From positions 736,001 through 800,000 of the forward strand of contig OZ245056.1 in the NCBI GenBank assembly GCA_965224705.1: 64,000 nucleotides of DNA. Direction: 5' to 3'. The stretch comes from Spirochaetaceae bacterium (lineage in GTDB: Bacteria > Spirochaetota > Spirochaetia > DSM-2461). The stretch's first letter is position 1. Each line of letters starts with the position of its first letter. The notes below the pieces were generated by a model. The model ran no database searches. It was not told the DNA's origin and saw only the letters and a program-made list of their open reading frames with translations. The position numbers were made by a program, and so were the translations under genes. Positions 1 to 64,000 of this stretch are shown here, piece by piece.

Positions 1-393
1 CGAGCTTATGACATCCGCATCGAAATCAACTTTTGCTTTCGTCGATATCTTCCTGTCAACTTCCCAGACAATCATATTGTCTTTTCCCATGGCAGTGTCT
101 TTGTTTGCGTTGATCAATTCCACTACATTTTTCTTCTTAAGATCCTCCGTATCCAGCATGAGTACAATGGCATCATACTTCTTCAGAATATCTGATGATA
201 CATCTTTGACTTCAAGATCTGTGACAGTAATGTCGTTGTTCCTTTTTACGGCCCTCATGATTGCGCCTCTTGCCCGGCTGGAAAACTTGGCATTATTCGA
301 AGGATATACCAGGGCAATATCTTTTTTTTGAGTTTGTGCAAAAGCAATAATACCGACCAGAATCAGCGAAGCCAGTACTAAAAATCGTTTCAT
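1..393 (-). CDS. Secreted hypothetical protein (partial, runs off the left edge; not in the ORF track)
   Basis: Open minus frame from ATG at 393 (MKRFLVLASLILVGIIAFAQTQKKDIALVYP...) to base 1. Signal-peptide-like N-terminus and an AGGAG RBS upstream. Confidence 0.75.
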   Translation of the reverse strand, partial: MKRFLVLASLILVGIIAFAQTQKKDIALVYPSNNAKFSSRARGAIMRAVKRNNDITVTDLEVKDVSSDILKKYDAIVLMLDTEDLKKKNVVELINANKDTAMGKDNMIVWEVDRKISTKAKVDFDADVISS

Positions 394-418
394 GGAAATC
401 TCCTGAATTACTTGATAT

Positions 419-616
419 GGGCACCTGAAAAAGCATTCGTTCTTGATTCAATCTTTTCCGTCGCTGCGGCGTTGCCAATATGATCACACAGCCCTGCTGT
501 GCATCACATTCCCTGTCATTCACTGTATGCAGACAGGCCGCCCTGTATCAATCTGCCTGTAGCAGGCAGGAAAGATCTCTTCATCAATTTCTAAATGCTG
601 TTTTTCAAATACATCC
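419..616. repeat. Degenerate MITE-like element (gggcacct-TIR family)
   Basis: Starts gggcacctgaaaaagc and ends gctgtttttcaaatacatcc. Internal gctgcggcgttgccaa and gccctgtatca are reverse-complement matches to the core of the copy at 28181-28343. Confidence 0.55.
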
Positions 617-619
617 TAT

Positions 620-648
620 AGTATACTCCCAATCCGGCATATAGTCAA
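620..648 (-). promoter_or_regulatory. Sigma70-type promoter for the gene starting at 393
   Basis: Minus strand TTGACT-17 bp-TATACT. Confidence 0.65.
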
Positions 649-745
649 TAATTCTTATTGAATAACTATTAATCTGTAATACCCGGGGAAGGAGAGATGC
701 ATCACCTGGAGTCCATAACAAATTTGAGAAGACCGATCTTTTTTA

Positions 746-774
746 TTGACACAAGTGATAGATTTCGATAGGTT
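746..774 (+). promoter_or_regulatory. Sigma70-type promoter of tRNA-Asn
   Basis: TTGACA (746-751), 17 bp, TAGGTT (769-774), ending 16 nt before the tRNA. Confidence 0.6.
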
Positions 775-790
775 TTCATTCAGTCATTAT

Positions 791-863
791 TCCCCTGTAG
801 CTCAGTTGGTAGAGCGGGTGGCTGTTAACCACTAGGTCGGCAGTTCGAGTCTGTCCGGGGGAG
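791..863 (+). tRNA. tRNA-Asn (GTT)
   Basis: Acceptor stem TCCCCTG/CGGGGGA, D arm GCTCAGTTGGTAGAGC, anticodon loop CTGTTAA, T loop TTCGAGT, discriminator G. CCA is not encoded. Confidence 0.97.
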
Positions 864-907
864 CAAGAAAAATCTGGTGCGAACCGATGCCCTGGCTGGT
901 TTACAGG

Positions 908-939
908 AAGCCCTGGAGGTGTCCCCTCCGGGGCTTTTT
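908..939 (+). terminator. Intrinsic terminator after tRNA-Asn
   Basis: Stem aagccctggagg/cctccggggctt followed by a T run. Confidence 0.75.
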
Positions 940-1041
940 GCTCTGAGAACGCCTCAGACCATCCTCAGGGGCTGTATCAGTAACACTTCAACAACCGAAG
1001 AACCAGGGTTCCGTTGTTTACTTTTTGAAATTTCCCCCTGG

Positions 1042-1200
1042 GTGTCTGTCGGACTTTAAGGCTTCAAGGCGATTTTGATGATTTCTTCCTGATGCAAGGC
1101 GACAACAACGAAGCGTAGCTGGCTGCGCGAGTATTTTGCCAGCACGGTAGCGGGAAAAAAGGGCAAAAATCGAGCCGTGAGGCGTAAGTCCGACGGGCTC
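1042..1200. repeat. MITE-like element (gagcctgtcggactt-TIR family)
   Basis: Ends gtgtctgtcggactt ... aagtccgacgggctc. The left 65 bp match 21221-21289 in reverse complement, and the core ctgatgcaaggcgaca is shared with 28181-28343. Confidence 0.65.
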
Positions 1201-1226
1201 TGATGAGACGGTAAAAAGACGATGCC

Positions 1227-2483
1227 TTAGAAATGTCCTTTAATTATCAGGGGATTGGGAGTGAGTATCAGGTCGTCGCCAGCTTCCCAGAACCATTCTT
1301 TATCCGTCAATGTGTCATAAACAACGGCCCCTTGAGGAAACCCGTCCAGGGTTACGGTTATACTTCCTACTTTGGACCAGGCAACGGCGATGGCCTGGGA
1401 ATCACCCACATCAAAGGAATAGATTGCTGCCGGCAATCTCTTTCCCTCGCCAAGCTTTATAAGATCTGGAGACCAGTAGGAACCGGTAAGTTCTGGAGCC
1501 AGCCGCTGTATAACCTTACCGCCGCTTTTCAATTCGGAATCTTCGTATGCGACACCAAAGAAACGTTCAGAAGACGTTCCCGGTGGTGCATCTCCTTTTT
1601 TATAAGCATCATACATGCAGTACCACACGATGCGATCGGCTCCCGCGGCATATGCCGATGTAATCCATTTAGCCACATGAGCTCCCTGTTTCACCGGATC
1701 GACGACATGGGGATATATCCCGTCTGTCGGAATACCCATTTCCGTAATCCAGAGCTCTCCGGTGAAGCCGTAACTGTCCATGATACTCTGCGCCTTAGCC
1801 AGTCTTCGGGCGTTCACAATATGGCTTAGACCGTAAGAATGCACGGAAATAGCATCAGCTCCATCTGCGGCTCCGGAAGCGAGGAATTCCCGCAGATATG
1901 TCAGGCCATTTTTTAAGTAATGCAGAACAATCGCTCCAACGATTACGGTTGTATCCGGAGCAACACGGTTGAGTGTCTTCACCGTTTCTGCGGTCAACTT
2001 GAAAAAGTCCTCATCAGTACCTGTCCAGAATGTATTGTAATTGGGTTCATTCCATACCTCAAAGGCCGCAACACGGTCTCCATATCGTTCGGCAACTGCT
2101 TCGACATAGGCCAGCCAGTAGTGCATGTCTTCCGGGTCTATTTGTCTTTTTCCCTCAGGATTATCGTGCAGCCAGGGAGTGTCGTAGACCAGAAGCCCCA
2201 GCATTGCAACCCCCGCATCATCGGCGGCCTTCATCTGCGCATCAAAGAAACTGAAATCAAAGTCACCGGGCTGCTTCTCTATACGGTTCCAGGAGATATC
2301 CTGCCGAACCATATCGGCTCCGAAGGATGCAATAAATTCTTTCTCGGCACTTCCCTTCCATCCGGCATGACAGAAACCGAAGGAGTCCTCAATGTACCGG
2401 GCTTCCGTTATTGAATGAGGGATACCGGCACAGGATATTAAGAACAAAGCGGCTCCTGTAATTAATGAAAATCTGTATCTCAT
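1227..2483 (-). CDS. Clan GH-A glycoside hydrolase (GH5/GH39-like) lipoprotein
   Basis: Acid/base motif EVWNEPN and nucleophile motif WITEMG. Lipobox-like FLISC after MRYRFS (start placed at 2483; the ORF extends to 2525). Confidence 0.8.
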   Translation of the reverse strand: MRYRFSLITGAALFLISCAGIPHSITEARYIEDSFGFCHAGWKGSAEKEFIASFGADMVRQDISWNRIEKQPGDFDFSFFDAQMKAADDAGVAMLGLLVYDTPWLHDNPEGKRQIDPEDMHYWLAYVEAVAERYGDRVAAFEVWNEPNYNTFWTGTDEDFFKLTAETVKTLNRVAPDTTVIVGAIVLHYLKNGLTYLREFLASGAADGADAISVHSYGLSHIVNARRLAKAQSIMDSYGFTGELWITEMGIPTDGIYPHVVDPVKQGAHVAKWITSAYAAGADRIVWYCMYDAYKKGDAPPGTSSERFFGVAYEDSELKSGGKVIQRLAPELTGSYWSPDLIKLGEGKRLPAAIYSFDVGDSQAIAVAWSKVGSITVTLDGFPQGAVVYDTLTDKEWFWEAGDDLILTPNPLIIKGHF

Positions 2484-2560
2484 ATAGTAATGTTTAGCAT
2501 GGAGAGCCCCTGTTGCGTCAAGCATTTTGACTATAGACTGGATTATGGAGCATTTATGCT

Positions 2561-2781
2561 GTGTCAGAAAGCTTGTTATGACCTGGTTTCATTTAAATCC
2601 GATTAGATGAGGATTCTTGCTCAATATAGCAATTCAATGCTCATTGATAGTTGTGATTCGGTGAATTACTCATCTGGAATGATGAGAAGCCTCTCCGGCA
2701 AGATGTCCTGTAAATACTGTCCATTAATATATTAATTCTTTTAACAGAAACAATTACTTCATCCAACAAGCTTTCTGACAC
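2561..2781. mobile_element. MITE with perfect 17-bp terminal inverted repeats
   Basis: gtgtcagaaagcttgtt (2561-2577) and aacaagctttctgacac (2765-2781). Related single ends lie at 31127-31152, 32689-32714 and 56776-56804. Confidence 0.65.
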
Positions 2782-2911
2782 CGTATAATTGCCATCAGAA
2801 ACCTCCTCAGGCAGATTCTGGTCTCTTACGGTTGATGTGATCTTCAAATAGCATTATACTCTGGTATCAAGGTTCGTTATTGAGTCGTAAAACTGTATTC
2901 GAGGAGGCTCC

Positions 2912-3397
2912 ATGGTAACTGCAGCAGATGAAGAAACTTTGACTTTAACTGATGATTTGCTTGCCTATATTGAGGAATGGAAAGAGAAGCCGGGAAATCT
3001 CATCATGATCCTGCACAAAGTTCAGCAAGTGTACAGCTATGTTCCGCGGTCCATTGCTTTTGAAGTGGCAAAAATACTCGATATCCCCCTGGCAAAGATA
3101 TATGGTGTTATAACTTTTTACCATTTCTTCAAGCTTGAAAAACCCGGAAAGTACAATGTTCAGGTTTGTATGGGGACAGCCTGCTACCTCAAGGGAGCTG
3201 AAGATTTAATCTCAGAATTGGAAACTCTTTTGAGTATTGGTGCGGGAGGAGTCACTCCTGACGGGCAGTTCTCCGTAGAAGCAGTTCGCTGTGTAGGCTG
3301 CTGCGGTTTGGCCCCGGCACTCATGATTGGTGATGAGGTCTTTGGAAAACTTACCACGGACAAACTGCCGGAAATACTGGCCAGGTTCAACGATTAA
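2912..3397 (+). CDS. hndA: [FeFe]-hydrogenase NuoE-like 2Fe-2S subunit (HndA/HydC)
   Basis: TFYHFF, VCMGTACYLKGA, CVGCCGLAP motifs; GAGGAGG RBS. Confidence 0.92.
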   Translation: MVTAADEETLTLTDDLLAYIEEWKEKPGNLIMILHKVQQVYSYVPRSIAFEVAKILDIPLAKIYGVITFYHFFKLEKPGKYNVQVCMGTACYLKGAEDLISELETLLSIGAGGVTPDGQFSVEAVRCVGCCGLAPALMIGDEVFGKLTTDKLPEILARFND

Positions 3398-3449
3398 TGT
3401 GGTACACATTGATACCGCTTGTTTATGATACGGGAAGGAGTCTGAATTG

Positions 3450-3842
3450 ATGAGTGAATTAAATCTAAAATCCCTTCAAAAGCTTCGAAAGGAGCAGAAA
3501 GAAGTGATCAGTCGACAGGGAATTGATGACAGGAGCATCTACATCATTGTTGGTATGGGAACCTGTGGGATCGCCGCCGGAGCCAGAGAGGTCCTCAATG
3601 TGTTTCTCAGTGAAGCTGAAACTCAGAAAATGAACAATGTGGTTGTTAAGCAGACGGGATGTATGGGACTCTGCTACGCCGAACCAACAGTTGAGATCAA
3701 AATGGCCGGGATGCCGGATACCCTTTATGGGAAGGTGAACTCGGAAATCTCTAAGAAAATTGTGGCAACTCACCTCCTGGGAGGTAAACTTGTCAACGAA
3801 CATGTATACGGTTATCCTGCCCAGGATATCCAGAAGGAGTAG
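3450..3842 (+). CDS. hndB: Thioredoxin-like 2Fe-2S ferredoxin subunit (HndB/HydD)
   Basis: VGMGTCGIAAGA and TGCMGLCYAEP motifs; position in the operon. Confidence 0.9.
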   Translation: MSELNLKSLQKLRKEQKEVISRQGIDDRSIYIIVGMGTCGIAAGAREVLNVFLSEAETQKMNNVVVKQTGCMGLCYAEPTVEIKMAGMPDTLYGKVNSEISKKIVATHLLGGKLVNEHVYGYPAQDIQKE

Positions 3843-3845
3843 CCC

Positions 3846-5621
3846 ATGCCCGTTAAGCGATTCTGTCTTGTATGCGGTGATAACGGATGTCAATCCGGTG
3901 AAGACATCTACCGTAGTCTAAGAGCCGCCATTGAAGTTGCTGGCATCAGCGATGAAGTGCAGGTTGTGAAATCCGGATGTTTCGGCCTTTGTCAAAAGGC
4001 GACTATCGTCAGAGTTTTTCCTGAAGAAGCAATCTACGTTGGTGTGAAACCTGAAGATGCGGAAGTTATTGTCAATGAACATCTGTTGAAGGGTAAAATA
4101 GTCAACAGGCTGCACTACAAGGGAAATGAAGAGACAAAATCTGACGAAAATGTTAGAGACTATCAAAAGCAAAAGCGTCTGGTTCTTCGCAACTGTGGTG
4201 TGATTGATCCTGAGAGTATTGATGAATACATTGCCCGTCAGGGGTATGTCGGACTGGAGAAAGCTCTCTTCCAGTTATCCGGTGATCAGGTTATCGAGGA
4301 GTTGAAAATATCCGGTCTTCGCGGGAGAGGCGGTGCTGGATTTCCAACCTGGCTGAAATGGAAGTTTTCGGCTGAAGTTGAATCCGATACGAAATACATA
4401 GTCTGTAACGCTGACGAAGGTGATCCGGGGGCCTATATGGACAGATCTGTTCTGGAAAGCGATCCCCATTCGATACTTGAGGCCATGACCATTGCGGCGA
4501 AGGCTGTCCAGGCGGACCATGGAGTGATTTACATCCGTGCAGAATATCCACTGGCCATTAAGCGGCTGGAAATTGCCCTGGGGCAGGCCAGAGAATATGG
4601 ACTTCTGGGAAAAAACATCCTTGGAAGCGGATTCAGCTTTGACATAGAACTGCGGTTCGGTGCCGGAGCCTTTGTTTGTGGTGAAGAAACGGCATTGCTG
4701 GCCTCTACGGAAGGTAATCGTGGAATGCCCACCCCCAAGCCTCCCTTCCCGGCTGTAAAAGGTCTCTTTCAAAAACCAACTGTCATCAACAATGTTGAAA
4801 CTTTTGCCAACATTCCCCTCATCATTGAAAAAGGTGGAGCATGGTTTAAAAACATTGGTTCTGAGGGCTCTCCCGGAACCAAGGTATTTGCCCTGACCGG
4901 GAAAATTCAGAACTCCAGTCTGGTTGAAGTTCCCATGGGAACGACTCTGCGAGAAATCATCTATGATGTCGGCGGCGGTATCCAGAACGGCAAGAAGTTC
5001 AAAGCTGTTCAAACAGGCGGACCCTCCGGCGGAGTTATCACCACAGACTACCTTGATACTGCCATAGATTTTGATACCTTGAAATCCATCGGATCGATGA
5101 TGGGATCGGGTGGAATGATCGTCATGGACGAAGATGATTGTATCATTGATGTTGCCAAGTTCTACATGACATTCTGTGTGGATGAATCCTGCGGAAAATG
5201 TGCCCCCTGCCGGATCGGGACAAGGCGAATGCTCCAGATTCTGGACAAAATCAGCAAGGGAATGGGCAGGACGGAAGACATTGAAAAGTTGAAAAGCATT
5301 GGTTTGGCCACGCAAAAATCCTCCCTGTGCGGCCTGGGACAAACGGCTGCCAACCCTGTACTGTCCACACTCAAATACTTCGAGCATGAATACCTGGAAC
5401 ATATTACAGAGAAGAAATGCCGTGCGGGCAAGTGCAAGGCTCTTGTTTCGTACACGATTGATCCCCAGAAATGCATAGGCTGCACTGTTTGTGCCCGCAA
5501 ATGTCCGGTCCCCTGTATAACCGGTGAGCGGAAAACTCCCCATGTAATAGATCAAAGTAAGTGCATCAAATGTGGGATCTGTTTCGAGGTCTGTAAGTTT
5601 GGTGCGGTACAGGTTGCATAA
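3846..5621 (+). CDS. hndC: NuoF-like FMN/NAD(H)-binding subunit (HndC/HydB)
   Basis: GRGGAGFP, NADEGDPG, CGEETAL, ESCGKCAPCR, GGPSGG and a C-terminal 2x[4Fe-4S] domain. Confidence 0.95.
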   Translation: MPVKRFCLVCGDNGCQSGEDIYRSLRAAIEVAGISDEVQVVKSGCFGLCQKATIVRVFPEEAIYVGVKPEDAEVIVNEHLLKGKIVNRLHYKGNEETKSDENVRDYQKQKRLVLRNCGVIDPESIDEYIARQGYVGLEKALFQLSGDQVIEELKISGLRGRGGAGFPTWLKWKFSAEVESDTKYIVCNADEGDPGAYMDRSVLESDPHSILEAMTIAAKAVQADHGVIYIRAEYPLAIKRLEIALGQAREYGLLGKNILGSGFSFDIELRFGAGAFVCGEETALLASTEGNRGMPTPKPPFPAVKGLFQKPTVINNVETFANIPLIIEKGGAWFKNIGSEGSPGTKVFALTGKIQNSSLVEVPMGTTLREIIYDVGGGIQNGKKFKAVQTGGPSGGVITTDYLDTAIDFDTLKSIGSMMGSGGMIVMDEDDCIIDVAKFYMTFCVDESCGKCAPCRIGTRRMLQILDKISKGMGRTEDIEKLKSIGLATQKSSLCGLGQTAANPVLSTLKYFEHEYLEHITEKKCRAGKCKALVSYTIDPQKCIGCTVCARKCPVPCITGERKTPHVIDQSKCIKCGICFEVCKFGAVQVA

Positions 5622-5636
5622 TAAGGAGAGAATCTC

Positions 5637-7391
5637 ATGTCAATGGTCAATATAAAAATTAATGGTAAAGCCCACCAGGTAGAAGCTGGCACAAGCATTC
5701 TGGATGCTGCAAAGGCCTTTCAGATCAACATTCCCACATTGTGCTACCATCCGGATCTTGAACCATGGGCAGCCTGTGGGCTCTGTGTCGTCAAAGAGGC
5801 TGGTTCCCCGAAAATGATACGTGCCTGTGCCACCACTGTTGTTGAGGGACAGGATTACATCACTCACGACCCTGAACTCATGGAAGTAAGAAAAACAGTT
5901 TTGAAATTGATACACTCCAACCATCCTAATGAATGTCTTACCTGTGCCCGCAATGGTTCCTGCGAACTTCAGGATATTTCTGAAGATTTCTGTATCCGGG
6001 AATCAGAGTATCGAAAAGAACTCAAAGAACTTCCAGTCGATGCTTCCACAGCATCGATAGTTCTTGACCCCCGAAAATGCATTAATTGTGGTCGCTGTGC
6101 CCTTGTATGTCAGCAGATGCAGGATGTCTGGGCACTGGAGTTCACCAACCGGGGCTATAATACTGTGATTCAGCCTGTGGGTGGTGCCCTGCTGAGTGAA
6201 AGTCCCTGTATACGATGTGGTCAGTGTTCGGCCCACTGTCCTGTTGGAGCCATTTACGAGAAAGATGAAACCGATGATTTCCTTGATGCTGTTCAGGATG
6301 AATCCCGGCATGTTGTTGTGCAGATCGCTCCGGCAACCCGTGTGGCAATCGGCGAAGCCTTCGGTGAGAAGCCCGGTACCATTATGACCGGACAGTTGTA
6401 CGCTGCCATGAGAATGTTGGGTGCCAACGCTGTTTTCGACACAAACTTCGGCGCCGATTTAACTATAGTGGAAGAAGGAACAGAGCTGGTTCAACGCATC
6501 ACGGAAAAGAATAAGGGCCCATTACCCCAGATTACCTCCTGCTGTCCTGCCTGGACTGACTACATGGAAAAATACTTCTCCGATATGATTCCCCATTTTT
6601 CTACAGCCAAAAGTCCCATGATGATGCAGGGATCCATAACAAAAACTTACTATGCTGATAAAATGAAGGTTGACCCGGCAACCATCTACTCAGTGGCCAT
6701 CATGCCCTGTACAGCCAAGAAATATGAAATTGGGAGGAGTGATAACATGCAGTCCTCAGGGTATAAGGATGTGGATCTTGTACTCACAACCCGGGAACTG
6801 GCCCGGCTCATCAAACGGGCAGGCATTGATTTCCTGAATCTCAATGAGGAAAAAGCTGACAGTCCAATTGGAACGTATACTGGAGCGGGTACAATATTTG
6901 GTGTTACCGGTGGTGTAATGGAAGCAGCCCTGCGGACGGCTCATGCTCTTGTAACAGGTGAAGAGCTTAAAGACATCAATATCCATGCTGTCCGCGGCAT
7001 GGAAGGTGTGCGGACTGGAGAAGTTCCCGTTGGAGATGTTACTTTGAAGGTTGCGGTTGCCCATGGGATGACGAACGTCAGACAAATCATGAATGAGATT
7101 CGCCAGGCAAGGGAAAATGACGAGGAACCGCCTTATCACTTCATCGAGGTGATGGCCTGTAAGGGCGGCTGTATTGGTGGGGGCGGTCAGCCTTATTTCA
7201 CAGACGAAAAGATCCGTGAGCAGAGAGTGGCGGGTATCTACACAGATGATGAAAGGTGCGTGTTTCGATGCTCCCATCAGAATCCTGAGATCAAGCAGAT
7301 TTATAAAGATTTCCTTGGGGAGCCCCTGTCTCACAAGAGCCATGAATTGCTTCATACAACCTACACACCACGACCACTCTATCAAAGATAG
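5637..7391 (+). CDS. hndD: [FeFe]-hydrogenase catalytic subunit, group A (HndD/HydA)
   Basis: H-cluster motifs TSCCPAW, MPCTAKKYE and EVMACKGGCIGGGGQP; N-terminal Fe-S domains. Confidence 0.96.
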   Translation: MSMVNIKINGKAHQVEAGTSILDAAKAFQINIPTLCYHPDLEPWAACGLCVVKEAGSPKMIRACATTVVEGQDYITHDPELMEVRKTVLKLIHSNHPNECLTCARNGSCELQDISEDFCIRESEYRKELKELPVDASTASIVLDPRKCINCGRCALVCQQMQDVWALEFTNRGYNTVIQPVGGALLSESPCIRCGQCSAHCPVGAIYEKDETDDFLDAVQDESRHVVVQIAPATRVAIGEAFGEKPGTIMTGQLYAAMRMLGANAVFDTNFGADLTIVEEGTELVQRITEKNKGPLPQITSCCPAWTDYMEKYFSDMIPHFSTAKSPMMMQGSITKTYYADKMKVDPATIYSVAIMPCTAKKYEIGRSDNMQSSGYKDVDLVLTTRELARLIKRAGIDFLNLNEEKADSPIGTYTGAGTIFGVTGGVMEAALRTAHALVTGEELKDINIHAVRGMEGVRTGEVPVGDVTLKVAVAHGMTNVRQIMNEIRQARENDEEPPYHFIEVMACKGGCIGGGGQPYFTDEKIREQRVAGIYTDDERCVFRCSHQNPEIKQIYKDFLGEPLSHKSHELLHTTYTPRPLYQR

Positions 7392-7410
7392 GGACTGTGC
7401 CGGCTGGAAG

Positions 7411-8112
7411 TCAGTGCTCCAATGCAGCTTCCCGGGGCAGTGCCCAGTCAATAGCATTCAATCCCTTCTCTTCCAGCCATTGATTTGCCCTTGAAAATGG
7501 TCGGCTGCCGAAAAATCCCCGGGCTGCAGAAAATGGCGAGGGGTGGGAGGAGGATATTACCAGATGCCTGGAGCGGTCAATGAATACCCCTTTCGCCTGG
7601 GCATACGATCCCCAGAGGATGAAGACCGCCGATTTTTTTTCAGCATCCACAATTCGAATTATTTCATCGGTGAATTCCTCCCAGCCGCATGCCTTATGAG
7701 ATGCAGCCCTGTCTTTTTCCACTGTAAGGACGGAATTAAGAAGTAAGACACCCTGCCTTGCCCAGGGAATTAAACAGCCATGGGAAGCTGGAGGTATTCC
7801 AAGATCAGTTGAAAGTTCTGTGTAAATATTGGCCAGAGATGGGGGAATCCTGATTCCCGGCTGTACAGAGAAGGAGAGGCCATTGGCCTGTCCGCGTCCA
7901 TGGTAGGGATCCTGACCAAGGATAACCGCCTTGACTTCATCAAACGGGGTGTTATTGAGTGCGGAGAATATTTTATCTCCGGGCGGGTATATTTCCTTCC
8001 CGGCCTTCTTCTCCTGCAGAAGAAAACTTTTAAGTTTTTTCATGTAGTTTTTTTCAAATTCACCTGAAAGATAGGACAGCCACGATGGGTGGAGAGCTAT
8101 GTTCGCACTCAT
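7411..8112 (-). CDS. ung: Uracil-DNA glycosylase, family 1
   Basis: GQDPYH, IPPSL, GVLLLN and HPSPFS motifs. Confidence 0.96.
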
Positions 8113-9686
8113 GATGAATTCCCAGGAAATTCCATGGTGAAGACAGCTCCGCCTGAGGGAGAATTTCGGGCAGATACACGTCCGCCATAACCCGTTGCAA
8201 TTCCCTGGACTATGGCCAGACCAAGCCCTGTATGACTGGCTGCATTCTCCTCAGGTCTATCTGTATACCAGCGTTTGAAAATTTTCTGTAACTCGTGTTC
8301 CGGAATACCTGGCCCCTCATCGGATACGGATAAGCTCACTTTTTTGTCATCCCCTTCAATTCTCACTTCTACAACTCCATCGGCTGGGGAATAGGATACG
8401 GCGTTGTCAACCAGATTGAGAATGGCCTGAGTAAGACGGTCCGGATTAGCATTGATATACACTGGATTCTCAGACACATTTATGTATTCTATGGAGACAT
8501 CATTTTCATCATGCCGGGAATATGCTTCAACGAGGGTTTTCACCAGTTCACTAAGGTTAAGGGGGGCATGGTTGCCTTCATCGAGCCGTACATCGACGCT
8601 GATAAGTTCCCGAAGGTCATCCAGCAGACGTTGAATACGTCTGGCCTCCCTGTTGATTACCGTAAGAAAGCGGTTGGATTCGCCTGTAGCGGAATGCTCA
8701 GCCAGTTCAGCCGCACTGAGAATACCGGCGACTGGATTTTTTGTCTCATGAACCAGATCGGCTATGAAATCTTCCAGATGATTTGTTCTCTCCTGGAGGC
8801 GGGAGGAAAGCTTGTACAGGGCCCTGGAAAGGTCGGCTACTTCATCCTTACCCGAAAGGGGATTGAATTTTGCCAGAAGCTTTCCCCGGTCATCCAGAAG
8901 ACTCTCTGCCTGATCACGCAGCCGCCCGACTGGTACCGTAACGGTTCGGGCCAGAAGTATTGAAAGAATGATGGCCCCACCCACTCCGAAAAGAAAGATG
9001 TTCATGATATCCAGGCGAAGCCTGTAGAGATCATTGAGAATCACGAACGTGGAGCGGGAAACCTGAACAGCTCCGATGACTTCATCTTCCCATATAATGG
9101 GAATGGCCGAATACAGAGTAACCGATATCTGTCCTTCGGAAATTCGTGTCGCAGCACCATATCGGCCATCCAGAGCAGCCTTGATTTCCGGCCCATCCAG
9201 AACAGCTCTTCCAATGTAGAAATCAGTTTCAACCCGCGGTACCTGGGGAGGACGCACATAACCCGCCACCTGGCGAAAGATTCGAGCTGGCAGAGCACCA
9301 ATCTGATAGATGACACTCTCTTCGGGATAGGAGGTTTCAGTTGTGTCCTCCTCTTCAACTGCTTCCTGGTTTCGGGAGTTGATTTCAGGCAATTCCCCAT
9401 TTTGATCTTCGGATATGGCCGAATCAGCCAGCAGATATCCATCTTTGTCCACCACCCTTAATCGAGCATCGTTGCGGTCGCCTAATCGATTGAGTACGGC
9501 CCTCGCATCAGCCGCAAGATTTTCACCCGCCACGGCTGAAGCCAGAAGCCTGCCCTGCTGAACCATGGCACGTTCCTGACTGTCCAGAAGCTGTTCTTCA
9601 TAAGTCCCAAGGAAGAGAATTGCTCCCACTGGAAAGACGGCAAGAAGAAGGTTGAAAATCAACAGTCTTGCTGTCAGGCCCTTCAC
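8109..9686 (-). CDS. Membrane sensor histidine kinase (CreC/ChvG-like)
   Basis: Two TM helices, HAMP domain, H-box LVHETKNP, N-box NLVDNA, DEGPGI, GLGLAI. Confidence 0.9.
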
Positions 9687-10369
9687 TCTGCAATTCCAAA
9701 ACGGTAGCCCAGACCGTAAATCGTCTCCAGGATAGTTTTATCGGCACCTGCATTTTCAAGTTTCCGGCGAATTCTCTTTATATGGCTGTCCACCGCTCGT
9801 TCATTGATGAACTGATCCTCAGGGAAGGCGGCATTGTACAATGAGGATCTGGTGCACACTATTCCCGGTGAACCGGCCAGTTCCCGGAGCAGACGGTATT
9901 CACTCAGGGTAAAAACCAGTTCCTGACCATTCCAGAAAGCCTTGTAGCTTCCCGGGAACAGGGAAAGAGATCCCAGTTCAAGGGGAGCGTCGTCAGAAGT
10001 TTCACTTTCGGCTCGTCGGAAAACAGCTTTGATCCGGGCAATCAACTCCCGGATACTGAATGGTTTTCCAATGTAGTCATCTCCCCCTGTTTCAAGACCC
10101 ATTATCCGATCCAACTCCTCATCTCTGGAAGAAAGAAAAATGACAGGCGTTCGCGTATCTGTACTTCTGAGTAACCGGCAGAATTCCAGCCCGTCCATGC
10201 GAGGCATCAAAATGTCCAGGACATACAAATCGGGAGGATTCTTCCGGTATGCATCCCAGGCAGCCTGTCCATTTGGATATGTTGTTACCTGATATCCTTC
10301 CTTCGTCAGTGCATAGCCAAGATTGTCCCGAATGGTGCTTTCATCATCTACTACTGCTATATGCTTCAT
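9683..10369 (-). CDS. OmpR-family response regulator (CreB/ChvI-like)
   Basis: VVDDE, LDILMP, KPF receiver motifs; winged-helix DSHIKRIRRK and YGLGY. Start at 10369 (ORF extends to 10378). Confidence 0.92.
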   Translation of the reverse strand: MKHIAVVDDESTIRDNLGYALTKEGYQVTTYPNGQAAWDAYRKNPPDLYVLDILMPRMDGLEFCRLLRSTDTRTPVIFLSSRDEELDRIMGLETGGDDYIGKPFSIRELIARIKAVFRRAESETSDDAPLELGSLSLFPGSYKAFWNGQELVFTLSEYRLLRELAGSPGIVCTRSSLYNAAFPEDQFINERAVDSHIKRIRRKLENAGADKTILETIYGLGYRFGIAE

Positions 10370-10430
10370 AATCATCATTATATAGTATTTGTCTGAATAT
10401 TTTCACAGAATTGACAGAAAGGAAAACATT

Positions 10431-10478
10431 TTCCTGCCTTGTTTCTGCCATTTCTTTGCCCGGTTCTTAAACTATACT
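10431..10478 (+). promoter_or_regulatory. creD promoter with three 11-bp-phased direct repeats
   Basis: ttcctgcc / tttctgcc / tctttgcc with TGCC at 10435, 10446 and 10457, then TATACT at 10473-10478. Confidence 0.5.
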
Positions 10479-10510
10479 TAACGCATATCATTCTTAAGGA
10501 GAAGATTTTT

Positions 10511-11827
10511 ATGGGTACATTTCTTAAAGGAGCAGGTTCATCGTCTGTCGTCAGGATTCTTCTGATCATGGTGATGGTACTGCTGTTTCTCATCCCCCTG
10601 AATATGGTTGCTGATTTGATGAAGGACAGGAATCATCGGGCATCGGCTACGGCAGAAGAAGTGATTAATGGGGTCGGGGGAAGACTGGAATTCATCGGTC
10701 CCCTGTTCATTATTCCCTATACATCTGCCAAAATTGATTATCTGGGTATAACACGTACCACTCAGAACGAACTATATGTACTGCCGGACACCTTTCTTGC
10801 TGATGGAATTATGACAGCTGAGTACCTGTCCCGCGGGATTTACAGAATCCCGGTATACAAAACAAAACTGGAACTCGCCGGAACGGTCACCCTGCCATCC
10901 CCGGAGGCATTTCCCCAGGACGTCATCGTTCTTAACGATGAAGTTCGAATGGTTACCGGAATCAGAGACATGTTCGGAATACGAAATACGACTGATTTCA
11001 TATGGGAGACCGGCCAATATCCATTCAAACCGGAAGTTGGAAACTCGTTCATTGAATCGGGGCTTGCTGTAACCGGGCTTTCATTGCCGACTGACAGGCA
11101 ATCCGTTGAGTTTTCCTGGACGATGGAGATTGACGGCGGTGACAGTGTTTCCTTTCTACCCCTTGGGCGGGATTCTGAGTTATTACTTGAGGGGAACTGG
11201 CCTTCTCCATCGTTTCAGGGTGCAAGACTTCCAGATACCAGATCCTGGGACAGCGATGGGTTCCAGGCACAGTGGAGGATTCCCGAAGTGAGCCGCTCCA
11301 TTCAACCGTACTGGAACTCCGATGATGATACACAGGCAAATCTCAGGGATCATTTGATAAGGATTGAACTCCTTGAAACTGTGGATTCCTATCGTCAAGC
11401 CCTCCGATCAGTACGGTATGGTATATTATTTCTATTGATTCCCTTTGCGGTATTCCTGTTCGCTGAATTCTCCAGTAAAGTTAAATTTCATCCACTCCAG
11501 TATTTTCTTGCTGGAGCGGCGAATATAGTCTTCTTCGTATTGTTGCTGGCCCTCTCGGAACACTGGGGTTTCGATCCTGCCTATCTGACCGCCTCTACAG
11601 CAGTAACATTGCTGCTTGTCTTCCATGCAGGAAACCTTACAAAGAAACGAACTCTGGGCTGGGTGATGCTTCCGGTTCTGGCGGGGGCCTGGCTCTGGCT
11701 CTGGGTAAGTCTTCAATCAGAAGACTACGCCTTGCTGATCGGGGCCATTGGACTGTTTGTTATAACAGCCCTGATGATGGTGCTTGCCCGAAAAATCAAC
11801 CTGACGGAGGATCAATCTGAAGCATAA
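10511..11827 (+). CDS. creD: Inner membrane protein CreD
   Basis: LIPL N-terminal TM, RGIY.IPVY, NWPSPSFQG..LP, HPLQY, LLALSEH and SEDYALLIG motifs; AAGGAG RBS. Confidence 0.92.
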   Translation: MGTFLKGAGSSSVVRILLIMVMVLLFLIPLNMVADLMKDRNHRASATAEEVINGVGGRLEFIGPLFIIPYTSAKIDYLGITRTTQNELYVLPDTFLADGIMTAEYLSRGIYRIPVYKTKLELAGTVTLPSPEAFPQDVIVLNDEVRMVTGIRDMFGIRNTTDFIWETGQYPFKPEVGNSFIESGLAVTGLSLPTDRQSVEFSWTMEIDGGDSVSFLPLGRDSELLLEGNWPSPSFQGARLPDTRSWDSDGFQAQWRIPEVSRSIQPYWNSDDDTQANLRDHLIRIELLETVDSYRQALRSVRYGILFLLIPFAVFLFAEFSSKVKFHPLQYFLAGAANIVFFVLLLALSEHWGFDPAYLTASTAVTLLLVFHAGNLTKKRTLGWVMLPVLAGAWLWLWVSLQSEDYALLIGAIGLFVITALMMVLARKINLTEDQSEA

Positions 11828-11865
11828 CGGCCTGATCCGGGAAGGAATGGGAGGAGTAACTCACC

Positions 11866-12441
11866 CTGTTTGACAGAATACAATCCCGACTGACGGAACG
11901 ATTCACAAAAATATGGGTCCTCCTGTCGGATACCGATCGCTTCGTTGCCCGTGCAGGATTGATGAAACGCTATGAATCTGTGCTTCGCGAATGGCGAAAC
12001 TCCATTAAGAACTCCCGCAATGACCCGGAAAGGATTCGGAAAATACGAAATGATATTGTTGCCTTCAGGCAGGCAAGACGCATGGAGGGGTGGGAGTTAC
12101 GTCTTGGATCACTGGATGTTCAGTTGAAGGGATTTCGCAGCGATGATGCCATGGGATCAGGGTTTCGCCGGATGGTTTTAATGGTTGGGGAAGGTGGAAC
12201 CGTTCATTTTCATACAGGTTCTGCAAACCATACTCAATTGGCAGAAGAGCTTGATCAGAAGCTCAGACGGTTCTCACAATCAGAACCCCTGGAGCCGCAT
12301 TATCTCTGGTATCGACGCTTTGAGGGCGTTATAGAGCTTGCTGGTGCGGATTCACAGCCCAGAAGTTCTCATGAACGGCTGCAAAACTACATATCCGCGC
12401 ATAAATCTGCACTTGTAAAAGCAATGCTGAATCATCTTTAG
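11866..12441 (+). CDS. Hypothetical protein, possible CTG start
   Basis: ORF track gives 11959-12441, but the frame is open back to 11860 and a strong GGGAGGAG (11849-11856) precedes an in-frame CTG at 11866. Confidence 0.7.
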   Translation: MFDRIQSRLTERFTKIWVLLSDTDRFVARAGLMKRYESVLREWRNSIKNSRNDPERIRKIRNDIVAFRQARRMEGWELRLGSLDVQLKGFRSDDAMGSGFRRMVLMVGEGGTVHFHTGSANHTQLAEELDQKLRRFSQSEPLEPHYLWYRRFEGVIELAGADSQPRSSHERLQNYISAHKSALVKAMLNHL

Positions 12442-12519
12442 CTTCAGGCAGGTCAAAAAAACTTAAAACCCGGTAATGATCGTCTTGTCAAAGCATCTGC
12501 TGTTGAGTCATTATATCCT

Positions 12520-13503
12520 GTGGATTCAAAATATAAGACATTGCTGGAATCTACGGTGATGTTTTCCAGCCTTACTTCAGATGATATGGATATCATCCTC
12601 TCTCTAAGTGATCAGATGAAGTTCAAAGATGGGGAGAAAATATTTCATATCGGCGACCCTTCAAATCAGTTTTTCATCGTTGCTGAAGGAGAAGTCACCA
12701 TCAGAACAGGTGAGGATTTAGGGCATCAAACAGATATTGCCCGTTTTTTGGCCGGTGACAGCTTTGGTGATCTTGAATTTTTTACGGCCGAAAAACGAAC
12801 GGCCAGTGCCATAGCTGTGGGTGAAACTCAGCTGCTGGGATTTCCTGACGAAAAGACAACTCTCTCAGAAATCATGGAGAAATGGCCAACTATAAGTGCC
12901 CGGCTTCTCCATGGTTTTTTGGTCCGCATATCATCCAGAATTCGCAAGGCAAATACCTTTGTCAAAAGCAATTCTCTTCTGGTTCAGGAACTCAAACGCC
13001 AGGTCTATGTTGACAAATTAACTGGTTTGTATAATAAAGTTTTTTTCGAAGAAACTCTTGGTAAACTTATGAAAAGTGAATCCACAGTTGGACTTCTTTT
13101 CTACAAACCAGATAACTTCAAAAAAATAAACGATGAGTACGGACATGAGGCAGGTGACAAAGTTCTTGAATTCATTGCCGGGGTTCTTCGAAAAAATGTT
13201 CCAGATCAGGATTTGCTTTTTCGCTACGCAGGAAATGAAAATGTGATAATACTCCCTGGAGCCACACGGAAATCTTTACGGGAACTGGCCGAAAGCACCC
13301 TTACACTCTTGAAATCACTCGATCTTTCATTGATTCTTCCTGGCATTGATTTCTCTCTTTCAGTAAGTTTTGGACTGTCTTTATACCCGGATAACAGCAG
13401 AGATATGACGGAACTCGTTGAAACATCCCATGCACTCATAATAGAGGGACGCTCTCGAGGAGGCAATCTCATTCTATCTCCAGAGACCAGGCGTATCTCA
13501 TGA
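12520..13503 (+). CDS. cNMP-binding domain plus degenerate GGDEF domain
   Basis: cNMP cassette GDSFGD..RTASA; DKLTGLYN, FKKINDEYGHEAGD; signature degenerate (RYAGNEN). Confidence 0.88.
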   Translation: MDSKYKTLLESTVMFSSLTSDDMDIILSLSDQMKFKDGEKIFHIGDPSNQFFIVAEGEVTIRTGEDLGHQTDIARFLAGDSFGDLEFFTAEKRTASAIAVGETQLLGFPDEKTTLSEIMEKWPTISARLLHGFLVRISSRIRKANTFVKSNSLLVQELKRQVYVDKLTGLYNKVFFEETLGKLMKSESTVGLLFYKPDNFKKINDEYGHEAGDKVLEFIAGVLRKNVPDQDLLFRYAGNENVIILPGATRKSLRELAESTLTLLKSLDLSLILPGIDFSLSVSFGLSLYPDNSRDMTELVETSHALIIEGRSRGGNLILSPETRRIS

Positions 13504-15641
13504 CAATTGACGCCCTCAATAGCCTGGATGTATTTACAACCTTAACCCCGGATGAAGTCTCTCGAATTTATAACAAGATGGAACATCATGATGTACCTGC
13601 AGGTGAGGTTCTTTTTCATGAAGGCGATCCTGGTAGTTTGATGTACATTGTCCAGTCCGGAAAAGTGGCCATAACAGTCAGCGTCAGTGATGGCGAAGAT
13701 ATTGAAGTGTCACAAATCGGAGAAGGCAGTTTCTTTGGGGAGATGTCAATCTTTGAGAAGGATGTCCGTTCCGCGACATGCCGGGCAATTGGGAAGTGTT
13801 CTTTACTTTCCCTGGATGAAACAGCTTTCCATGCCATTATGGAGGAGGAACCGAAAACTGCGATCAAAGTAATGCAGCAGATGCTCAATACAGCGACAAC
13901 ACGTTTACAGAACACGGACGGCTTCTTATCCGATTTGGTGAAATGGGGAGAGGAGTCCAGAATCAGGGCTGTCACGGATGATTTCACCGGTCTTTACAAC
14001 CGGCGTTTCTTTGATGAATCTCTTGAGAAAGCGGTGGCCGTATCAAAGAAGAATAATGTGCCTCTGTCCCTGGTTATGATGGATCTTGATAGATTCGGGA
14101 CTTTGAACAAAGTGTATGGTGAAGCCGTTGGTGACGAAGTTCTCCTTGCCATTATACCAGTCTTCCGCAGTGTTTTCGATGAATATGATATTCTTGTTCG
14201 TTACGGCGGAGATGAATTTGCGTTTATTCTGCCGGGTAAAGATGGTAAAACAGCTGTGGAACGATGCTTGAAAGTAGAAGGATTGCTTAAAAAAATCGAT
14301 ATACTGGATAAACTGAATGGCTCATTCAAGGTTATCAGTGGAAGTATCGGAATAGCTCAATGCCCCTTGCATGCAAAAACAACCCGAGACTTACTTGATA
14401 AAGCAGACAGGGCACTTTACGAAGCAAAAGAGGCAGGACGAGGACAGGTATCGCTCTTTGGCGAAAGCACGCTCCGGATGAAAAGAAAACTTCCAAACAA
14501 CTGGGTTAAGAATGCCCTGCTTGATTCATTTATTAATGCAATCTGTTCCAGAAATAATTTTCTGATTACCGGGCACAGGAATCCAGATCCAGACTGTATA
14601 GCCTCCTGTGTTGCATTCAGTCTCATCCTGGCCAAATTTTCAAAGAAAACGTCTGTCATCATCAATGAAGAGCATAAGAATGACTTCATCCACCTGGTCG
14701 ATCTTTGCCAGTCCAAGAATATACAACTGATAGAAACTCCTGAGGAGCTTGAAGACCACTATGATACCATTGTTATTCTTGATACACCAAAGCCCTCAAT
14801 GCTGGAATTCAGAGATGAGGTTCAGTCTCTCACAAAGAAAAAGGGTACTGTGTCGATGGAAATCGATCATCACATAGACGCAGATGGAACTTATATTGGA
14901 AACAAGGACTACTGTCTGGTTGATGCTGTTGCTTCAACATGTGAATTAATTGCTCATCTTTCACTTCGATTGTCAAAGAAATGGAGACTGTTGAAGCAGA
15001 TGAGTATAGGAAAATTGTTTACTCAGGATTTGCTCATGGCCGTTGTCACGGGAATAATGAGTGATACACATATGGGAAAGTCCATCAGCAATCGCATTGA
15101 AAAACGACATTATGTGACCTTTGAAAAACTTCTCAATCAGTCTCTTATCAATCCCTCTGAGAGTAATGACAAACGCCGAATATCTTCATCTCAGGATATT
15201 GCTGATCAACAAGGTTTACTGACAGAAGATGCAAAGGAATGCTATGAAATCTTTTCCAGGAATATTCAGAACAGGAATGGCATCTCGTACGTCGCCCTTA
15301 ATGAAAGCATCTCTGATGACTTATTTGAGCAGTTTGAAAAAAAGACTGTTACAGAAGTGGCAAAGTACACATCAAACATTCTGGCTGAAGACAATGGTTC
15401 TTTTTCTCTGGTTGCATTCTATGATTACAAAGCTGAATCCGATTTAATACAGCTTCGGATGCGGAGAAATCTCGATTTCTCCGGGCTGGATCTTCGCAGA
15501 ATCCTTGATCGATTTAAAATCGAAAATGGCGGCGGCCATGAAGGGGCCATCGGTTTTCGAGTCCCCCGATCTCAGATAACAGATCTGGAGGCATTTGTAG
15601 AGATGATACTTTTTGGGGCCATGGATTCAATCCGTCAATAA
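13500..15641 (+). CDS. cNMP-binding - GGDEF - DHH/DHHA1 phosphoesterase fusion
   Basis: FFGEM..RSAT; DDFTGLYNRR, RYGGDEF; DHH motifs GHRNPDPDC, ILDT, IDHH, STCEL, GIMSDT, GGGHEGA. ATGA overlap with the upstream gene. Confidence 0.88.
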   Translation: MTIDALNSLDVFTTLTPDEVSRIYNKMEHHDVPAGEVLFHEGDPGSLMYIVQSGKVAITVSVSDGEDIEVSQIGEGSFFGEMSIFEKDVRSATCRAIGKCSLLSLDETAFHAIMEEEPKTAIKVMQQMLNTATTRLQNTDGFLSDLVKWGEESRIRAVTDDFTGLYNRRFFDESLEKAVAVSKKNNVPLSLVMMDLDRFGTLNKVYGEAVGDEVLLAIIPVFRSVFDEYDILVRYGGDEFAFILPGKDGKTAVERCLKVEGLLKKIDILDKLNGSFKVISGSIGIAQCPLHAKTTRDLLDKADRALYEAKEAGRGQVSLFGESTLRMKRKLPNNWVKNALLDSFINAICSRNNFLITGHRNPDPDCIASCVAFSLILAKFSKKTSVIINEEHKNDFIHLVDLCQSKNIQLIETPEELEDHYDTIVILDTPKPSMLEFRDEVQSLTKKKGTVSMEIDHHIDADGTYIGNKDYCLVDAVASTCELIAHLSLRLSKKWRLLKQMSIGKLFTQDLLMAVVTGIMSDTHMGKSISNRIEKRHYVTFEKLLNQSLINPSESNDKRRISSSQDIADQQGLLTEDAKECYEIFSRNIQNRNGISYVALNESISDDLFEQFEKKTVTEVAKYTSNILAEDNGSFSLVAFYDYKAESDLIQLRMRRNLDFSGLDLRRILDRFKIENGGGHEGAIGFRVPRSQITDLEAFVEMILFGAMDSIRQ

Positions 15642-16094
15642 CGACGGGTGTACGGATGAGTGACCGCATTCCCCATGCGTTATTGCTTCCCGTAAATAAT
15701 CCGGCAGCGGTGTTGATTTTTCTGCCCTGTAATTGATCCAGACCATTTTGGAGTCTCCAGTTGCATACAGAGTGTTATCAGTTCCCTTGATTTCATACCA
15801 GGTCATTAAGCTGCTTGTTCCGGGGTCACCAACATACAAATGCACGAGAAGAGTGCATGGGTATACTATCTGCTTGAGAAATGTGCAGGATGCATTAATG
15901 ATAACCGGGCCGGTTTCTGACTGCCCGTCTATTGCTCCGAGATAACCGATTTCTCCCAGCCATTTTATGCGGGCTTCCTCACAATAGCCGAAGTATTGTG
16001 TATTGTTTATATGACCCAGAGCATCCATGTGTCCCCATGGAGGTGAAACAGAGTAGATGTAAACCTTTCTGGCATTGGGCGGAGGAAACTGCAT
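15627..16094 (-). CDS. Acyl-CoA thioesterase (4-HBT/YbgC-like hotdog fold)
   Basis: MDALGHINNTQYFGYCEEAR motif. Confidence 0.88.
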   Translation of the reverse strand: MQFPPPNARKVYIYSVSPPWGHMDALGHINNTQYFGYCEEARIKWLGEIGYLGAIDGQSETGPVIINASCTFLKQIVYPCTLLVHLYVGDPGTSSLMTWYEIKGTDNTLYATGDSKMVWINYRAEKSTPLPDYLREAITHGECGHSSVHPSLLTD

Positions 16095-16145
16095 TTAGGA
16101 AGTATAACCGAAGAGTTTCTGCAGCTCAAGAGTTCATGCGAGTTC

Positions 16146-16174
16146 TTGACACCCGTCAGGGCTGTATGTATAAA
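16146..16174 (+). promoter_or_regulatory. Sigma70-type promoter of gatCAB
   Basis: TTGACA (16146-16151), 17 bp, TATAAA (16169-16174), 5 nt before the gatC ATG. Confidence 0.55.
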
Positions 16175-16179
16175 ATCTC

Positions 16180-16464
16180 ATGCTCAAAGAAAATGATGAA
16201 TGGATAATAACAGCAGAACTTGCCGGATTGGAGCTTGATGAAGCCGAAGCCGAACTCCTTGCAGAGGATGCGGAGAAAATGCGGGAGCTTTTTCTTACGA
16301 TGTCACAGGCTGAGGTGGATGATCTTGAACCTACAACTCATGCACTCGTTTCCGAGAATCGTATACGTCCGGATATAAATCAACCATTCGAGAATACAGA
16401 ACAGTTGATTGAAGCGGCTCCCGAAGAAGAAGATAACTTCTTCCTGATTCCCAACGTACTCTAG
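16180..16464 (+). CDS. gatC: Asp/Glu-tRNA amidotransferase subunit C
   Basis: Small acidic protein (TAELAGLEL, LEPTTH, FFLIPNVL) directly before gatA. Confidence 0.88.
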   Translation: MLKENDEWIITAELAGLELDEAEAELLAEDAEKMRELFLTMSQAEVDDLEPTTHALVSENRIRPDINQPFENTEQLIEAAPEEEDNFFLIPNVL

Positions 16465-16473
16465 GCGATACTT

Positions 16474-17868
16474 ATGACTCAGTATTTAGAACAGTGGTCC
16501 AGGATATTACAGAATGCCGACAGTGCACGGAAATACGAAGAAGAAGTCAGGAAGATTGATTCCACGCTGGGATGCTTTCTAAGTTTTAATCCTGACTATC
16601 CCGGAAATAAAGAGGGCATCAGTGGTCCATTGAAGGGTGTGCCCATTGCTGTGAAGGATAATATAGCTGTCAGTGGAAGATCCCTTACCTGCGGATCAAA
16701 GATCCTTGAAAACTTCATCGCCCCCTATTCGGCAACCGCCGTTGAGAAACTGGAAAAATCCGGAGGAAGGGTTGTCGGTAAAACCAATCTTGATGAGTTT
16801 GGAATGGGTTCTTCCAATGAAAACTCGGCTCTGGGTGAAACTGTTAATCCATGGAACCAGGCAAAGGTGGCAGGTGGATCCAGTGGAGGAAGTGCGGCGG
16901 CAGTTGCAGCGGGCCTTGTTCCATTAGCCCTTGGTTCGGATACAGGGGGATCTGTTCGTCAACCTGCGAATTTCTGCGGAATATACGGTCTTAAACCAAC
17001 CTATGGTTCCATATCCCGTTACGGGCTGACTGCATACGCTTCATCTCTGGAAGTGATTGGTCTCATGACCCGAAATCTTCCCCTCTTAAGGGAAAGCTTT
17101 AACATTGTACGTGCTCTGGACGAGCGGGATCAAAGCAGTGTTGCTGCCAGGGCAATGCCCGCAGGAACAAAGAAGGCAGCCGTTCTCAATGTTGACAGGG
17201 GCTCCCTGGATGAGGCGGTTTACAAATCATACATCACCGCCGGTGAGGTTCTTGCTGAAGAAGGCTGTCAACTGACCAACATCAATTTACCGACTCTTGA
17301 ATATGTTCTGCCATCCTACTACACAATTGCAACCGCTGAAGCCAGTGCCAATCTTGCACGCTTCAATGGTATGCGATACGGAACAGCACCGGATTTCGCT
17401 GAAAACCCTCTGGAACTGATGAAAAAAGCTCGCCACGAAAGTTTCGGGCCGGAAGTGAAGCTCCGCATCCTGCTGGGGACCTATGTCCTTCGATCAGGCT
17501 TCCAGGATCAGTATTACGGAAAAGCCCAAAAAATACGAACACTGATCCGCCGGGAACTCGCCGACGTGTACAAAAATTTTGACCTTCTGCTTATGCCGGT
17601 ATTTCCTACACAGGCCTTCGACAGAGGCAAGTCGGGTATGGACGATTATCAGCAGCGTATTGCCGATATCTTCACCTGTCTGGCCAATCTTGTCGGCATC
17701 CCCTCCCTTGCGGTTCCCATGGGCGTGGAAAAAGGTTTGCCCACAGGCGTACAGTTTATGGCACCGGTTTTTGCTGAAGAGAGACTGTTTCAGACAGCCG
17801 AAATCTTCGCCCGGCATTTTCCCCTGCCCGCCCCGGATCGTTTTCTGGATATCGGGAGCCTGTCATGA
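16474..17868 (+). CDS. gatA: Asp/Glu-tRNA amidotransferase subunit A
   Basis: AVKDNI, GKTNLDEFGMGSS, GGSSGGSAAAV, GSDTGGSVRQPA amidase signature. Confidence 0.96.
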   Translation: MTQYLEQWSRILQNADSARKYEEEVRKIDSTLGCFLSFNPDYPGNKEGISGPLKGVPIAVKDNIAVSGRSLTCGSKILENFIAPYSATAVEKLEKSGGRVVGKTNLDEFGMGSSNENSALGETVNPWNQAKVAGGSSGGSAAAVAAGLVPLALGSDTGGSVRQPANFCGIYGLKPTYGSISRYGLTAYASSLEVIGLMTRNLPLLRESFNIVRALDERDQSSVAARAMPAGTKKAAVLNVDRGSLDEAVYKSYITAGEVLAEEGCQLTNINLPTLEYVLPSYYTIATAEASANLARFNGMRYGTAPDFAENPLELMKKARHESFGPEVKLRILLGTYVLRSGFQDQYYGKAQKIRTLIRRELADVYKNFDLLLMPVFPTQAFDRGKSGMDDYQQRIADIFTCLANLVGIPSLAVPMGVEKGLPTGVQFMAPVFAEERLFQTAEIFARHFPLPAPDRFLDIGSLS

Positions 17869-19289
17869 AGCAGCAGTATGAAATCTTCATCGGGCTGGAA
17901 ATCCACATACACCTGAAAACTCGATCCAAGATGTTCTGCAGCTGTGCGGCAAGGTATGGCGATGAACCCAATACCAACGTTTGTCCTGTCTGTCTTGGAT
18001 ATCCTGGCGCACTGCCACAGACCAACGGGAAGGCCCTGGAATTTGCTTATCTTGTGGCCACAGCCTTGAACTGCCGCACGGCAAAAAAAACTTCCTTTGC
18101 CCGAAAAAACTACTTCTATCCAGACATGCCCAAGAACTACCAGATTTCCCAGTTTGAAGATCCCATAGGAGTTGGGGGACGTGTTACCGTCGATTTCGGA
18201 GAAACAGGGGAGAAAGAGATCCGCATCCATGATGTCCATCTTGAAGAAGATGCAGGTAAAATGATCCATGCAGGAGATGCAACCCTGCTTGATTTTAACC
18301 GTGCGGGATATCCACTGCTTGAAATCGTTACCGAACCAGATCTCAAAAGCGGAGAAGAAACTGAAGCCTTCCTGAGAAATTTCCAGCGGCTGGTTCGCTA
18401 CCTTGGTGTAAGCGACGGAAATATGGATGAAGGATCCATGAAGTGTGATGCAAATATATCCATTAATCATCCTGGAAAAGGACTGGGTACCAAGATTGAG
18501 CTGAAGAACATGAACTCTCCCCGCTTCGTTCGACTGGCCTTAAACCATGAGAAGGAAAGACAGGCGGGCATTCTGGATGCGGGCGGCACTCTGGTTCAGG
18601 AAACCCGACTGTGGAATGAAAACAGAGATACAACTGAGACTATGCGCCGGAAGGAGGAAGCCAATGACTACCGCTACTTCCCGGAACCCGATTTGCCTCC
18701 CTTCATTCCGGATCCTGAATTTCTGGCACGCATCCAGAACAATCTGGTAGAACTTCCTCTGGCCCTCAAAAAGCGGCTTATCGGGACTTACGGCCTCAGC
18801 CTTGAACAGGGAGAATTCATCCATGACGATGCCGCCTGTGCAAAGCTGTTTGAGGAAACAGTGGCATTGGGTTCTTCTCCCAGGAACACAGCAGCCTGGC
18901 TCTCATCAGATGTGCGGAAAATTCTCAATCGGGACAACTTGGAAATAGATGCATGTCCTCTTACTCCCGGCAGATTTCATGAGCTGCTTTCCCTGATTGC
19001 CGATGGAACCATCAGCGGCAAGATTGCCAAGAAAGTTCTGGAGAAGGTTTTCCAACAGGATGAATCCCCCTCTTCTATAGTGAAGGCAGAAAATTGGGCT
19101 CAGATCGTGGATCCTGACAGCATTTCCCTGATAGTTGACAGGGTAATTGAAAACCATCCTGAAGTGGTTCAGGCAATACGTGATGGAGACAACAGACAGC
19201 GCGGCTGGCTGATGGGTCAAATAATGAAATTGTCCGAAGGCAAGGCTTCCCCGGAAATATCAGGAAAAATCCTGGACAGGAGCCTGTAG
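17865..19289 (+). CDS. gatB: Asp/Glu-tRNA amidotransferase subunit B
   Basis: IGLEIHIHL, RKNYFYPDMPKNYQISQ, HLEEDAGK, YRYFPEPDLP. Confidence 0.97.
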   Translation: MKQQYEIFIGLEIHIHLKTRSKMFCSCAARYGDEPNTNVCPVCLGYPGALPQTNGKALEFAYLVATALNCRTAKKTSFARKNYFYPDMPKNYQISQFEDPIGVGGRVTVDFGETGEKEIRIHDVHLEEDAGKMIHAGDATLLDFNRAGYPLLEIVTEPDLKSGEETEAFLRNFQRLVRYLGVSDGNMDEGSMKCDANISINHPGKGLGTKIELKNMNSPRFVRLALNHEKERQAGILDAGGTLVQETRLWNENRDTTETMRRKEEANDYRYFPEPDLPPFIPDPEFLARIQNNLVELPLALKKRLIGTYGLSLEQGEFIHDDAACAKLFEETVALGSSPRNTAAWLSSDVRKILNRDNLEIDACPLTPGRFHELLSLIADGTISGKIAKKVLEKVFQQDESPSSIVKAENWAQIVDPDSISLIVDRVIENHPEVVQAIRDGDNRQRGWLMGQIMKLSEGKASPEISGKILDRSL

Positions 19290-19400
19290 GCCGTTCTAAC
19301 TCTTCCGAAAAACTGGTAATATGCCTGAAAGAATGGGACATCTCAAAAAACTGCCATCGAAAACTACGAAGCATTCAGAGATGTTTGTTGGAAGGTATGA

Positions 19401-20681
19401 GTGGGTAATAAAAGAGTTTTGATCGCTGACGCCTATGCAAAAATTGGAGAAAGCATTGAACTTTCCGGCTGGGTGCACCGTGTGCGAAATCTCGGCGGAG
19501 TGCAGTTCATTGTGCTTCGGGATAGAACCGGACAGATGCAGGTGGTTACCAATGGCCGGTTTAACCTTCCCGTTGAATCGGTTATTCGAGTTCATGGCAG
19601 GGTTTCAAGCAATGAAAAGGCCACTGGCGGAGCTGAGGTAATCCTTGAATCCTATGATACTCTGGCCGAATCCGCCGCTGATCTACCCCTGCAGGTGAAT
19701 CAGAACCCGGATTCCCTGGGACTTGAAGCAATTCTCGATAACCGAATGATCAGTTTGAGGATCCCCAAACTTCTGTCCATTTTTCGTATTCAGGCAACCT
19801 GCATCAAGGCTTTTGGCGACTTCTTCCGCAAGGAAGACTTCACTGAAATCAAATCAAGTAAAATCATCGGAGGAGGTTCAGAAGGCGGTACAAACCTTTT
19901 CTCCATGGATTATTTCGGCCGAACAGCCTACCTGGCCCAATCACCTCAACTCTACAAACAGGCCATGGTTTCCGCTGGCTTCGAGAGGGTCTTTGAAATT
20001 GGGCATGCATATCGAGCAGAAAAACATGAAACACCCAGGCATATTAACGAGTATGTTTCTCTTGATATCGAGATGGGCTTCATTGAGTCGGAGAAGCCCT
20101 TGATTGAAATTGAACGCCGCTTCATGGCATACCTGTTCAAAACTGTAAGGGAAGAGAATTCAAGGGAATTAAACCAGTGGAATAGCGACGTTCCTGCTCC
20201 TGAAGCCTGTAAGAACATACCCATCATTCCCCACGATGAGGCAAAGGAGATTGTAAAATCTGAGACCGGACGCAAAGCATTGGATATTAACCCGGAAGCC
20301 GAACGCATCCTCTGTGAATGGGCAGAAAAAAAGTATGGAATCGCCATGGTGTTTATCAATGAATTTCCCCGGCGAAAAAGGCCCTTTTACACCTACCCTC
20401 TGGGTAAGAAAACTATGAGTTTCGATCTATTGTTCCGAGGTCTGGAAATAACAACAGGCGGACGCCGCATCAATGAATACCCCATGCTGATCGAAACATT
20501 GCCCCGATATGGTATGACGGAATCAGAACTTGGGAGCTACATGGATATTTTCAAATTCGGCTGTCCTCCTCACGGAGGCTTTGCTCTGGGCCTGGAAAGA
20601 ATAACACAGAAAATACTTGGCCTGAACAACATAAAAGAAGCGACACTGTTTCCCCGGGACAGGAAAAGAATCGCCCCGTAA
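19401..20681 (+). CDS. aspS: Short (archaeal-type, probably non-discriminating) aspartyl-tRNA synthetase
   Basis: OB fold GWVHRVRNLGG, LAQSPQLYKQ, YRAE, PPHGGFALGLER, FPRD. 426 aa, too short for the bacterial GAD insertion. Confidence 0.9.
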   Translation: MGNKRVLIADAYAKIGESIELSGWVHRVRNLGGVQFIVLRDRTGQMQVVTNGRFNLPVESVIRVHGRVSSNEKATGGAEVILESYDTLAESAADLPLQVNQNPDSLGLEAILDNRMISLRIPKLLSIFRIQATCIKAFGDFFRKEDFTEIKSSKIIGGGSEGGTNLFSMDYFGRTAYLAQSPQLYKQAMVSAGFERVFEIGHAYRAEKHETPRHINEYVSLDIEMGFIESEKPLIEIERRFMAYLFKTVREENSRELNQWNSDVPAPEACKNIPIIPHDEAKEIVKSETGRKALDINPEAERILCEWAEKKYGIAMVFINEFPRRKRPFYTYPLGKKTMSFDLLFRGLEITTGGRRINEYPMLIETLPRYGMTESELGSYMDIFKFGCPPHGGFALGLERITQKILGLNNIKEATLFPRDRKRIAP

Positions 20682-20836
20682 CTGAGAACTTCCATACAAC
20701 AGGTTGTAAGGGTTGATGATATTGTATTGATTAGTATTCGCAGGAAGCGAAAAAAGGATGTATTGTTATAGACCTTTTACAGGCGTGAGGAACAAGATTG
20801 CCTCACACTGACGAAGATAGACATGTGGAGGATGCT

Positions 20837-21220
20837 GTGGAAGTAAAAGAAGGGTTGAAGTACACCGAATCTCATGAATGGATTCAACTAAAGGGTAAAA
20901 TCGCTGTTACAGGAATCACGGACTATGCTCAGGATGCTCTTGGAGACATCGTCTATGTTGAAGTTCCACAGGTGGGGATCAAAGTAAGCAAAGGTGATGA
21001 AGTGGTGAACATTGAATCGGTGAAAGTAGCCGAAGCCATATATGCCCCGGTTTCAGGAACTGTACTGGACATCAATGACAGCCTTGAAGAGGAACCGGAC
21101 TTGCTCAACAGTGATCCCTATGGAACGTTTATTTATTCGATTGAGATATCGGATCCATTGGAGCTTCAAGGCTGTATGAATGATGAAGAATACAGGAAGT
21201 TTACGGCCGCCCGGGACTAA
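20837..21220 (+). CDS. gcvH: Glycine cleavage system H protein
   Basis: YTESHEW, GITDYAQDALGDIVYV, lipoyl site IESVK; GTG start after GGAGG. Confidence 0.93.
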   Translation: MEVKEGLKYTESHEWIQLKGKIAVTGITDYAQDALGDIVYVEVPQVGIKVSKGDEVVNIESVKVAEAIYAPVSGTVLDINDSLEEEPDLLNSDPYGTFIYSIEISDPLELQGCMNDEEYRKFTAARD

Positions 21221-21289
21221 GAGCCTGTCGCCTTGCATCAGAAAAAAATCATCAAAAATCGGCTCGAAGCCTTAAAATCCGCCAGACTC
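21221..21289. repeat. Internally deleted copy of the 1042-1200 element
   Basis: gagcctgtcgccttgcatcag...cttaaaatccgccagactc; its reverse complement aligns to 1042-1105. Confidence 0.65.
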
Positions 21290-21412
21290 CCGGGAGCCTG
21301 GCATCCGCTGAGCGGAGATCTTCCAGGGCATTCTGCCGGAACTCAATGGGAGTACGGCCTATGTGCTGCATGATTTCCAGATAAAATCAGGAACGCTCCC
21401 CCCCCCTCTCCT

Positions 21413-21809
21413 CAGGGTAATTGCATCTAATTCTGTCCCAAAAAAAATGAAAAACACTGATTTTCGAGGTCAATGGAAATTTTTATCCAGTGTCTCAAAG
21501 AATGTGGAATCTCCTCAAAGCGGCATTAAACCGCAGAGAACGCAGAGGTACGCAGAGAGATATAGGGCAGCTCTTAAAACCGCTTAGAGCTGCCCGTGGG
21601 CGCATGGACGCACCCACATTTTGGGCAAAACGCCCAAAAATGGAGAAAAGTCTTACTTTAGTCCGGGTTTTTTCGTCTCTATAGCATAAACAGATTGGTC
21701 AACATTTATCTTGAACACTCTGCGCTCTCTGCGTCCTCTGCGGTTAAAAACCCATGAATAAGGCTTTGAAGAACACTCTGGCTAGTGGATTTTAGATGCG
21801 ATTGCCCTG
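21413..21809. mobile_element. Non-autonomous IS derivative (CAGGG termini, ISAs1-like) with target-site duplication
   Basis: TIRs cagggtaattgcatctaat / tttagatgcgattgccctg (16/19); flanking direct repeats cccctctcct (21403-21412) and cccctctccg (21810-21819); no transposase inside. Confidence 0.7.
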
Positions 21810-21865
21810 CCCCTCTCCGGTTTCAGACTACTCGCAATCCTATGTTTCATCTATAATCCATCTAA

Positions 21866-23053
21866 ATGGATGTATTGAGTATTGTCGGCCGCACAGAGCC
21901 TCTGATGTCTGAGGATCTGAACAAACATGAGCCGGACCTGAAAAACGTAATCGAGTCATCGCGTTTCCTCGTCATTGGAGGCGGGGGTTCAATCGGACAG
22001 GCTGTCACGAAAGAAATCTTTCGGCGAAATCCCCGGGTTCTTCACATCGTTGATCTCAGCGAGAACAATCTCGTTGAACTCGTCAGGGATATCCGAAGTT
22101 CTTCCGGATATATTTCTGGTGACTTCCGGACATTCGCGCTGGACTGCGGTTCCGTGAATTTTGAGCACATGCTGCGAGCGGAGGGTGGATATGACTTCGT
22201 TCTCAATCTATCCGCATTGAAGCATGTCCGGAGCGAAAAAGATCCCTACACACTGATGCGCATGGTGGACACGAACATCCTCAACACTGTCAAAGTGATG
22301 GAGTTGGCCGTAGAAGCCGGGGTGAAAAAATACTTCTGTGTCTCCACGGACAAAGCATCCAATCCTGCCAATATGATGGGTGCGTCAAAGCGTATCATGG
22401 AAATATTCTTAATGGACCGCAGCGATAGCATTGACGTCTCCATGGCCCGTTTTGCCAACGTTGCCTTCTCAGACGGGAGCCTTCTCCAGGGATTCGAGAA
22501 GAGGCTGGAAAAACGTCAACCTCTTGCAGCCCCCAACGATGTCCGCCGTTACTTTCTCACTTCGCAAGAGGCTGGAACTCTTTGTCTGTTCTCGACAATA
22601 CTTGGCCGATGTAACGAGATTTTCTTTCCCAAATTAAGCGAAAAACTCAATCTGGTTACATTTCCCTCTATTGCCAGAAACTTCCTTGAATCGAGGGGAT
22701 ATAAGCCATTTCTCTGCGAGTCTGAAGACCAGGCCCGGAACTACTTTGCTTCCGGGAACCACCCTGGAGAATGGCCCTGCGTTTTTTCAAGTTCAGACAC
22801 GACCGGTGAAAAGAGTTATGAAGAATTCTACATGAGCGGAGAATCCGTGGACCTGGAACGCTTCAAATCGCTCGGAGTCGTTGTTGCAAGTCATACACGG
22901 CCAACGGAAGCATTAAAAGAATTCCGAACCCAAATTGAAGCGATTCGGCGCAGCAAGTCCTGGAAGAGGCAGCAATTTATCGAATTATTCCAATCCCTTC
23001 TGCCGGAACTCCGCCATAAGGAAACCGGCAAATTCCTCGACGAGAAGATGTAG
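21866..23053 (+). CDS. legB: NDP-GlcNAc 4,6-dehydratase (LegB-type)
   Basis: GGGGSIG, LSALKHVRSEKDP, STDKA..P.NMMGASKR, ARFANVAFSDGSLL. Confidence 0.88.
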   Translation: MDVLSIVGRTEPLMSEDLNKHEPDLKNVIESSRFLVIGGGGSIGQAVTKEIFRRNPRVLHIVDLSENNLVELVRDIRSSSGYISGDFRTFALDCGSVNFEHMLRAEGGYDFVLNLSALKHVRSEKDPYTLMRMVDTNILNTVKVMELAVEAGVKKYFCVSTDKASNPANMMGASKRIMEIFLMDRSDSIDVSMARFANVAFSDGSLLQGFEKRLEKRQPLAAPNDVRRYFLTSQEAGTLCLFSTILGRCNEIFFPKLSEKLNLVTFPSIARNFLESRGYKPFLCESEDQARNYFASGNHPGEWPCVFSSSDTTGEKSYEEFYMSGESVDLERFKSLGVVVASHTRPTEALKEFRTQIEAIRRSKSWKRQQFIELFQSLLPELRHKETGKFLDEKM

Positions 23054-23055
23054 GT

Positions 23056-24210
23056 TTGCCAGTGAATTTTTTTCAGGACATTGTAGACTTTATACGCCGT
23101 ATCAATCCCGCTGGAGACTTCATTCCCCTCCACGCCCCTGTCTTTCGCGGCCGCGAAAAGGAATACCTGCAGCGCTGTATCGACAGCTCTTTCGTGTCCA
23201 GTGTTGGGGAATTTGTCGATCTCTTTGAACACGAGTTGAAAGAATACACGGGTGCCGCATCCGTTGTGGCAGTAATGAACGGTACCGCGGCCCTTCACGT
23301 GGCTCTTCATATCGTGGATGTCCGTTACGGCGACCTGGTTATAACGCAGCCCCTTGCTTTCGTCGCCTCTTGCAATGCTATTGCTCAGATCGGTGCCTCT
23401 CCGGCTTTCGTCGACATTGATCCCCGCACCCTTGGAATGGATCCGGTTGATTTACAGAACTTCCTTGAGAATGAATGTGATCATGAAAAAGAAACGACTC
23501 ACAAAGCCTCAGGAAAAAGAATCGCCGCCTGTGTTCCAATGCACACTTTCGGCCATCCAGCCAATACTGAGGAAATAGCCAGGATATGCCGCGAGTGGAG
23601 TATTCCCCTGATAGAGGATGCCGCCGAATCTCTTGGAAGCTACCGCGCTGGAAAACATGCCGGGTTAACCGGCCGATGCGGGATTCTGAGTTTTAACGGC
23701 AATAAAACCATCACCACTGGCGGCGGCGGGGCTATTATCACAATAGACGAAGAGTTTGGCCGGACGGCGAAGTACATCACCACCACGGCAAAAGTTCCCC
23801 ATCGGTGGGATTTTATACACGATCAACCGGGTTTCAATTATCGAATGCCCAACATCAATGCGGCCCTGGGCTGTGCTCAGATGGAAGAGATCTCCACAAT
23901 TCTGGCAGAGAAAAGATCTCTCGCCGATGAATACCGGAAATACTTCAGCGCCACACCCTGGACATTCATCGATGAACCGGAGAATTGCCGGAGTAATTTC
24001 TGGCTGAATTCGGTGTTGACCAGTGGACCGCGTGAGCGTGATGATTTTCTTGCATTCAGCAATGACCGCAAAATAATGACCCGTCCGGCATGGGAATTGA
24101 TGATGAATCTTCCCATGTTCGCCGATTGTCCGCGATCTGCGGATCTCGGAGACTCGCTGAATATCCGCCGCCGCCTGGTGAATCTTCCAAGTGGGATTTC
24201 ATGCCGGTAA
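23056..24210 (+). CDS. legC: LegC-family PLP aminotransferase
   Basis: IPLHAP, VSSVG, EDAAESLGS, SFNGNKTITTGGGG, NYRMPNINAALG. Confidence 0.92.
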   Translation: MPVNFFQDIVDFIRRINPAGDFIPLHAPVFRGREKEYLQRCIDSSFVSSVGEFVDLFEHELKEYTGAASVVAVMNGTAALHVALHIVDVRYGDLVITQPLAFVASCNAIAQIGASPAFVDIDPRTLGMDPVDLQNFLENECDHEKETTHKASGKRIAACVPMHTFGHPANTEEIARICREWSIPLIEDAAESLGSYRAGKHAGLTGRCGILSFNGNKTITTGGGGAIITIDEEFGRTAKYITTTAKVPHRWDFIHDQPGFNYRMPNINAALGCAQMEEISTILAEKRSLADEYRKYFSATPWTFIDEPENCRSNFWLNSVLTSGPRERDDFLAFSNDRKIMTRPAWELMMNLPMFADCPRSADLGDSLNIRRRLVNLPSGISCR

Positions 24211-24845
24211 CGGAGGACATCGTTTTAATCGGCGGCGGAGGTCACGCCCTTTCCTGCTTAAACGTAATACGGAGAGGGGGAAAATTTCATCCTATCGGAA
24301 TCCTTGATCGGGATATCCCCATCGGAGAATCAGTCGATGGTGTCTTCGTTGTCGGCACTGACGCGGACCGGGACAAATGGGTGAAATGCGGGGCTGTTTT
24401 CCACGTGGCTTCAGGAATGCTCCGGGGAAATAATCGCCGCCGTGAGCATCTCTTCACACTGTATCAGTCAGAAGGCGGCAGGTTCCCGGTTCTGGTTGAT
24501 CCGTCCGCTTCAATCGCGGAGAGTGCTGTGCTTGGCGAAGGAACAATTCTTATGCCCGGTGCAAGGATCAATGCTGGAGCGGAAACAGGTCTCAACGTTA
24601 TTGTGAACACAGGAGCAATCATTGAGCACGGCGCCAGAATCGGGTCTCATGTCCATGTGGCCACGTCCGCCGTGGTCAACGGGGAATGTCGGGTAGGAGA
24701 AGGATGCTTTATCGGCTCGGGAGCCCTCCTGCGCAATGGTATCGAAGTTGTTCAGGGGACCACCGTTGGTATGGGAGCCGTGGTCGTTAAGTCCATCACC
24801 GTTCCCGGAACCTATACAGGCAACCCGGCAAAGAGAGTAGCATGA
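24201..24845 (+). CDS. neuD: NeuD/PglD-like sugar acetyltransferase (LegH)
   Basis: IGGGGHA, hexapeptide repeats, NTGAIIEH, GNPAK. ATG at 24201 overlaps the legC end. Confidence 0.88.
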   Translation: MPVTEDIVLIGGGGHALSCLNVIRRGGKFHPIGILDRDIPIGESVDGVFVVGTDADRDKWVKCGAVFHVASGMLRGNNRRREHLFTLYQSEGGRFPVLVDPSASIAESAVLGEGTILMPGARINAGAETGLNVIVNTGAIIEHGARIGSHVHVATSAVVNGECRVGEGCFIGSGALLRNGIEVVQGTTVGMGAVVVKSITVPGTYTGNPAKRVA

Positions 24846-25852
24846 CGAGTACCCTGATCATTGCTGAAGCCGGTGTCAATCACAATGGATCGATAAGAGA
24901 AGCGATGGATATGTGCCTGGCGGCCAGGGACGCCGGTGCCGACATCGTGAAATTCCAGACTTTCGATCCTGAAATACTCGCCGCAGAATCGGCGCCCAGA
25001 GCTGAATATCAGATTACAGGCGAAGATGATAACGAAAGTCAGCTTGACATGCTCAGAAAACTGACCCTCACACGGAAGGAAAAGGAAAAGCTCGCGGAGC
25101 ATTGTCGGGAAATTGGTATCCAATTCTGCTCATCACCTTTTGATATCGAATCAGCCCGATTTCTGAAATCAATCGGTGTCGATCTATGGAAGATTCCCTC
25201 CGGTGAAATCACCAATCTGCCGCTGCTCCAGGAAATCGCCTCCTACAACAATCCGATGATCCTCTCAACCGGAATGTCCACCATGAGTGAGATCCGTTCA
25301 GCCGTCGACATCCTTGAACCTTCGGAATCGATTCACACAAGACTGACGCTATTGCATTGCAATACTGACTATCCAACGGATATGGGTGATGTGAACCTCC
25401 GCTGCATGGCAGCCCTCTCACGTGAATTCGGTACTCCGATTGGATACTCAGACCATACAAGAGGTATTGAAGTCCCCATCGCCGCGGCGGCCCTTGGAGC
25501 CTCGGTCATTGAGAAGCATTTCACCATGGATCGGAATGCCAGAGGCCCGGACCACTCGGCGAGTTTGACGCCCAGCGAACTGACGGCGATGGTTCAGGCG
25601 ATTCGCAATATTGAAATCGCTCTGGGATCCGCCGCAAAAAAACCAACCGAATCCGAACTCAAAAACCTGCCGATTGTCCGCAAAAGCATTGTGGCCGCCC
25701 GCAATATAACGCGGGGAGAGATTCTGGATGAATCCAACATCACCGCGAAACGTCCGGGAACAGGCATCTCGCCAATGAGATGGCACCAGGTCATCGGACG
25801 GGCCGCCGAACGAAACTACATCAAGGACGAACTCATCGATGATCACCGATAA
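24842..25852 (+). CDS. neuB: Nonulosonic acid synthase (LegI/NeuB)
   Basis: IIAEAGVNHNG, KFQTF, KIPSGEITN, GYSDHT, EKHFT, KRPGTGISP. Confidence 0.95.
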   Translation: MTSTLIIAEAGVNHNGSIREAMDMCLAARDAGADIVKFQTFDPEILAAESAPRAEYQITGEDDNESQLDMLRKLTLTRKEKEKLAEHCREIGIQFCSSPFDIESARFLKSIGVDLWKIPSGEITNLPLLQEIASYNNPMILSTGMSTMSEIRSAVDILEPSESIHTRLTLLHCNTDYPTDMGDVNLRCMAALSREFGTPIGYSDHTRGIEVPIAAAALGASVIEKHFTMDRNARGPDHSASLTPSELTAMVQAIRNIEIALGSAAKKPTESELKNLPIVRKSIVAARNITRGEILDESNITAKRPGTGISPMRWHQVIGRAAERNYIKDELIDDHR

Positions 25853-25945
25853 AATCCTGCATAACCCAGTTGTGCTCGGCCTTTCCCCCCCTGGAATCGA
25901 CCGCCTGCAGCAGGCAGGCGAGAATCTCTCCGAGGGATACTCTGA

Positions 25946-27100
25946 ATGAGTAAGGTCTTTGCCGTTGTCACTTCCACCCGGGCCGATTATGGTCTGTTGG
26001 TACCCATGCTCAGATCACTCAGCCGTGCCGATGGAATTGACTATCGTTTAATCGTCACCGGAACTCATCTTTCAGAACAGCATGGCTTAACCAAAAACCA
26101 GATTTACGAAGATGATTTCATTGTAGCGGATGAAGTACCGTGCTTAGCCGACAGGGGAGAGGAACCGGCCACTGCTGTAACCGCCAGTCGGGCTTTGTAC
26201 CGAATGGCCGGTGTTTTCAGTCGGATTCAACCGGATGCGGTCATCCTTCCTGGGGACCGATACGAAATTATGGCATCGGCCATTGCCGCATCACTCTGCC
26301 GAATTCCCATCGTCCACCTCCATGGGGGAGAGGTTACCGAAGGATCCTATGACGAAGGCTTCCGGCACGCGATTTCAAAGCTGAGTCACATTCATCTGAC
26401 TGCAGCCGAAGAGTATCGGCAGCGGGTGATTCAAATGGGTGAGGATCCTGACCGGACTTTCGTCGTGGGTTCTCCAGGTGTAGAAAATCTTCTTGGAATC
26501 AAACCGATGTCCCGATCGGAACTCTCAGAAGATCTTGGCATGGCACTGGCCGACCCCCTCCTGCTGGTGACACTGCACCCTGAAACCCTGAGGCCGGGTA
26601 TGGCAGACCCGCACTCTCAGATCCTTATTGAAGGATTGAGTAAACGGCCAGAGACCATGATCGTGTTTACCGCAGCCAATGCTGATTCTGAGGGAAAAAT
26701 CATCAATCAGCGTTTCAAGGAATACTGCCGAATGCGAGAGAATGCCTATTTTATTCCCAGCCTTGGGAACCGGCGTTATGCATCGATTCTCCGCATCGCC
26801 AGGGCCGTTGTCGGGAACTCTTCCAGCGGCATCATTGAAGTACCAAGTTTCGGAATACCAACGGTGAACGTGGGTGATCGGCAGAAAGGACGGCTGCGGG
26901 CACCATCAATCATCGATGTGGATTGGAACGCTGAGAGAATTGCCCAGGCCATAGGGACAGCTCTTGCCGGAGCACCGGGGGGTCAAGAAAACCCCTATGG
27001 AGAAGGAAATGCATCATCGAGGATTCTTGAAATCCTCCAATCGGTGAAATTTGACCGGGAGTTATTGAGGAAAACATTTTGGGATTTGAAGACAACATGA
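25946..27100 (+). CDS. neuC: Hydrolysing NDP-sugar 2-epimerase (LegG/NeuC)
   Basis: TRADYGLL, GDRYE, HLHGGE, RHAISKLSH, GNSSSGIIE, RQKGR. Confidence 0.95.
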   Translation: MSKVFAVVTSTRADYGLLVPMLRSLSRADGIDYRLIVTGTHLSEQHGLTKNQIYEDDFIVADEVPCLADRGEEPATAVTASRALYRMAGVFSRIQPDAVILPGDRYEIMASAIAASLCRIPIVHLHGGEVTEGSYDEGFRHAISKLSHIHLTAAEEYRQRVIQMGEDPDRTFVVGSPGVENLLGIKPMSRSELSEDLGMALADPLLLVTLHPETLRPGMADPHSQILIEGLSKRPETMIVFTAANADSEGKIINQRFKEYCRMRENAYFIPSLGNRRYASILRIARAVVGNSSSGIIEVPSFGIPTVNVGDRQKGRLRAPSIIDVDWNAERIAQAIGTALAGAPGGQENPYGEGNASSRILEILQSVKFDRELLRKTFWDLKTT

Positions 27101-28152
27101 ATGATCAGGAGAAATACACAGTCGTTTCATCGATTGATATAAAAACCTGTCTGAAAAAACTGGACAAAGCGGCCTGTGGTGTTGCATTTGTCGTCGACAA
27201 TGACGGAAGACTCATTGGTTCCGTCTCGGACGGTGATATTCGCAGGGCATTGCTTGCGGGAAAGACTCTGGATGAGTCTATAGATGGCCTCTTTAATGCT
27301 TCTCCGGTATCAATAGGCACAGACGAATCCGAGGAATCGATTCGGTCTTCCTTTCTGGATAAACGGCTCGGTGTACTCCCCATCACGGACGGGAATGGAC
27401 TGTTTGTCTCTGTCCTGGAATGGGAGACTTTCTTCGGCGAGAAATATCAGCCCGAACGGCAGAAGCTGGACTTGCCGGTGATAATCATGGCCGGAGGAAA
27501 GGGCACTCGCATGGCCCCCTTCACCAATGTGCTGCCCAAGCCTCTTGTGCCAATCAGAGAGAAAACGATAATGGAGATTATAATTGAACAATTCCGATCC
27601 TATTCCATCAAGGACTTCTTTTTCATTCTCAACTATAAAGGCAAGATGATTGAAGCCTATTTTGACAGTATTGAACGTGACTACAAGGTTCACTATGTAT
27701 GGGAAAAAGAGTTCGAAGGGACTGCCGGCAGCTTAAAACTGCTCCCAGAAGACTTCCCTGAGAATTTCATTTTGTCCAATTGTGACGTTATAGTAAAAGC
27801 TGACTACGGGAACGTTCTTAAGAAGCACATTGAAAACCAGGCGTTGGTGACTGTCCTTTCATCGTATCAGCATTATCAAATTCCTTACGGCATTGTCGAA
27901 TACACCGAAGACGGAAGAATTATCGCTCTGCGTGAGAAGCCCGAGTACTCGTTCCCGGTCAATACCGGTGTCTATGTCATAAACAGGAAAGCACTGAAAT
28001 TTATTCCCCCCGAAGGCATTTTCCATATGACCCATCTCATTGAAGCGTTGATGAAGGATAACCAGGTGGTGAGTGCTTACCCCTTGGGAGAATACAATTA
28101 CATAGACATCGGTCAGTGGGAGGAATACAGAAAAGCCGTGAGAATCCTGTGA
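27097..28152 (+). CDS. ptmE: CBS-domain sugar-phosphate nucleotidyltransferase (PtmE-like)
   Basis: CBS pair (SDGDIRRALL), MAGGKGTRM..T..LPKPL, GTAGSL, EKP, DIG. Confidence 0.85.
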   Translation: MNDQEKYTVVSSIDIKTCLKKLDKAACGVAFVVDNDGRLIGSVSDGDIRRALLAGKTLDESIDGLFNASPVSIGTDESEESIRSSFLDKRLGVLPITDGNGLFVSVLEWETFFGEKYQPERQKLDLPVIIMAGGKGTRMAPFTNVLPKPLVPIREKTIMEIIIEQFRSYSIKDFFFILNYKGKMIEAYFDSIERDYKVHYVWEKEFEGTAGSLKLLPEDFPENFILSNCDVIVKADYGNVLKKHIENQALVTVLSSYQHYQIPYGIVEYTEDGRIIALREKPEYSFPVNTGVYVINRKALKFIPPEGIFHMTHLIEALMKDNQVVSAYPLGEYNYIDIGQWEEYRKAVRIL

Positions 28153-28180
28153 CAGGCAGGAAGTTCCGGGATATCTCTAA

Positions 28181-28343
28181 AGGCGCCTCTAAAAAACCCG
28201 CTTTCGGAATCTGGCACAGAGACTCTTCACTGATACAAGGCGACAAAAGCGGAGTGCAGCTGGGCGGCGGGAGCATTTTGGCAACGCAGCAGCAGTGGTA
28301 AAGATCAATCCAGAAACGGAATGGGTGTTCTTTAGAGGTGCCC
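28181..28343. repeat. MITE-like element (gggcacctct-TIR family)
   Basis: aggcgcctctaaaaaaccc ... gtgttctttagaggtgccc; core ctgatacaaggcgaca...ttggcaacgcagcagc. Confidence 0.7.
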
Positions 28344-28415
28344 TTTGATAAAAGAGCCCGTTTCCTTGTTCGCTAACAGAGGAAAATGATATAATCAGCA
28401 TTATAGGGAGGGCAG

Positions 28416-29972
28416 GTGAATAGTCAGATTCACATGCATACAGAGAAGATCACACAAAACACAGAAGCCCTCCGCTGCTCAGTGAACGCCATCCTGGATT
28501 CAGAAACACGGGGGAAACTGGGGCAGTATATGACCCCATCAGCAACAGCACTGTTTATGGCCTCTCTCTTTCCTGAATCCACTCTCCCAGAACTGCGCCT
28601 ACTTGATCCTGGTGCCGGAATCGGGAGCCTCACCTCGGCTTTTGTCACCGAGGTGTCAAAGTGGAAGAACCTTGAGTTTCTGGAAGCCGATAGCTGGGAA
28701 ATAGACCCAACCATGCAGGAAAACCTCCGGCAGAATATGGAGTCTATCCAGAAAAGGGTCTCTTCTTTCTCCCTGTCCTATAATATCCATCAAGAGGACT
28801 TTATTGAATCGGTATCCCAGAAACTTGATACCGAAGGAGGGCTCTGGACGGAGCCGATCAAAAAATACACCCACTGTATTATGAATCCCCCCTATAGAAA
28901 GATACTCGCCTCTTCGCCCCATCGCCGCTGGCTGCGCTCTGCTGGAATCGAAACTGGAAACCTTTACACAGGGTTTGTGGCTCTGGCCTTGATGCTGATG
29001 GAAGAGGGCGGTCAGCTTGCGGCCATTATCCCCCGCAGTTTCTGCAACGGCCCATATTACCGGCCCTTTCGAGAACTTCTTTTGAAGAAATCAGCCATTC
29101 GCCATATACATCTCTTTGATTCCCGAAACAAAGCGTTTAAGGAGGATGGAGTACTTCAGGAAAACATCATTATCCTGCTGGAACGGAGCGGCTTACAGGA
29201 AGAAGTGACAATTTCCACCTCCAGTGATAACTGCTACTCTGATCATGAATCAAGAATTCTCCCTTTTGATCAGATAATATCCCCAGAGGACAAGGAGATT
29301 TTTATCCACATCCCACTCCCGGCACAAAAGGATCAAGCACCCGCCTTTACTTATCAGCGCCACCCCCTGGAATCCATTGAACTACAGGTATCAACAGGCC
29401 CTATTGTGGATTTCAGATTGAAAGAGTACCTAAAGTCCCTCCCGGAGGAAGCGACCGTTCCGCTCCTGTACTCCTGCCATTTCAAAGCCATGCGGACCAC
29501 CTGGCCTGTAGAGGGGAAAAAGCCGAACGCCATTATGAATAACAGGAAAACCTGGAAAGGATTTTTCCCCAAAGGATTCTATGTCGTTGTACGCCGGTTC
29601 TCTTCCAAAGAGGAAAAACGCCGAATCGTCGCCAGTGTGGTTACACCCGGTAGTTTTGCTGATTACGAATACCTGGCTTTTGAGAATCACCTGAATGTTT
29701 TTCACCAGAATAAACAGGGACTGGATGAATCTCTGGCCTGGGGACTGGCCGCTTTTCTAAACACAAAAACAGTTGATGAAGAGTTCCGGCTGTTCAGCGG
29801 TCATACACAGGTTAATGCCACAGACCTTCGCTCCATGCGTTTTCCGTCCAGTATTGTACTAAAGAGTCTGGGCGAGTGGGCAAAAAACCAGGCCGAATAT
29901 AACGATGATTCCACAGAAAAAAAATTGCGGGAAATAGAGCGATGGCAGAGCACAATAAAAACAGCCATATAG
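28416..29972 (+). CDS. Type II N6-adenine DNA methyltransferase, gamma class (M.PstI/M.BsuBI-like)
   Basis: LGQYMTP, motif I LLDPGAGIG, motif IV MNPPY, C-terminal FSGHTQVNATDLR. Confidence 0.92.
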   Translation: MNSQIHMHTEKITQNTEALRCSVNAILDSETRGKLGQYMTPSATALFMASLFPESTLPELRLLDPGAGIGSLTSAFVTEVSKWKNLEFLEADSWEIDPTMQENLRQNMESIQKRVSSFSLSYNIHQEDFIESVSQKLDTEGGLWTEPIKKYTHCIMNPPYRKILASSPHRRWLRSAGIETGNLYTGFVALALMLMEEGGQLAAIIPRSFCNGPYYRPFRELLLKKSAIRHIHLFDSRNKAFKEDGVLQENIIILLERSGLQEEVTISTSSDNCYSDHESRILPFDQIISPEDKEIFIHIPLPAQKDQAPAFTYQRHPLESIELQVSTGPIVDFRLKEYLKSLPEEATVPLLYSCHFKAMRTTWPVEGKKPNAIMNNRKTWKGFFPKGFYVVVRRFSSKEEKRRIVASVVTPGSFADYEYLAFENHLNVFHQNKQGLDESLAWGLAAFLNTKTVDEEFRLFSGHTQVNATDLRSMRFPSSIVLKSLGEWAKNQAEYNDDSTEKKLREIERWQSTIKTAI

Positions 29973-30892
29973 GAGAAGCTCTTCACATCATCAAAGCATT
30001 GGGGCTTCCCAAGGGCCAGCACAATGAGCGGACAGCCCTCTGTCTTTTAGCTTTACTTAACCTGGAACAGAACAAGAAATGGAGTCAGGCAGAGAACCCG
30101 CTTATGGGCATCACGCCGATCATGGACTGGGCCAAAGATCATTACAGCAAAGAATACGCCCCTAATTCACGGGAAACCTTCCGCCGCTTCTCCATGCATC
30201 AATTTGTTGACTCAGGGATAGCCATATACAACCCGGATGAACCAAACCGGCCGGTTAACAGTCCTAATGTGGTTTATCAGATAGAGAGAAATGTTTTGAC
30301 TCTGCTGCGTTCATTTGAAACCGAACAGTGGAACGAAAACTTGGCCAAGTACTTATCCAAGCGAACAACTCTGGCTGACCAATACGCTATGGAGCGGGAA
30401 CAGAAACAAATCCCTGTCAGGGTTGCATGTGACAAGGAAATAACCCTCAGCCCCGGCAAACACAGTGAGCTGATCCGGGATATCATTACCCAATTTGCTC
30501 CACGGTTTATTCCCGGTGGAAAACTCGTGTATGTCGGAGATACAAGTAGTAAATGGGGTTATTTTGATGAACCCTTAGCTGAAAATCTGGGGATAGCAAC
30601 CGACAGCCACGGGAAAATGCCGGATGTCATTCTCTATTGTGAAAACCGTGACTGGCTGATTCTGGCCGAGGCTGTCACCAGTCATGGCCCGGTGAACGGC
30701 AAACGGCATTCTGAACTGGCGGAACTGTTTTTATCGGCCAGACCGGGATTGGTCTATGTCACAGCCTTCCCGGATCGCTCGGTAATGGGGCGGTATCAGG
30801 GAGAAATAGCCTGGGAAACTGAGGCTTGGGTAGCGGATAGCCCTTCGCATTTGATTCACTTTAACGGGGAGCGGTTTTTGGGGCCGTATTGA
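29942..30892 (+). CDS. BsuBI/PstI-family type II restriction endonuclease
   Basis: YAPNSRETFRR, LSPGKH, HGKMPDV, EAVTSHGP, IAWETEAW, HFNGERFLGPY. Confidence 0.92.
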   Translation: MAEHNKNSHIGEALHIIKALGLPKGQHNERTALCLLALLNLEQNKKWSQAENPLMGITPIMDWAKDHYSKEYAPNSRETFRRFSMHQFVDSGIAIYNPDEPNRPVNSPNVVYQIERNVLTLLRSFETEQWNENLAKYLSKRTTLADQYAMEREQKQIPVRVACDKEITLSPGKHSELIRDIITQFAPRFIPGGKLVYVGDTSSKWGYFDEPLAENLGIATDSHGKMPDVILYCENRDWLILAEAVTSHGPVNGKRHSELAELFLSARPGLVYVTAFPDRSVMGRYQGEIAWETEAWVADSPSHLIHFNGERFLGPY

Positions 30893-31126
30893 GGGGTTTG
30901 ATGTTGAAGCAACCGATTTCTCCGGCTGGGAGCAGGAACCTGTTTCAAGTCAGGGGCCCTTCCATACAGGTAAGTCAGAATGCAATGATTGGAGAAACCG
31001 CAAGGGAATTTTGATTTCTGCTATTACCCAGGTGCAAGGGTTTTGAGCAATTCTCCGCATTTACCTTGCATCTGCTTTTTCAAAAGTAGGCAGCAAGATT
31101 GCTTAAAAGCATTTACAATTTACCTT

Positions 31127-31279
31127 CAGGTTACAACAAGCTTCCTGACACTGTAAATCTATTTCGCCGAAGTACTCCTGAGAATATCTTTGAATAACGT
31201 TACCCATTTTTCCAGTACGATGTCCTGACTGAACTTCTTGCAGCTTTGAATGCCGTTAGCGGCCATCTTCTGCCTCATG
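31127..31279. repeat. 153-bp direct repeat, copy 1 (duplicate of the GT4 3' end)
   Basis: Near-identical to 32689-32841. Confidence 0.92.
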
Positions 31280-31475
31280 TTTTGAATGCACTTCGACGGC
31301 TTTTGTTATCGAAAGCCAGGAAGCTGCGCAGGCCGACAATGGGCATCAGGAAGATGGAGATGATGATGTGGGTTAAGGGGATCTGGGGTTTGTGGCGAAT
31401 ATTGGTGAAGCAGGAGCCGATTCTTCCGGACAGATCAACCTTGGTTTGAGCAGTCTGATGATATTCTTCATACAC
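31275..31475 (-). pseudogene. Probable DDE transposase N-terminal remnant
   Basis: IRHKPQIPLTHIIISIFLMPIVGLRSFLAFD resembles transposase-associated N-terminal domains. Apparent frameshift after MKNIIRLLK, and truncation where the 153-bp repeat begins. Confidence 0.4.
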
Positions 31476-31675
31476 CCCTCAGGGAGTTTTACTATAGATC
31501 TTAACTTGGATTGAGGGATAGTTCTGGATTGCTGGGGCAGGATGAATGATTTTTTCTTTAGCTTGGGGAATTTCTATCCTGTACGGGCTAAAGTTTCTGT
31601 GGTAGTATTTATCTTCATAAGGCTCACCTTCTGGGTTAATTGGGTTTTTAGTCTTAATTCATTATATCACCAGGC

Positions 31676-32668
31676 TTATTTCTTACGCCCATCCACTACT
31701 GCCATCCACTTATCTCCAACTTTATGCAAATCCACATGATGCATACCTGCTGCATTCCATCCTCTACCTGTCATGGTTACTAACGGTTTTTCTGAAGCGA
31801 TTTTTTCCACATATGACTTCTCAGTCAGCTCAGCTATTTCAAACGCAAAAACCTGGATGCCATATTTCGGAAAATCATCCTGCGTCACCCTATACAGCCG
31901 GTCATTATAAGTAATAACTCTCCCCCCCGGTCTTGCGATATTCATATTAAATCTTATTATGGGATTCATTGGATGAGGTTTCCATTCTCCCAATAAACCG
32001 CTCGAGTAATAAAGATTCAAGACATCATTTTCTGGAGTCGTTACAAACAACCAAAACTTATCGTTATGCCGAAATATTGAAGGATCCACATAACGATACC
32101 CGGTCAATAGATTTCCGACATACTCCCATTTTTCTGGAAACGTTACTGCTTTGTATAGTCTTACTGATAAGTCCTGATGGCTTTCTGGGATTAGATAATA
32201 ACTATCATCCCACTCGAAAACATATGGATATGACAAATGGAAGGTTTCATCAATGACGATCTTTCTGTATTCCCATTCCTTCCCATCTGTGCTTTCTGCA
32301 TAGCCAATATCACCTTGATTGGTTTTACGGTTCAACACTTCAAAAAACATAGTGTATTTTCCATTTTCAATAAGCATGAACGGATCCGCAACAAAACTGG
32401 CTCTTACATCTACAACATCTTTCCCTGTTAGAACTGGATTTGAAATGTTTTCCGGGCTGGCCAGATCAAATGGAGTGAAACCTTCATATATGCCAATGGA
32501 CCAGGGACCGTAGGCCCTGCCCTGACCTGATTTATGAGTTAGTTTATGGTATACTGTTTTGATAATTCCATATGGAAATATTTCATTTTTATGAATAGCA
32601 ATTCCATAAACTATACCTACAGTTAATGTCATCATCAATAAGACTGAATTAATCAGATATCTTTTCAT
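31676..32668 (-). CDS. Membrane-anchored five-bladed beta-propeller protein (GINT1 N-terminal / GH43-GH32-like)
   Basis: N-terminal TM; WSIGIY, NPVLT, FVADPF, QGDIG, HLSYPYVF, YLIPE, YVDPS, ARPGG, GMHHVD. Confidence 0.8.
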   Translation of the reverse strand: MKRYLINSVLLMMTLTVGIVYGIAIHKNEIFPYGIIKTVYHKLTHKSGQGRAYGPWSIGIYEGFTPFDLASPENISNPVLTGKDVVDVRASFVADPFMLIENGKYTMFFEVLNRKTNQGDIGYAESTDGKEWEYRKIVIDETFHLSYPYVFEWDDSYYLIPESHQDLSVRLYKAVTFPEKWEYVGNLLTGYRYVDPSIFRHNDKFWLFVTTPENDVLNLYYSSGLLGEWKPHPMNPIIRFNMNIARPGGRVITYNDRLYRVTQDDFPKYGIQVFAFEIAELTEKSYVEKIASEKPLVTMTGRGWNAAGMHHVDLHKVGDKWMAVVDGRKK

Positions 32669-32688
32669 ATTCTTTCTTAAACCCTGAC

Positions 32689-32841
32689 CAGGTTACAACA
32701 AGCTTCCTGACACTTCAGATCTATTTCTCAGAGGTACTCCTGAGAATATCTTTGAATAACGTTACCCATTTTTCCAGTACGATATCCTGACTGAACTTCT
32801 TGCAGCTTTGAATGCCGTTAGCGGCCATCTTCCGCCTCATG
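32689..32841. repeat. 153-bp direct repeat, copy 2 (GT4 3' end plus downstream motif)
   Basis: Near-identical to 31127-31279. Confidence 0.92.
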
Positions 32842-33911
32842 GCCGGATTATCAATCAGCATCCGAATTTTTTCTTCATATGTATTCACATCACCATCCGG
32901 CGAGATAACGCCATCGACACCATTCTCAATGACATCATGAACAGAGGCAAAGCTGTCCATCACGATGGGAACGCATCCGAATTGTTGAGCCTCGGTAAGA
33001 GTCATCCCCATGCCTTCGTACGCGGATGTCATCAGAAAAATCGAAGCTTCCCTATAGTATTTCTCAGGATTCGGTTGATGGGACAGAAAGACAATCCGTT
33101 CATTGCCCAAACGGGATGACAGTCTTTGATAAGGAACCATGCTCCTGCCGGTTCCGGCAATTTTCAACTCCCAGTCGGGATAATCCCGATGGAGTCTCGA
33201 CCAGATTTTGATTACATAGGATAATCGTTTTTGATACTCATCCAATCTTGAGACAACCAGCAACACTTTCTTCTTGTTCTCGACATCCTTCTGACTCGCA
33301 TAAGAAGGAAATGACAGTCCATTTGTAATTGCTTTGAGTTTTGAAGTATCTTTGATGCGATACTCATTTTTATAATCTTCATAAAACCTTTCCGAAAGCA
33401 AAACCATACAGTCGGATTTATTGTATGCTGCCCGCAGTTTGTACATTATCCGGCGTGTGTAGATCATGTAGCTCAATGGATAGACCAGAAGCAGAAACAG
33501 GGCTCGAATTCTCTTCACCTTAACAGGATTGTACAGAATAGATTCAAGTATTTTCTGGAACAGTCTGATCTTTTCATAGCCTGGTTTAGTGTGGAAGGCA
33601 CTGATGACTCGACAGGGCGTACCCTGTACGGCCCGGGAAGCAGTAACGCTCAATGCATAACCTTCCGGCACGAGGAGAATATCAATGTCCTTGTTTAGAA
33701 TGAATTGATTTATCGCCCGAACAGATAAGCCGATTTCCGGCAGTTGATTAATCCGATTATCAGCACCGGATGTGATGCGGAAAGTGGTATAGCAGCGAAA
33801 CTCACCCGTTTTAACCAGGTAATTAAGAAGCTGCACCAGAGTTCGTGAACCTCCGGCATCGTCGATGGCCATATCCCGAGTATACAGCGTAAGTATTTCA
33901 ATCTTCTTCAA
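32721..33911 (-). CDS. Glycosyltransferase family 4
   Basis: VSRLDEYQKR, IAGTG, TSAYEGMGMTLTEAQQFG (EX7E). Confidence 0.9.
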   Translation of the reverse strand: MKKIEILTLYTRDMAIDDAGGSRTLVQLLNYLVKTGEFRCYTTFRITSGADNRINQLPEIGLSVRAINQFILNKDIDILLVPEGYALSVTASRAVQGTPCRVISAFHTKPGYEKIRLFQKILESILYNPVKVKRIRALFLLLVYPLSYMIYTRRIMYKLRAAYNKSDCMVLLSERFYEDYKNEYRIKDTSKLKAITNGLSFPSYASQKDVENKKKVLLVVSRLDEYQKRLSYVIKIWSRLHRDYPDWELKIAGTGRSMVPYQRLSSRLGNERIVFLSHQPNPEKYYREASIFLMTSAYEGMGMTLTEAQQFGCVPIVMDSFASVHDVIENGVDGVISPDGDVNTYEEKIRMLIDNPAMRRKMAANGIQSCKKFSQDIVLEKWVTLFKDILRSTSEK

Positions 33912-33950
33912 TTATGTCATCCTGAAAATGAGATTTTATCCTTAGATCCG

Positions 33951-34718
33951 CTACAAAGTAAACCCATCATCAACCACGAGATTCTGCCCATTGATGTAGT
34001 GACTGTTATCCGACAGGAGAAACGCCAATGTGCCTGTTAAGTCAGTGGGATCCAGCATCCCCTTTTGCAGGCATTCATCCCGATAGGCTTCAATGAAACT
34101 TGCAGGTTGATTATCGCGGATCCCGCCTGGGCTCAGGCAGTTCACTCTGATGTTCTTTCCGGCAAGGAATCTGGCCATGTATCGGCAAAGATGAATAACA
34201 CCAGATTTTATTACCGAATACTCTACCGGCATCGTCATTTCCGTATCCGTATAGATTCCAAAACGGGGGGCCGCGACACCGTATATAGATCCGATCATAA
34301 CAATGTTTCCGTGCCCCTGTTCAATGAAGAAACGGGAGAACTCCTGCGCGGTATTGAAATATCCGCCCAGATGCCGGGATACATTGTCGTTGAAGTCCTC
34401 AAGTTTCACATCGAAAAACTTTCGGCCAAAAGCCGCATTCCGAGGATACGCGCTGCTTACCACACCGTCGATTTTCCCGCAGATTTTTTGAATTTCATTT
34501 ATGGTGAAGCGGATCGACTTCGCCGAAGTAATATCCATCGGCAGAAAAAGAACTTCGTTTTCACTTCCCCCCGACAGCTCCGAAGCCGTCAGGCGCCCTC
34601 TCTCCTCGTCCAGGTCTGTAATGACAGCCCGTCCTCCGTGGAGAATCACACTCCGAGCGAACTCCTTACCTAACAAACCGGCACCGCCGGTGATAACAAC
34701 GACTTTGTCATCAAGCAT
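33951..34718 (-). CDS. ptmA: SDR oxidoreductase, PtmA-like
   Basis: TGGAGLLG, SAYPR, MPVEYSVIKSG, SPGGI, YINGQNLVVDDG. Confidence 0.88.
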   Translation of the reverse strand: MLDDKVVVITGGAGLLGKEFARSVILHGGRAVITDLDEERGRLTASELSGGSENEVLFLPMDITSAKSIRFTINEIQKICGKIDGVVSSAYPRNAAFGRKFFDVKLEDFNDNVSRHLGGYFNTAQEFSRFFIEQGHGNIVMIGSIYGVAAPRFGIYTDTEMTMPVEYSVIKSGVIHLCRYMARFLAGKNIRVNCLSPGGIRDNQPASFIEAYRDECLQKGMLDPTDLTGTLAFLLSDNSHYINGQNLVVDDGFTL

Positions 34719-35415
34719 TATCCATCTCCTCTCTCATGAGCAATTCAACTATACGAAAATCTAATGGAGAATCGATGTCAAATGACCGTTCCCTGGGCAT
34801 AACATGAAGTTGGGTTCCCGGCAGGAAAATCTCAGATTCATTCAGCAGTGATTCCCTGGTCCAGGCGTAGATTGAAGCGTTCATATCGAAGCAGGGAGGT
34901 GATTCCTGCCGCCGTGTTAACATCCGCCCCATGGATTTTGAAGGTGCCCAATGCCCTGCGGCATTCTTCTCGATGAGATTGAAATATGGTGATCGATGGG
35001 AGGGTGCTGCTGTAATGACATTGCTGCAATTCCCCGATTGGATCAGGTCGGCACAGGTTTGAATATCGGTGATGGATCGTAGAGGCGATGTGGCATCCAG
35101 ATCGACTATATACTCGTATCGGCAGCCGTAGTGTTTTTCTGCTTCCAGGAATGCGTGGCGGATTACCGGAAGCTTCGGAGAACTGTCTTCTGCAAGTTCC
35201 CCGGGACGCCGGAAGAAAACCTCCCCTCCGTATTGACGTGAGATCTCCGATATTTCGTCTGAGTCCGTGCTTATAACAACATGTTCAAAGAGTTCGGAAT
35301 CCAGAGCCTGTCTGATGCTGTGGACAATCAGAGGATATCCGGCAATCATGCGGGAATTCTTGCTTTGAACACCTTTGGACCCGCCGCGGGCACAGATCGT
35401 GCATATAATTTTCAC
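34711..35415 (-). CDS. neuA: CMP-nonulosonic acid synthetase (LegF/NeuA/PtmB)
   Basis: ICARGGSKGV..KN, STDS, DLDATSPLR, DID. Confidence 0.93.
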   Translation of the reverse strand: MKIICTICARGGSKGVQSKNSRMIAGYPLIVHSIRQALDSELFEHVVISTDSDEISEISRQYGGEVFFRRPGELAEDSSPKLPVIRHAFLEAEKHYGCRYEYIVDLDATSPLRSITDIQTCADLIQSGNCSNVITAAPSHRSPYFNLIEKNAAGHWAPSKSMGRMLTRRQESPPCFDMNASIYAWTRESLLNESEIFLPGTQLHVMPRERSFDIDSPLDFRIVELLMREEMDNA

Positions 35416-36365
35416 CGTGCATCACCATTGTTGTCAGCCATATTCATTTCCGCCACCCGTAAAACCTTCATAGCCTGGGTAATTGTATTCAAATTTTCGC
35501 CTCCAGACAGCACCATCCGGAGAAAAGCCTTCATTTCCCGAAGGTACATGGTATTGCTGTCCTCGTTCAGGATGATTGCCGGAGATGAATCAGAAAATCG
35601 AATCGAATGCCCGATGAAATCGGCGGTGATGAGTCGATCCGGTGTTATGATTTCAAGTTTTCGACATGGACTGCGGCCAAAGTAGTCCAGATGAATTTCC
35701 AGAAAAGTGTCATTACTCCGGGCAATGTAAAGCGCGATATCGTTGGATTGTATTTCTAAATCTGACACTTTCCCGCCAAGTTTACAGCACTCTGAAGGGA
35801 ACCCGAAGAGGTCAATTATATAATCCCATTCGTGAATGAGATCAAGATGCACACCACCGCCGCAGCACGCCGACGCACTGTATGATTGCCGGTAATCAGT
35901 AGGTCTCCAATCCGGCAGGTAACTGGATGAAATCGCCCGAGCACTTAGAACCCGTTCCGAGGTGACCATGGATTTGATCTTCCGATACACACCTGTAAAA
36001 CGAAGAGGTGCTGCAACGTAAATCTCGGAGGAAGGAGGAATGTTGAGGGAGGCCATGTCGACATTTGAATGATGGAAAACCGGTTTTTCAACGAAAATGT
36101 GCTGACTGAGACTTACAACTTCACGGAGCGTTTCCTCGTGGAGGTGAGTTGGATTTGTTATAAATACGGCATCATAGAAGCGGTCAAGATCCGAGAATTG
36201 ATGAACGACTCGTTTTAAAGAAGGAAATGAACTGGAAATATCCGAGTTATATCCGGTCCTTAGCGCATGAACCACCGGTTCAATCCCAAGTTCTTCCGCA
36301 ATCGCCTGAAAATCAGTCATGTGGCGGAGACCAATCGATCCAAGACCAATGAAGCATACTTTCAT
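35412..36365 (-). CDS. ptmF: Gfo/Idh/MocA oxidoreductase (PtmF-like)
   Basis: MKVCFIGLGSIG, FVEKP, YLPDWRP..DYR.SYSA, DLIHEWDY. ATGA overlap with the upstream gene. Confidence 0.85.
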   Translation of the reverse strand: MKVCFIGLGSIGLRHMTDFQAIAEELGIEPVVHALRTGYNSDISSSFPSLKRVVHQFSDLDRFYDAVFITNPTHLHEETLREVVSLSQHIFVEKPVFHHSNVDMASLNIPPSSEIYVAAPLRFTGVYRKIKSMVTSERVLSARAISSSYLPDWRPTDYRQSYSASACCGGGVHLDLIHEWDYIIDLFGFPSECCKLGGKVSDLEIQSNDIALYIARSNDTFLEIHLDYFGRSPCRKLEIITPDRLITADFIGHSIRFSDSSPAIILNEDSNTMYLREMKAFLRMVLSGGENLNTITQAMKVLRVAEMNMADNNGDAR

Positions 36366-37354
36366 AACGCTTGAATTGAGTTCCGTTTCAATGCCGGTAA
36401 GATAACTTCTTCGTATGAGATAACATGGGAAAATGTCTTGTACCAGGCGGAATGAATACCGACAATCTTCAAAAAGATTGCTGTGGACCTGGTTCCGATG
36501 AGTTCGGCTTCCAGCAAAGCTGTCGAAAAGAAACTGTAGGCGAATTGACATTTTGGTATGCGCGATTCCTCAAAGAACCGGGCATTGGCCGGGAGTTTTA
36601 TACCGGATTTTGAATGTGTTGACCTCGGATGATCCTTGATCAGTAATTCGGAATACTCGCCAGCCAGATAGTTCACAACGTTCTGGAAGATTCTTAATTC
36701 GGTTTCTGGACGGCACAAACCGATATGCGCAAGCGGCTGCAGGAAGAATACCGCCTCAGCTTCAATCATACCGGACTCCGATACCCCTGTGTATTCAGGT
36801 TTCAGAAATCCCATATCGACGATGACTCTGTCTTCTGACCATCCCCGATGTTTAATCAGGTACTCCCGATACGGTTTGCTGTAGACATAGTAGCAGTCCG
36901 TTTTAATCCCCCCGAAGCCATGTCCGATGATTTTTATCCCCAGCAGAAAACTGGAACAGGTATTGATGAACCACACAATGAATGCCCGTATCGGCCGACT
37001 CCTCAAATAGAACAAACCATGCTGCAGGGATATGCAGGTGACTTCGGGTAAACGTTTCCTGAGTATGGGAATGGCATTGGCACTGATGTATCCCTCCGAT
37101 GTCGCAAAGTAGACAGATTTCCATCCATTTCTTTCAATATGCTCAATGAGTTCCAGGGTTTTTTCCCTGACTCGCTGCCGGGATTGGATTCGGCAGACCA
37201 GAGTCGATACAGGCCCGCCGCTGTAGTTGGGAAGTGAGTAACTGAATACTGGAAGTTTATGCTGCTGTATAAATCCAGAGTAGTTTTCTGTCATACTATC
37301 GTCGAATGTGACGAATAATCCGAATTCCAGTGGTTTTCCCTCCACATTCATCAT
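36362..37354 (-). CDS. Putative GT-B nonulosonate transferase (sialyltransferase-like)
   Basis: SLQHG, FFLQP, IKDHPR and FSTALLEA motifs; first gene of the ptmF-legF-ptmA unit. Confidence 0.55.
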   Translation of the reverse strand: MMNVEGKPLEFGLFVTFDDSMTENYSGFIQQHKLPVFSYSLPNYSGGPVSTLVCRIQSRQRVREKTLELIEHIERNGWKSVYFATSEGYISANAIPILRKRLPEVTCISLQHGLFYLRSRPIRAFIVWFINTCSSFLLGIKIIGHGFGGIKTDCYYVYSKPYREYLIKHRGWSEDRVIVDMGFLKPEYTGVSESGMIEAEAVFFLQPLAHIGLCRPETELRIFQNVVNYLAGEYSELLIKDHPRSTHSKSGIKLPANARFFEESRIPKCQFAYSFFSTALLEAELIGTRSTAIFLKIVGIHSAWYKTFSHVISYEEVILPALKRNSIQAL

Positions 37355-37468
37355 TGCCGTCAGTATATTGAATCTCGTTCCCGCTGTGTAGATGATTATC
37401 GGATTATACTCAGCAGAGCCTGGGCCTGGGGTTGTGTACGAATCGATAGGGCCGTAGTTTATATCACA

Positions 37469-37546
37469 GAGGTCCTCTGAGAAACAGCATCTGGAAGTCG
37501 ACGAAGGGATCGGGTAAAAAATCCTGGAGTCTGTTCAGAGGTGCCC
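37469..37546. repeat. Short degenerate copy of the gggcacctct-TIR element
   Basis: gaggtcctctgagaaacag ... ctgttcagaggtgccc. Confidence 0.5.
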
Positions 37547-37581
37547 CATACTGATTTCCGAGCGGGGCTGGCGATTACTGC

Positions 37582-39012
37582 ATGAAAAGAGACGAAATCC
37601 TAAATACAGTTGTTTCATACACTGGCGCTGCGATCAGCTTCTTTATAGTCTTTCTCCGGGCACGAGTGTTCTCACCGGCCGAGGTGGGTGTTTTCAGCTA
37701 TGTCTTAAGCGTGGGCATCATCGTCAGCAATTTCCTCAATCTGGGTATACCGCGGATCGTACTTCGCTACTATCCTTCGGAGCAGAAAAAACCGCTGCTC
37801 AGGTTCATACTGATCTTTCAAATCCTCGTCTATTTCTTCGCCATTACAGTTTTTTTTACAACCGGAATGTCCAGATACATCCAGAATCCCATTCTGGTCT
37901 CCGTTATTGCCGTCCTTATCTCAATCGCCAGCATACTTGATGCCGCCGCAATGGCCACCGGTCAATCAGTTCATACGAATATCTATCAGAAGATCATTTC
38001 CAATTCTCTCGACATCGCTGTTCTCTACGTTCTTTCAGTTATGAGTGTCGGCGTAGAGTTATACATCCTCCTGTTTGCTTTTACCAAAATCATCCTCATA
38101 GTATTGATGACCATCCGACTTCGTCCGGAGATATTCAAACGAAGAATACAAAAAATTACGGCCGCAGACTTGCAGGAGTATTTGAGATTCGGGTTCTTCG
38201 TTATGCTGAATGCCACCTCAGCCGTTCTGATCGTGACTCTTGACAAAGTAATGATACGCTATTTTGTTGGTTTCACCGGAGTTGGTCTGTATACGATTTC
38301 AGCGGCAGTGGCCTCGGCAATCGCGTTGATTAACTCCATTCTCGCGCGAACATCGACATCCATCGTTTCATCATACCTGCATGAATCCCGGTACTATGAA
38401 CTCAAGGTGTTGTACCAGGAGAATGTAGGAAAACAGTTATACCTTGGAAGTTTCCTGTTTGTATTCATCGTTATTTTCTCGAAGGAGATTCTCGGCTTCA
38501 TGGGGGAGGAGTACCTGGCTGGAAGACAGGTTCTCCTGATACTTCTTGTCGGGCAGTTCGCCTTACTCTTCAGCGGACTTGGATCCACTATACTATCCTT
38601 ATCAAAGCATTATCGTATAGAAGCAGCGATGAACGGTGGACTGCTCGTCCTGAGCATTCTAACAAATTTGATTTTTATTCCATGGATGAAAATTGAAGGG
38701 GCAGCACTGGCGACAGGCATCAGCCTAACCACTGTCAATGCAGTGAAAATTCTTATCGTTAGGAAGCATTTTCAGATACATCCGTACCGTGTCAAACAAC
38801 TCAGATACCCATCCATTGCTGCTTTGCTGGGGTGCGGTCTATATTTTGTCAATCACCTTGTTCATTCAGACCATATTATTGTTCTGGTATTGACCTTCCC
38901 CATCGCCCTGCTGCTGTACGATGTATTGCTCATTGTTACAGGGGACTTTAATACAATGACCAGTCAGTTTTATAGATACCTCAACCGATTGTTCAGCCGA
39001 AGCAGCCGCTAG
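37582..39012 (+). CDS. wzx: Wzx-type oligosaccharide flippase
   Basis: About 12-14 TM segments, NLGIP..VLRYYP, LDKVMI, VGLYT, IEGAALAT; glycan locus context. Confidence 0.85.
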   Translation: MKRDEILNTVVSYTGAAISFFIVFLRARVFSPAEVGVFSYVLSVGIIVSNFLNLGIPRIVLRYYPSEQKKPLLRFILIFQILVYFFAITVFFTTGMSRYIQNPILVSVIAVLISIASILDAAAMATGQSVHTNIYQKIISNSLDIAVLYVLSVMSVGVELYILLFAFTKIILIVLMTIRLRPEIFKRRIQKITAADLQEYLRFGFFVMLNATSAVLIVTLDKVMIRYFVGFTGVGLYTISAAVASAIALINSILARTSTSIVSSYLHESRYYELKVLYQENVGKQLYLGSFLFVFIVIFSKEILGFMGEEYLAGRQVLLILLVGQFALLFSGLGSTILSLSKHYRIEAAMNGGLLVLSILTNLIFIPWMKIEGAALATGISLTTVNAVKILIVRKHFQIHPYRVKQLRYPSIAALLGCGLYFVNHLVHSDHIIVLVLTFPIALLLYDVLLIVTGDFNTMTSQFYRYLNRLFSRSSR

Positions 39013-39024
39013 GCTTCTCGAAAA

Positions 39025-39065
39025 CTGTCTGAATTTATTCTGTGGACTTGAGGATTTACCTCTGG
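39025..39065. repeat. 41-bp direct repeat, copy 1
   Basis: 36/41 identical to 40552-40592. Confidence 0.8.
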
Positions 39066-39080
39066 GCTGTCAGTATTGGA

Positions 39081-39354
39081 TGGCTCCTCCACAATCCCAG
39101 AAATTGAACAGTTTGCACGCCTCTTTGGAACAACTTCAACAAGCAGTGTACCAGAGGCTCCATCCACAAACCGTACTTTTTCGTACACGAACCCCGTGAA
39201 GTGATAGGCCTTGTTCAGTAATGCTTTGATTGGCACAGAATTCCCTCTGTTAGCTTTGTTTTGAGAGATATAGTTTAACAGATTTCGGTGCTTTTTGTTT
39301 TCTCTTATTTTGTCTCGAAGCTTTAGATCACCCACACATTCTTACAGGGATCCT
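39081..39354 (-). mobile_element. ISL3-family transposase remnant (internally deleted)
   Basis: GTG at 39236 gives VPIKALLNKAYHFTGFVYEKVRF...LVEVVPKR, like ISL3 transposase N-termini. GG-starting ends ggatccctgtaagaatgtgtgggt and ggctcctccacaat. Confidence 0.5.
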
Positions 39355-39388
39355 GATTTTTTCTCTTGACTATTGATTCACCTACATG

Positions 39389-39416
39389 TATTGTATATAC
39401 ATCTATTGTATGTACA
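39389..39416. promoter_or_regulatory. Putative MarR operator (tandem palindromes)
   Basis: TATTGTATATACA and TATTGTATGTACA between TTGACT (39366) and the marR ATG. Confidence 0.55.
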
Positions 39417-39419
39417 GGG

Positions 39420-39881
39420 ATGGCCGTGAGTATACAAACGGACTTGGGAACCGAAGATTTCAAAACGACTCAAATCAAAGCTGTTGTGAACATCATGTTC
39501 ACTGGTTACTGGCTAACCAGCAAGATCAATCGAACACTCGACTCCTGTGGACTCACGGAACCTCAGTACAATGTTCTCGCTATTGTCTATGCCGCGAGAG
39601 GCGGCCCTGTCAGCCTTACCTTCATCAAGGAAAGAATGATTCAGAGGGAGAGCAATGTCTCTCGCATCGTCGACAGGCTTGTAGACCGTGAGTGGATAAC
39701 CAGAAACAACTGCCCCAAAAATCGCCGAAAGGTAGACATCGCCATGACTGTCAGCGGCCGCCGGACCTTCCAACACGCCAGGTTAGTGGTGACATCCTTT
39801 CACCGCGATCTGGAGAACCGCCTATCGGACATGGAGTTGGAGCAGCTTTCGGACTACCTCGACAAGCTGCGGATGGAGTAG
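39420..39881 (+). CDS. MarR-family transcriptional regulator
   Basis: LTEPQYNVL, SNVSRIVDRLV, NRRKVDIAMT.SGR. Confidence 0.9.
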   Translation: MAVSIQTDLGTEDFKTTQIKAVVNIMFTGYWLTSKINRTLDSCGLTEPQYNVLAIVYAARGGPVSLTFIKERMIQRESNVSRIVDRLVDREWITRNNCPKNRRKVDIAMTVSGRRTFQHARLVVTSFHRDLENRLSDMELEQLSDYLDKLRME

Positions 39882-39970
39882 CGAAGCGTCCACTGTTATG
39901 AAAAATCTGTCTTTGGCTTTCAGGCCGCAGGCAAGTCAATATTGATTATATGATGACAAAGGAGTACATC

Positions 39971-40537
39971 ATGGCGAAGAAAGTATTAGTGATTCTGGGA
40001 ACAGTGAGAGAAGGCCGCGCCGGTAAGGCGGTGGCAGACTGGTTTATGACCTATACCAAAAAGTTCAAGGCTCACGCTGATTTCGAGCTTGTGGATCTGG
40101 CGGAGGTGAATCTGCCCTTCATGAACGAACCGGTTCCCCCGAGGATGGGCATGGAGCCGAAGCACGAGCACTCAAAGGCATGGGCCCGCCGCGTCTCATC
40201 GGCTGATGCATTCGTCTTCATTACACCCGAATACAATCACGGCCTCTCTCCCGTGCTTAAAAATGCCCTGGATTATTTGTTTCAGGAATGGAAGGGTAAA
40301 CCGGCCGCTTTGGTGGGCTATGGTGCGGAGGGGGCGTCACTATCAATGGCGCAGCTCCTCCCGGTGATGGAATATCTCGGTTTGAGGGTTCTGGAAACTC
40401 CGTTAGGTATAACAAAAATCTGGGAGGCCCTGGGTGAAGATGGAATGGTTAAGGATGAATCGGTGATCGGAGATCCTCACAAACTCATCGAAACACTGGT
40501 AACAGCAATAGCCGCCGACTCGACAAGTACCGGTTAA
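39971..40537 (+). CDS. NADPH-dependent FMN reductase
   Basis: GTVREGR, TPEYNHG, LKNALDYL..EW.GKP; AAGGAG RBS. Confidence 0.92.
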   Translation: MAKKVLVILGTVREGRAGKAVADWFMTYTKKFKAHADFELVDLAEVNLPFMNEPVPPRMGMEPKHEHSKAWARRVSSADAFVFITPEYNHGLSPVLKNALDYLFQEWKGKPAALVGYGAEGASLSMAQLLPVMEYLGLRVLETPLGITKIWEALGEDGMVKDESVIGDPHKLIETLVTAIAADSTSTG

Positions 40538-40551
40538 CTCAGATAAGGAGC

Positions 40552-40592
40552 CTGTCTGACTTTATTCTGTGGACCTGAGCTTTTACCCCTGG
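40552..40592. repeat. 41-bp direct repeat, copy 2
   Basis: Matches 39025-39065; preceded by gagc, giving a gagcctgtc TIR-like end. Confidence 0.8.
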
Positions 40593-40637
40593 ACAGACCA
40601 CAGAATTCTCTATATCCTATGGATCAGGAAAATCAGT

Positions 40638-40958
40638 ATGAATGCAAGGAAGGAAAATTGGAACTACTTCATTAAGAAGTATCCAAAAGCCCATAGAGCT
40701 TATGAAGAATTTGGTAAGGCTCTCAGCGAAGAATCCGGGCCATTGGATGCCCGATCCTGTGCCCTGATAAAAGTTGGTATTGCAGCGGCCTGTCAATACG
40801 ATTATGCCCTGCGGCGTCACATTGAGAAGGCCATAGAATCCGGCTGTACGGCCGGTGAAGTTGAGCAGGCCATCCTTCTTACCGCTACTACGGCCGGGTT
40901 TCCAAAGATGATGGCTGCCCTGATTATTATGAGGGAAGAACTGGAGATGTATCCTTAA
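40638..40958 (+). CDS. Carboxymuconolactone decarboxylase (CMD/AhpD-like) family protein
   Basis: GPLDAR..ALIKVGIA, RHIEKA..G.T..E, TTAGFP. Confidence 0.85.
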   Translation: MNARKENWNYFIKKYPKAHRAYEEFGKALSEESGPLDARSCALIKVGIAAACQYDYALRRHIEKAIESGCTAGEVEQAILLTATTAGFPKMMAALIIMREELEMYP

Positions 40959-41179
40959 TTATCTCCGAACTGTCTGCATGACCGTACAGGAAGCAAAGAT
41001 GTTCCGGGCATTGTATCAATGGTTTTTATCACGGAATCAGATTGACGAATGAGGTAATGCTTTAACCATCCATTTTATCGAGAATGCATTCCATGATTTA
41101 ATCTGGACGAATGCAATTCAGACACTTGTAACCGTCTTCGCATTCCTTTTATTATCAATCAACACGTTGGAGGCTCTAG

Positions 41180-42283
41180 ATGCAGTTTATTTGTGATAAG
41201 GAAATCATCCTGAAAGAGATCTATGTTGCACAGGATATAATTGTAACACGCAATGCTTCGTCGATACTGGCGAATGTCTTACTTGAAGCTGATGGGGATG
41301 CTCTTACAATAAAGGCAACAGATTTAAAAGTAAGCTTTGAAACACGAATCCCGGTATTGATTGATTCTCCAGGTTCTACGACCGTATTCTGCGGGAAATT
41401 CCTAAACATACTCAAAGCTTTACCGAGTGGTGATGTGCAATTCATTCAAAATGAAGATGAAAATCTTACAATTAACAGCGGCTCGGATATAAGCTTTCAG
41501 CTTCACAGTATTTCAGCCGACAAGTTTCCTGAAATACTTGATGCAGGTGATGGTGCCTTTTTTCCTGTCCCACAAAAGGTTTTCATCAATATGATTGAGA
41601 ATACAGTATTTGCCGTCAGCGATGATGAAACCAGGTTTTACATGAATGGTATATACATGGAGAAAAAAGAAGACCGGCTGGTGATGGTTGCTACGGATGG
41701 AAGGCGCCTAAGCTATATCTCCAATGAACTCGGGAATGATTTTCCGGATTTTGATGGGATCATCATTCCTCCTAAAATACTCAATCTTGTCCGTAAACTG
41801 GCCTCTGGTGAGGGTGATTTGATAATTGCCATAGCCGATAAAACCCTTTTTATTCGTTTTGATAATCAACGGGTTACAAGCAATCTCATTGAAGGTCAGT
41901 TCCCAAACTATGAACGTGTTATTCCCGAAAACAATGACTCCCTCATACAGGTAAGCAGAATGGAACTTCTTGATGCACTCAAGCGTGTATCGCTGCTTGC
42001 GGAAAAGAATTCAAAGAAAATCCATCTAACAGTGAGCAATAACACGATGAGTCTTCATTCTGTTGAAAGTGATATTGGTAAGGCTGAAGAAAAAACGCCA
42101 TGCAGGTATGAAGGGCCTGAAACTACATTCAGTTTGAATCATGTCTATCTTTCAGATCCGCTAAAAGCTATTGAAGAAGAAGAAGTGGTCTTAAAGTTTT
42201 CTGATCCCAGGAAAGCAGTTATACTGGTTTCGGAGCCGGAGAAGTCATTTTTTCATGTCATCATGCCGATTCAGAAGGATTAG
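41180..42283 (+). CDS. dnaN: DNA polymerase III beta clamp
   Basis: ATDL, SDDETRFYMNG, VATDGRRL, GQFPNYERVIP, VIMPI. Confidence 0.97.
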   Translation: MQFICDKEIILKEIYVAQDIIVTRNASSILANVLLEADGDALTIKATDLKVSFETRIPVLIDSPGSTTVFCGKFLNILKALPSGDVQFIQNEDENLTINSGSDISFQLHSISADKFPEILDAGDGAFFPVPQKVFINMIENTVFAVSDDETRFYMNGIYMEKKEDRLVMVATDGRRLSYISNELGNDFPDFDGIIIPPKILNLVRKLASGEGDLIIAIADKTLFIRFDNQRVTSNLIEGQFPNYERVIPENNDSLIQVSRMELLDALKRVSLLAEKNSKKIHLTVSNNTMSLHSVESDIGKAEEKTPCRYEGPETTFSLNHVYLSDPLKAIEEEEVVLKFSDPRKAVILVSEPEKSFFHVIMPIQKD

Positions 42284-42285
42284 AA

Positions 42286-43365
42286 TTGGGTTTCCAGTCC
42301 GTACGGTTTTACGGGTTTCGCAATCTTGATGACTGTACAATACAGCTGAATGCTCATGACATTCACTTCGTTGGTAATAATGGTCAGGGGAAAACAAATA
42401 TACTCGAATCCTTGTATCTATTGAGTTATGGTTCTTCGTTTCGCACCCGTCACGACAGGGACTTGATTACATGGGGCCGCAGAGAAATGGCCTTATCGGC
42501 CTCTACAGATAGGCCGGAAGAACCGGATGGCAGCCTTGGAATTTCAATAAAAAATGGAATCAAGTCCATCCAGCTGCATGGCAAAACAGTCAGAGATAGA
42601 AAAATACTGCTGCAAAGAGCTCCCACCATTGTTTTCGTCTATGAAGATTTTCTTCTGTCCGGAGGATCTCCTGAAAAACGCCGATGGTTCATGGATCAAA
42701 CTCTGAGTCTTCATGATTCCTGCTATGTTGATCAAATGCGGCGATATAAGAAAACGCTGAAGGAAAGAAATTACCTGCTTAAGAATCGGAACAGGGGATT
42801 GTTGAACCACTATACTGAGCAGCTTGTGTCTGCCGGGCTTGCTGTTGTAGAACAGCGTGATTCACTGACAAAGGAATTCAGCGATGTGTTTTCAATACTG
42901 TACAGAAAAGTTTCCAATCTGGATGTTCCAGTAACACTAACCTACGTACCTTCATGGGGTAGAAATCCAACCAGTGAGACTGTTTCCACAGTTCTCAAGG
43001 AAAAACTTGAGTTAGATCTTGCACAGGGAACAACAAGCGTTGGCCCTCAGCGAGATAGATTTGTATTCATGGCAGAAGGTCGGGATTTCAGCACAGGTGC
43101 ATCAACAGGTCAGCGACGCCTTCTCTCACTTGTACTGAGAGTCGCTCAAGCTCGCCTGTTTTTTGAAAAGACAGGGCAAAAACCCATACTCCTGCTTGAT
43201 GATGTACTGCTGGAACTTGACCCGAACAGTCGCCGCCGGTTTCGTGATAATCTACCTGAGGCAGAACAGATCTTCTATACATTTCTACCAGGAAATGAAA
43301 TGAACCGAAGTGGTGATGATTCATTAACATACGAAGTTAAAAACGGAGGTTTACATGAGCAATGA
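42286..43365 (+). CDS. recF: DNA replication/repair protein RecF
   Basis: FRN, GNNGQGKTN, GPQRD, STGQ, LLLDD. Confidence 0.95.
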   Translation: MGFQSVRFYGFRNLDDCTIQLNAHDIHFVGNNGQGKTNILESLYLLSYGSSFRTRHDRDLITWGRREMALSASTDRPEEPDGSLGISIKNGIKSIQLHGKTVRDRKILLQRAPTIVFVYEDFLLSGGSPEKRRWFMDQTLSLHDSCYVDQMRRYKKTLKERNYLLKNRNRGLLNHYTEQLVSAGLAVVEQRDSLTKEFSDVFSILYRKVSNLDVPVTLTYVPSWGRNPTSETVSTVLKEKLELDLAQGTTSVGPQRDRFVFMAEGRDFSTGASTGQRRLLSLVLRVAQARLFFEKTGQKPILLLDDVLLELDPNSRRRFRDNLPEAEQIFYTFLPGNEMNRSGDDSLTYEVKNGGLHEQ

Positions 43366-43660
43366 TGATCCCTTTACTCAGGCCGGTGATGCTCTTTCAA
43401 AGCTGTTCGACAGGCTGATACCGACAGAAGCACAGGAATACAACAGACTGAATACTGGCTGGAAACAAATAGTTGGAGAGGAAGCTTCATTTCATGTCAT
43501 ACCAAAAGACATTGTGAATGGAATCCTGATCCTTGAATCAGATCATCCAGGATGGACTCAACGAATAAGAATGATGGAAAGTCAAATATACAAAACAATT
43601 CGATCACGATATCCTGAACTGAAGATATCAAGGATCGTAATCCAAATGTCAGATCTGTGA
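43355..43660 (+). CDS. dciA: DciA/DUF721-family protein
   Basis: W.QIVG and DHPGW motifs; follows recF. Confidence 0.8.
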   Translation: MSNDDPFTQAGDALSKLFDRLIPTEAQEYNRLNTGWKQIVGEEASFHVIPKDIVNGILILESDHPGWTQRIRMMESQIYKTIRSRYPELKISRIVIQMSDL

Positions 43661-43670
43661 ATCCGGCATC

Positions 43671-43699
43671 TTGACGTAATTTGTACTTGTGTATATATT
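43671..43699 (+). promoter_or_regulatory. Sigma70-type promoter of the rpmH operon
   Basis: TTGACG-17 bp-TATATT. Confidence 0.6.
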
Positions 43700-43757
43700 A
43701 TCTTTGTTTTTCAGGTGCCCTTCAGCAACCTTGATCTTCTCCGGAGAGAAATGAATT

Positions 43758-43913
43758 ATGAAACGTACTTATCAACCAAGTAAGACCAGAAGAAATCGTA
43801 GATTCGGCTTCAGAGCCCGGATGAAAACAAGATCCGGCCGATTAATACTATCTCGTCGGCGCAGTAAGGGTCGGAAAAAGCTTTCGGTAACGGATGAAAA
43901 AAAGCCTTACTAA
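43758..43913 (+). CDS. rpmH: 50S ribosomal protein L34 (not in the ORF track)
   Basis: Translates to [51 protein letters not shown]. Confidence 0.97.
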
Positions 43914-44247
43914 AGTAGAAAGGCTGAGAACAAAGAAAGAGTTTGCCCGGGTGTTTGATAAACCGGATGCCGAATCCGGATGCCGAGGGGCGAGAATAAT
44001 TGTTAAACGAAACGAGTTAGGCCATAACCGTTTCGTGGTTATTCCAGTAAGGAAATATGGGAATTCGATAGAACGTAATTATTCTCGCCGTATTCTTAGA
44101 GAGATTTACCGGAAGAATAAGCAACTCTTTCCCGCAGGCAATGATATTATCATTGTTTTATATCCTGGGAGATACAGATACCATGAACGCTATCAACAGT
44201 TCCTGGAGTTGGCTCAGGGCATCAGTTTTGCTAAGAAAAGCCGCTGA
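43894..44247 (+). CDS. rnpA: Ribonuclease P protein component
   Basis: [23 protein letters not shown]; follows rpmH. Confidence 0.92.
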
Positions 44248-44461
44248 TTGGCTGGCATGGCCACTGATAGTTCCTGTGAAAGTTTATCAGATTGTTATAT
44301 CACCACTTTTCCCCCGAAGTTGTCGATTTACACCAACCTGTTCATCCTACGCAGTTGAAGCTTTGAAAAAACATGGAATACTCAAGGGTCTGGGACTGAT
44401 GATCAGCCGTATCGTACGATGCCGTCCCGGAAACCCTGGGGGATATGATCCTGTACCATAA
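44183..44461 (+). CDS. yidD: Membrane protein insertion efficiency factor
   Basis: [27 protein letters not shown]. Confidence 0.93.
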
Positions 44462-44477
44462 TCAACCTGGAGGATAA

Positions 44478-46226
44478 ATGGATAAGAATACAGTCCTTGC
44501 AATTATTTTGACAACAATGATCATTACAGCAGGGATGTTTATAACAAACAGCATCAATGAGAAAAATGCACCGCCTGTCGATGAGATTCTGCCTGAATCA
44601 GTTGAACAGGTTGTTGAAGAGACAGAACCTATCCGTGAAGTGGAATCACTCTCCCGGTCTGTGCCCGATCAGGATTTCGAAAAAAAATCGATTACCGAAG
44701 AAACAAATTTATTCAGCATTACCTTCAGTACGGTCGGGGGTATTGCAACAGATATAGATCTCATTACGGAATATGATGATAACAAACCAATTTCCATGAT
44801 TCTTGATGGGAATACAGATGTTGGAACTTTCAATCTGGCCTTCGGCGGCCCGGATGCACCGTATATAACCGAGGTATTCGACCATAAACGCATACAGCGC
44901 GGCAAACAGATCATTCATGAGTTTACAAGACAATTTCAAAATGATGGCCGTACATTCACACTTGTTAAGAGTTATCGAATGATCCCAGATGAATACCTGA
45001 TTGAACTCATCATCACGTTAAAAACCCCCGATGGCCGGGCCGTTCCCCTGCTTGATACAGATCAGGCCGCTTATACACTTACTTATGGTCCGCAAATCGG
45101 CCCGGAGTTCGAAAAACTGGATGGACGTTACGAGGTGAGAGATTTTGTAAGCTGGGGACCTGATCCCCGCAGCGGTAAAATCAAGCGTAAAACCCATAAG
45201 AACAGGAATAAACTTGTTGAAATAAGCGATACTGTTACCTGGGCAGGAGTTATTGGAAAATACTTCGCCGTGATAATCAATCCTGGATCAGGAGGATCAA
45301 CCATTACATGGGATGGCAGACCTGTAGACGGGCACGATCAGCCATCGCGTATTCAGATTTCCAAACCGGCCAGGAGACAGAGCATCATTGAAGATACATT
45401 CCGGATCTATCTGGGTCCGTTGAGGAAGGAATCATTATCAAGGTATCAGAAAGCAGAAGATAACGCCTTCGGTTTATCAGGAATGGATTTTCAATTTGCT
45501 CCCCGGACAAGTTCATGGTTGGGATGGCTTGAGAGTATTCTTCGATTCCTGTTGGAAATCTTCTATAAATTAGTACCAAACTATGGTGTTGCCATCATAC
45601 TGCTGACGATATTGGTGAAGGCCATCCTCTATCCATTTACTCATAAGAGCTATGAATCTACAAGCAGAATGCAGGGGATACAGCCCAAACTGAAGGAGAT
45701 TCAGGAGCGCTATAAAGATGATGCACAGAAGCGCAATGAAAAAACAGCTGAGCTTTACAAAACAGAAGGGGTTAATCCCATGGGAGGCTGCCTTCCAATG
45801 TTGTTTCAATTTCCAATCTTCATTGCTCTATATGGCTTGTTAAACAGGTATTTCCCTCTGAGAGGAGCTGTCTTTATAGAAGGCTGGATTACTGATTTAT
45901 CCGCACCGGAATTTATATGGAAAGAATTTGGAAAACCTCTGAACCTTTTTGTTGTGAGTATTCCTGCGATCCGTATTCTGCCCATACTGTATCTTGGTGG
46001 ACAGCTCCTGATGACCCGGGTGACACAGCAGGGGCCAACAGGCGGACAATCTGCCATGCAGCAGAAAATGCTCACATTGGGAATGCCGATTATGTTTTTC
46101 TTCATTCTGTACAACATGCCGTCAGGCTTGCTTTTATACTGGACGGCAATGAATTTTATAACGATTGGCCAGCAACTGGTCACCAACTATTTCAAAAAGC
46201 TCAAAACAGCAGGAGCAATTAAATGA
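44478..46226 (+). CDS. yidC: Membrane protein insertase YidC
   Basis: NYGVAII, NPMGGCLP, WITDLSAPE, PSGLLLYW. Confidence 0.96.
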   Translation: MDKNTVLAIILTTMIITAGMFITNSINEKNAPPVDEILPESVEQVVEETEPIREVESLSRSVPDQDFEKKSITEETNLFSITFSTVGGIATDIDLITEYDDNKPISMILDGNTDVGTFNLAFGGPDAPYITEVFDHKRIQRGKQIIHEFTRQFQNDGRTFTLVKSYRMIPDEYLIELIITLKTPDGRAVPLLDTDQAAYTLTYGPQIGPEFEKLDGRYEVRDFVSWGPDPRSGKIKRKTHKNRNKLVEISDTVTWAGVIGKYFAVIINPGSGGSTITWDGRPVDGHDQPSRIQISKPARRQSIIEDTFRIYLGPLRKESLSRYQKAEDNAFGLSGMDFQFAPRTSSWLGWLESILRFLLEIFYKLVPNYGVAIILLTILVKAILYPFTHKSYESTSRMQGIQPKLKEIQERYKDDAQKRNEKTAELYKTEGVNPMGGCLPMLFQFPIFIALYGLLNRYFPLRGAVFIEGWITDLSAPEFIWKEFGKPLNLFVVSIPAIRILPILYLGGQLLMTRVTQQGPTGGQSAMQQKMLTLGMPIMFFFILYNMPSGLLLYWTAMNFITIGQQLVTNYFKKLKTAGAIK

Positions 46227-46960
46227 AGACCATGGAATTTGAAGGACGAACCGAACAGGAAGCTGTCAAACGAGCGGCAGCAGAGCTTGGAAGTGAGAGT
46301 TTTGATGTTGAAGTCATAGAAAAAAGTGGAGGCTTCTTCGGCCGAAGCAAAGTAAGGATACGTGTCAAACTGTTAACTTCAATACCGAATCCCATTTCCG
46401 GAAGTAAAACACTTCCAGAAAGTGATTCATCGACAGATGCCCGCATGGATGAAACTCTTGATCCTCCTCCAGATCAGTTCCTTGAGAAGTCAAGTGAATT
46501 TGCTGAGGGAATCCTTAAGCGAATGGGTTATGAAAGCAAGGTCAGGTTCAAGAAAATGGACGGTGCGAAGGTAATTCTGGAGGTAACATCAAATTTCTCG
46601 AACATTATAATCGGGAAAAAAGGAAAGAATCTGGATGCACTTCAAGTTCTGGTCAATGTGTTTTTTTTCCGTCTGGTTAAAGACGTAAACCCATGGCGTA
46701 TAGTGATCGATACGGAGGGGTACAGAGCCCGGCAGGAAGAGGCTCTGATCAGAACGGCCCATCGTGCGGCTGATGAAGTTATTAGAACCGGTTCGAATCG
46801 TTTACTGGAACCAATGAACCCATTTGAACGGAAACTGATCCACACAACTATCGAAAACCGGGAAGATGTTGTAACCAGGAGTGAAGGAGACGGACTGTAT
46901 AAACGGGTTAAAATAATCGCAGGAAAAGCACGGAACAAGAAAAACCGAAACCGCCGTTAG
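46223..46960 (+). CDS. jag: Jag/EloR RNA-binding protein
   Basis: Jag-N domain, KH motif IIGKKGKNLDALQ, R3H motif PFERKLIH. Confidence 0.93.
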   Translation: MKTMEFEGRTEQEAVKRAAAELGSESFDVEVIEKSGGFFGRSKVRIRVKLLTSIPNPISGSKTLPESDSSTDARMDETLDPPPDQFLEKSSEFAEGILKRMGYESKVRFKKMDGAKVILEVTSNFSNIIIGKKGKNLDALQVLVNVFFFRLVKDVNPWRIVIDTEGYRARQEEALIRTAHRAADEVIRTGSNRLLEPMNPFERKLIHTTIENREDVVTRSEGDGLYKRVKIIAGKARNKKNRNRR

Positions 46961-47030
46961 AATTTCCTGAAAAACAGCCTGGGAAATCAAGGCGAACTCA
47001 AGAACTCTGATGGATTTCTCAGAGGTGCCC
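46961..47030. repeat. Degenerate gggcacctct-TIR element overlapping the thrC stop
   Basis: cctgaaaaacagc...aaatcaaggcga...tttctcagaggtgccc. Confidence 0.5.
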
Positions 47031-48329
47031 GGAAGAATACTTTTCCAGCAGAAAACTCTCCAGATCTTCATCTTTATTGCCCATCACTATGGAATTCTTA
47101 TCTTTGCAGGCAAGGCTGGAGAGGGCCTCAGGCAGTTGGGGTTCTTCACCGACAGCATCCTTAACGGCCTGGACAAATTTCCCTGGATGAGCTGTTGACA
47201 GTATTATGGTATCAATACCGGGATGCTTCTCCCTATAGAGTTCTGCGGCCCGGTATCCTACGGCTGTATGGGGGCAGCAGAGATACCGATGTTCCCTGTA
47301 AACCCGTTTCATAATGCTTTTTGTGGTCTTATCATCGACGGCCCAGGCCTCAACATGGTCTCGAAAGATTTCAACATCACTGCGATAAAGATAATCCAGC
47401 CGCTCGTAATTACTTGGATCACCAACATCCATGGCATTGGAAAGTGTGGGGATTGACGGCCTGGGTAGATAGTTTCCAGTTTGAAGATAGGACGGTATGA
47501 CATCATTGGCATTTGTGGCCGCAATGAAATGCTTAACTGGAAGTCCCCATGACTGTGCATAGAGACCGGCTGTAATGTTACCGAAATTACCGCTTGGCAC
47601 GACGAAGGCAAAGTCACCTTTGCCTCTCATCTGTGTCCATGCCCAGATGTAATAGAAAGACTGAGGTATTAATCGGCCAAGGTTGATGGAATTGGCTGAA
47701 CTCAGAGGCAGGTTTCCCAATTTGGGATTGGTAAAGGCTGCCTTCGTCATCCGCTGACAATCGTCGAAACTCCCATCAATTTCCAGCGCTGTAATATTGC
47801 CTCCCAGAGTGGTTAATTGTTTTTCCTGAAGGAGGCTCACTCTGTTGGAGGGATAGAGGATCACAACATCAATGGATTCCTTATTGTGAAAAGCCTGTGC
47901 GACAGCACTTCCGGTATCTCCACTGGTGGCCGTAAGAATGATGGCCCTCCTGTTCCGATCATCAAGAAGCCGATCCATTGCGGAACCCAGAAACATTGCC
48001 CCGAAGTCTTTGAATGCACAACTGGGTCCATGGAAAAGTTCCAGCATGAATATCGTTTCATCAATCTGCCGAAGAACAGGACCGAAACTGAATGCACCAT
48101 CGATGATATCCTCTGCCGTTCTCCGGTTTATTTCCGGTTCAAGCAGACGGGTAGTCAGTTCTATCGACAGCTCGTTAAATGAAATACTGCTGTCCAATGA
48201 GGCAAAGAACGATGATAACTCCGGTATTTCCTGGAATTGGTACAGGCCTCCATCCGGTGCTAATCCATTGAATATCGCATCTGTGAAACTTCTCGGCTCA
48301 TCTGTATTGCGTGTGCTGATAAAACTCAT
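47019..48329 (-). CDS. thrC: Threonine synthase
   Basis: GLAPDGGL, ELFHGPSCAFKDFG, ATSGDTG, SANSIN, PSGNFGN, TAHPGKF. Confidence 0.96.
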   Translation of the reverse strand: MSFISTRNTDEPRSFTDAIFNGLAPDGGLYQFQEIPELSSFFASLDSSISFNELSIELTTRLLEPEINRRTAEDIIDGAFSFGPVLRQIDETIFMLELFHGPSCAFKDFGAMFLGSAMDRLLDDRNRRAIILTATSGDTGSAVAQAFHNKESIDVVILYPSNRVSLLQEKQLTTLGGNITALEIDGSFDDCQRMTKAAFTNPKLGNLPLSSANSINLGRLIPQSFYYIWAWTQMRGKGDFAFVVPSGNFGNITAGLYAQSWGLPVKHFIAATNANDVIPSYLQTGNYLPRPSIPTLSNAMDVGDPSNYERLDYLYRSDVEIFRDHVEAWAVDDKTTKSIMKRVYREHRYLCCPHTAVGYRAAELYREKHPGIDTIILSTAHPGKFVQAVKDAVGEEPQLPEALSSLACKDKNSIVMGNKDEDLESFLLEKYSSGHL

Positions 48330-48453
48330 TCTTAATCCTGCCGGTTATCATAGCGAAGGTCTTCACCTGGTACAATATGGTATCTTGATGGCAATTGTCC
48401 AGAACAGGAAAACACCCATTGATACATACGGATTGGAATTGTAAGGTCACAGA

Positions 48454-49743
48454 ATGTCCAGATATGTTGTAGAAGGAGGATTCCCTGTCAGCGGGCGAAT
48501 AAAGGCATCCGGTAATAAGAATTCCGCACTTCCCTGCCTTGTCGCGACGCTTCTTACCAATGAAACAGTTTACCTTGAGAACGTTCCGGATATCGAGGAT
48601 ATCAAGGTGATAACTGATGTTTTAAATGACCTTGGAGCCAGAGTGGAGAAACGGAATCCCGGTGAGTGGGAGATCTGTTGTGATACGGTGAACGAAGCCG
48701 TAATCTCTGAAGAAGCGGCTTTGAAACTCCGGGCTTCAATCCTCTTTGCCGGAGCTATGCTCGGTCGCTTTGGCAGCGTTACGCTGCCGCCTCCTGGTGG
48801 AGATGTTATTGGCAGACGGCGTTTAGACACCCATTTTCTTGCATTCAAAGCATTGGGGGCTTCGGTTGAGATGAATGGTCAATTCGTTCTCACGGCGAAT
48901 AAACTGGTGGGTCAGGATGTTTTTCTTGATGAAGCATCGGTTACAGCAACCGAAAATGCTGTTATGGCGGCTGTGCGGGCCGAAGGGGAAACAATAATAC
49001 ATAATGCGGCAAGTGAACCCCATGTTCAGGATCTCTGTCGGCTTCTCAATGCCATGGGCGGGCGAATTACAGGCATCGGATCAAACATCATCAGAATTAA
49101 CGGCGTCAAGGCTCTTGGTGGATGCCGTTTCCGGATTGGCTCGGATTACATGGAAGTTGGTTCACTGATCGGTCTTGCTGCAGCAACAGGAGGAAACATC
49201 GTTATTGAAGACGCTGGACCTGAAAACCTCCGTATGTGCAGGCATGTATTTGGAAAGCTGGGCATCTCATGGAAAACAGATGGTTCAACTGTTATGGTTG
49301 GATCGGACCAGGAGATGAAAGTTGTTCAGGATATGGGCGGCATGATTCCCCGGATAGATGATGCTCCATGGCCGGGATTTCCGCCGGATTTAACAAGCAT
49401 TATTACCGTAGTGGCCACTCAAGTTGAAGGAACAGTCCTTGTTCATGAAAAGATGTTTGAATCAAGAATGTTCTTCGTGGATAAACTCATTGCCATGGGA
49501 GCTGGAATAATTCTCTGTGACCCTCACAGAGCGGTTGTAACAGGCCCAAGACGGCTGCGGGCAGCGGTGCTTACCTCTCCGGATGTTCGTGCAGGTATGG
49601 CCATGCTCATTGCCGCAATGGCCGCAAGGGGTACCAGTATTATCCGAAACGTTTATCAGATTGAACGCGGCTATGAAGACCTTATCACGAGGCTTCGATC
49701 CCTGGGTGCCCGTATTGAACGGATTGAAGAAGATCAGCTGTAA
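48454..49743 (+). CDS. murA: UDP-GlcNAc 1-carboxyvinyltransferase
   Basis: [40 protein letters not shown]. Confidence 0.96.
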
Positions 49744-49752
49744 GAGAAGAGA

Positions 49753-50135
49753 TGTGCACAACTTATCCACAACCAGAGGGTTTAAAGATTGCGGAATACC
49801 CAATCATTTCAATACTCCTGAGAGTTAAGGCGGATTTCCAAATCCGATTCTATTTCTTTGTAATAAAAAGAAATAGATATCAGTTACAGTAAGAGTGTAT
49901 TGTTGATTGATTTCACTGGAAATTCTGAACAGCATCTATTTCCTTGTTATTTCAAGTTTTGTAAGTTTTTCCACAGGTTATTCACAGAATACTGCGGCAA
50001 GGTGCAGCATTCTCAGTCAGCATCCAACTTAGGAATACTTCCAGTCGATTTGTAACACGTTGTCAGAAAAAGAAAAACAACATGGAACAGACATCCGCAG
50101 CTTCAATTTACCCCTGCGGCAGTTTTTTATACACA
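49753..50135. promoter_or_regulatory. DnaA-box cluster, candidate oriC
   Basis: TGTGCACAA 49753, TTATCCACA 49763, TTTTCCACA 49967, TTATTCACA 49978, TTATACACA 50127, with AT-rich tracts in a 520-bp intergenic region. Confidence 0.6.
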
Positions 50136-50266
50136 TTTGAGAACAGCCATTCTCAGCCTTCAGAGTCGTCCCGAAGTAGATGTTTTCTGTAAAAATGCAA
50201 ATAAAAGTGAATTCAACCTGACAAACTTATGATATAATAGCTATAATACACAAAGAAGAGGAATCA

Positions 50267-50884
50267 ATGATGAAAAAAATCTTGTTACTGATTTTCATTA
50301 TGGTCGCCGCTGCGGTTACATTGCCGGCAAAGACTGAATTGCTGAACGTGAGCTATAGCCGCTATACCGGCTGGCTTGGAGTGGATGAGTACAGTTTATC
50401 AAGCATGGGATTGACTGTAGTGGGCATCTATGATAATAACTTCTATTTCCAACTCAATGGCTACTATGGATTGAGTTGGGAAGCATATGGAACTGAATTC
50501 TCATTGATAGAGTATGATTATCTACAAGCTGGAGGAATCAACGTCATTCTGGGCGTTGGCCACGATTTCAATTTTGGACCTATTGGACTCGTTCTTGGCG
50601 GGGGAATCTTTGGTGATTTCAATCTCATACAAATTCAAAATCAGTGGTACTCCTACTACTCCGGCGTCCGCGAAACTGCAAACTATTATTACTTAACAGG
50701 CGGGCTTGGTTTGGGAGCAAATTTCTATATCAAGTTTGGCAATTTCGTTATAAATGCAGGCGTAATGGGGGCCTGGAATCCATTAACATATTCATTCGGC
50801 AATTCTTATTCTGGATCAGAAAGAGCAACCAATCTATACCAGATGCAGCTCAGTGCAGGCCTTGGGATAGGCTGGTCGCGCTGA
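50267..50884 (+). CDS. Secreted hypothetical protein, likely a small outer-membrane beta-barrel
   Basis: Signal peptide; Gly/aromatic alternating strands; C-terminal GLGIGW. Confidence 0.65.
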   Translation: MMKKILLLIFIMVAAAVTLPAKTELLNVSYSRYTGWLGVDEYSLSSMGLTVVGIYDNNFYFQLNGYYGLSWEAYGTEFSLIEYDYLQAGGINVILGVGHDFNFGPIGLVLGGGIFGDFNLIQIQNQWYSYYSGVRETANYYYLTGGLGLGANFYIKFGNFVINAGVMGAWNPLTYSFGNSYSGSERATNLYQMQLSAGLGIGWSR

Positions 50885-50971
50885 TACCTCCTGAAACACA
50901 CCTGCTTGAGGCAGATCCGCCTCATCGACCTCAATCATCTCGAAAATCTACTGACAGCCCATTATTGACCT

Positions 50972-52327
50972 ATGCCTGTATACGTTAACAGATTGTTGAA
51001 TTTCAAAAAGATAAAGGTTGTAGGATTTGATATGGATTACACTCTTGCTGCCTATGATACAGATGATTTTGAAGGACTTGTGCATTCCCTTGCTATCAGG
51101 CGGCTGGTTGAGAAATATGGCTATCCGGAATCTGTCACAAAACTTAAATTTGAAAAGGAATGGGCCATCGTTGGATTGGTTATCGACCGACGTTACGGTA
51201 ATCTCCTCAAACTCAGCCGCTTCGGTAAAGTGAAGTTGGCCTTTCACGGTCTTGAACAAATTGACTATCGGGAGCATCAAGCTCTGTACCGGGAAAGGGT
51301 TATCGATCTCAAGGATCAGGACTTTCAAAGCCTTGACACGGCCTTTGCCATATCTCAGGGCGTTCTGTTTTCACAGATTGTCCAATTGAAAAAGGACGGT
51401 GCAAAACTGCCTGATTTCCGCTGCATTGATGCCGACATAAACCAGTGTATCGATTCTCTTCACAAGGATGGCATTCTCAAGGACATACTCAAGAAGGACT
51501 TTGATAAATATGTTGTCAGTAATCCTGAAACAGCAGCAATGCTCGAAATGCTGAAAGAGTATGGGAAAAAACTCATCATCATTACGAATTCGGATTACCA
51601 CTATACAAACATGCTTCTGGATTACAGCCTCAATCCTTATTGGAAGAAGCATAAAAACTGGCAGGACGTGTTTGACCTGGTTATCACACTGGCAGATAAA
51701 CCCCAATTCTTCAAAGAACACAATCGATTTCTCCGTGTTGACCCGGCAAGTGGTGCCATGTCCAATCACGAAGGTCCCGTTTCAACAGGGATATGGCAGG
51801 GCGGCTGGTTCGGTGATGTTCAGGAGGGTCTGGGTGTAGAGGGTAATGAAATACTCTATCTTGGCGACCATATCTATGGCGATGTGGTGTCCATAAAAAA
51901 ACGCTGCGACTGGCGCACCGGTCTCATTCTGGGAGGCATGGAAAAGGAGATTGAAGCCAACCGGTCAACACAGAAACTCCAGGCGGAAATTGACAGGCTT
52001 ATGAGTAAAAAATCCCTTCTGGAAAAAGAATCGGATAGAGCTGAGATGAAACGCCGCTCTGGGCGAAAGGCCCCCGTATCTCCAGACCATGGGGAAGAAC
52101 TGGACAGGCTGAACAATCAGATTTCCAGGCTGCTTGACGAACTTAAGAAGCATTATAATCCCTGGTGGGGAGAAATTTTCCGGGCTGGAAGTGAAGAGAG
52201 CCGATATGCCGATCAAGTTGAAAACTATGCCTGCATCTACATGACAAAAGTATCCGACATGGGGGAATACTCTCCTCGAACCTATTTCCGGCCGCGCCGC
52301 CGCCTGCTGGCTCACGAAGTCATTTAA
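50972..52327 (+). CDS. HAD-IG family 5'-nucleotidase (cN-II-like)
   Basis: GFDMDYTL, ITNS, KP, GDHIYGDV, WRT, YACIY. Confidence 0.92.
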   Translation: MPVYVNRLLNFKKIKVVGFDMDYTLAAYDTDDFEGLVHSLAIRRLVEKYGYPESVTKLKFEKEWAIVGLVIDRRYGNLLKLSRFGKVKLAFHGLEQIDYREHQALYRERVIDLKDQDFQSLDTAFAISQGVLFSQIVQLKKDGAKLPDFRCIDADINQCIDSLHKDGILKDILKKDFDKYVVSNPETAAMLEMLKEYGKKLIIITNSDYHYTNMLLDYSLNPYWKKHKNWQDVFDLVITLADKPQFFKEHNRFLRVDPASGAMSNHEGPVSTGIWQGGWFGDVQEGLGVEGNEILYLGDHIYGDVVSIKKRCDWRTGLILGGMEKEIEANRSTQKLQAEIDRLMSKKSLLEKESDRAEMKRRSGRKAPVSPDHGEELDRLNNQISRLLDELKKHYNPWWGEIFRAGSEESRYADQVENYACIYMTKVSDMGEYSPRTYFRPRRRLLAHEVI

Positions 52328-52343
52328 AACTGGTTCTATTTCC

Positions 52344-54164
52344 CTATTTGGGCCATAGTTTCACATTGATGGTTAACAGGTGACGGAACATTTCTGAACC
52401 GGCGACTGCGGTGAAGTTGTTCTTGTTGCCATAGTGAGAGTCATACTCATACACAAAATTGTATTGTAGTGATAACTGGACAGGAGCAAACAATCCCCGC
52501 AGGTCCACTGAGCCGCCAAGAGAAAAAATGTGAAACCACTCATAGGTGCCGTCTTTAAGGAAATTTTTGGTGCCGGATGGATAATACGCACCATTGGGAT
52601 CACCGTCCGGACCGCCAACAGCATCATATCCCCAGGCGTCATAGGTACTCCCGTTGACATCCGAACCGCCATGGCGAATCAGCCGGTATGAGAAACCGGC
52701 TGTCCAGGCAGGGGATGGCTGTATATGAAAGGCTATAAGAAATTCATCTGAATTGGGTTCAAGGTATGAACCGAGATTTTCGCCATGATTCTGATAGCCT
52801 GTTTCCATTTCCAGGGTGGGATCATCCGGATCTGAGTAATACCATGGTGTTCCGCCGGTAGCATAGTGTGTGTATGTAAATGGTTCAATTTTTGTATACT
52901 GAAAGGTGAATAGAGACCAGATTCCCATAGGAACAGCGACCTTGATTCCTGCCTGAACAGCCATCTGATTTCGCAGATCGGACAACTGGAAGCCTGGCTT
53001 CCATTCATCAACCAGAACAGTTCCGTAAGTCCGAAAAATTCCCGGCCAGCTTAACGCTATTGTACCACCAAAAACAACATTGTCAAAATCCCCCACATTC
53101 CCCTGTGTGAGAAGTCTGGACATGAAAGGAAACATGTATCCCAATTCAAAGCGTCTCAGGTATACAATGCCATCGTAGAGACTTATGTACAACCACCGGG
53201 CTGGCCTGATTTCCAATTGAAAGAGACTCAGCATATTCTGCTGGACTTTTGATACTTCCCTGGGACCCACCGTATAGTTATCACCACCCTCAACCGATGG
53301 ATATTTATTTGATACAAAGGGGCTGTTCCGAAAACTTGGAGCAGATTCCAAACTGCCAAACAGAAACGTCATGCTTAACCATTTCCAGGGAGAAACAGTT
53401 CCCTCCAGCCCCATGAATGGACGAGCTTGCTTATCAAGGAAAAGATTTCCTTCTCCCAATCCCCAGTCCCGCCGCATTCGGCCAAATCTAAAGCCTACTC
53501 GATTCTCCCATGCCGATAAGACCAGTTCGGTATGCATTGCCCATCCCATGGACAATTTTCCCGGCATGAGATATTGAGGCGATGGGTCCGACAAATGTCG
53601 GACACTTCCATCCCAATTCTTGGAATAAGTATACGGTGCCCAGGCATAGGGGTAGGGAGCATTATCATCAATGTGGATCCTGTTTAATTGGAACTGCAGG
53701 TCAAATCCATAGGAAAGATATTTGCCCATATCACCACTGAAAATACCTTTAACACTGTTTTGAATACCAAACTGACTTGTATCATTAACATCAACGTTTG
53801 ATTGGTGTTCGGCATAAAACTGCCAGTTCAATGGAAATACATCATGCTCAATTCGAAGATCCCCATCCTTAAGAAAAGGTTCCTCTTTGTCTTTGCCAAA
53901 ACGATCCACGTAATCATCCAGCACTGATTTTTGTCCAGCCGAGAATTCATCTCTGAAGTCTCCTAATTGCTGAAGTGCTCTCTTTATCCGGGATCGGGGC
54001 AGAGGCCTTGCCGCTGGGAGAGGGTCAATCATTCCTGATATCTCAGCAATTTCAAGCAGCCTGTAAAGGCTTTCTTCTTCCATTGGAATAGAGTTATGTG
54101 TCTGCGCATTTATACTGACAGCAAAAAGATATGTCAATAACAGGATCAGAATAGTGTTTTTCAT
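52344..54164 (-). CDS. Outer-membrane protein, capsule-assembly Wzi-like
   Basis: Signal peptide; [37 protein letters not shown]. Confidence 0.55.
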
Positions 54165-54253
54165 TGTTTACATCCTTTAATACTATAGAAATGTTATCAT
54201 TTTTATTCAAGAGATCTTCCCGTTCAGCCCGCTTAGACGCTACCATATCTCCC

Positions 54254-56779
54254 ATGAGCAGCTATCCATTTAAAGATATAGAACCCAGATGGCAAAAATA
54301 CTGGGACACGAACAAAACCTTCAAGGTAACAGAAGACGCATCTATTCCCAAAGATAAGCGATGCTACGTTCTGGATATGTTCCCCTACCCATCTGGAGCA
54401 GGATTGCATGTAGGGCATCCTGAAGGATATACCGCTACAGACATTTACTGCCGTTATCTGCGAATGAAGGGATTCAATGTGCTTCATCCCATGGGATATG
54501 ATTCCTTTGGACTTCCTGCCGAAAACTATGCAATTAGAACTGGAACTCCTCCCCAGAGTTCCACCGAAAACAATATCAGGCATTTTACACAGCAGATCAA
54601 GAGTCTGGGCTTCAGTTATGACTGGGACAGGGAAGTTCAAACCCATACTCAGGAATACTATCGGTGGACTCAGTGGATATTTCTTCAACTGTATAAAAAG
54701 GGATTGGCGTATGAAAGTGATATGCCCATCAACTGGTGTTCCAGCTGCAAAACAGGCCTTGCCAATGAAGAAGTGAAGGATGGTAAATGTGAACGCTGCA
54801 GCAGTACTGTTGAACGGCGCAGGATCCGGCAGTGGGTTTTAAAGATTACATCGTATGCAGAAGAACTGCTCAACGATCTTGATGATCTTGATTGGCCGGA
54901 ATCAATAAAATCCATGCAGCGCAACTGGATCGGCCGATCTGAAGGAGCCAATGTTACATTCCTGCTTGCAGGAAAAGCAGCAGACCAGGGACAGCTTGAC
55001 GTCTATACCACACGGCCGGATACCCTTTTCGGAGCAACTTACATGGTATTGGCACCGGAACACCCCCTGGTGAGAAAGATTTGTACCGCCGATCAGAAAA
55101 GTTCCGTTGAATCCTACATTGAGAAGGCAAATCGCAAGAGTGACCTGGAACGCACCGATCTAGCCAGAGAAAAAACCGGTGTGTTTACCGGAGCCTTCGC
55201 CGTGAATCCTGTCAATGGCTTGAATATCCCTATCTGGATTTCTGATTACATTCTTATTTCCTATGGAACCGGGGCCATTATGGCTGTTCCAGGACATGAT
55301 CAAAGGGATTGGGAGTTTGCCAGAGAGTTCAATCTTCCCATTATCGAGGTACTCCAGGGGGGAGATATAACAAAAGAGGCCTTTGTCGGGGACGGACCCC
55401 ATATCAATTCTGACTACCTGAACGGCATGGGTAAAGAGGAAGCCATTGATACAATTATTGAGAGACTTGAAGAAGACGGGAAGGGGTTTCGTACAATTAA
55501 TTACAAACTCAGGGATTGGATCTTCAGCCGACAGCGATACTGGGGCGAACCCATTCCCCTTATTCATTGTCCTGACGATGGCATTGTACCCGTCCCCGAA
55601 GATGAACTTCCTCTCAGACTGCCTGAAGTGAAAAAATATGAACCTTCCGGTACGGGAGAGAGTCCCCTGGCAACGATCGATGAGTGGGTGAACTGTCTTT
55701 GTCCGGTATGCGGCGGAGCGGCAAAACGGGAAACCAATACGATGCCCCAATGGGCTGGTTCCTGCTGGTACTATCTCCGTTACATTGATCCGCACAACGA
55801 GAAAAACTTTGTTGATCCGGATAAGGAAAAGTACTGGATGCCTGTTGACCTTTATGTTGGGGGTGCGGAACATGCGGTGCTCCACCTGCTCTATGCCCGA
55901 TTCTGGCATAAGGTTCTTCATGAATTGGGATTTGTCTCGACATCGGAACCATTCCAGCGTCTCATCAATCAAGGAATGATCACCTCCTTTGCCTACATGC
56001 GCAAGGATAAGACCCTGCTTCCTCTGGATGAAGTAACCATCAATGGTGGTTCATACACGGAGACGTCTACGGGGGAAGTCTTACAACAGGTTGTCGCCAA
56101 GATGTCCAAGACGTTGAAAAATGTAATCAATCCCGATGACATTATCAGTCGATTTGGGGCCGATTCCATGAGGATGTACGAAATGTTTATGGGCCCTCTG
56201 GAAGTATCCATGCCCTGGCAGACTCAAGGCCTGGTCGGTATTCATCGTTTTCTTAACAGAGTGTGGGATGTGGCCACCCGACCCATGACTGATGACGAAC
56301 TGTCTTTGTCACAAACGAAAATCCTGAACAAAACCCTGAAGAAAGTTGGAACAGATACAGCTTCGCTTAACTTCAACACCGCCATTGCCCAGATGATGAT
56401 CTTCATCAATGAGATTTACAGCGAAAAAACCTGCCGGAGAAAGCTGTGGGAACCCTTTGTTCTCATACTTGCTCCGTATGCCCCCCACCTTGGTGAGGAG
56501 ATGTGGCGTATGCTCGGTCATAAAAACACTCTGGCGCACGAGAACTATCCGAACTGGGATGAATCCTGCACTGTTGATGATGAGAAAGAAGTGGTACTCC
56601 AGGTTAACGGCAGGGTGAGATCCCGAATCGTTGCGGCTGCGGGAACATCCGGGACCGAATTGGAGAAACTTGCAGCGGCCGATGAAAAAATCAAAGTCTG
56701 GCTGTCAGGTAAAAATGTGGTTAAAACAGTCACTGTTCCTGACCGTCTGGTTAACTTCGTGGTTAAGAATTCCTGGTGA
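54254..56779 (+). CDS. leuS: Leucyl-tRNA synthetase
   Basis: MFPYPSG..LHVGH, TTRPDT editing domain, KMSKT; start at MSSYPF. Confidence 0.97.
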
Positions 56780-56804
56780 CAGAAAGCTTGTTGTAACCTG
56801 GTTT
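56776..56804. repeat. Solo end of the gtgtcagaaagcttgtt MITE family
   Basis: 26/29 identical to 2561-2589; overlaps the leuS stop codon. Confidence 0.65.
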
Positions 56805-56826
56805 ATCGATTTTGTTTTCAGGCTGA

Positions 56827-57897
56827 ATGAAAATGGCTGAAGTATTCCCTTCCATCCGTGATATTCGCCTCCTTCTCAAATGGTTTGACGGCTATGGCAC
56901 GAACTATCCCTGGTCAGCGGAAACAGGCACGGCACCAGACCCCTATGCCGTATGGATTTCCGAAGTCATGCTGCAGCAGACGACTGTTGCGGCTGTCCTG
57001 CCGCGGTACAAGCGGTGGATGGATCGATTCCCTGCAATTGAGACTCTTGCTCAAGCTTCGAGAGATGAAGTCTTTCGGGAATGGGAGGGATTGGGGTATT
57101 ACTCAAGGGCTGGAAATCTCCATTCAGCCGCCCGGGAAATCAAACAGAAGTATGGCAGCCGAATACCTGAATCGGTATCAGAACTCAGAGAACTGCCGGG
57201 AATAGGCGAATACATTGCATCGGCAGTAGCATCTTTTGCCTTTGGCAAAAAGATCCTCACGATAGAGGCCAATGGACGCCGCATCGTTCAGAGATTGACG
57301 GCCTCGGAAAAATGGGATCGAAACCTGGAACGGATATTTCGGAATGCAGCCGAGCAGAACATGCCGAACCATCATTCTGGTAAATTCAATGCCTCTCTGA
57401 TGCAATTTGGTCAAAAAGTATGCCTGCCGGGAAAACCAAAATGCGACCAATGCCCTTTCGCCCAGCGCTGTGAAGCGAACTCGCTGAATCTACAGGAAGC
57501 AATTCCAGTACGGCACCGACCGACAAGAATCAATAAAACCACGAATCTGGCCCTTGCCATGCAGGGCGGGGAGGTCTGGATAAGGATCCGTTCATCGGGT
57601 ATTGCCGCCGGTCTCTGGGGCTTCCCTGAAACGGCAGAACTGTCCCGGCCGGAAGAGTGGGTCCCCGCAGAATGCCTGAGCACACAGATTCATTCATATA
57701 CACGATACAGAGATAAACTGCAGCCGACGATTTACCTTAAGAATCCGAATTCAAACTGTGGAGAAGCAACGCCGCCGACTCCAGCAGGACAATGGATCAA
57801 TGTTAAAGATTTAGATGACTTTGGAATGCCCACCGCACATCGATCCATTGCCAGGAACTTGTCCTTATATCTGAAATCAACAATAATAGACCCATGA
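56827..57897 (+). CDS. mutY: A/G-specific adenine glycosylase
   Basis: WISEVMLQQT, WEGLGYYSRA, HhH LPGIG, Fe-S motif C-x6-C-x2-C-x5-C. Confidence 0.92.
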   Translation: MKMAEVFPSIRDIRLLLKWFDGYGTNYPWSAETGTAPDPYAVWISEVMLQQTTVAAVLPRYKRWMDRFPAIETLAQASRDEVFREWEGLGYYSRAGNLHSAAREIKQKYGSRIPESVSELRELPGIGEYIASAVASFAFGKKILTIEANGRRIVQRLTASEKWDRNLERIFRNAAEQNMPNHHSGKFNASLMQFGQKVCLPGKPKCDQCPFAQRCEANSLNLQEAIPVRHRPTRINKTTNLALAMQGGEVWIRIRSSGIAAGLWGFPETAELSRPEEWVPAECLSTQIHSYTRYRDKLQPTIYLKNPNSNCGEATPPTPAGQWINVKDLDDFGMPTAHRSIARNLSLYLKSTIIDP

Positions 57898-58892
57898 GAA
57901 TAAAAAAGATGTTTCTCGCATTGTTTTCGATATCGCTGGTACTCGCTTCATGTGCTTCGATAAAAAAATCAGCCATTCGCTCTGTAGCGGATATGCTGTC
58001 CTCCAGCGAAGGAGGCAGTGCCTTTACATCGGATGATGATCCGCAGCTTATAGCAGAGTCCCTCCCCCTGGCCTTGAAGCTGTATGAGATTCTTCTGGCT
58101 TATGATCCGGAGAATGCCGATCTGGCGGCTGCAGCAGGTCGAAACTTCACCATGTACTCTGGAGCCTTCGTACAGATGCCGGCAGATATGCTGGATGATG
58201 AGCAGTGGAACGAAGCAGATATCGCCCGTAAACGGGCAAAAAAACTCTTCCGCCGGGGCCGTGACTACCTTCTGCAGGCATTGGAGATGAATCATGATGG
58301 CTTCATGGATTCACTGGATAGTGGTGAATACGATAGTGCCATCATGAAGCTTGAACAGACAGATGCATCGACAGCGTTCTGGGCTGGATTGGCCTGGCTG
58401 GGCATGGCCAGTACCGACCCCTTTGACCTGGAACTCGCAACAACTCTTGACAGGGCCATCCTGCTTCTGTACAGGTCTCTGGAGCTGGAAGAAGCCAATC
58501 CCGGGCTTCATGATGCCATGATACAGGTTCAGATGGCATTGCCATCCGCCATGATATCCGCCATGAGGGAGAGAAGTCCATCTGCTGCTGTCTTCATGGA
58601 TGAGTATTACAGAAGCAATGGTGTCAGCGAAGAGCCCCTGAAACGGGCTTTTTTCCATTATTACAGAGCTCTTTCCCTGTACGAGGATACAAGTCCCTCC
58701 CCTCACATAACAATGGCCACTGCTGTAACGATTAAAGAGCAGGATGCTGAAGGCTTCAGAGATTACTTAGCCAAAGCCCTGACTATTGATCCTGAGGCCA
58801 GCCCTGACACACGGCTGATGACTATTCTTTACCAGGAGAAAGCCCGGTGGCTTCTGGATAATATTGAAAGTTTTTTCCTGGTAGATTTCTAA
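57894..58892 (+). CDS. tatT: TatT lipoprotein component of a TPAT TRAP transporter
   Basis: Lipobox LASC; FTSDDDPQL..SLP.ALKLYE, AFVQ.PA; adjacent dctP and dctQM. Confidence 0.85.
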   Translation: MRIKKMFLALFSISLVLASCASIKKSAIRSVADMLSSSEGGSAFTSDDDPQLIAESLPLALKLYEILLAYDPENADLAAAAGRNFTMYSGAFVQMPADMLDDEQWNEADIARKRAKKLFRRGRDYLLQALEMNHDGFMDSLDSGEYDSAIMKLEQTDASTAFWAGLAWLGMASTDPFDLELATTLDRAILLLYRSLELEEANPGLHDAMIQVQMALPSAMISAMRERSPSAAVFMDEYYRSNGVSEEPLKRAFFHYYRALSLYEDTSPSPHITMATAVTIKEQDAEGFRDYLAKALTIDPEASPDTRLMTILYQEKARWLLDNIESFFLVDF

Positions 58893-59890
58893 TGAAAACA
58901 TCACTTCGCAGATTCATCATGACAGCTTCATTGATTGTTTTTTTCACCTCACCGACAGCCAGTTTAACACTGAAACTGGCCAGCCCCTTTCCTGAAGGAT
59001 CGGCCTGGGATACCAGCCTGAAACGCCTGGCCGGTCAGTGGCAGAAAATCTCCGGCGGAAAAATACGTATGCGCATTTATCCCGGTAGTGTTGCCGGAAG
59101 TGAGGGGGATATGATACGCAAAATGCGCTTTGGTCAGGTCGATATTGCTGTACTGACCACATTTGGAATGAAGAGCATTGTCCCCAATTCTTTTGTAATG
59201 ACTCTGCCGGGAATTCTTCAATCTGAAGATGAACTGGATTATGCCGTAGCTGAATTTGCTCCACGGTTCAATGAAAGCTTCATCTCGAAAGGATTTCGAG
59301 TACTTGTGTGGTCGAAAACAGGCTGGGCCTATTTTTTTACTGCCGATCAAATACGGACACCTGATCAATTGCAGAAAGAAAGATTATCAGTCAGCAATAC
59401 AGATGAGGAACTGGCGGCAAATTTCAAGGCATTGGATTTCAATGTTGTACCCATGGCCCTTGGAGAGGTAATGGTGGCATTGCAGAGCGGAATGGCAACC
59501 GCTGCCTACGGCCCTCCTCTTGCGGCCGCAGCATACCAGTGGTTCTCTCAAATCCCCTACATGCTGAGTTTCAGGCTTGCACCAGTGATGGGCGGCATCG
59601 TTATCAGCGAAAAAACCTGGCAGCGTATACCCGGCCAGTTCCATGAAGAATTCCTGAAAGCCATACAAAAAGTTGCCCTTGATTTTCAACATGAATCCAA
59701 TCGGTTGAACAAAGAAGCAATGAAAGTGATGCAAAAGCACAATCTTACAGTTACAGAACTGACTGAGGCGGAACTTGAGGACTGGCATCAAGTTTTTACA
59801 GAGGGGCATTCCCTTCTGGTGGGTGATAATAAATGGATTGATGAAAAGGTGTACAACGATTTCATCGAAAGTCTTGAAGATTTGAGGTAA
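58892..59890 (+). CDS. dctP: TRAP substrate-binding protein DctP (TatP), copy 1
   Basis: LKLASPFPEGSAW, IYPG..AGSE.DMIRKMRFGQ. Confidence 0.9.
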   Translation: MKTSLRRFIMTASLIVFFTSPTASLTLKLASPFPEGSAWDTSLKRLAGQWQKISGGKIRMRIYPGSVAGSEGDMIRKMRFGQVDIAVLTTFGMKSIVPNSFVMTLPGILQSEDELDYAVAEFAPRFNESFISKGFRVLVWSKTGWAYFFTADQIRTPDQLQKERLSVSNTDEELAANFKALDFNVVPMALGEVMVALQSGMATAAYGPPLAAAAYQWFSQIPYMLSFRLAPVMGGIVISEKTWQRIPGQFHEEFLKAIQKVALDFQHESNRLNKEAMKVMQKHNLTVTELTEAELEDWHQVFTEGHSLLVGDNKWIDEKVYNDFIESLEDLR

Positions 59891-59893
59891 TCA

Positions 59894-60919
59894 ATGATCA
59901 ATAAATACACAGAAAAGCTTTCCCAGTATCTGCGAAAAGCAGGTTTTGTCCTTGTATTGCTAACCATCACCCCAATGGCAATGCGGGCCGTTACAATAAA
60001 ACTGGCCAGCCCGCTGCCGGAAGGTTCCACATGGCACACCGATTTGCTCCGCATGGCCGATGAATGGCGGACTATCAGCAATGGGAAAGTACGTCTTCGC
60101 ATATATCCTGGCAACATCGCCGGCAGTGAAGCTGATATGATCCGCAAAATGCGTTTTGGCCAACTTGACGCCGGCATATTCACAGCTTTTGGATTAAAAT
60201 CCATGGTCCCGGAAACCTTTGTTGTTACCCTGCCGGGACTCATACAGACGGAAAAGGAACTTGATTATGTCCTGGATAACTGGGTAGAACAATTCGATGA
60301 GAGATTCAGGGAGGAAGGATTTGAATTGATGACCTGGTCCAAGACTGGCTGGGCCTATATGTTCGGTCCTGAACCGCTGAAAATCCCGGCAGATCTTCAA
60401 AAATACACTCTGGCCATTGACAACACAGAAACAGAAATGGCCGTTGCATTCAAAACACTGGGATTCCATGTCGCACCTGTGTCTCTGGGGGAAATAATGG
60501 TATCCCTGCAGAGTGGTTTAGTTGACGCTTTCTATGCTCCACCGATTGCAGCAGCCGCTTTTCAATGGTTTGCTCTGGCACCCTATGCGACAGAATACCG
60601 GGTGGCCCCGGTTGTGGGGGGTGTTGTTCTTTCCCAGCGATCCTGGAAACGAATCCCCAGGGAGTTTCACGCAGAAATCAAAGCCTCCGTCTTTAGAATG
60701 ACCCGGGAATTTCATAACGAATCTCTACGCCTCAATAGTGAAGCTCTCCGAATCATGGAAGAGAATGGCCTGAAACGCATAAGTATCAGCCCGGAAGAAG
60801 TCAGCCAGTGGACCGACAAGATGTTTGAGGGTCATCTATTGATGACAGGTGATAACAAGTCGATTCCCTTCAGTGTCTATGAGGACCTTCAGTCAGTATT
60901 GGATGGCATGAGGAATTGA
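59894..60919 (+). CDS. dctP: TRAP substrate-binding protein DctP (TatP), copy 2
   Basis: IKLASPLPEGSTW, IYPG.IAGSE.DMIRKMRFGQ. Confidence 0.9.
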   Translation: MINKYTEKLSQYLRKAGFVLVLLTITPMAMRAVTIKLASPLPEGSTWHTDLLRMADEWRTISNGKVRLRIYPGNIAGSEADMIRKMRFGQLDAGIFTAFGLKSMVPETFVVTLPGLIQTEKELDYVLDNWVEQFDERFREEGFELMTWSKTGWAYMFGPEPLKIPADLQKYTLAIDNTETEMAVAFKTLGFHVAPVSLGEIMVSLQSGLVDAFYAPPIAAAAFQWFALAPYATEYRVAPVVGGVVLSQRSWKRIPREFHAEIKASVFRMTREFHNESLRLNSEALRIMEENGLKRISISPEEVSQWTDKMFEGHLLMTGDNKSIPFSVYEDLQSVLDGMRN

Positions 60920-62781
60920 GCATGCCGGAAAAACTGAAATGGAATGACAGAATTGCTCTGGCAGAAGACCTGATCGGCGGCATTTTTCTCTTTGCCCTGG
61001 CCGTTGTACCCGTTGTAGAGATTGTTTTGCGCAGGCTCACAGGATCGGGTTTGGTGTGGTCCTCAGGTTTTCTTCAACACGTTGTTGTATGGGTTGCCTG
61101 GATGGGAGGGATTACAGCCTCTCGGGAAGGCACCCATCTTTCCCTCTCTTCGGTTGATGAAACAAAGAAGCGATATGGTCTTATTATCATTTCAGTTCGC
61201 AACATCAGTGCAGCAGCGATTAACATGGCTTTCGCCGTTGCTTCGGCATCTTTTCTCGTTCTTGGATTTGCTCCCGGTGACAGTGTTGGAGTTCTTCCAA
61301 TAAGATTGATTCTCATCATCCTGCCGCTTGGATATCTTGTGATGGCTGTTTACTCACTGTTTCGTCCCTACCAGAAACCATCTCTCTGGCTGGTCCCAGG
61401 AGGATTGTTGCTGGGTCTTGTTCTTTCCCTGCCCGCTGTAGTCAATCTCCTGGGGGTGGTCTTTACGGATCTTCCATTTGCCCTCTTTGATGCAACCGAT
61501 GCCTGGTACAAAGTATTCGCATGGTTACGATGGCCTCTGATCGTCCTGTTAGTATTTATGGGACTTCATGGCCTGCCCATCTATCTGATGCTGGGCGGTA
61601 CGGCACTTCTTCTCTTCTCAGGAAATTGGGGAGCATTGGAATCCCTGCCGAACGAAGCCTACAACCTGCTGACAGGAAACATGATTCCTGCCATTCCGCT
61701 GTTCACCATTGCCGGGTATTTGCTTTCTGAAAGCTCCTCTGGTAAACGCCTGGTTTATTTTTTCAGGGCCGCATTGGGCTGGCTGCCGGGTGGTTTATCC
61801 GTAGTGGCTGTTATCGCCTGTGCGTACTTTACAACATTTACCGGGGCATCAGGTGTGACTATTCTAGCTCTCGGAGGCTTACTTGCTTCAGTTCTCATAG
61901 AAAGTAAACAGTACGGAAAGGACTTTTCGCAGGGATTGATAACATCTTCCGGCAGTGTCGGCCTGCTCTTTCCACCAGCCCTGCCCATTATCATGTATGG
62001 TGTAACGGCCCAGATCAGCATACTGGACATGTTTCTTGGAGGATTACTTCCAGGTTTGCTTCTTGTACTGGTTATTTCCGGAATGGGAGTCTTCCGGGCG
62101 ATACGAAATAAACCGGAGCGGGTTAGATTTGAAATGCGGGAGTTCAGGCTTGCAGTGAAGGGAGCTGCCGGAGATTTATTGCTACCCGTTGTTTTACTGG
62201 TTTGTTACTTCAGCGGTTTAACCAACGTGGTAGAAACCTCTTCCCTGGCCGTTGTCTACACGATAATTCTTCTTGCAGCGACCCGGGAGTTTACCCATGG
62301 GTTGATTACACGGGTTCTCCGCCGGGGTGTACCGGTTATTGGAGGGGTGCTTGTTATACTGGCCGCAGCCAAGGGCCTGAGTTACTTCATTGTAGACGCA
62401 CAGGTTCCAACTCTGCTGACCGGGTTTTTCAGGGACAATATCTCATCCAGATTCGTTTTTCTCATCCTGCTCAATATTGTGCTGCTGATTACCGGTACGC
62501 TGATGGATATATACTCTGCCATTCTCGTGATCGCACCACTCATTGTACCTCTCGGAGAGCTATATGGTGTCCACCCCGTACAACTGGGAATCATTTTCCT
62601 GGCCAATCTCCAGCTTGGCTATCTCACACCGCCTGTGGGAATGAATCTGTTTCTGGCAAGCTACACATTTAATATACCCATGACAGCGGTGTACAGACAG
62701 GTTGTTCCCTTCCTTCTGGTGCTGTTTGCTGGTGTATTACTTATAACCTATGTGCCCTGGTTCAGCCTTGCCCTTCTTTAG
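60916..62781 (+). CDS. dctM: Fused TRAP permease DctQ-DctM
   Basis: AIPLFT.AG, FTGASG, GLLFPP, GYLTPPVGMNLF; N-terminal DctQ-like TM segments. Confidence 0.92.
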   Translation: MSMPEKLKWNDRIALAEDLIGGIFLFALAVVPVVEIVLRRLTGSGLVWSSGFLQHVVVWVAWMGGITASREGTHLSLSSVDETKKRYGLIIISVRNISAAAINMAFAVASASFLVLGFAPGDSVGVLPIRLILIILPLGYLVMAVYSLFRPYQKPSLWLVPGGLLLGLVLSLPAVVNLLGVVFTDLPFALFDATDAWYKVFAWLRWPLIVLLVFMGLHGLPIYLMLGGTALLLFSGNWGALESLPNEAYNLLTGNMIPAIPLFTIAGYLLSESSSGKRLVYFFRAALGWLPGGLSVVAVIACAYFTTFTGASGVTILALGGLLASVLIESKQYGKDFSQGLITSSGSVGLLFPPALPIIMYGVTAQISILDMFLGGLLPGLLLVLVISGMGVFRAIRNKPERVRFEMREFRLAVKGAAGDLLLPVVLLVCYFSGLTNVVETSSLAVVYTIILLAATREFTHGLITRVLRRGVPVIGGVLVILAAAKGLSYFIVDAQVPTLLTGFFRDNISSRFVFLILLNIVLLITGTLMDIYSAILVIAPLIVPLGELYGVHPVQLGIIFLANLQLGYLTPPVGMNLFLASYTFNIPMTAVYRQVVPFLLVLFAGVLLITYVPWFSLALL

Positions 62782-62794
62782 GAGCAGTTTCGGA

Positions 62795-63067
62795 GTGGAA
62801 GCAAGAAAATACATTGTTACAGGCCGGGTACAGGGAGTTGGGTTTCGATGGTTCGTAAGACGGCATGCTCATACCCTTGGAATAAATGGCTGGGTAAGAA
62901 ATAACAGGGATGGATCGGTTGAAATATGGGCTGAAGCATTGAAGGTCAAATTGGAGCAATTTGAATCCCTGCTGAGGAAAGGCCCTCCTGGGGCTGTTGT
63001 GCGAAGTGTTGAGGGCGTCAATGCTGCTGCTGTTCACGATTACAAGGGGTTCGATATTGCTTTTTAG
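62795..63067 (+). CDS. acyP: Acylphosphatase
   Basis: GRVQGVGFR and GWVRN..DGSVE. Confidence 0.93.
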   Translation: MEARKYIVTGRVQGVGFRWFVRRHAHTLGINGWVRNNRDGSVEIWAEALKVKLEQFESLLRKGPPGAVVRSVEGVNAAAVHDYKGFDIAF

Positions 63068-63132
63068 CAGCCTTCCAGCAGAGATATCTTCCTGCGCCTC
63101 GTCACACTGAGAGCTGCGGGTGGACGATGGAA

Positions 63133-64000
63133 TTATTTACCGCCGCCCTGCTTTTCATCGACAGGATACAACACAAAATGGAAATAGATCTCATCATTGA
63201 AATACTTCGCCGCTGTTTCCATAAGAACTTCAGAGGTTAAACTGTCATAGAGTTCTACCCGGCTGCGAACCAACTCCTGGGGATCAACTTCTGAACGAAT
63301 ACCGAAGACTATTTGATTCATCCACCAGGTATTCCTCGCAAGATTCTCCTTGTAGTTTCTACGCTGCATTGCTGTTATATCTTCCGCAAGTTTAGATTCA
63401 GGCGGCCGCATCTGCCAGTCTTCAATGACCTCTTTGACCCTGTTCGATAACTCATCCACTCTCTCCGGATCACAGGAATAGGAAATCATGTAATTATACT
63501 GCTTCGCCGGTATGGTTTTCGCATTCAGAGTTACTCCTATCGAATAAGTACCGCCGTACTCCTCCCGGATAATTCTGGTCAAATGCATTTCCAATGCCGT
63601 TGTAAGTGAACTCATACGATACCACTCTGAGAATTCACCATTCCAGGCTCCACTCCAACTCTGGCTTACAATACTCAAAGGTTCAGTACCGGCTTCCAGT
63701 GTTTTTTCCCCTGATTCGGTAAAAAACCGCACGTTTCTGTCCTCCCAGGATTCAGCGGGTTCCTGAATCGGCAGATCAGCCAGCCAGTTAACAATGTAGG
63801 ATTCCAGAATGTCAGGTTCAAAGTCTCCAACAAAAATATAGGTGAAATCTCCGCCAGCATTAAACCGTTCATTATAGATGGTAAGAACCTCATTCAAATC
63901 CGCATCAGACAAATCTTCAAGGCTGAGGGGTTTGATACGGAAATGATTATTGTGCAATGTTGTCCACAGCTCATCGTAATACAGTATTCGGGGAGAAAGC
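63133..64000 (-). CDS. M16 (PqqL-like) zinc peptidase, C-terminal part; start is outside the window
   Basis: YNERF..AGDFTYIFVGDF, IREEYGGTYS; frame open to the window edge. Confidence 0.8.
   Translation of the reverse strand, partial: LSPRILYYDELWTTLHNNHFRIKPLSLEDLSDADLNEVLTIYNERFNAGGDFTYIFVGDFEPDILESYIVNWLADLPIQEPAESWEDRNVRFFTESGEKTLEAGTEPLSIVSQSWSGAWNGEFSEWYRMSSLTTALEMHLTRIIREEYGGTYSIGVTLNAKTIPAKQYNYMISYSCDPERVDELSNRVKEVIEDWQMRPPESKLAEDITAMQRRNYKENLARNTWWMNQIVFGIRSEVDPQELVRSRVELYDSLTSEVLMETAAKYFNDEIYFHFVLYPVDEKQGGGK

Follow-up and report, generated by a model that had tools for sequence, protein, structure and literature searches.

A Spirochaetota pair of cNMP-GGDEF proteins with reciprocal residue losses as a putative split dinucleotide synthase associated with a DHH/DHHA1 domain

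Two coupled genes and their homologues

The window analyzed here, a stretch of 64,000 nucleotides, carries two overlapping genes whose products, termed P1 and P2, each combine a cNMP-binding domain with a GGDEF domain. A sequence-only reading of this DNA had described ATGA-coupled genes of this architecture; the open reading frames, their overlap at 13500-13503, and the Pfam domains agree with that description, and all motifs it quoted from the two proteins are present in the translations. Above the Pfam cut-offs, P1 contains cNMP (33-111) and GGDEF (163-316) domains and P2 contains cNMP (32-116), GGDEF (157-315), and DHH (354-519) domains, with PF00990 (GGDEF) above its cut-off in both. The DHHA1 domain also ascribed to P2 (615-702) falls below the cut-off (E 0.007), and its GGGH motif is invariant in 121/121 homologues. 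The features are as follows, with D174, K179, D183, H187, D282, Y286, and other canonical GGDEF positions in DgcR numbering.

12520..13503, + strand: P1 (gene 1), 327 aa; cNMP domain, signalling helix, and metal-dead GGDEF domain; proposed acceptor subunit
12616..12852, + strand: P1 cNMP-binding domain; cassette partly relaxed (E84 in 163/174, R93 in 115/174)
12937..13014, + strand: P1 signalling helix R140-D165; 25 residues in 90/90 homologues
13105..13158, + strand: P1 KPDNFKKINDEYGHEAGD; K196 at the metal Asp (D174); K201, D205, and H209 (K179, D183, and H187) invariant; guanine-binding N204 and D213 kept
13222..13242, + strand: P1 degenerate signature RYAGNEN; in the family, R/M/K at the first Gly and N/D at the third position
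13500..13503, + strand: ATGA stop/start overlap of P1 and P2
13500..15641, + strand: P2 (gene 2), 713 aa; cNMP domain, signalling helix, GGDEF domain, and DHH/DHHA1; proposed donor (metal, triphosphate) subunit
13593..13847, + strand: P2 cNMP-binding domain; cassette intact, G80-E81...R90-S91-A92, with G80, R90, S91, and A92 in 91/91
13902..13979, + strand: P2 signalling helix R135-D160; 25 residues in 90/90, equal in length to that of P1
14082..14135, + strand: P2 DLDRFGTLNKVYGEAVGD; metal D195 invariant; G200, K204, and E208 replace K179, D183, and H187; N203 and D212 kept
14205..14219, + strand: P2 intact GGDEF signature; D238 and E239 in 174/174
14406..14441, + strand: P2 D303 and Y307 (partner contacts D282 and Y286) with K310 and R314 (gamma-phosphate K289 and R293)
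14559..15056, + strand: P2 DHH domain; H359, D363, D365, D428, D456-H457-H458, and D522
15342..15605, + strand: P2 DHHA1 domain; QxRxRR and GGGH680

The main set comprises 174 Spirochaetota P1-P2 pairs (186 full-length pairs less 12 duplicates), and a smaller set holds 91 pairs (104 loci less 5 duplicate and 8 incomplete); locus L225, with 100 bases and empty, was dropped. The cultured Oceanispirochaeta crateris is named as having a homologue. As pairs are related by descent, pair counts overstate independence. The 87 control GGDEF domains are intact (90 less 1 duplicate and 2 non-intact) and lean to the consensus, being the 30 best Pfam scorers from each of three genomes. The genome tally of 107/401 counts profile matches at E<=1e-60, a level that P2 can also reach, and the strict Lys motif is matched by 216/217 domains excised with the P1 profile.

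The -4 overlap recurs in 45/91 pairs, with spacing within 30 nt in 85/91. Clustering of open reading frames at loci L026-L104 yielded no conserved neighbours beyond antisense shadows of the module itself and genes local to a lineage, and an upstream 160-aa frame is present at 4/223 loci, many of which have short flanks. Promoter and terminator scans gave results near shuffle level. RNA-library contigs from one study overlap parts of P1 and P2 at low depth, which is no proof of transcription.

Reciprocal residue loss and the case for a heterodimer

The sequence-only reading had proposed that the two proteins lose complementary active-site residues, and alignment of homologous pairs bears this out. 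Because 171/174 pairs pass a strict test of the complementary pattern, it reflects neither chance nor local decay. A frameshift or decay artefact is likewise ruled out by the pattern across 174 pairs together with a public-run contig that covers the entire window with 0 differences and may itself be the window's source.

The metal-binding Asp of P1, rightly noted as missing, is swapped for Lys in 174/174 pairs, but the triphosphate motif, which had been called lost, is remodelled rather than erased, with K289 changed to R in 158/174 and R293 to G in 170/174. K179, D183, and H187 are each kept in 174/174, D282 is outside the six commonest residues at its position (0/90 in the smaller set), and Y286 occurs in just 8/174. 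P2 retains D174, E217 (as D), and E218, each in 174/174, the partner contacts R147 (173/174), D282 (173/174), and Y286 (170/174), and K289 and R293 (172/174 and 163/174). It has K179 in 3/174 (Arg in 96/174, Gly in 54/174), D183 in 19/174, and H187 in 61/174, with all three together in 0/174; P2 of the window has G/K/E at these positions. Among the controls, K179 and H187 are present in 87/87 and D183, D282, and Y286 each in 86/87. Beyond the losses described earlier, D183/H187 on P1 and D282/Y286 on P2 form a second reciprocal set. A canonical diguanylate cyclase carries the metal ligands and K179/D183/H187 on each subunit; here P2 has the metal set while P1 has Lys, and K179/D183/H187 is complete on P1 and incomplete on P2. 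The guanine pocket N182/D191 is present in both window proteins, and 142/174 pairs have N/D in both pockets.

Linkage points the same way. Among loci found with the P1 profile, P2 is adjacent or fused at 100/119, 12 of them encoding a single chain, and 19/119 have no P2 alongside; among loci found through P2, P1 lies upstream at 73/79, and for two (L067 and L080) the 5.8 kb upstream contain no P1. The residue pattern of each half is seen in loci selected via the opposite half. The 12 natural single-chain fusions, among them L210:4266-6218, support pairing, and because only some 13 residues separate the domain ends in them, this pairing may be between chains. A search for longer fused forms (686-2000 aa) found none, which is weak evidence. 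In a quick tree built from every third row (114/341), P1 forms one group (SH-aLRT 99) and P2 another (SH-aLRT 84), and one genome (G327) has three copies of each protein, of which one P1 and one P2 are unlinked. Another genome (G000) retains the pair although it has a single other GGDEF. Inter-protein covariation over the 174 pairs (effective number 141) was uninformative, with scattered top pairs and an intra-protein control that was also noisy.

When these residues are mapped on the published dimer model of DgcR, one of the two symmetric half-reactions would survive. In the passages on DgcR considered here, K179 of one subunit acts on the other subunit's substrate, D183 pairs with Y286 and H187 with D282, and R147 reads the opposing guanine; these contacts come from a hand-built model and are worded as "may interact." The GacA passages have the fourth GGDEF residue acting on the partner's 3'-OH, and on the role of E218 these parts of the two papers disagree. 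We consider it likely that P1 pairs obligatorily with P2 in a parallel heterodimer and that the two make up a split GGDEF enzyme with a single functional half-site, whose direct product would be pppGpG. The earlier suggestion of an obligate heterodimer with one competent site is well supported at the sequence level, by reciprocal residue sets conserved relative to the controls, equal lengths of the helix linkers, and natural fusions. Each protein is incomplete and retains the parts missing from the other, and the two probably function only as a pair.

P2 would bind Mg-GTP as donor through D195, D238, E239, K310, and R314, and P1 would hold a second guanine nucleotide, as acceptor and lacking a metal, through N204 and D213. 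The acceptor phosphates may be gripped by P1 K196 and R311 and the acceptor base read by P2 R168, while P1 K201 would be lent to the donor alpha-phosphate and P1 D205/H209 would dock onto P2 Y307/D303. The mirror-image half-reaction would be disabled on both subunits, and it would therefore follow that one 3'-5' bond is formed per binding event, giving pppGpG and pyrophosphate directly.

It is unlikely that P2 is instead a homodimeric diguanylate cyclase tolerating K179 changed to R or G, with P1 catalytically dead and regulating it through hetero-association, whether as inhibitor, activator, or nucleotide receptor. A conservative R + E/D + H set in 49/174 P2 might let P2 work alone; the three P2 that keep K179, the orphan P1 copies, and the two P2 without an adjacent P1 are also in line with this reading, and regulatory GGDEF heteromers have been discussed for E. 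coli (PMC5635695). Against it, K179 is universal in the controls, and P2 often has Gly there, as in the window. Moreover, a mere inhibitor would need no invariant K179, D183, H187, N182, and D191 while D282/Y286 are lost, and fusion sets a 1:1 stoichiometry.

The reaction product and the DHH/DHHA1 domain

The ligands H359, D363, D365, D428, D456, H457, H458, and D522 and the GGGH680 motif of P2 are invariant in 121/121 homologues, in line with the reference metal ligands in the cited part of PMC11229311. Of the 174 pairs, 39 have the DHH as part of P2, 51 have it as a separate adjacent gene, and in 84 it is unseen in the fetched stretch. Its profile finds a match in 86/106 P1 genomes and none in 20/106, and it defines a distinct family of about 390 residues with one copy per genome in 108/401. 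The profile matches GdpP structures (E 3e-10), and the solved structures closest to it include those of TM1595 and NrnA-type enzymes; three members score 26.8-39.1 bits against the 350-bit cut-off of the NrnA equivalog NF053633 and lie outside it. Substrate preference differs among DHH/DHHA1 members, according to the review passages considered. The proposal that this domain is the eraser appears likely to hold for a dinucleotide substrate, but the tie is looser than had been implied, as the pair occurs without a DHH and a DHH without the pair. An obligatory DHH was accordingly rejected in favour of association.

Could the heterodimer make no dinucleotide at all, and instead sense GTP or cNMP, or act as a GTP-to-GMP pyrophosphatase, to control the DHH or some other target? 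A GGDEF and DHH/DHHA1 chain recalls GdpP, whose degenerate GGDEF is thought to be regulatory, and GMP formation from GTP is possible with GGDEF domains, according to the part of PMC7825114 considered. We regard this as improbable, as one full bond-forming half-reaction is conserved, every residue of it, across two proteins, and many pairs have an unlinked DHH or none that was found.

The odds are roughly even between release of pppGpG as end product and its rebinding and cyclisation to c-di-GMP. In the cyclic case, which we hold possible but doubtful, the same heterodimer would rebind pppGpG, P2 taking the triphosphate and P1 the 3' G, and ring closure would occur at the single site, as in cGAS/DncV; the DHH would then remove c-di-GMP or leaked linear intermediate. 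The RxxD I-site, absent from both window proteins as the sequence-only reading stated, does occur in the family at canonical spacing, in 99/174 P2, 49/174 P1, and 10/10 fused forms scored. With it, the guanine-type pockets on both subunits of most pairs, the acceptance of purified pppGpG as substrate by WspR (PMC2270323, "unpublished data"), a precedent for one-site rotation and cyclisation in the part of PMC6456294 considered, and the P1 genomes that have no DHH profile match all suit a cyclic product. So does genome G000, which has a PilZ protein with an RxxxR...DxSxxG motif and an HD-GYP protein. However, half-site loss should hamper ring closure, yet it is fixed family-wide, and a Lys obstructs the metal site; conservation of the I-site is looser than in the controls (82/87 there); and the linked hydrolase is a DHH with relatives of TM1595 and NrnA type, not an EAL or HD-GYP.

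We tentatively place a linear end product slightly ahead of cyclisation. The linear product proposed earlier is plausible, but little favoured over c-di-GMP, because most P2 homologues keep the I-site and a GGDEF enzyme is reported to re-cyclise pppGpG. A widespread Spirochaetota circuit can be put forward with some reserve, comprising a cAMP-gated split GGDEF, a linear end product (pppGpG, or pGpG if GMP is the acceptor), and a dedicated DHH/DHHA1 eraser that would cleave the dinucleotide. A cyclic mononucleotide, probably cAMP, might bind mainly the intact P2 pocket and gate the dimer via the helices. Genome G000 has four class III cyclase matches as candidate cNMP source, a single other GGDEF besides the pair, and an additional separate DHH protein of 340 residues. 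With a canonical PAS-GAF-GGEE protein in the genome, the notion that the pair is its sole cyclase was rejected. Mixed-base products may come from paralogous pairs whose donor base pocket has Asn.

Comparison with known systems

The usual view of GGDEF enzymes is one of symmetric homodimers, with degenerate GGDEF domains assigned receptor or regulatory roles. The P1/P2 family suggests a third state, in which two non-canonical domains complement each other into one enzyme, and motif-based annotation would overlook or mislabel such pairs. In this family the conserved GGDEF residues fall into a cis and a trans set, which gives a natural means of testing the hand-built competent-dimer model and the independence of the two bonds of c-di-GMP. 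A linear end product would give a quarter of the sampled Spirochaetota genomes a new nucleotide signal, a linear dinucleotide second messenger having its own synthase. No description of a split GGDEF pair of this type was found in the literature searched. TDE2725/TDE2726 of Treponema denticola may be an adjacent cNMP-GGDEF pair; the tag TDE2725 has 0 occurrences among the papers listed.

The homodimeric diguanylate cyclases DgcR of Leptospira biflexa, PleD, WspR, and PadC have in common with the pair the GGDEF domain, the DxxTGxxNR turn, and the N182/D191 guanine pocket. They carry all residues on each subunit and form two half-sites, whereas P1 and P2 are each incomplete and together can supply just one half-site; united, their residues amount to one canonical half-reaction of this type. 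The cNMP-GGDEF architecture is that of the cGMP-stimulated XC_0249 of Xanthomonas campestris, which likewise links mononucleotide to dinucleotide signalling but, in the part of the report considered, is a single gene, active alone, with no DHH (PMC3770947). The cGMP dyad N145/E146 of XC_0249 is not evident in the pair, where T139-G/S140 of P2 and T/A144-N145 of P1 are the C-helix residues that would match it in position.

GdpP (TM-PAS-degenerate GGDEF-DHH/DHHA1) places GGDEF before DHH/DHHA1 in one chain, as P2 does, but P2 has a cNMP domain in place of TM-PAS, intact GGDEF acids, a probable need for a partner GGDEF, and a DHH that is often a separate gene. Membership in the GdpP family was rejected, with cNMP and no PAS in the Pfam results and GGDEF_GdpP scoring below cut-off for P1 and absent from the P2 listing. 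The stand-alone DHH/DHHA1 dinucleotide hydrolases TM1595, NrnA, DhhP, and Rv2837c have metal ligands, DHH, and GGGH motifs in common with P2. GacA, a Hypr GGDEF, is homodimeric and its base pocket is altered, whereas P1/P2 would be a split pair; both would break symmetry. Hypr enzymes, in the passages considered, have Ser in place of the base-binding D191 and have lost the cross-dimer Arg. Assignment to these cGAMP synthases was rejected, as P1 (D213) and P2 (D212) have no Ser there and P2 R168 is kept in 173/174. cGAS and DncV differ from P1/P2 in fold, their likeness being one active site with a linear intermediate. The C1/C2 pseudo-heterodimer of mammalian adenylyl cyclase, which is not a GGDEF enzyme, also has complementary half-sites.

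A cNMP-GGDEF gene pair and its relatives

Two forward-strand genes, whose reading frames overlap through ATGA, encode the proteins designated here P1 and P2 (domains as matched by Pfam):

12520-13503, +, P1 gene: 327 aa, cNMP and GGDEF
13500-15641, +, P2 gene: 713 aa, cNMP, GGDEF, DHH, and a weak DHHA1

The motifs quoted in the sequence-only reading are all present in the translations, and a public contig, possibly the window's own source, spans the stretch with zero differences, from which it follows that the unusual motifs are not errors. Immediately 5' of P1 lies a 160-aa ORF with no Pfam match (11959-12441, +) and homologues at 4 of 223 loci, and the 3' end of P2 overlaps a convergent thioesterase gene (15627-16094, -) by 15 bases (15627-15641). 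Elsewhere in the window, a NuoF-like flavin subunit adjoins an [FeFe]-hydrogenase large subunit (3846-7391, +), an arrangement known from bifurcating hydrogenases; a CreD gene diverges from a sensor kinase and response regulator (8109-11827); an Eco57I-type methylase domain (28416-29972, +) is surrounded by polysaccharide-biosynthesis genes; and an ORF of 606 aa (52344-54164, -) has no Pfam match.

Scoring 8000 candidates against full-length P2 gave 341 relatives at E<=1e-20, and every listed relative with an organism name belongs to Spirochaetota. The P1 profile, at a threshold also reachable by P2, was matched in 107 of 401 genomes sampled from this phylum. At the loci cut out with this profile, P2 follows immediately downstream or is fused to P1 in 100 of 119, and P1 is alone in 19 (L233, L235, L237, L242, and 15 more). 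Loci found through P2 motifs outside the active site have P1 upstream in 73 of 79 cases; of the other six, four lie too near a contig edge and two (L067 and L080) are without P1. Twelve loci encode a single chain of 647-672 residues, cNMP-GGDEF(P1)-cNMP-GGDEF(P2). A quick GGDEF tree with 30 control domains places P1 in one group (SH-aLRT 99) and P2 in another (84), without resolving the two as sisters. The P1 lysine motif is found in 121 of 130 matches of up to 700 aa (50%-identity representatives), and the named representatives are Spirochaetia and a Treponema sp. Atlas clusters with Acidobacteriota as the commonest phylum were seen for both P1 and DHH, as a lead only. Two P1 face one P2 in three genomes (G115, G426, and G309), which suggests alternative partner subunits.

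Reciprocal active-site residues and cyclic-nucleotide input

P1 and P2 positions were placed on DgcR through alignment to 6ZXM, and DgcR numbering is used for GGDEF residues. According to the available text on DgcR, D174, E217, and E218 are metal ligands, K289 and R293 hold the gamma-phosphate, and N182 and D191 hold the base (PMC8041772). In the competent dimer modelled there, K179 and metal M2 of one subunit act on the substrate bound by the other, whose guanine R147 may recognise, and possible pairings link D183 and H187 to Y286 and D282 (PMC8041772). The dimer contacts behind our residue logic come from this hand-built model.

Complementary active-site losses had been proposed from the window alone, and alignment shows the pattern to be conserved across 174 de-duplicated homologous pairs, which are kin and so not independent trials. 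P1 has K at D174 in 174/174 and keeps K179, D183, and H187 in 174/174 each, together with the base pocket (N182, 171/174; D191, 173/174). Its Y286 is found in just 8/174, K289 has become R in 158/174 and R293 G in 170/174, and D282 is missing in 90/90 scored. P2 keeps its metal ligands (D174, D at 217, and E218, each 174/174), R147 and D282 (both 173/174), Y286 (170/174), K289 (172/174), and R293 (163/174). At the K179 position P2 has K in 3/174, R in 96/174, and G in 54/174, with D183 in 19/174 and H187 in 61/174. The controls, 87 intact GGDEF domains drawn from the 30 best Pfam matches in each of three relatives, have K179 and H187 in 87/87, D183, D282, and Y286 in 86/87, and R147 in 75/87. 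It follows from the reciprocal counts that all parts for attack by the 3'-OH of the P1 nucleotide on P2-bound GTP are kept and that the mirror reaction is gone from both proteins. Between the conserved Arg and the DxxTG turn, the helix is 25 residues long in 90/90 P1 and 90/90 P2, an equality that would fit the need of an in-register parallel dimer.

A conservative R + E/D + H set is kept in 49/174 P2, and judging by these residues such proteins might act alone. The orphan P1 and orphan P2 loci also count against the proposed heterodimer, and covariation analysis of P1 versus P2 was uninformative.

K179 in P2 is confined to L228, L229, and L270, where P2 has S/G at N182 and N at D191, as also in L093 and L271. 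In paralogous pairs (L231, L239, L241, L243, L327, L328, and L331, and further L333, L336, L337, L339, L340, L343, and L344), P2 carries Asn in place of the base-binding D191, and its cNMP cassette no longer has the Arg; these pairs possibly use another donor base and another input.

The phosphate-binding cassette of P2 is intact, with R90 and S91 (window-protein numbering for cNMP residues) in 91/91 and, in the larger set, in 158/174 and 157/174, respectively. That of P1 is relaxed (R93, 115/174), and P1 has N145 in 148/174. On CRP numbering, we take T139 of P2 to be the cis and N145 of P1 the trans base contact, and by this analogy the placing points to cAMP in the P2 pocket. In G000, a genome that carries the pair, class III cyclases are matched four times.

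The DHH domain and the proposed dinucleotide product

The DHH metal ligands (reference ligands from the available text of PMC11229311) and GGGH are invariant among homologues. The nearest solved relatives (TM1595, GdpP, 9R7O, and NrnA-type proteins; E 1e-10 to 1e-5) are too distant to fix the substrate. Over the 174 pairs, DHH is fused to P2 in 39 and adjacent in 51; the other 84 do not have it within the sequence fetched. Of the 106 genomes matched by the P1 profile, 86 have DHH, versus 28 expected by chance, kin not being independent; 20 of the 106 are without DHH and 21 genomes have DHH without a P1 match, which rules it out as an obligatory part. DHH is an associated partner of the P1-P2 pair. 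A loose-threshold search did not find the pair in five of these 21 DHH-only genomes (G131, G109, G245, G275, and G112), one of them 1.1 Mb at 99% completeness; since DHH is kept where no pair was detected, the family has a separate role of its own.

A single half-site would yield pppGpG as direct product. Its release as the end product is a tentative reading, which our analysis cannot separate from c-di-GMP. In favour of release, the blocked P1 metal site is fixed family-wide though expected to hinder ring closure, the linked hydrolase class includes linear-dinucleotide enzymes, and the I-site is relaxed (99/174 P2 versus 82/87 controls). Even so, this I-site is still present in most P2, in keeping with c-di-GMP as the end product, an outcome nearly as likely. 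The accessible text of PMC2270323 reports, as unpublished data, that WspR cyclises pppGpG, and that of PMC6456294 describes one-site cyclisation via a rotated intermediate in cGAS and DncV. PilZ and HD-GYP proteins encoded in G000 also favour c-di-GMP, but they could be served by a canonical cyclase also present.

Comparison with known GGDEF systems

Full-text literature searching, which covers few subscription journals and so may miss a mention at the domain level, turned up no comparable split GGDEF pair, and the available text of PMC10118264, PMC6005682, and PMC7825114 has no P1-P2-like split system. In the portion available of PMC5635695, GGDEF heteromers are viewed as regulatory. The P1-P2 pair is real and conserved and is probably a split GGDEF enzyme, apparently one not described before; if the linear product is true, the system would be categorically new.
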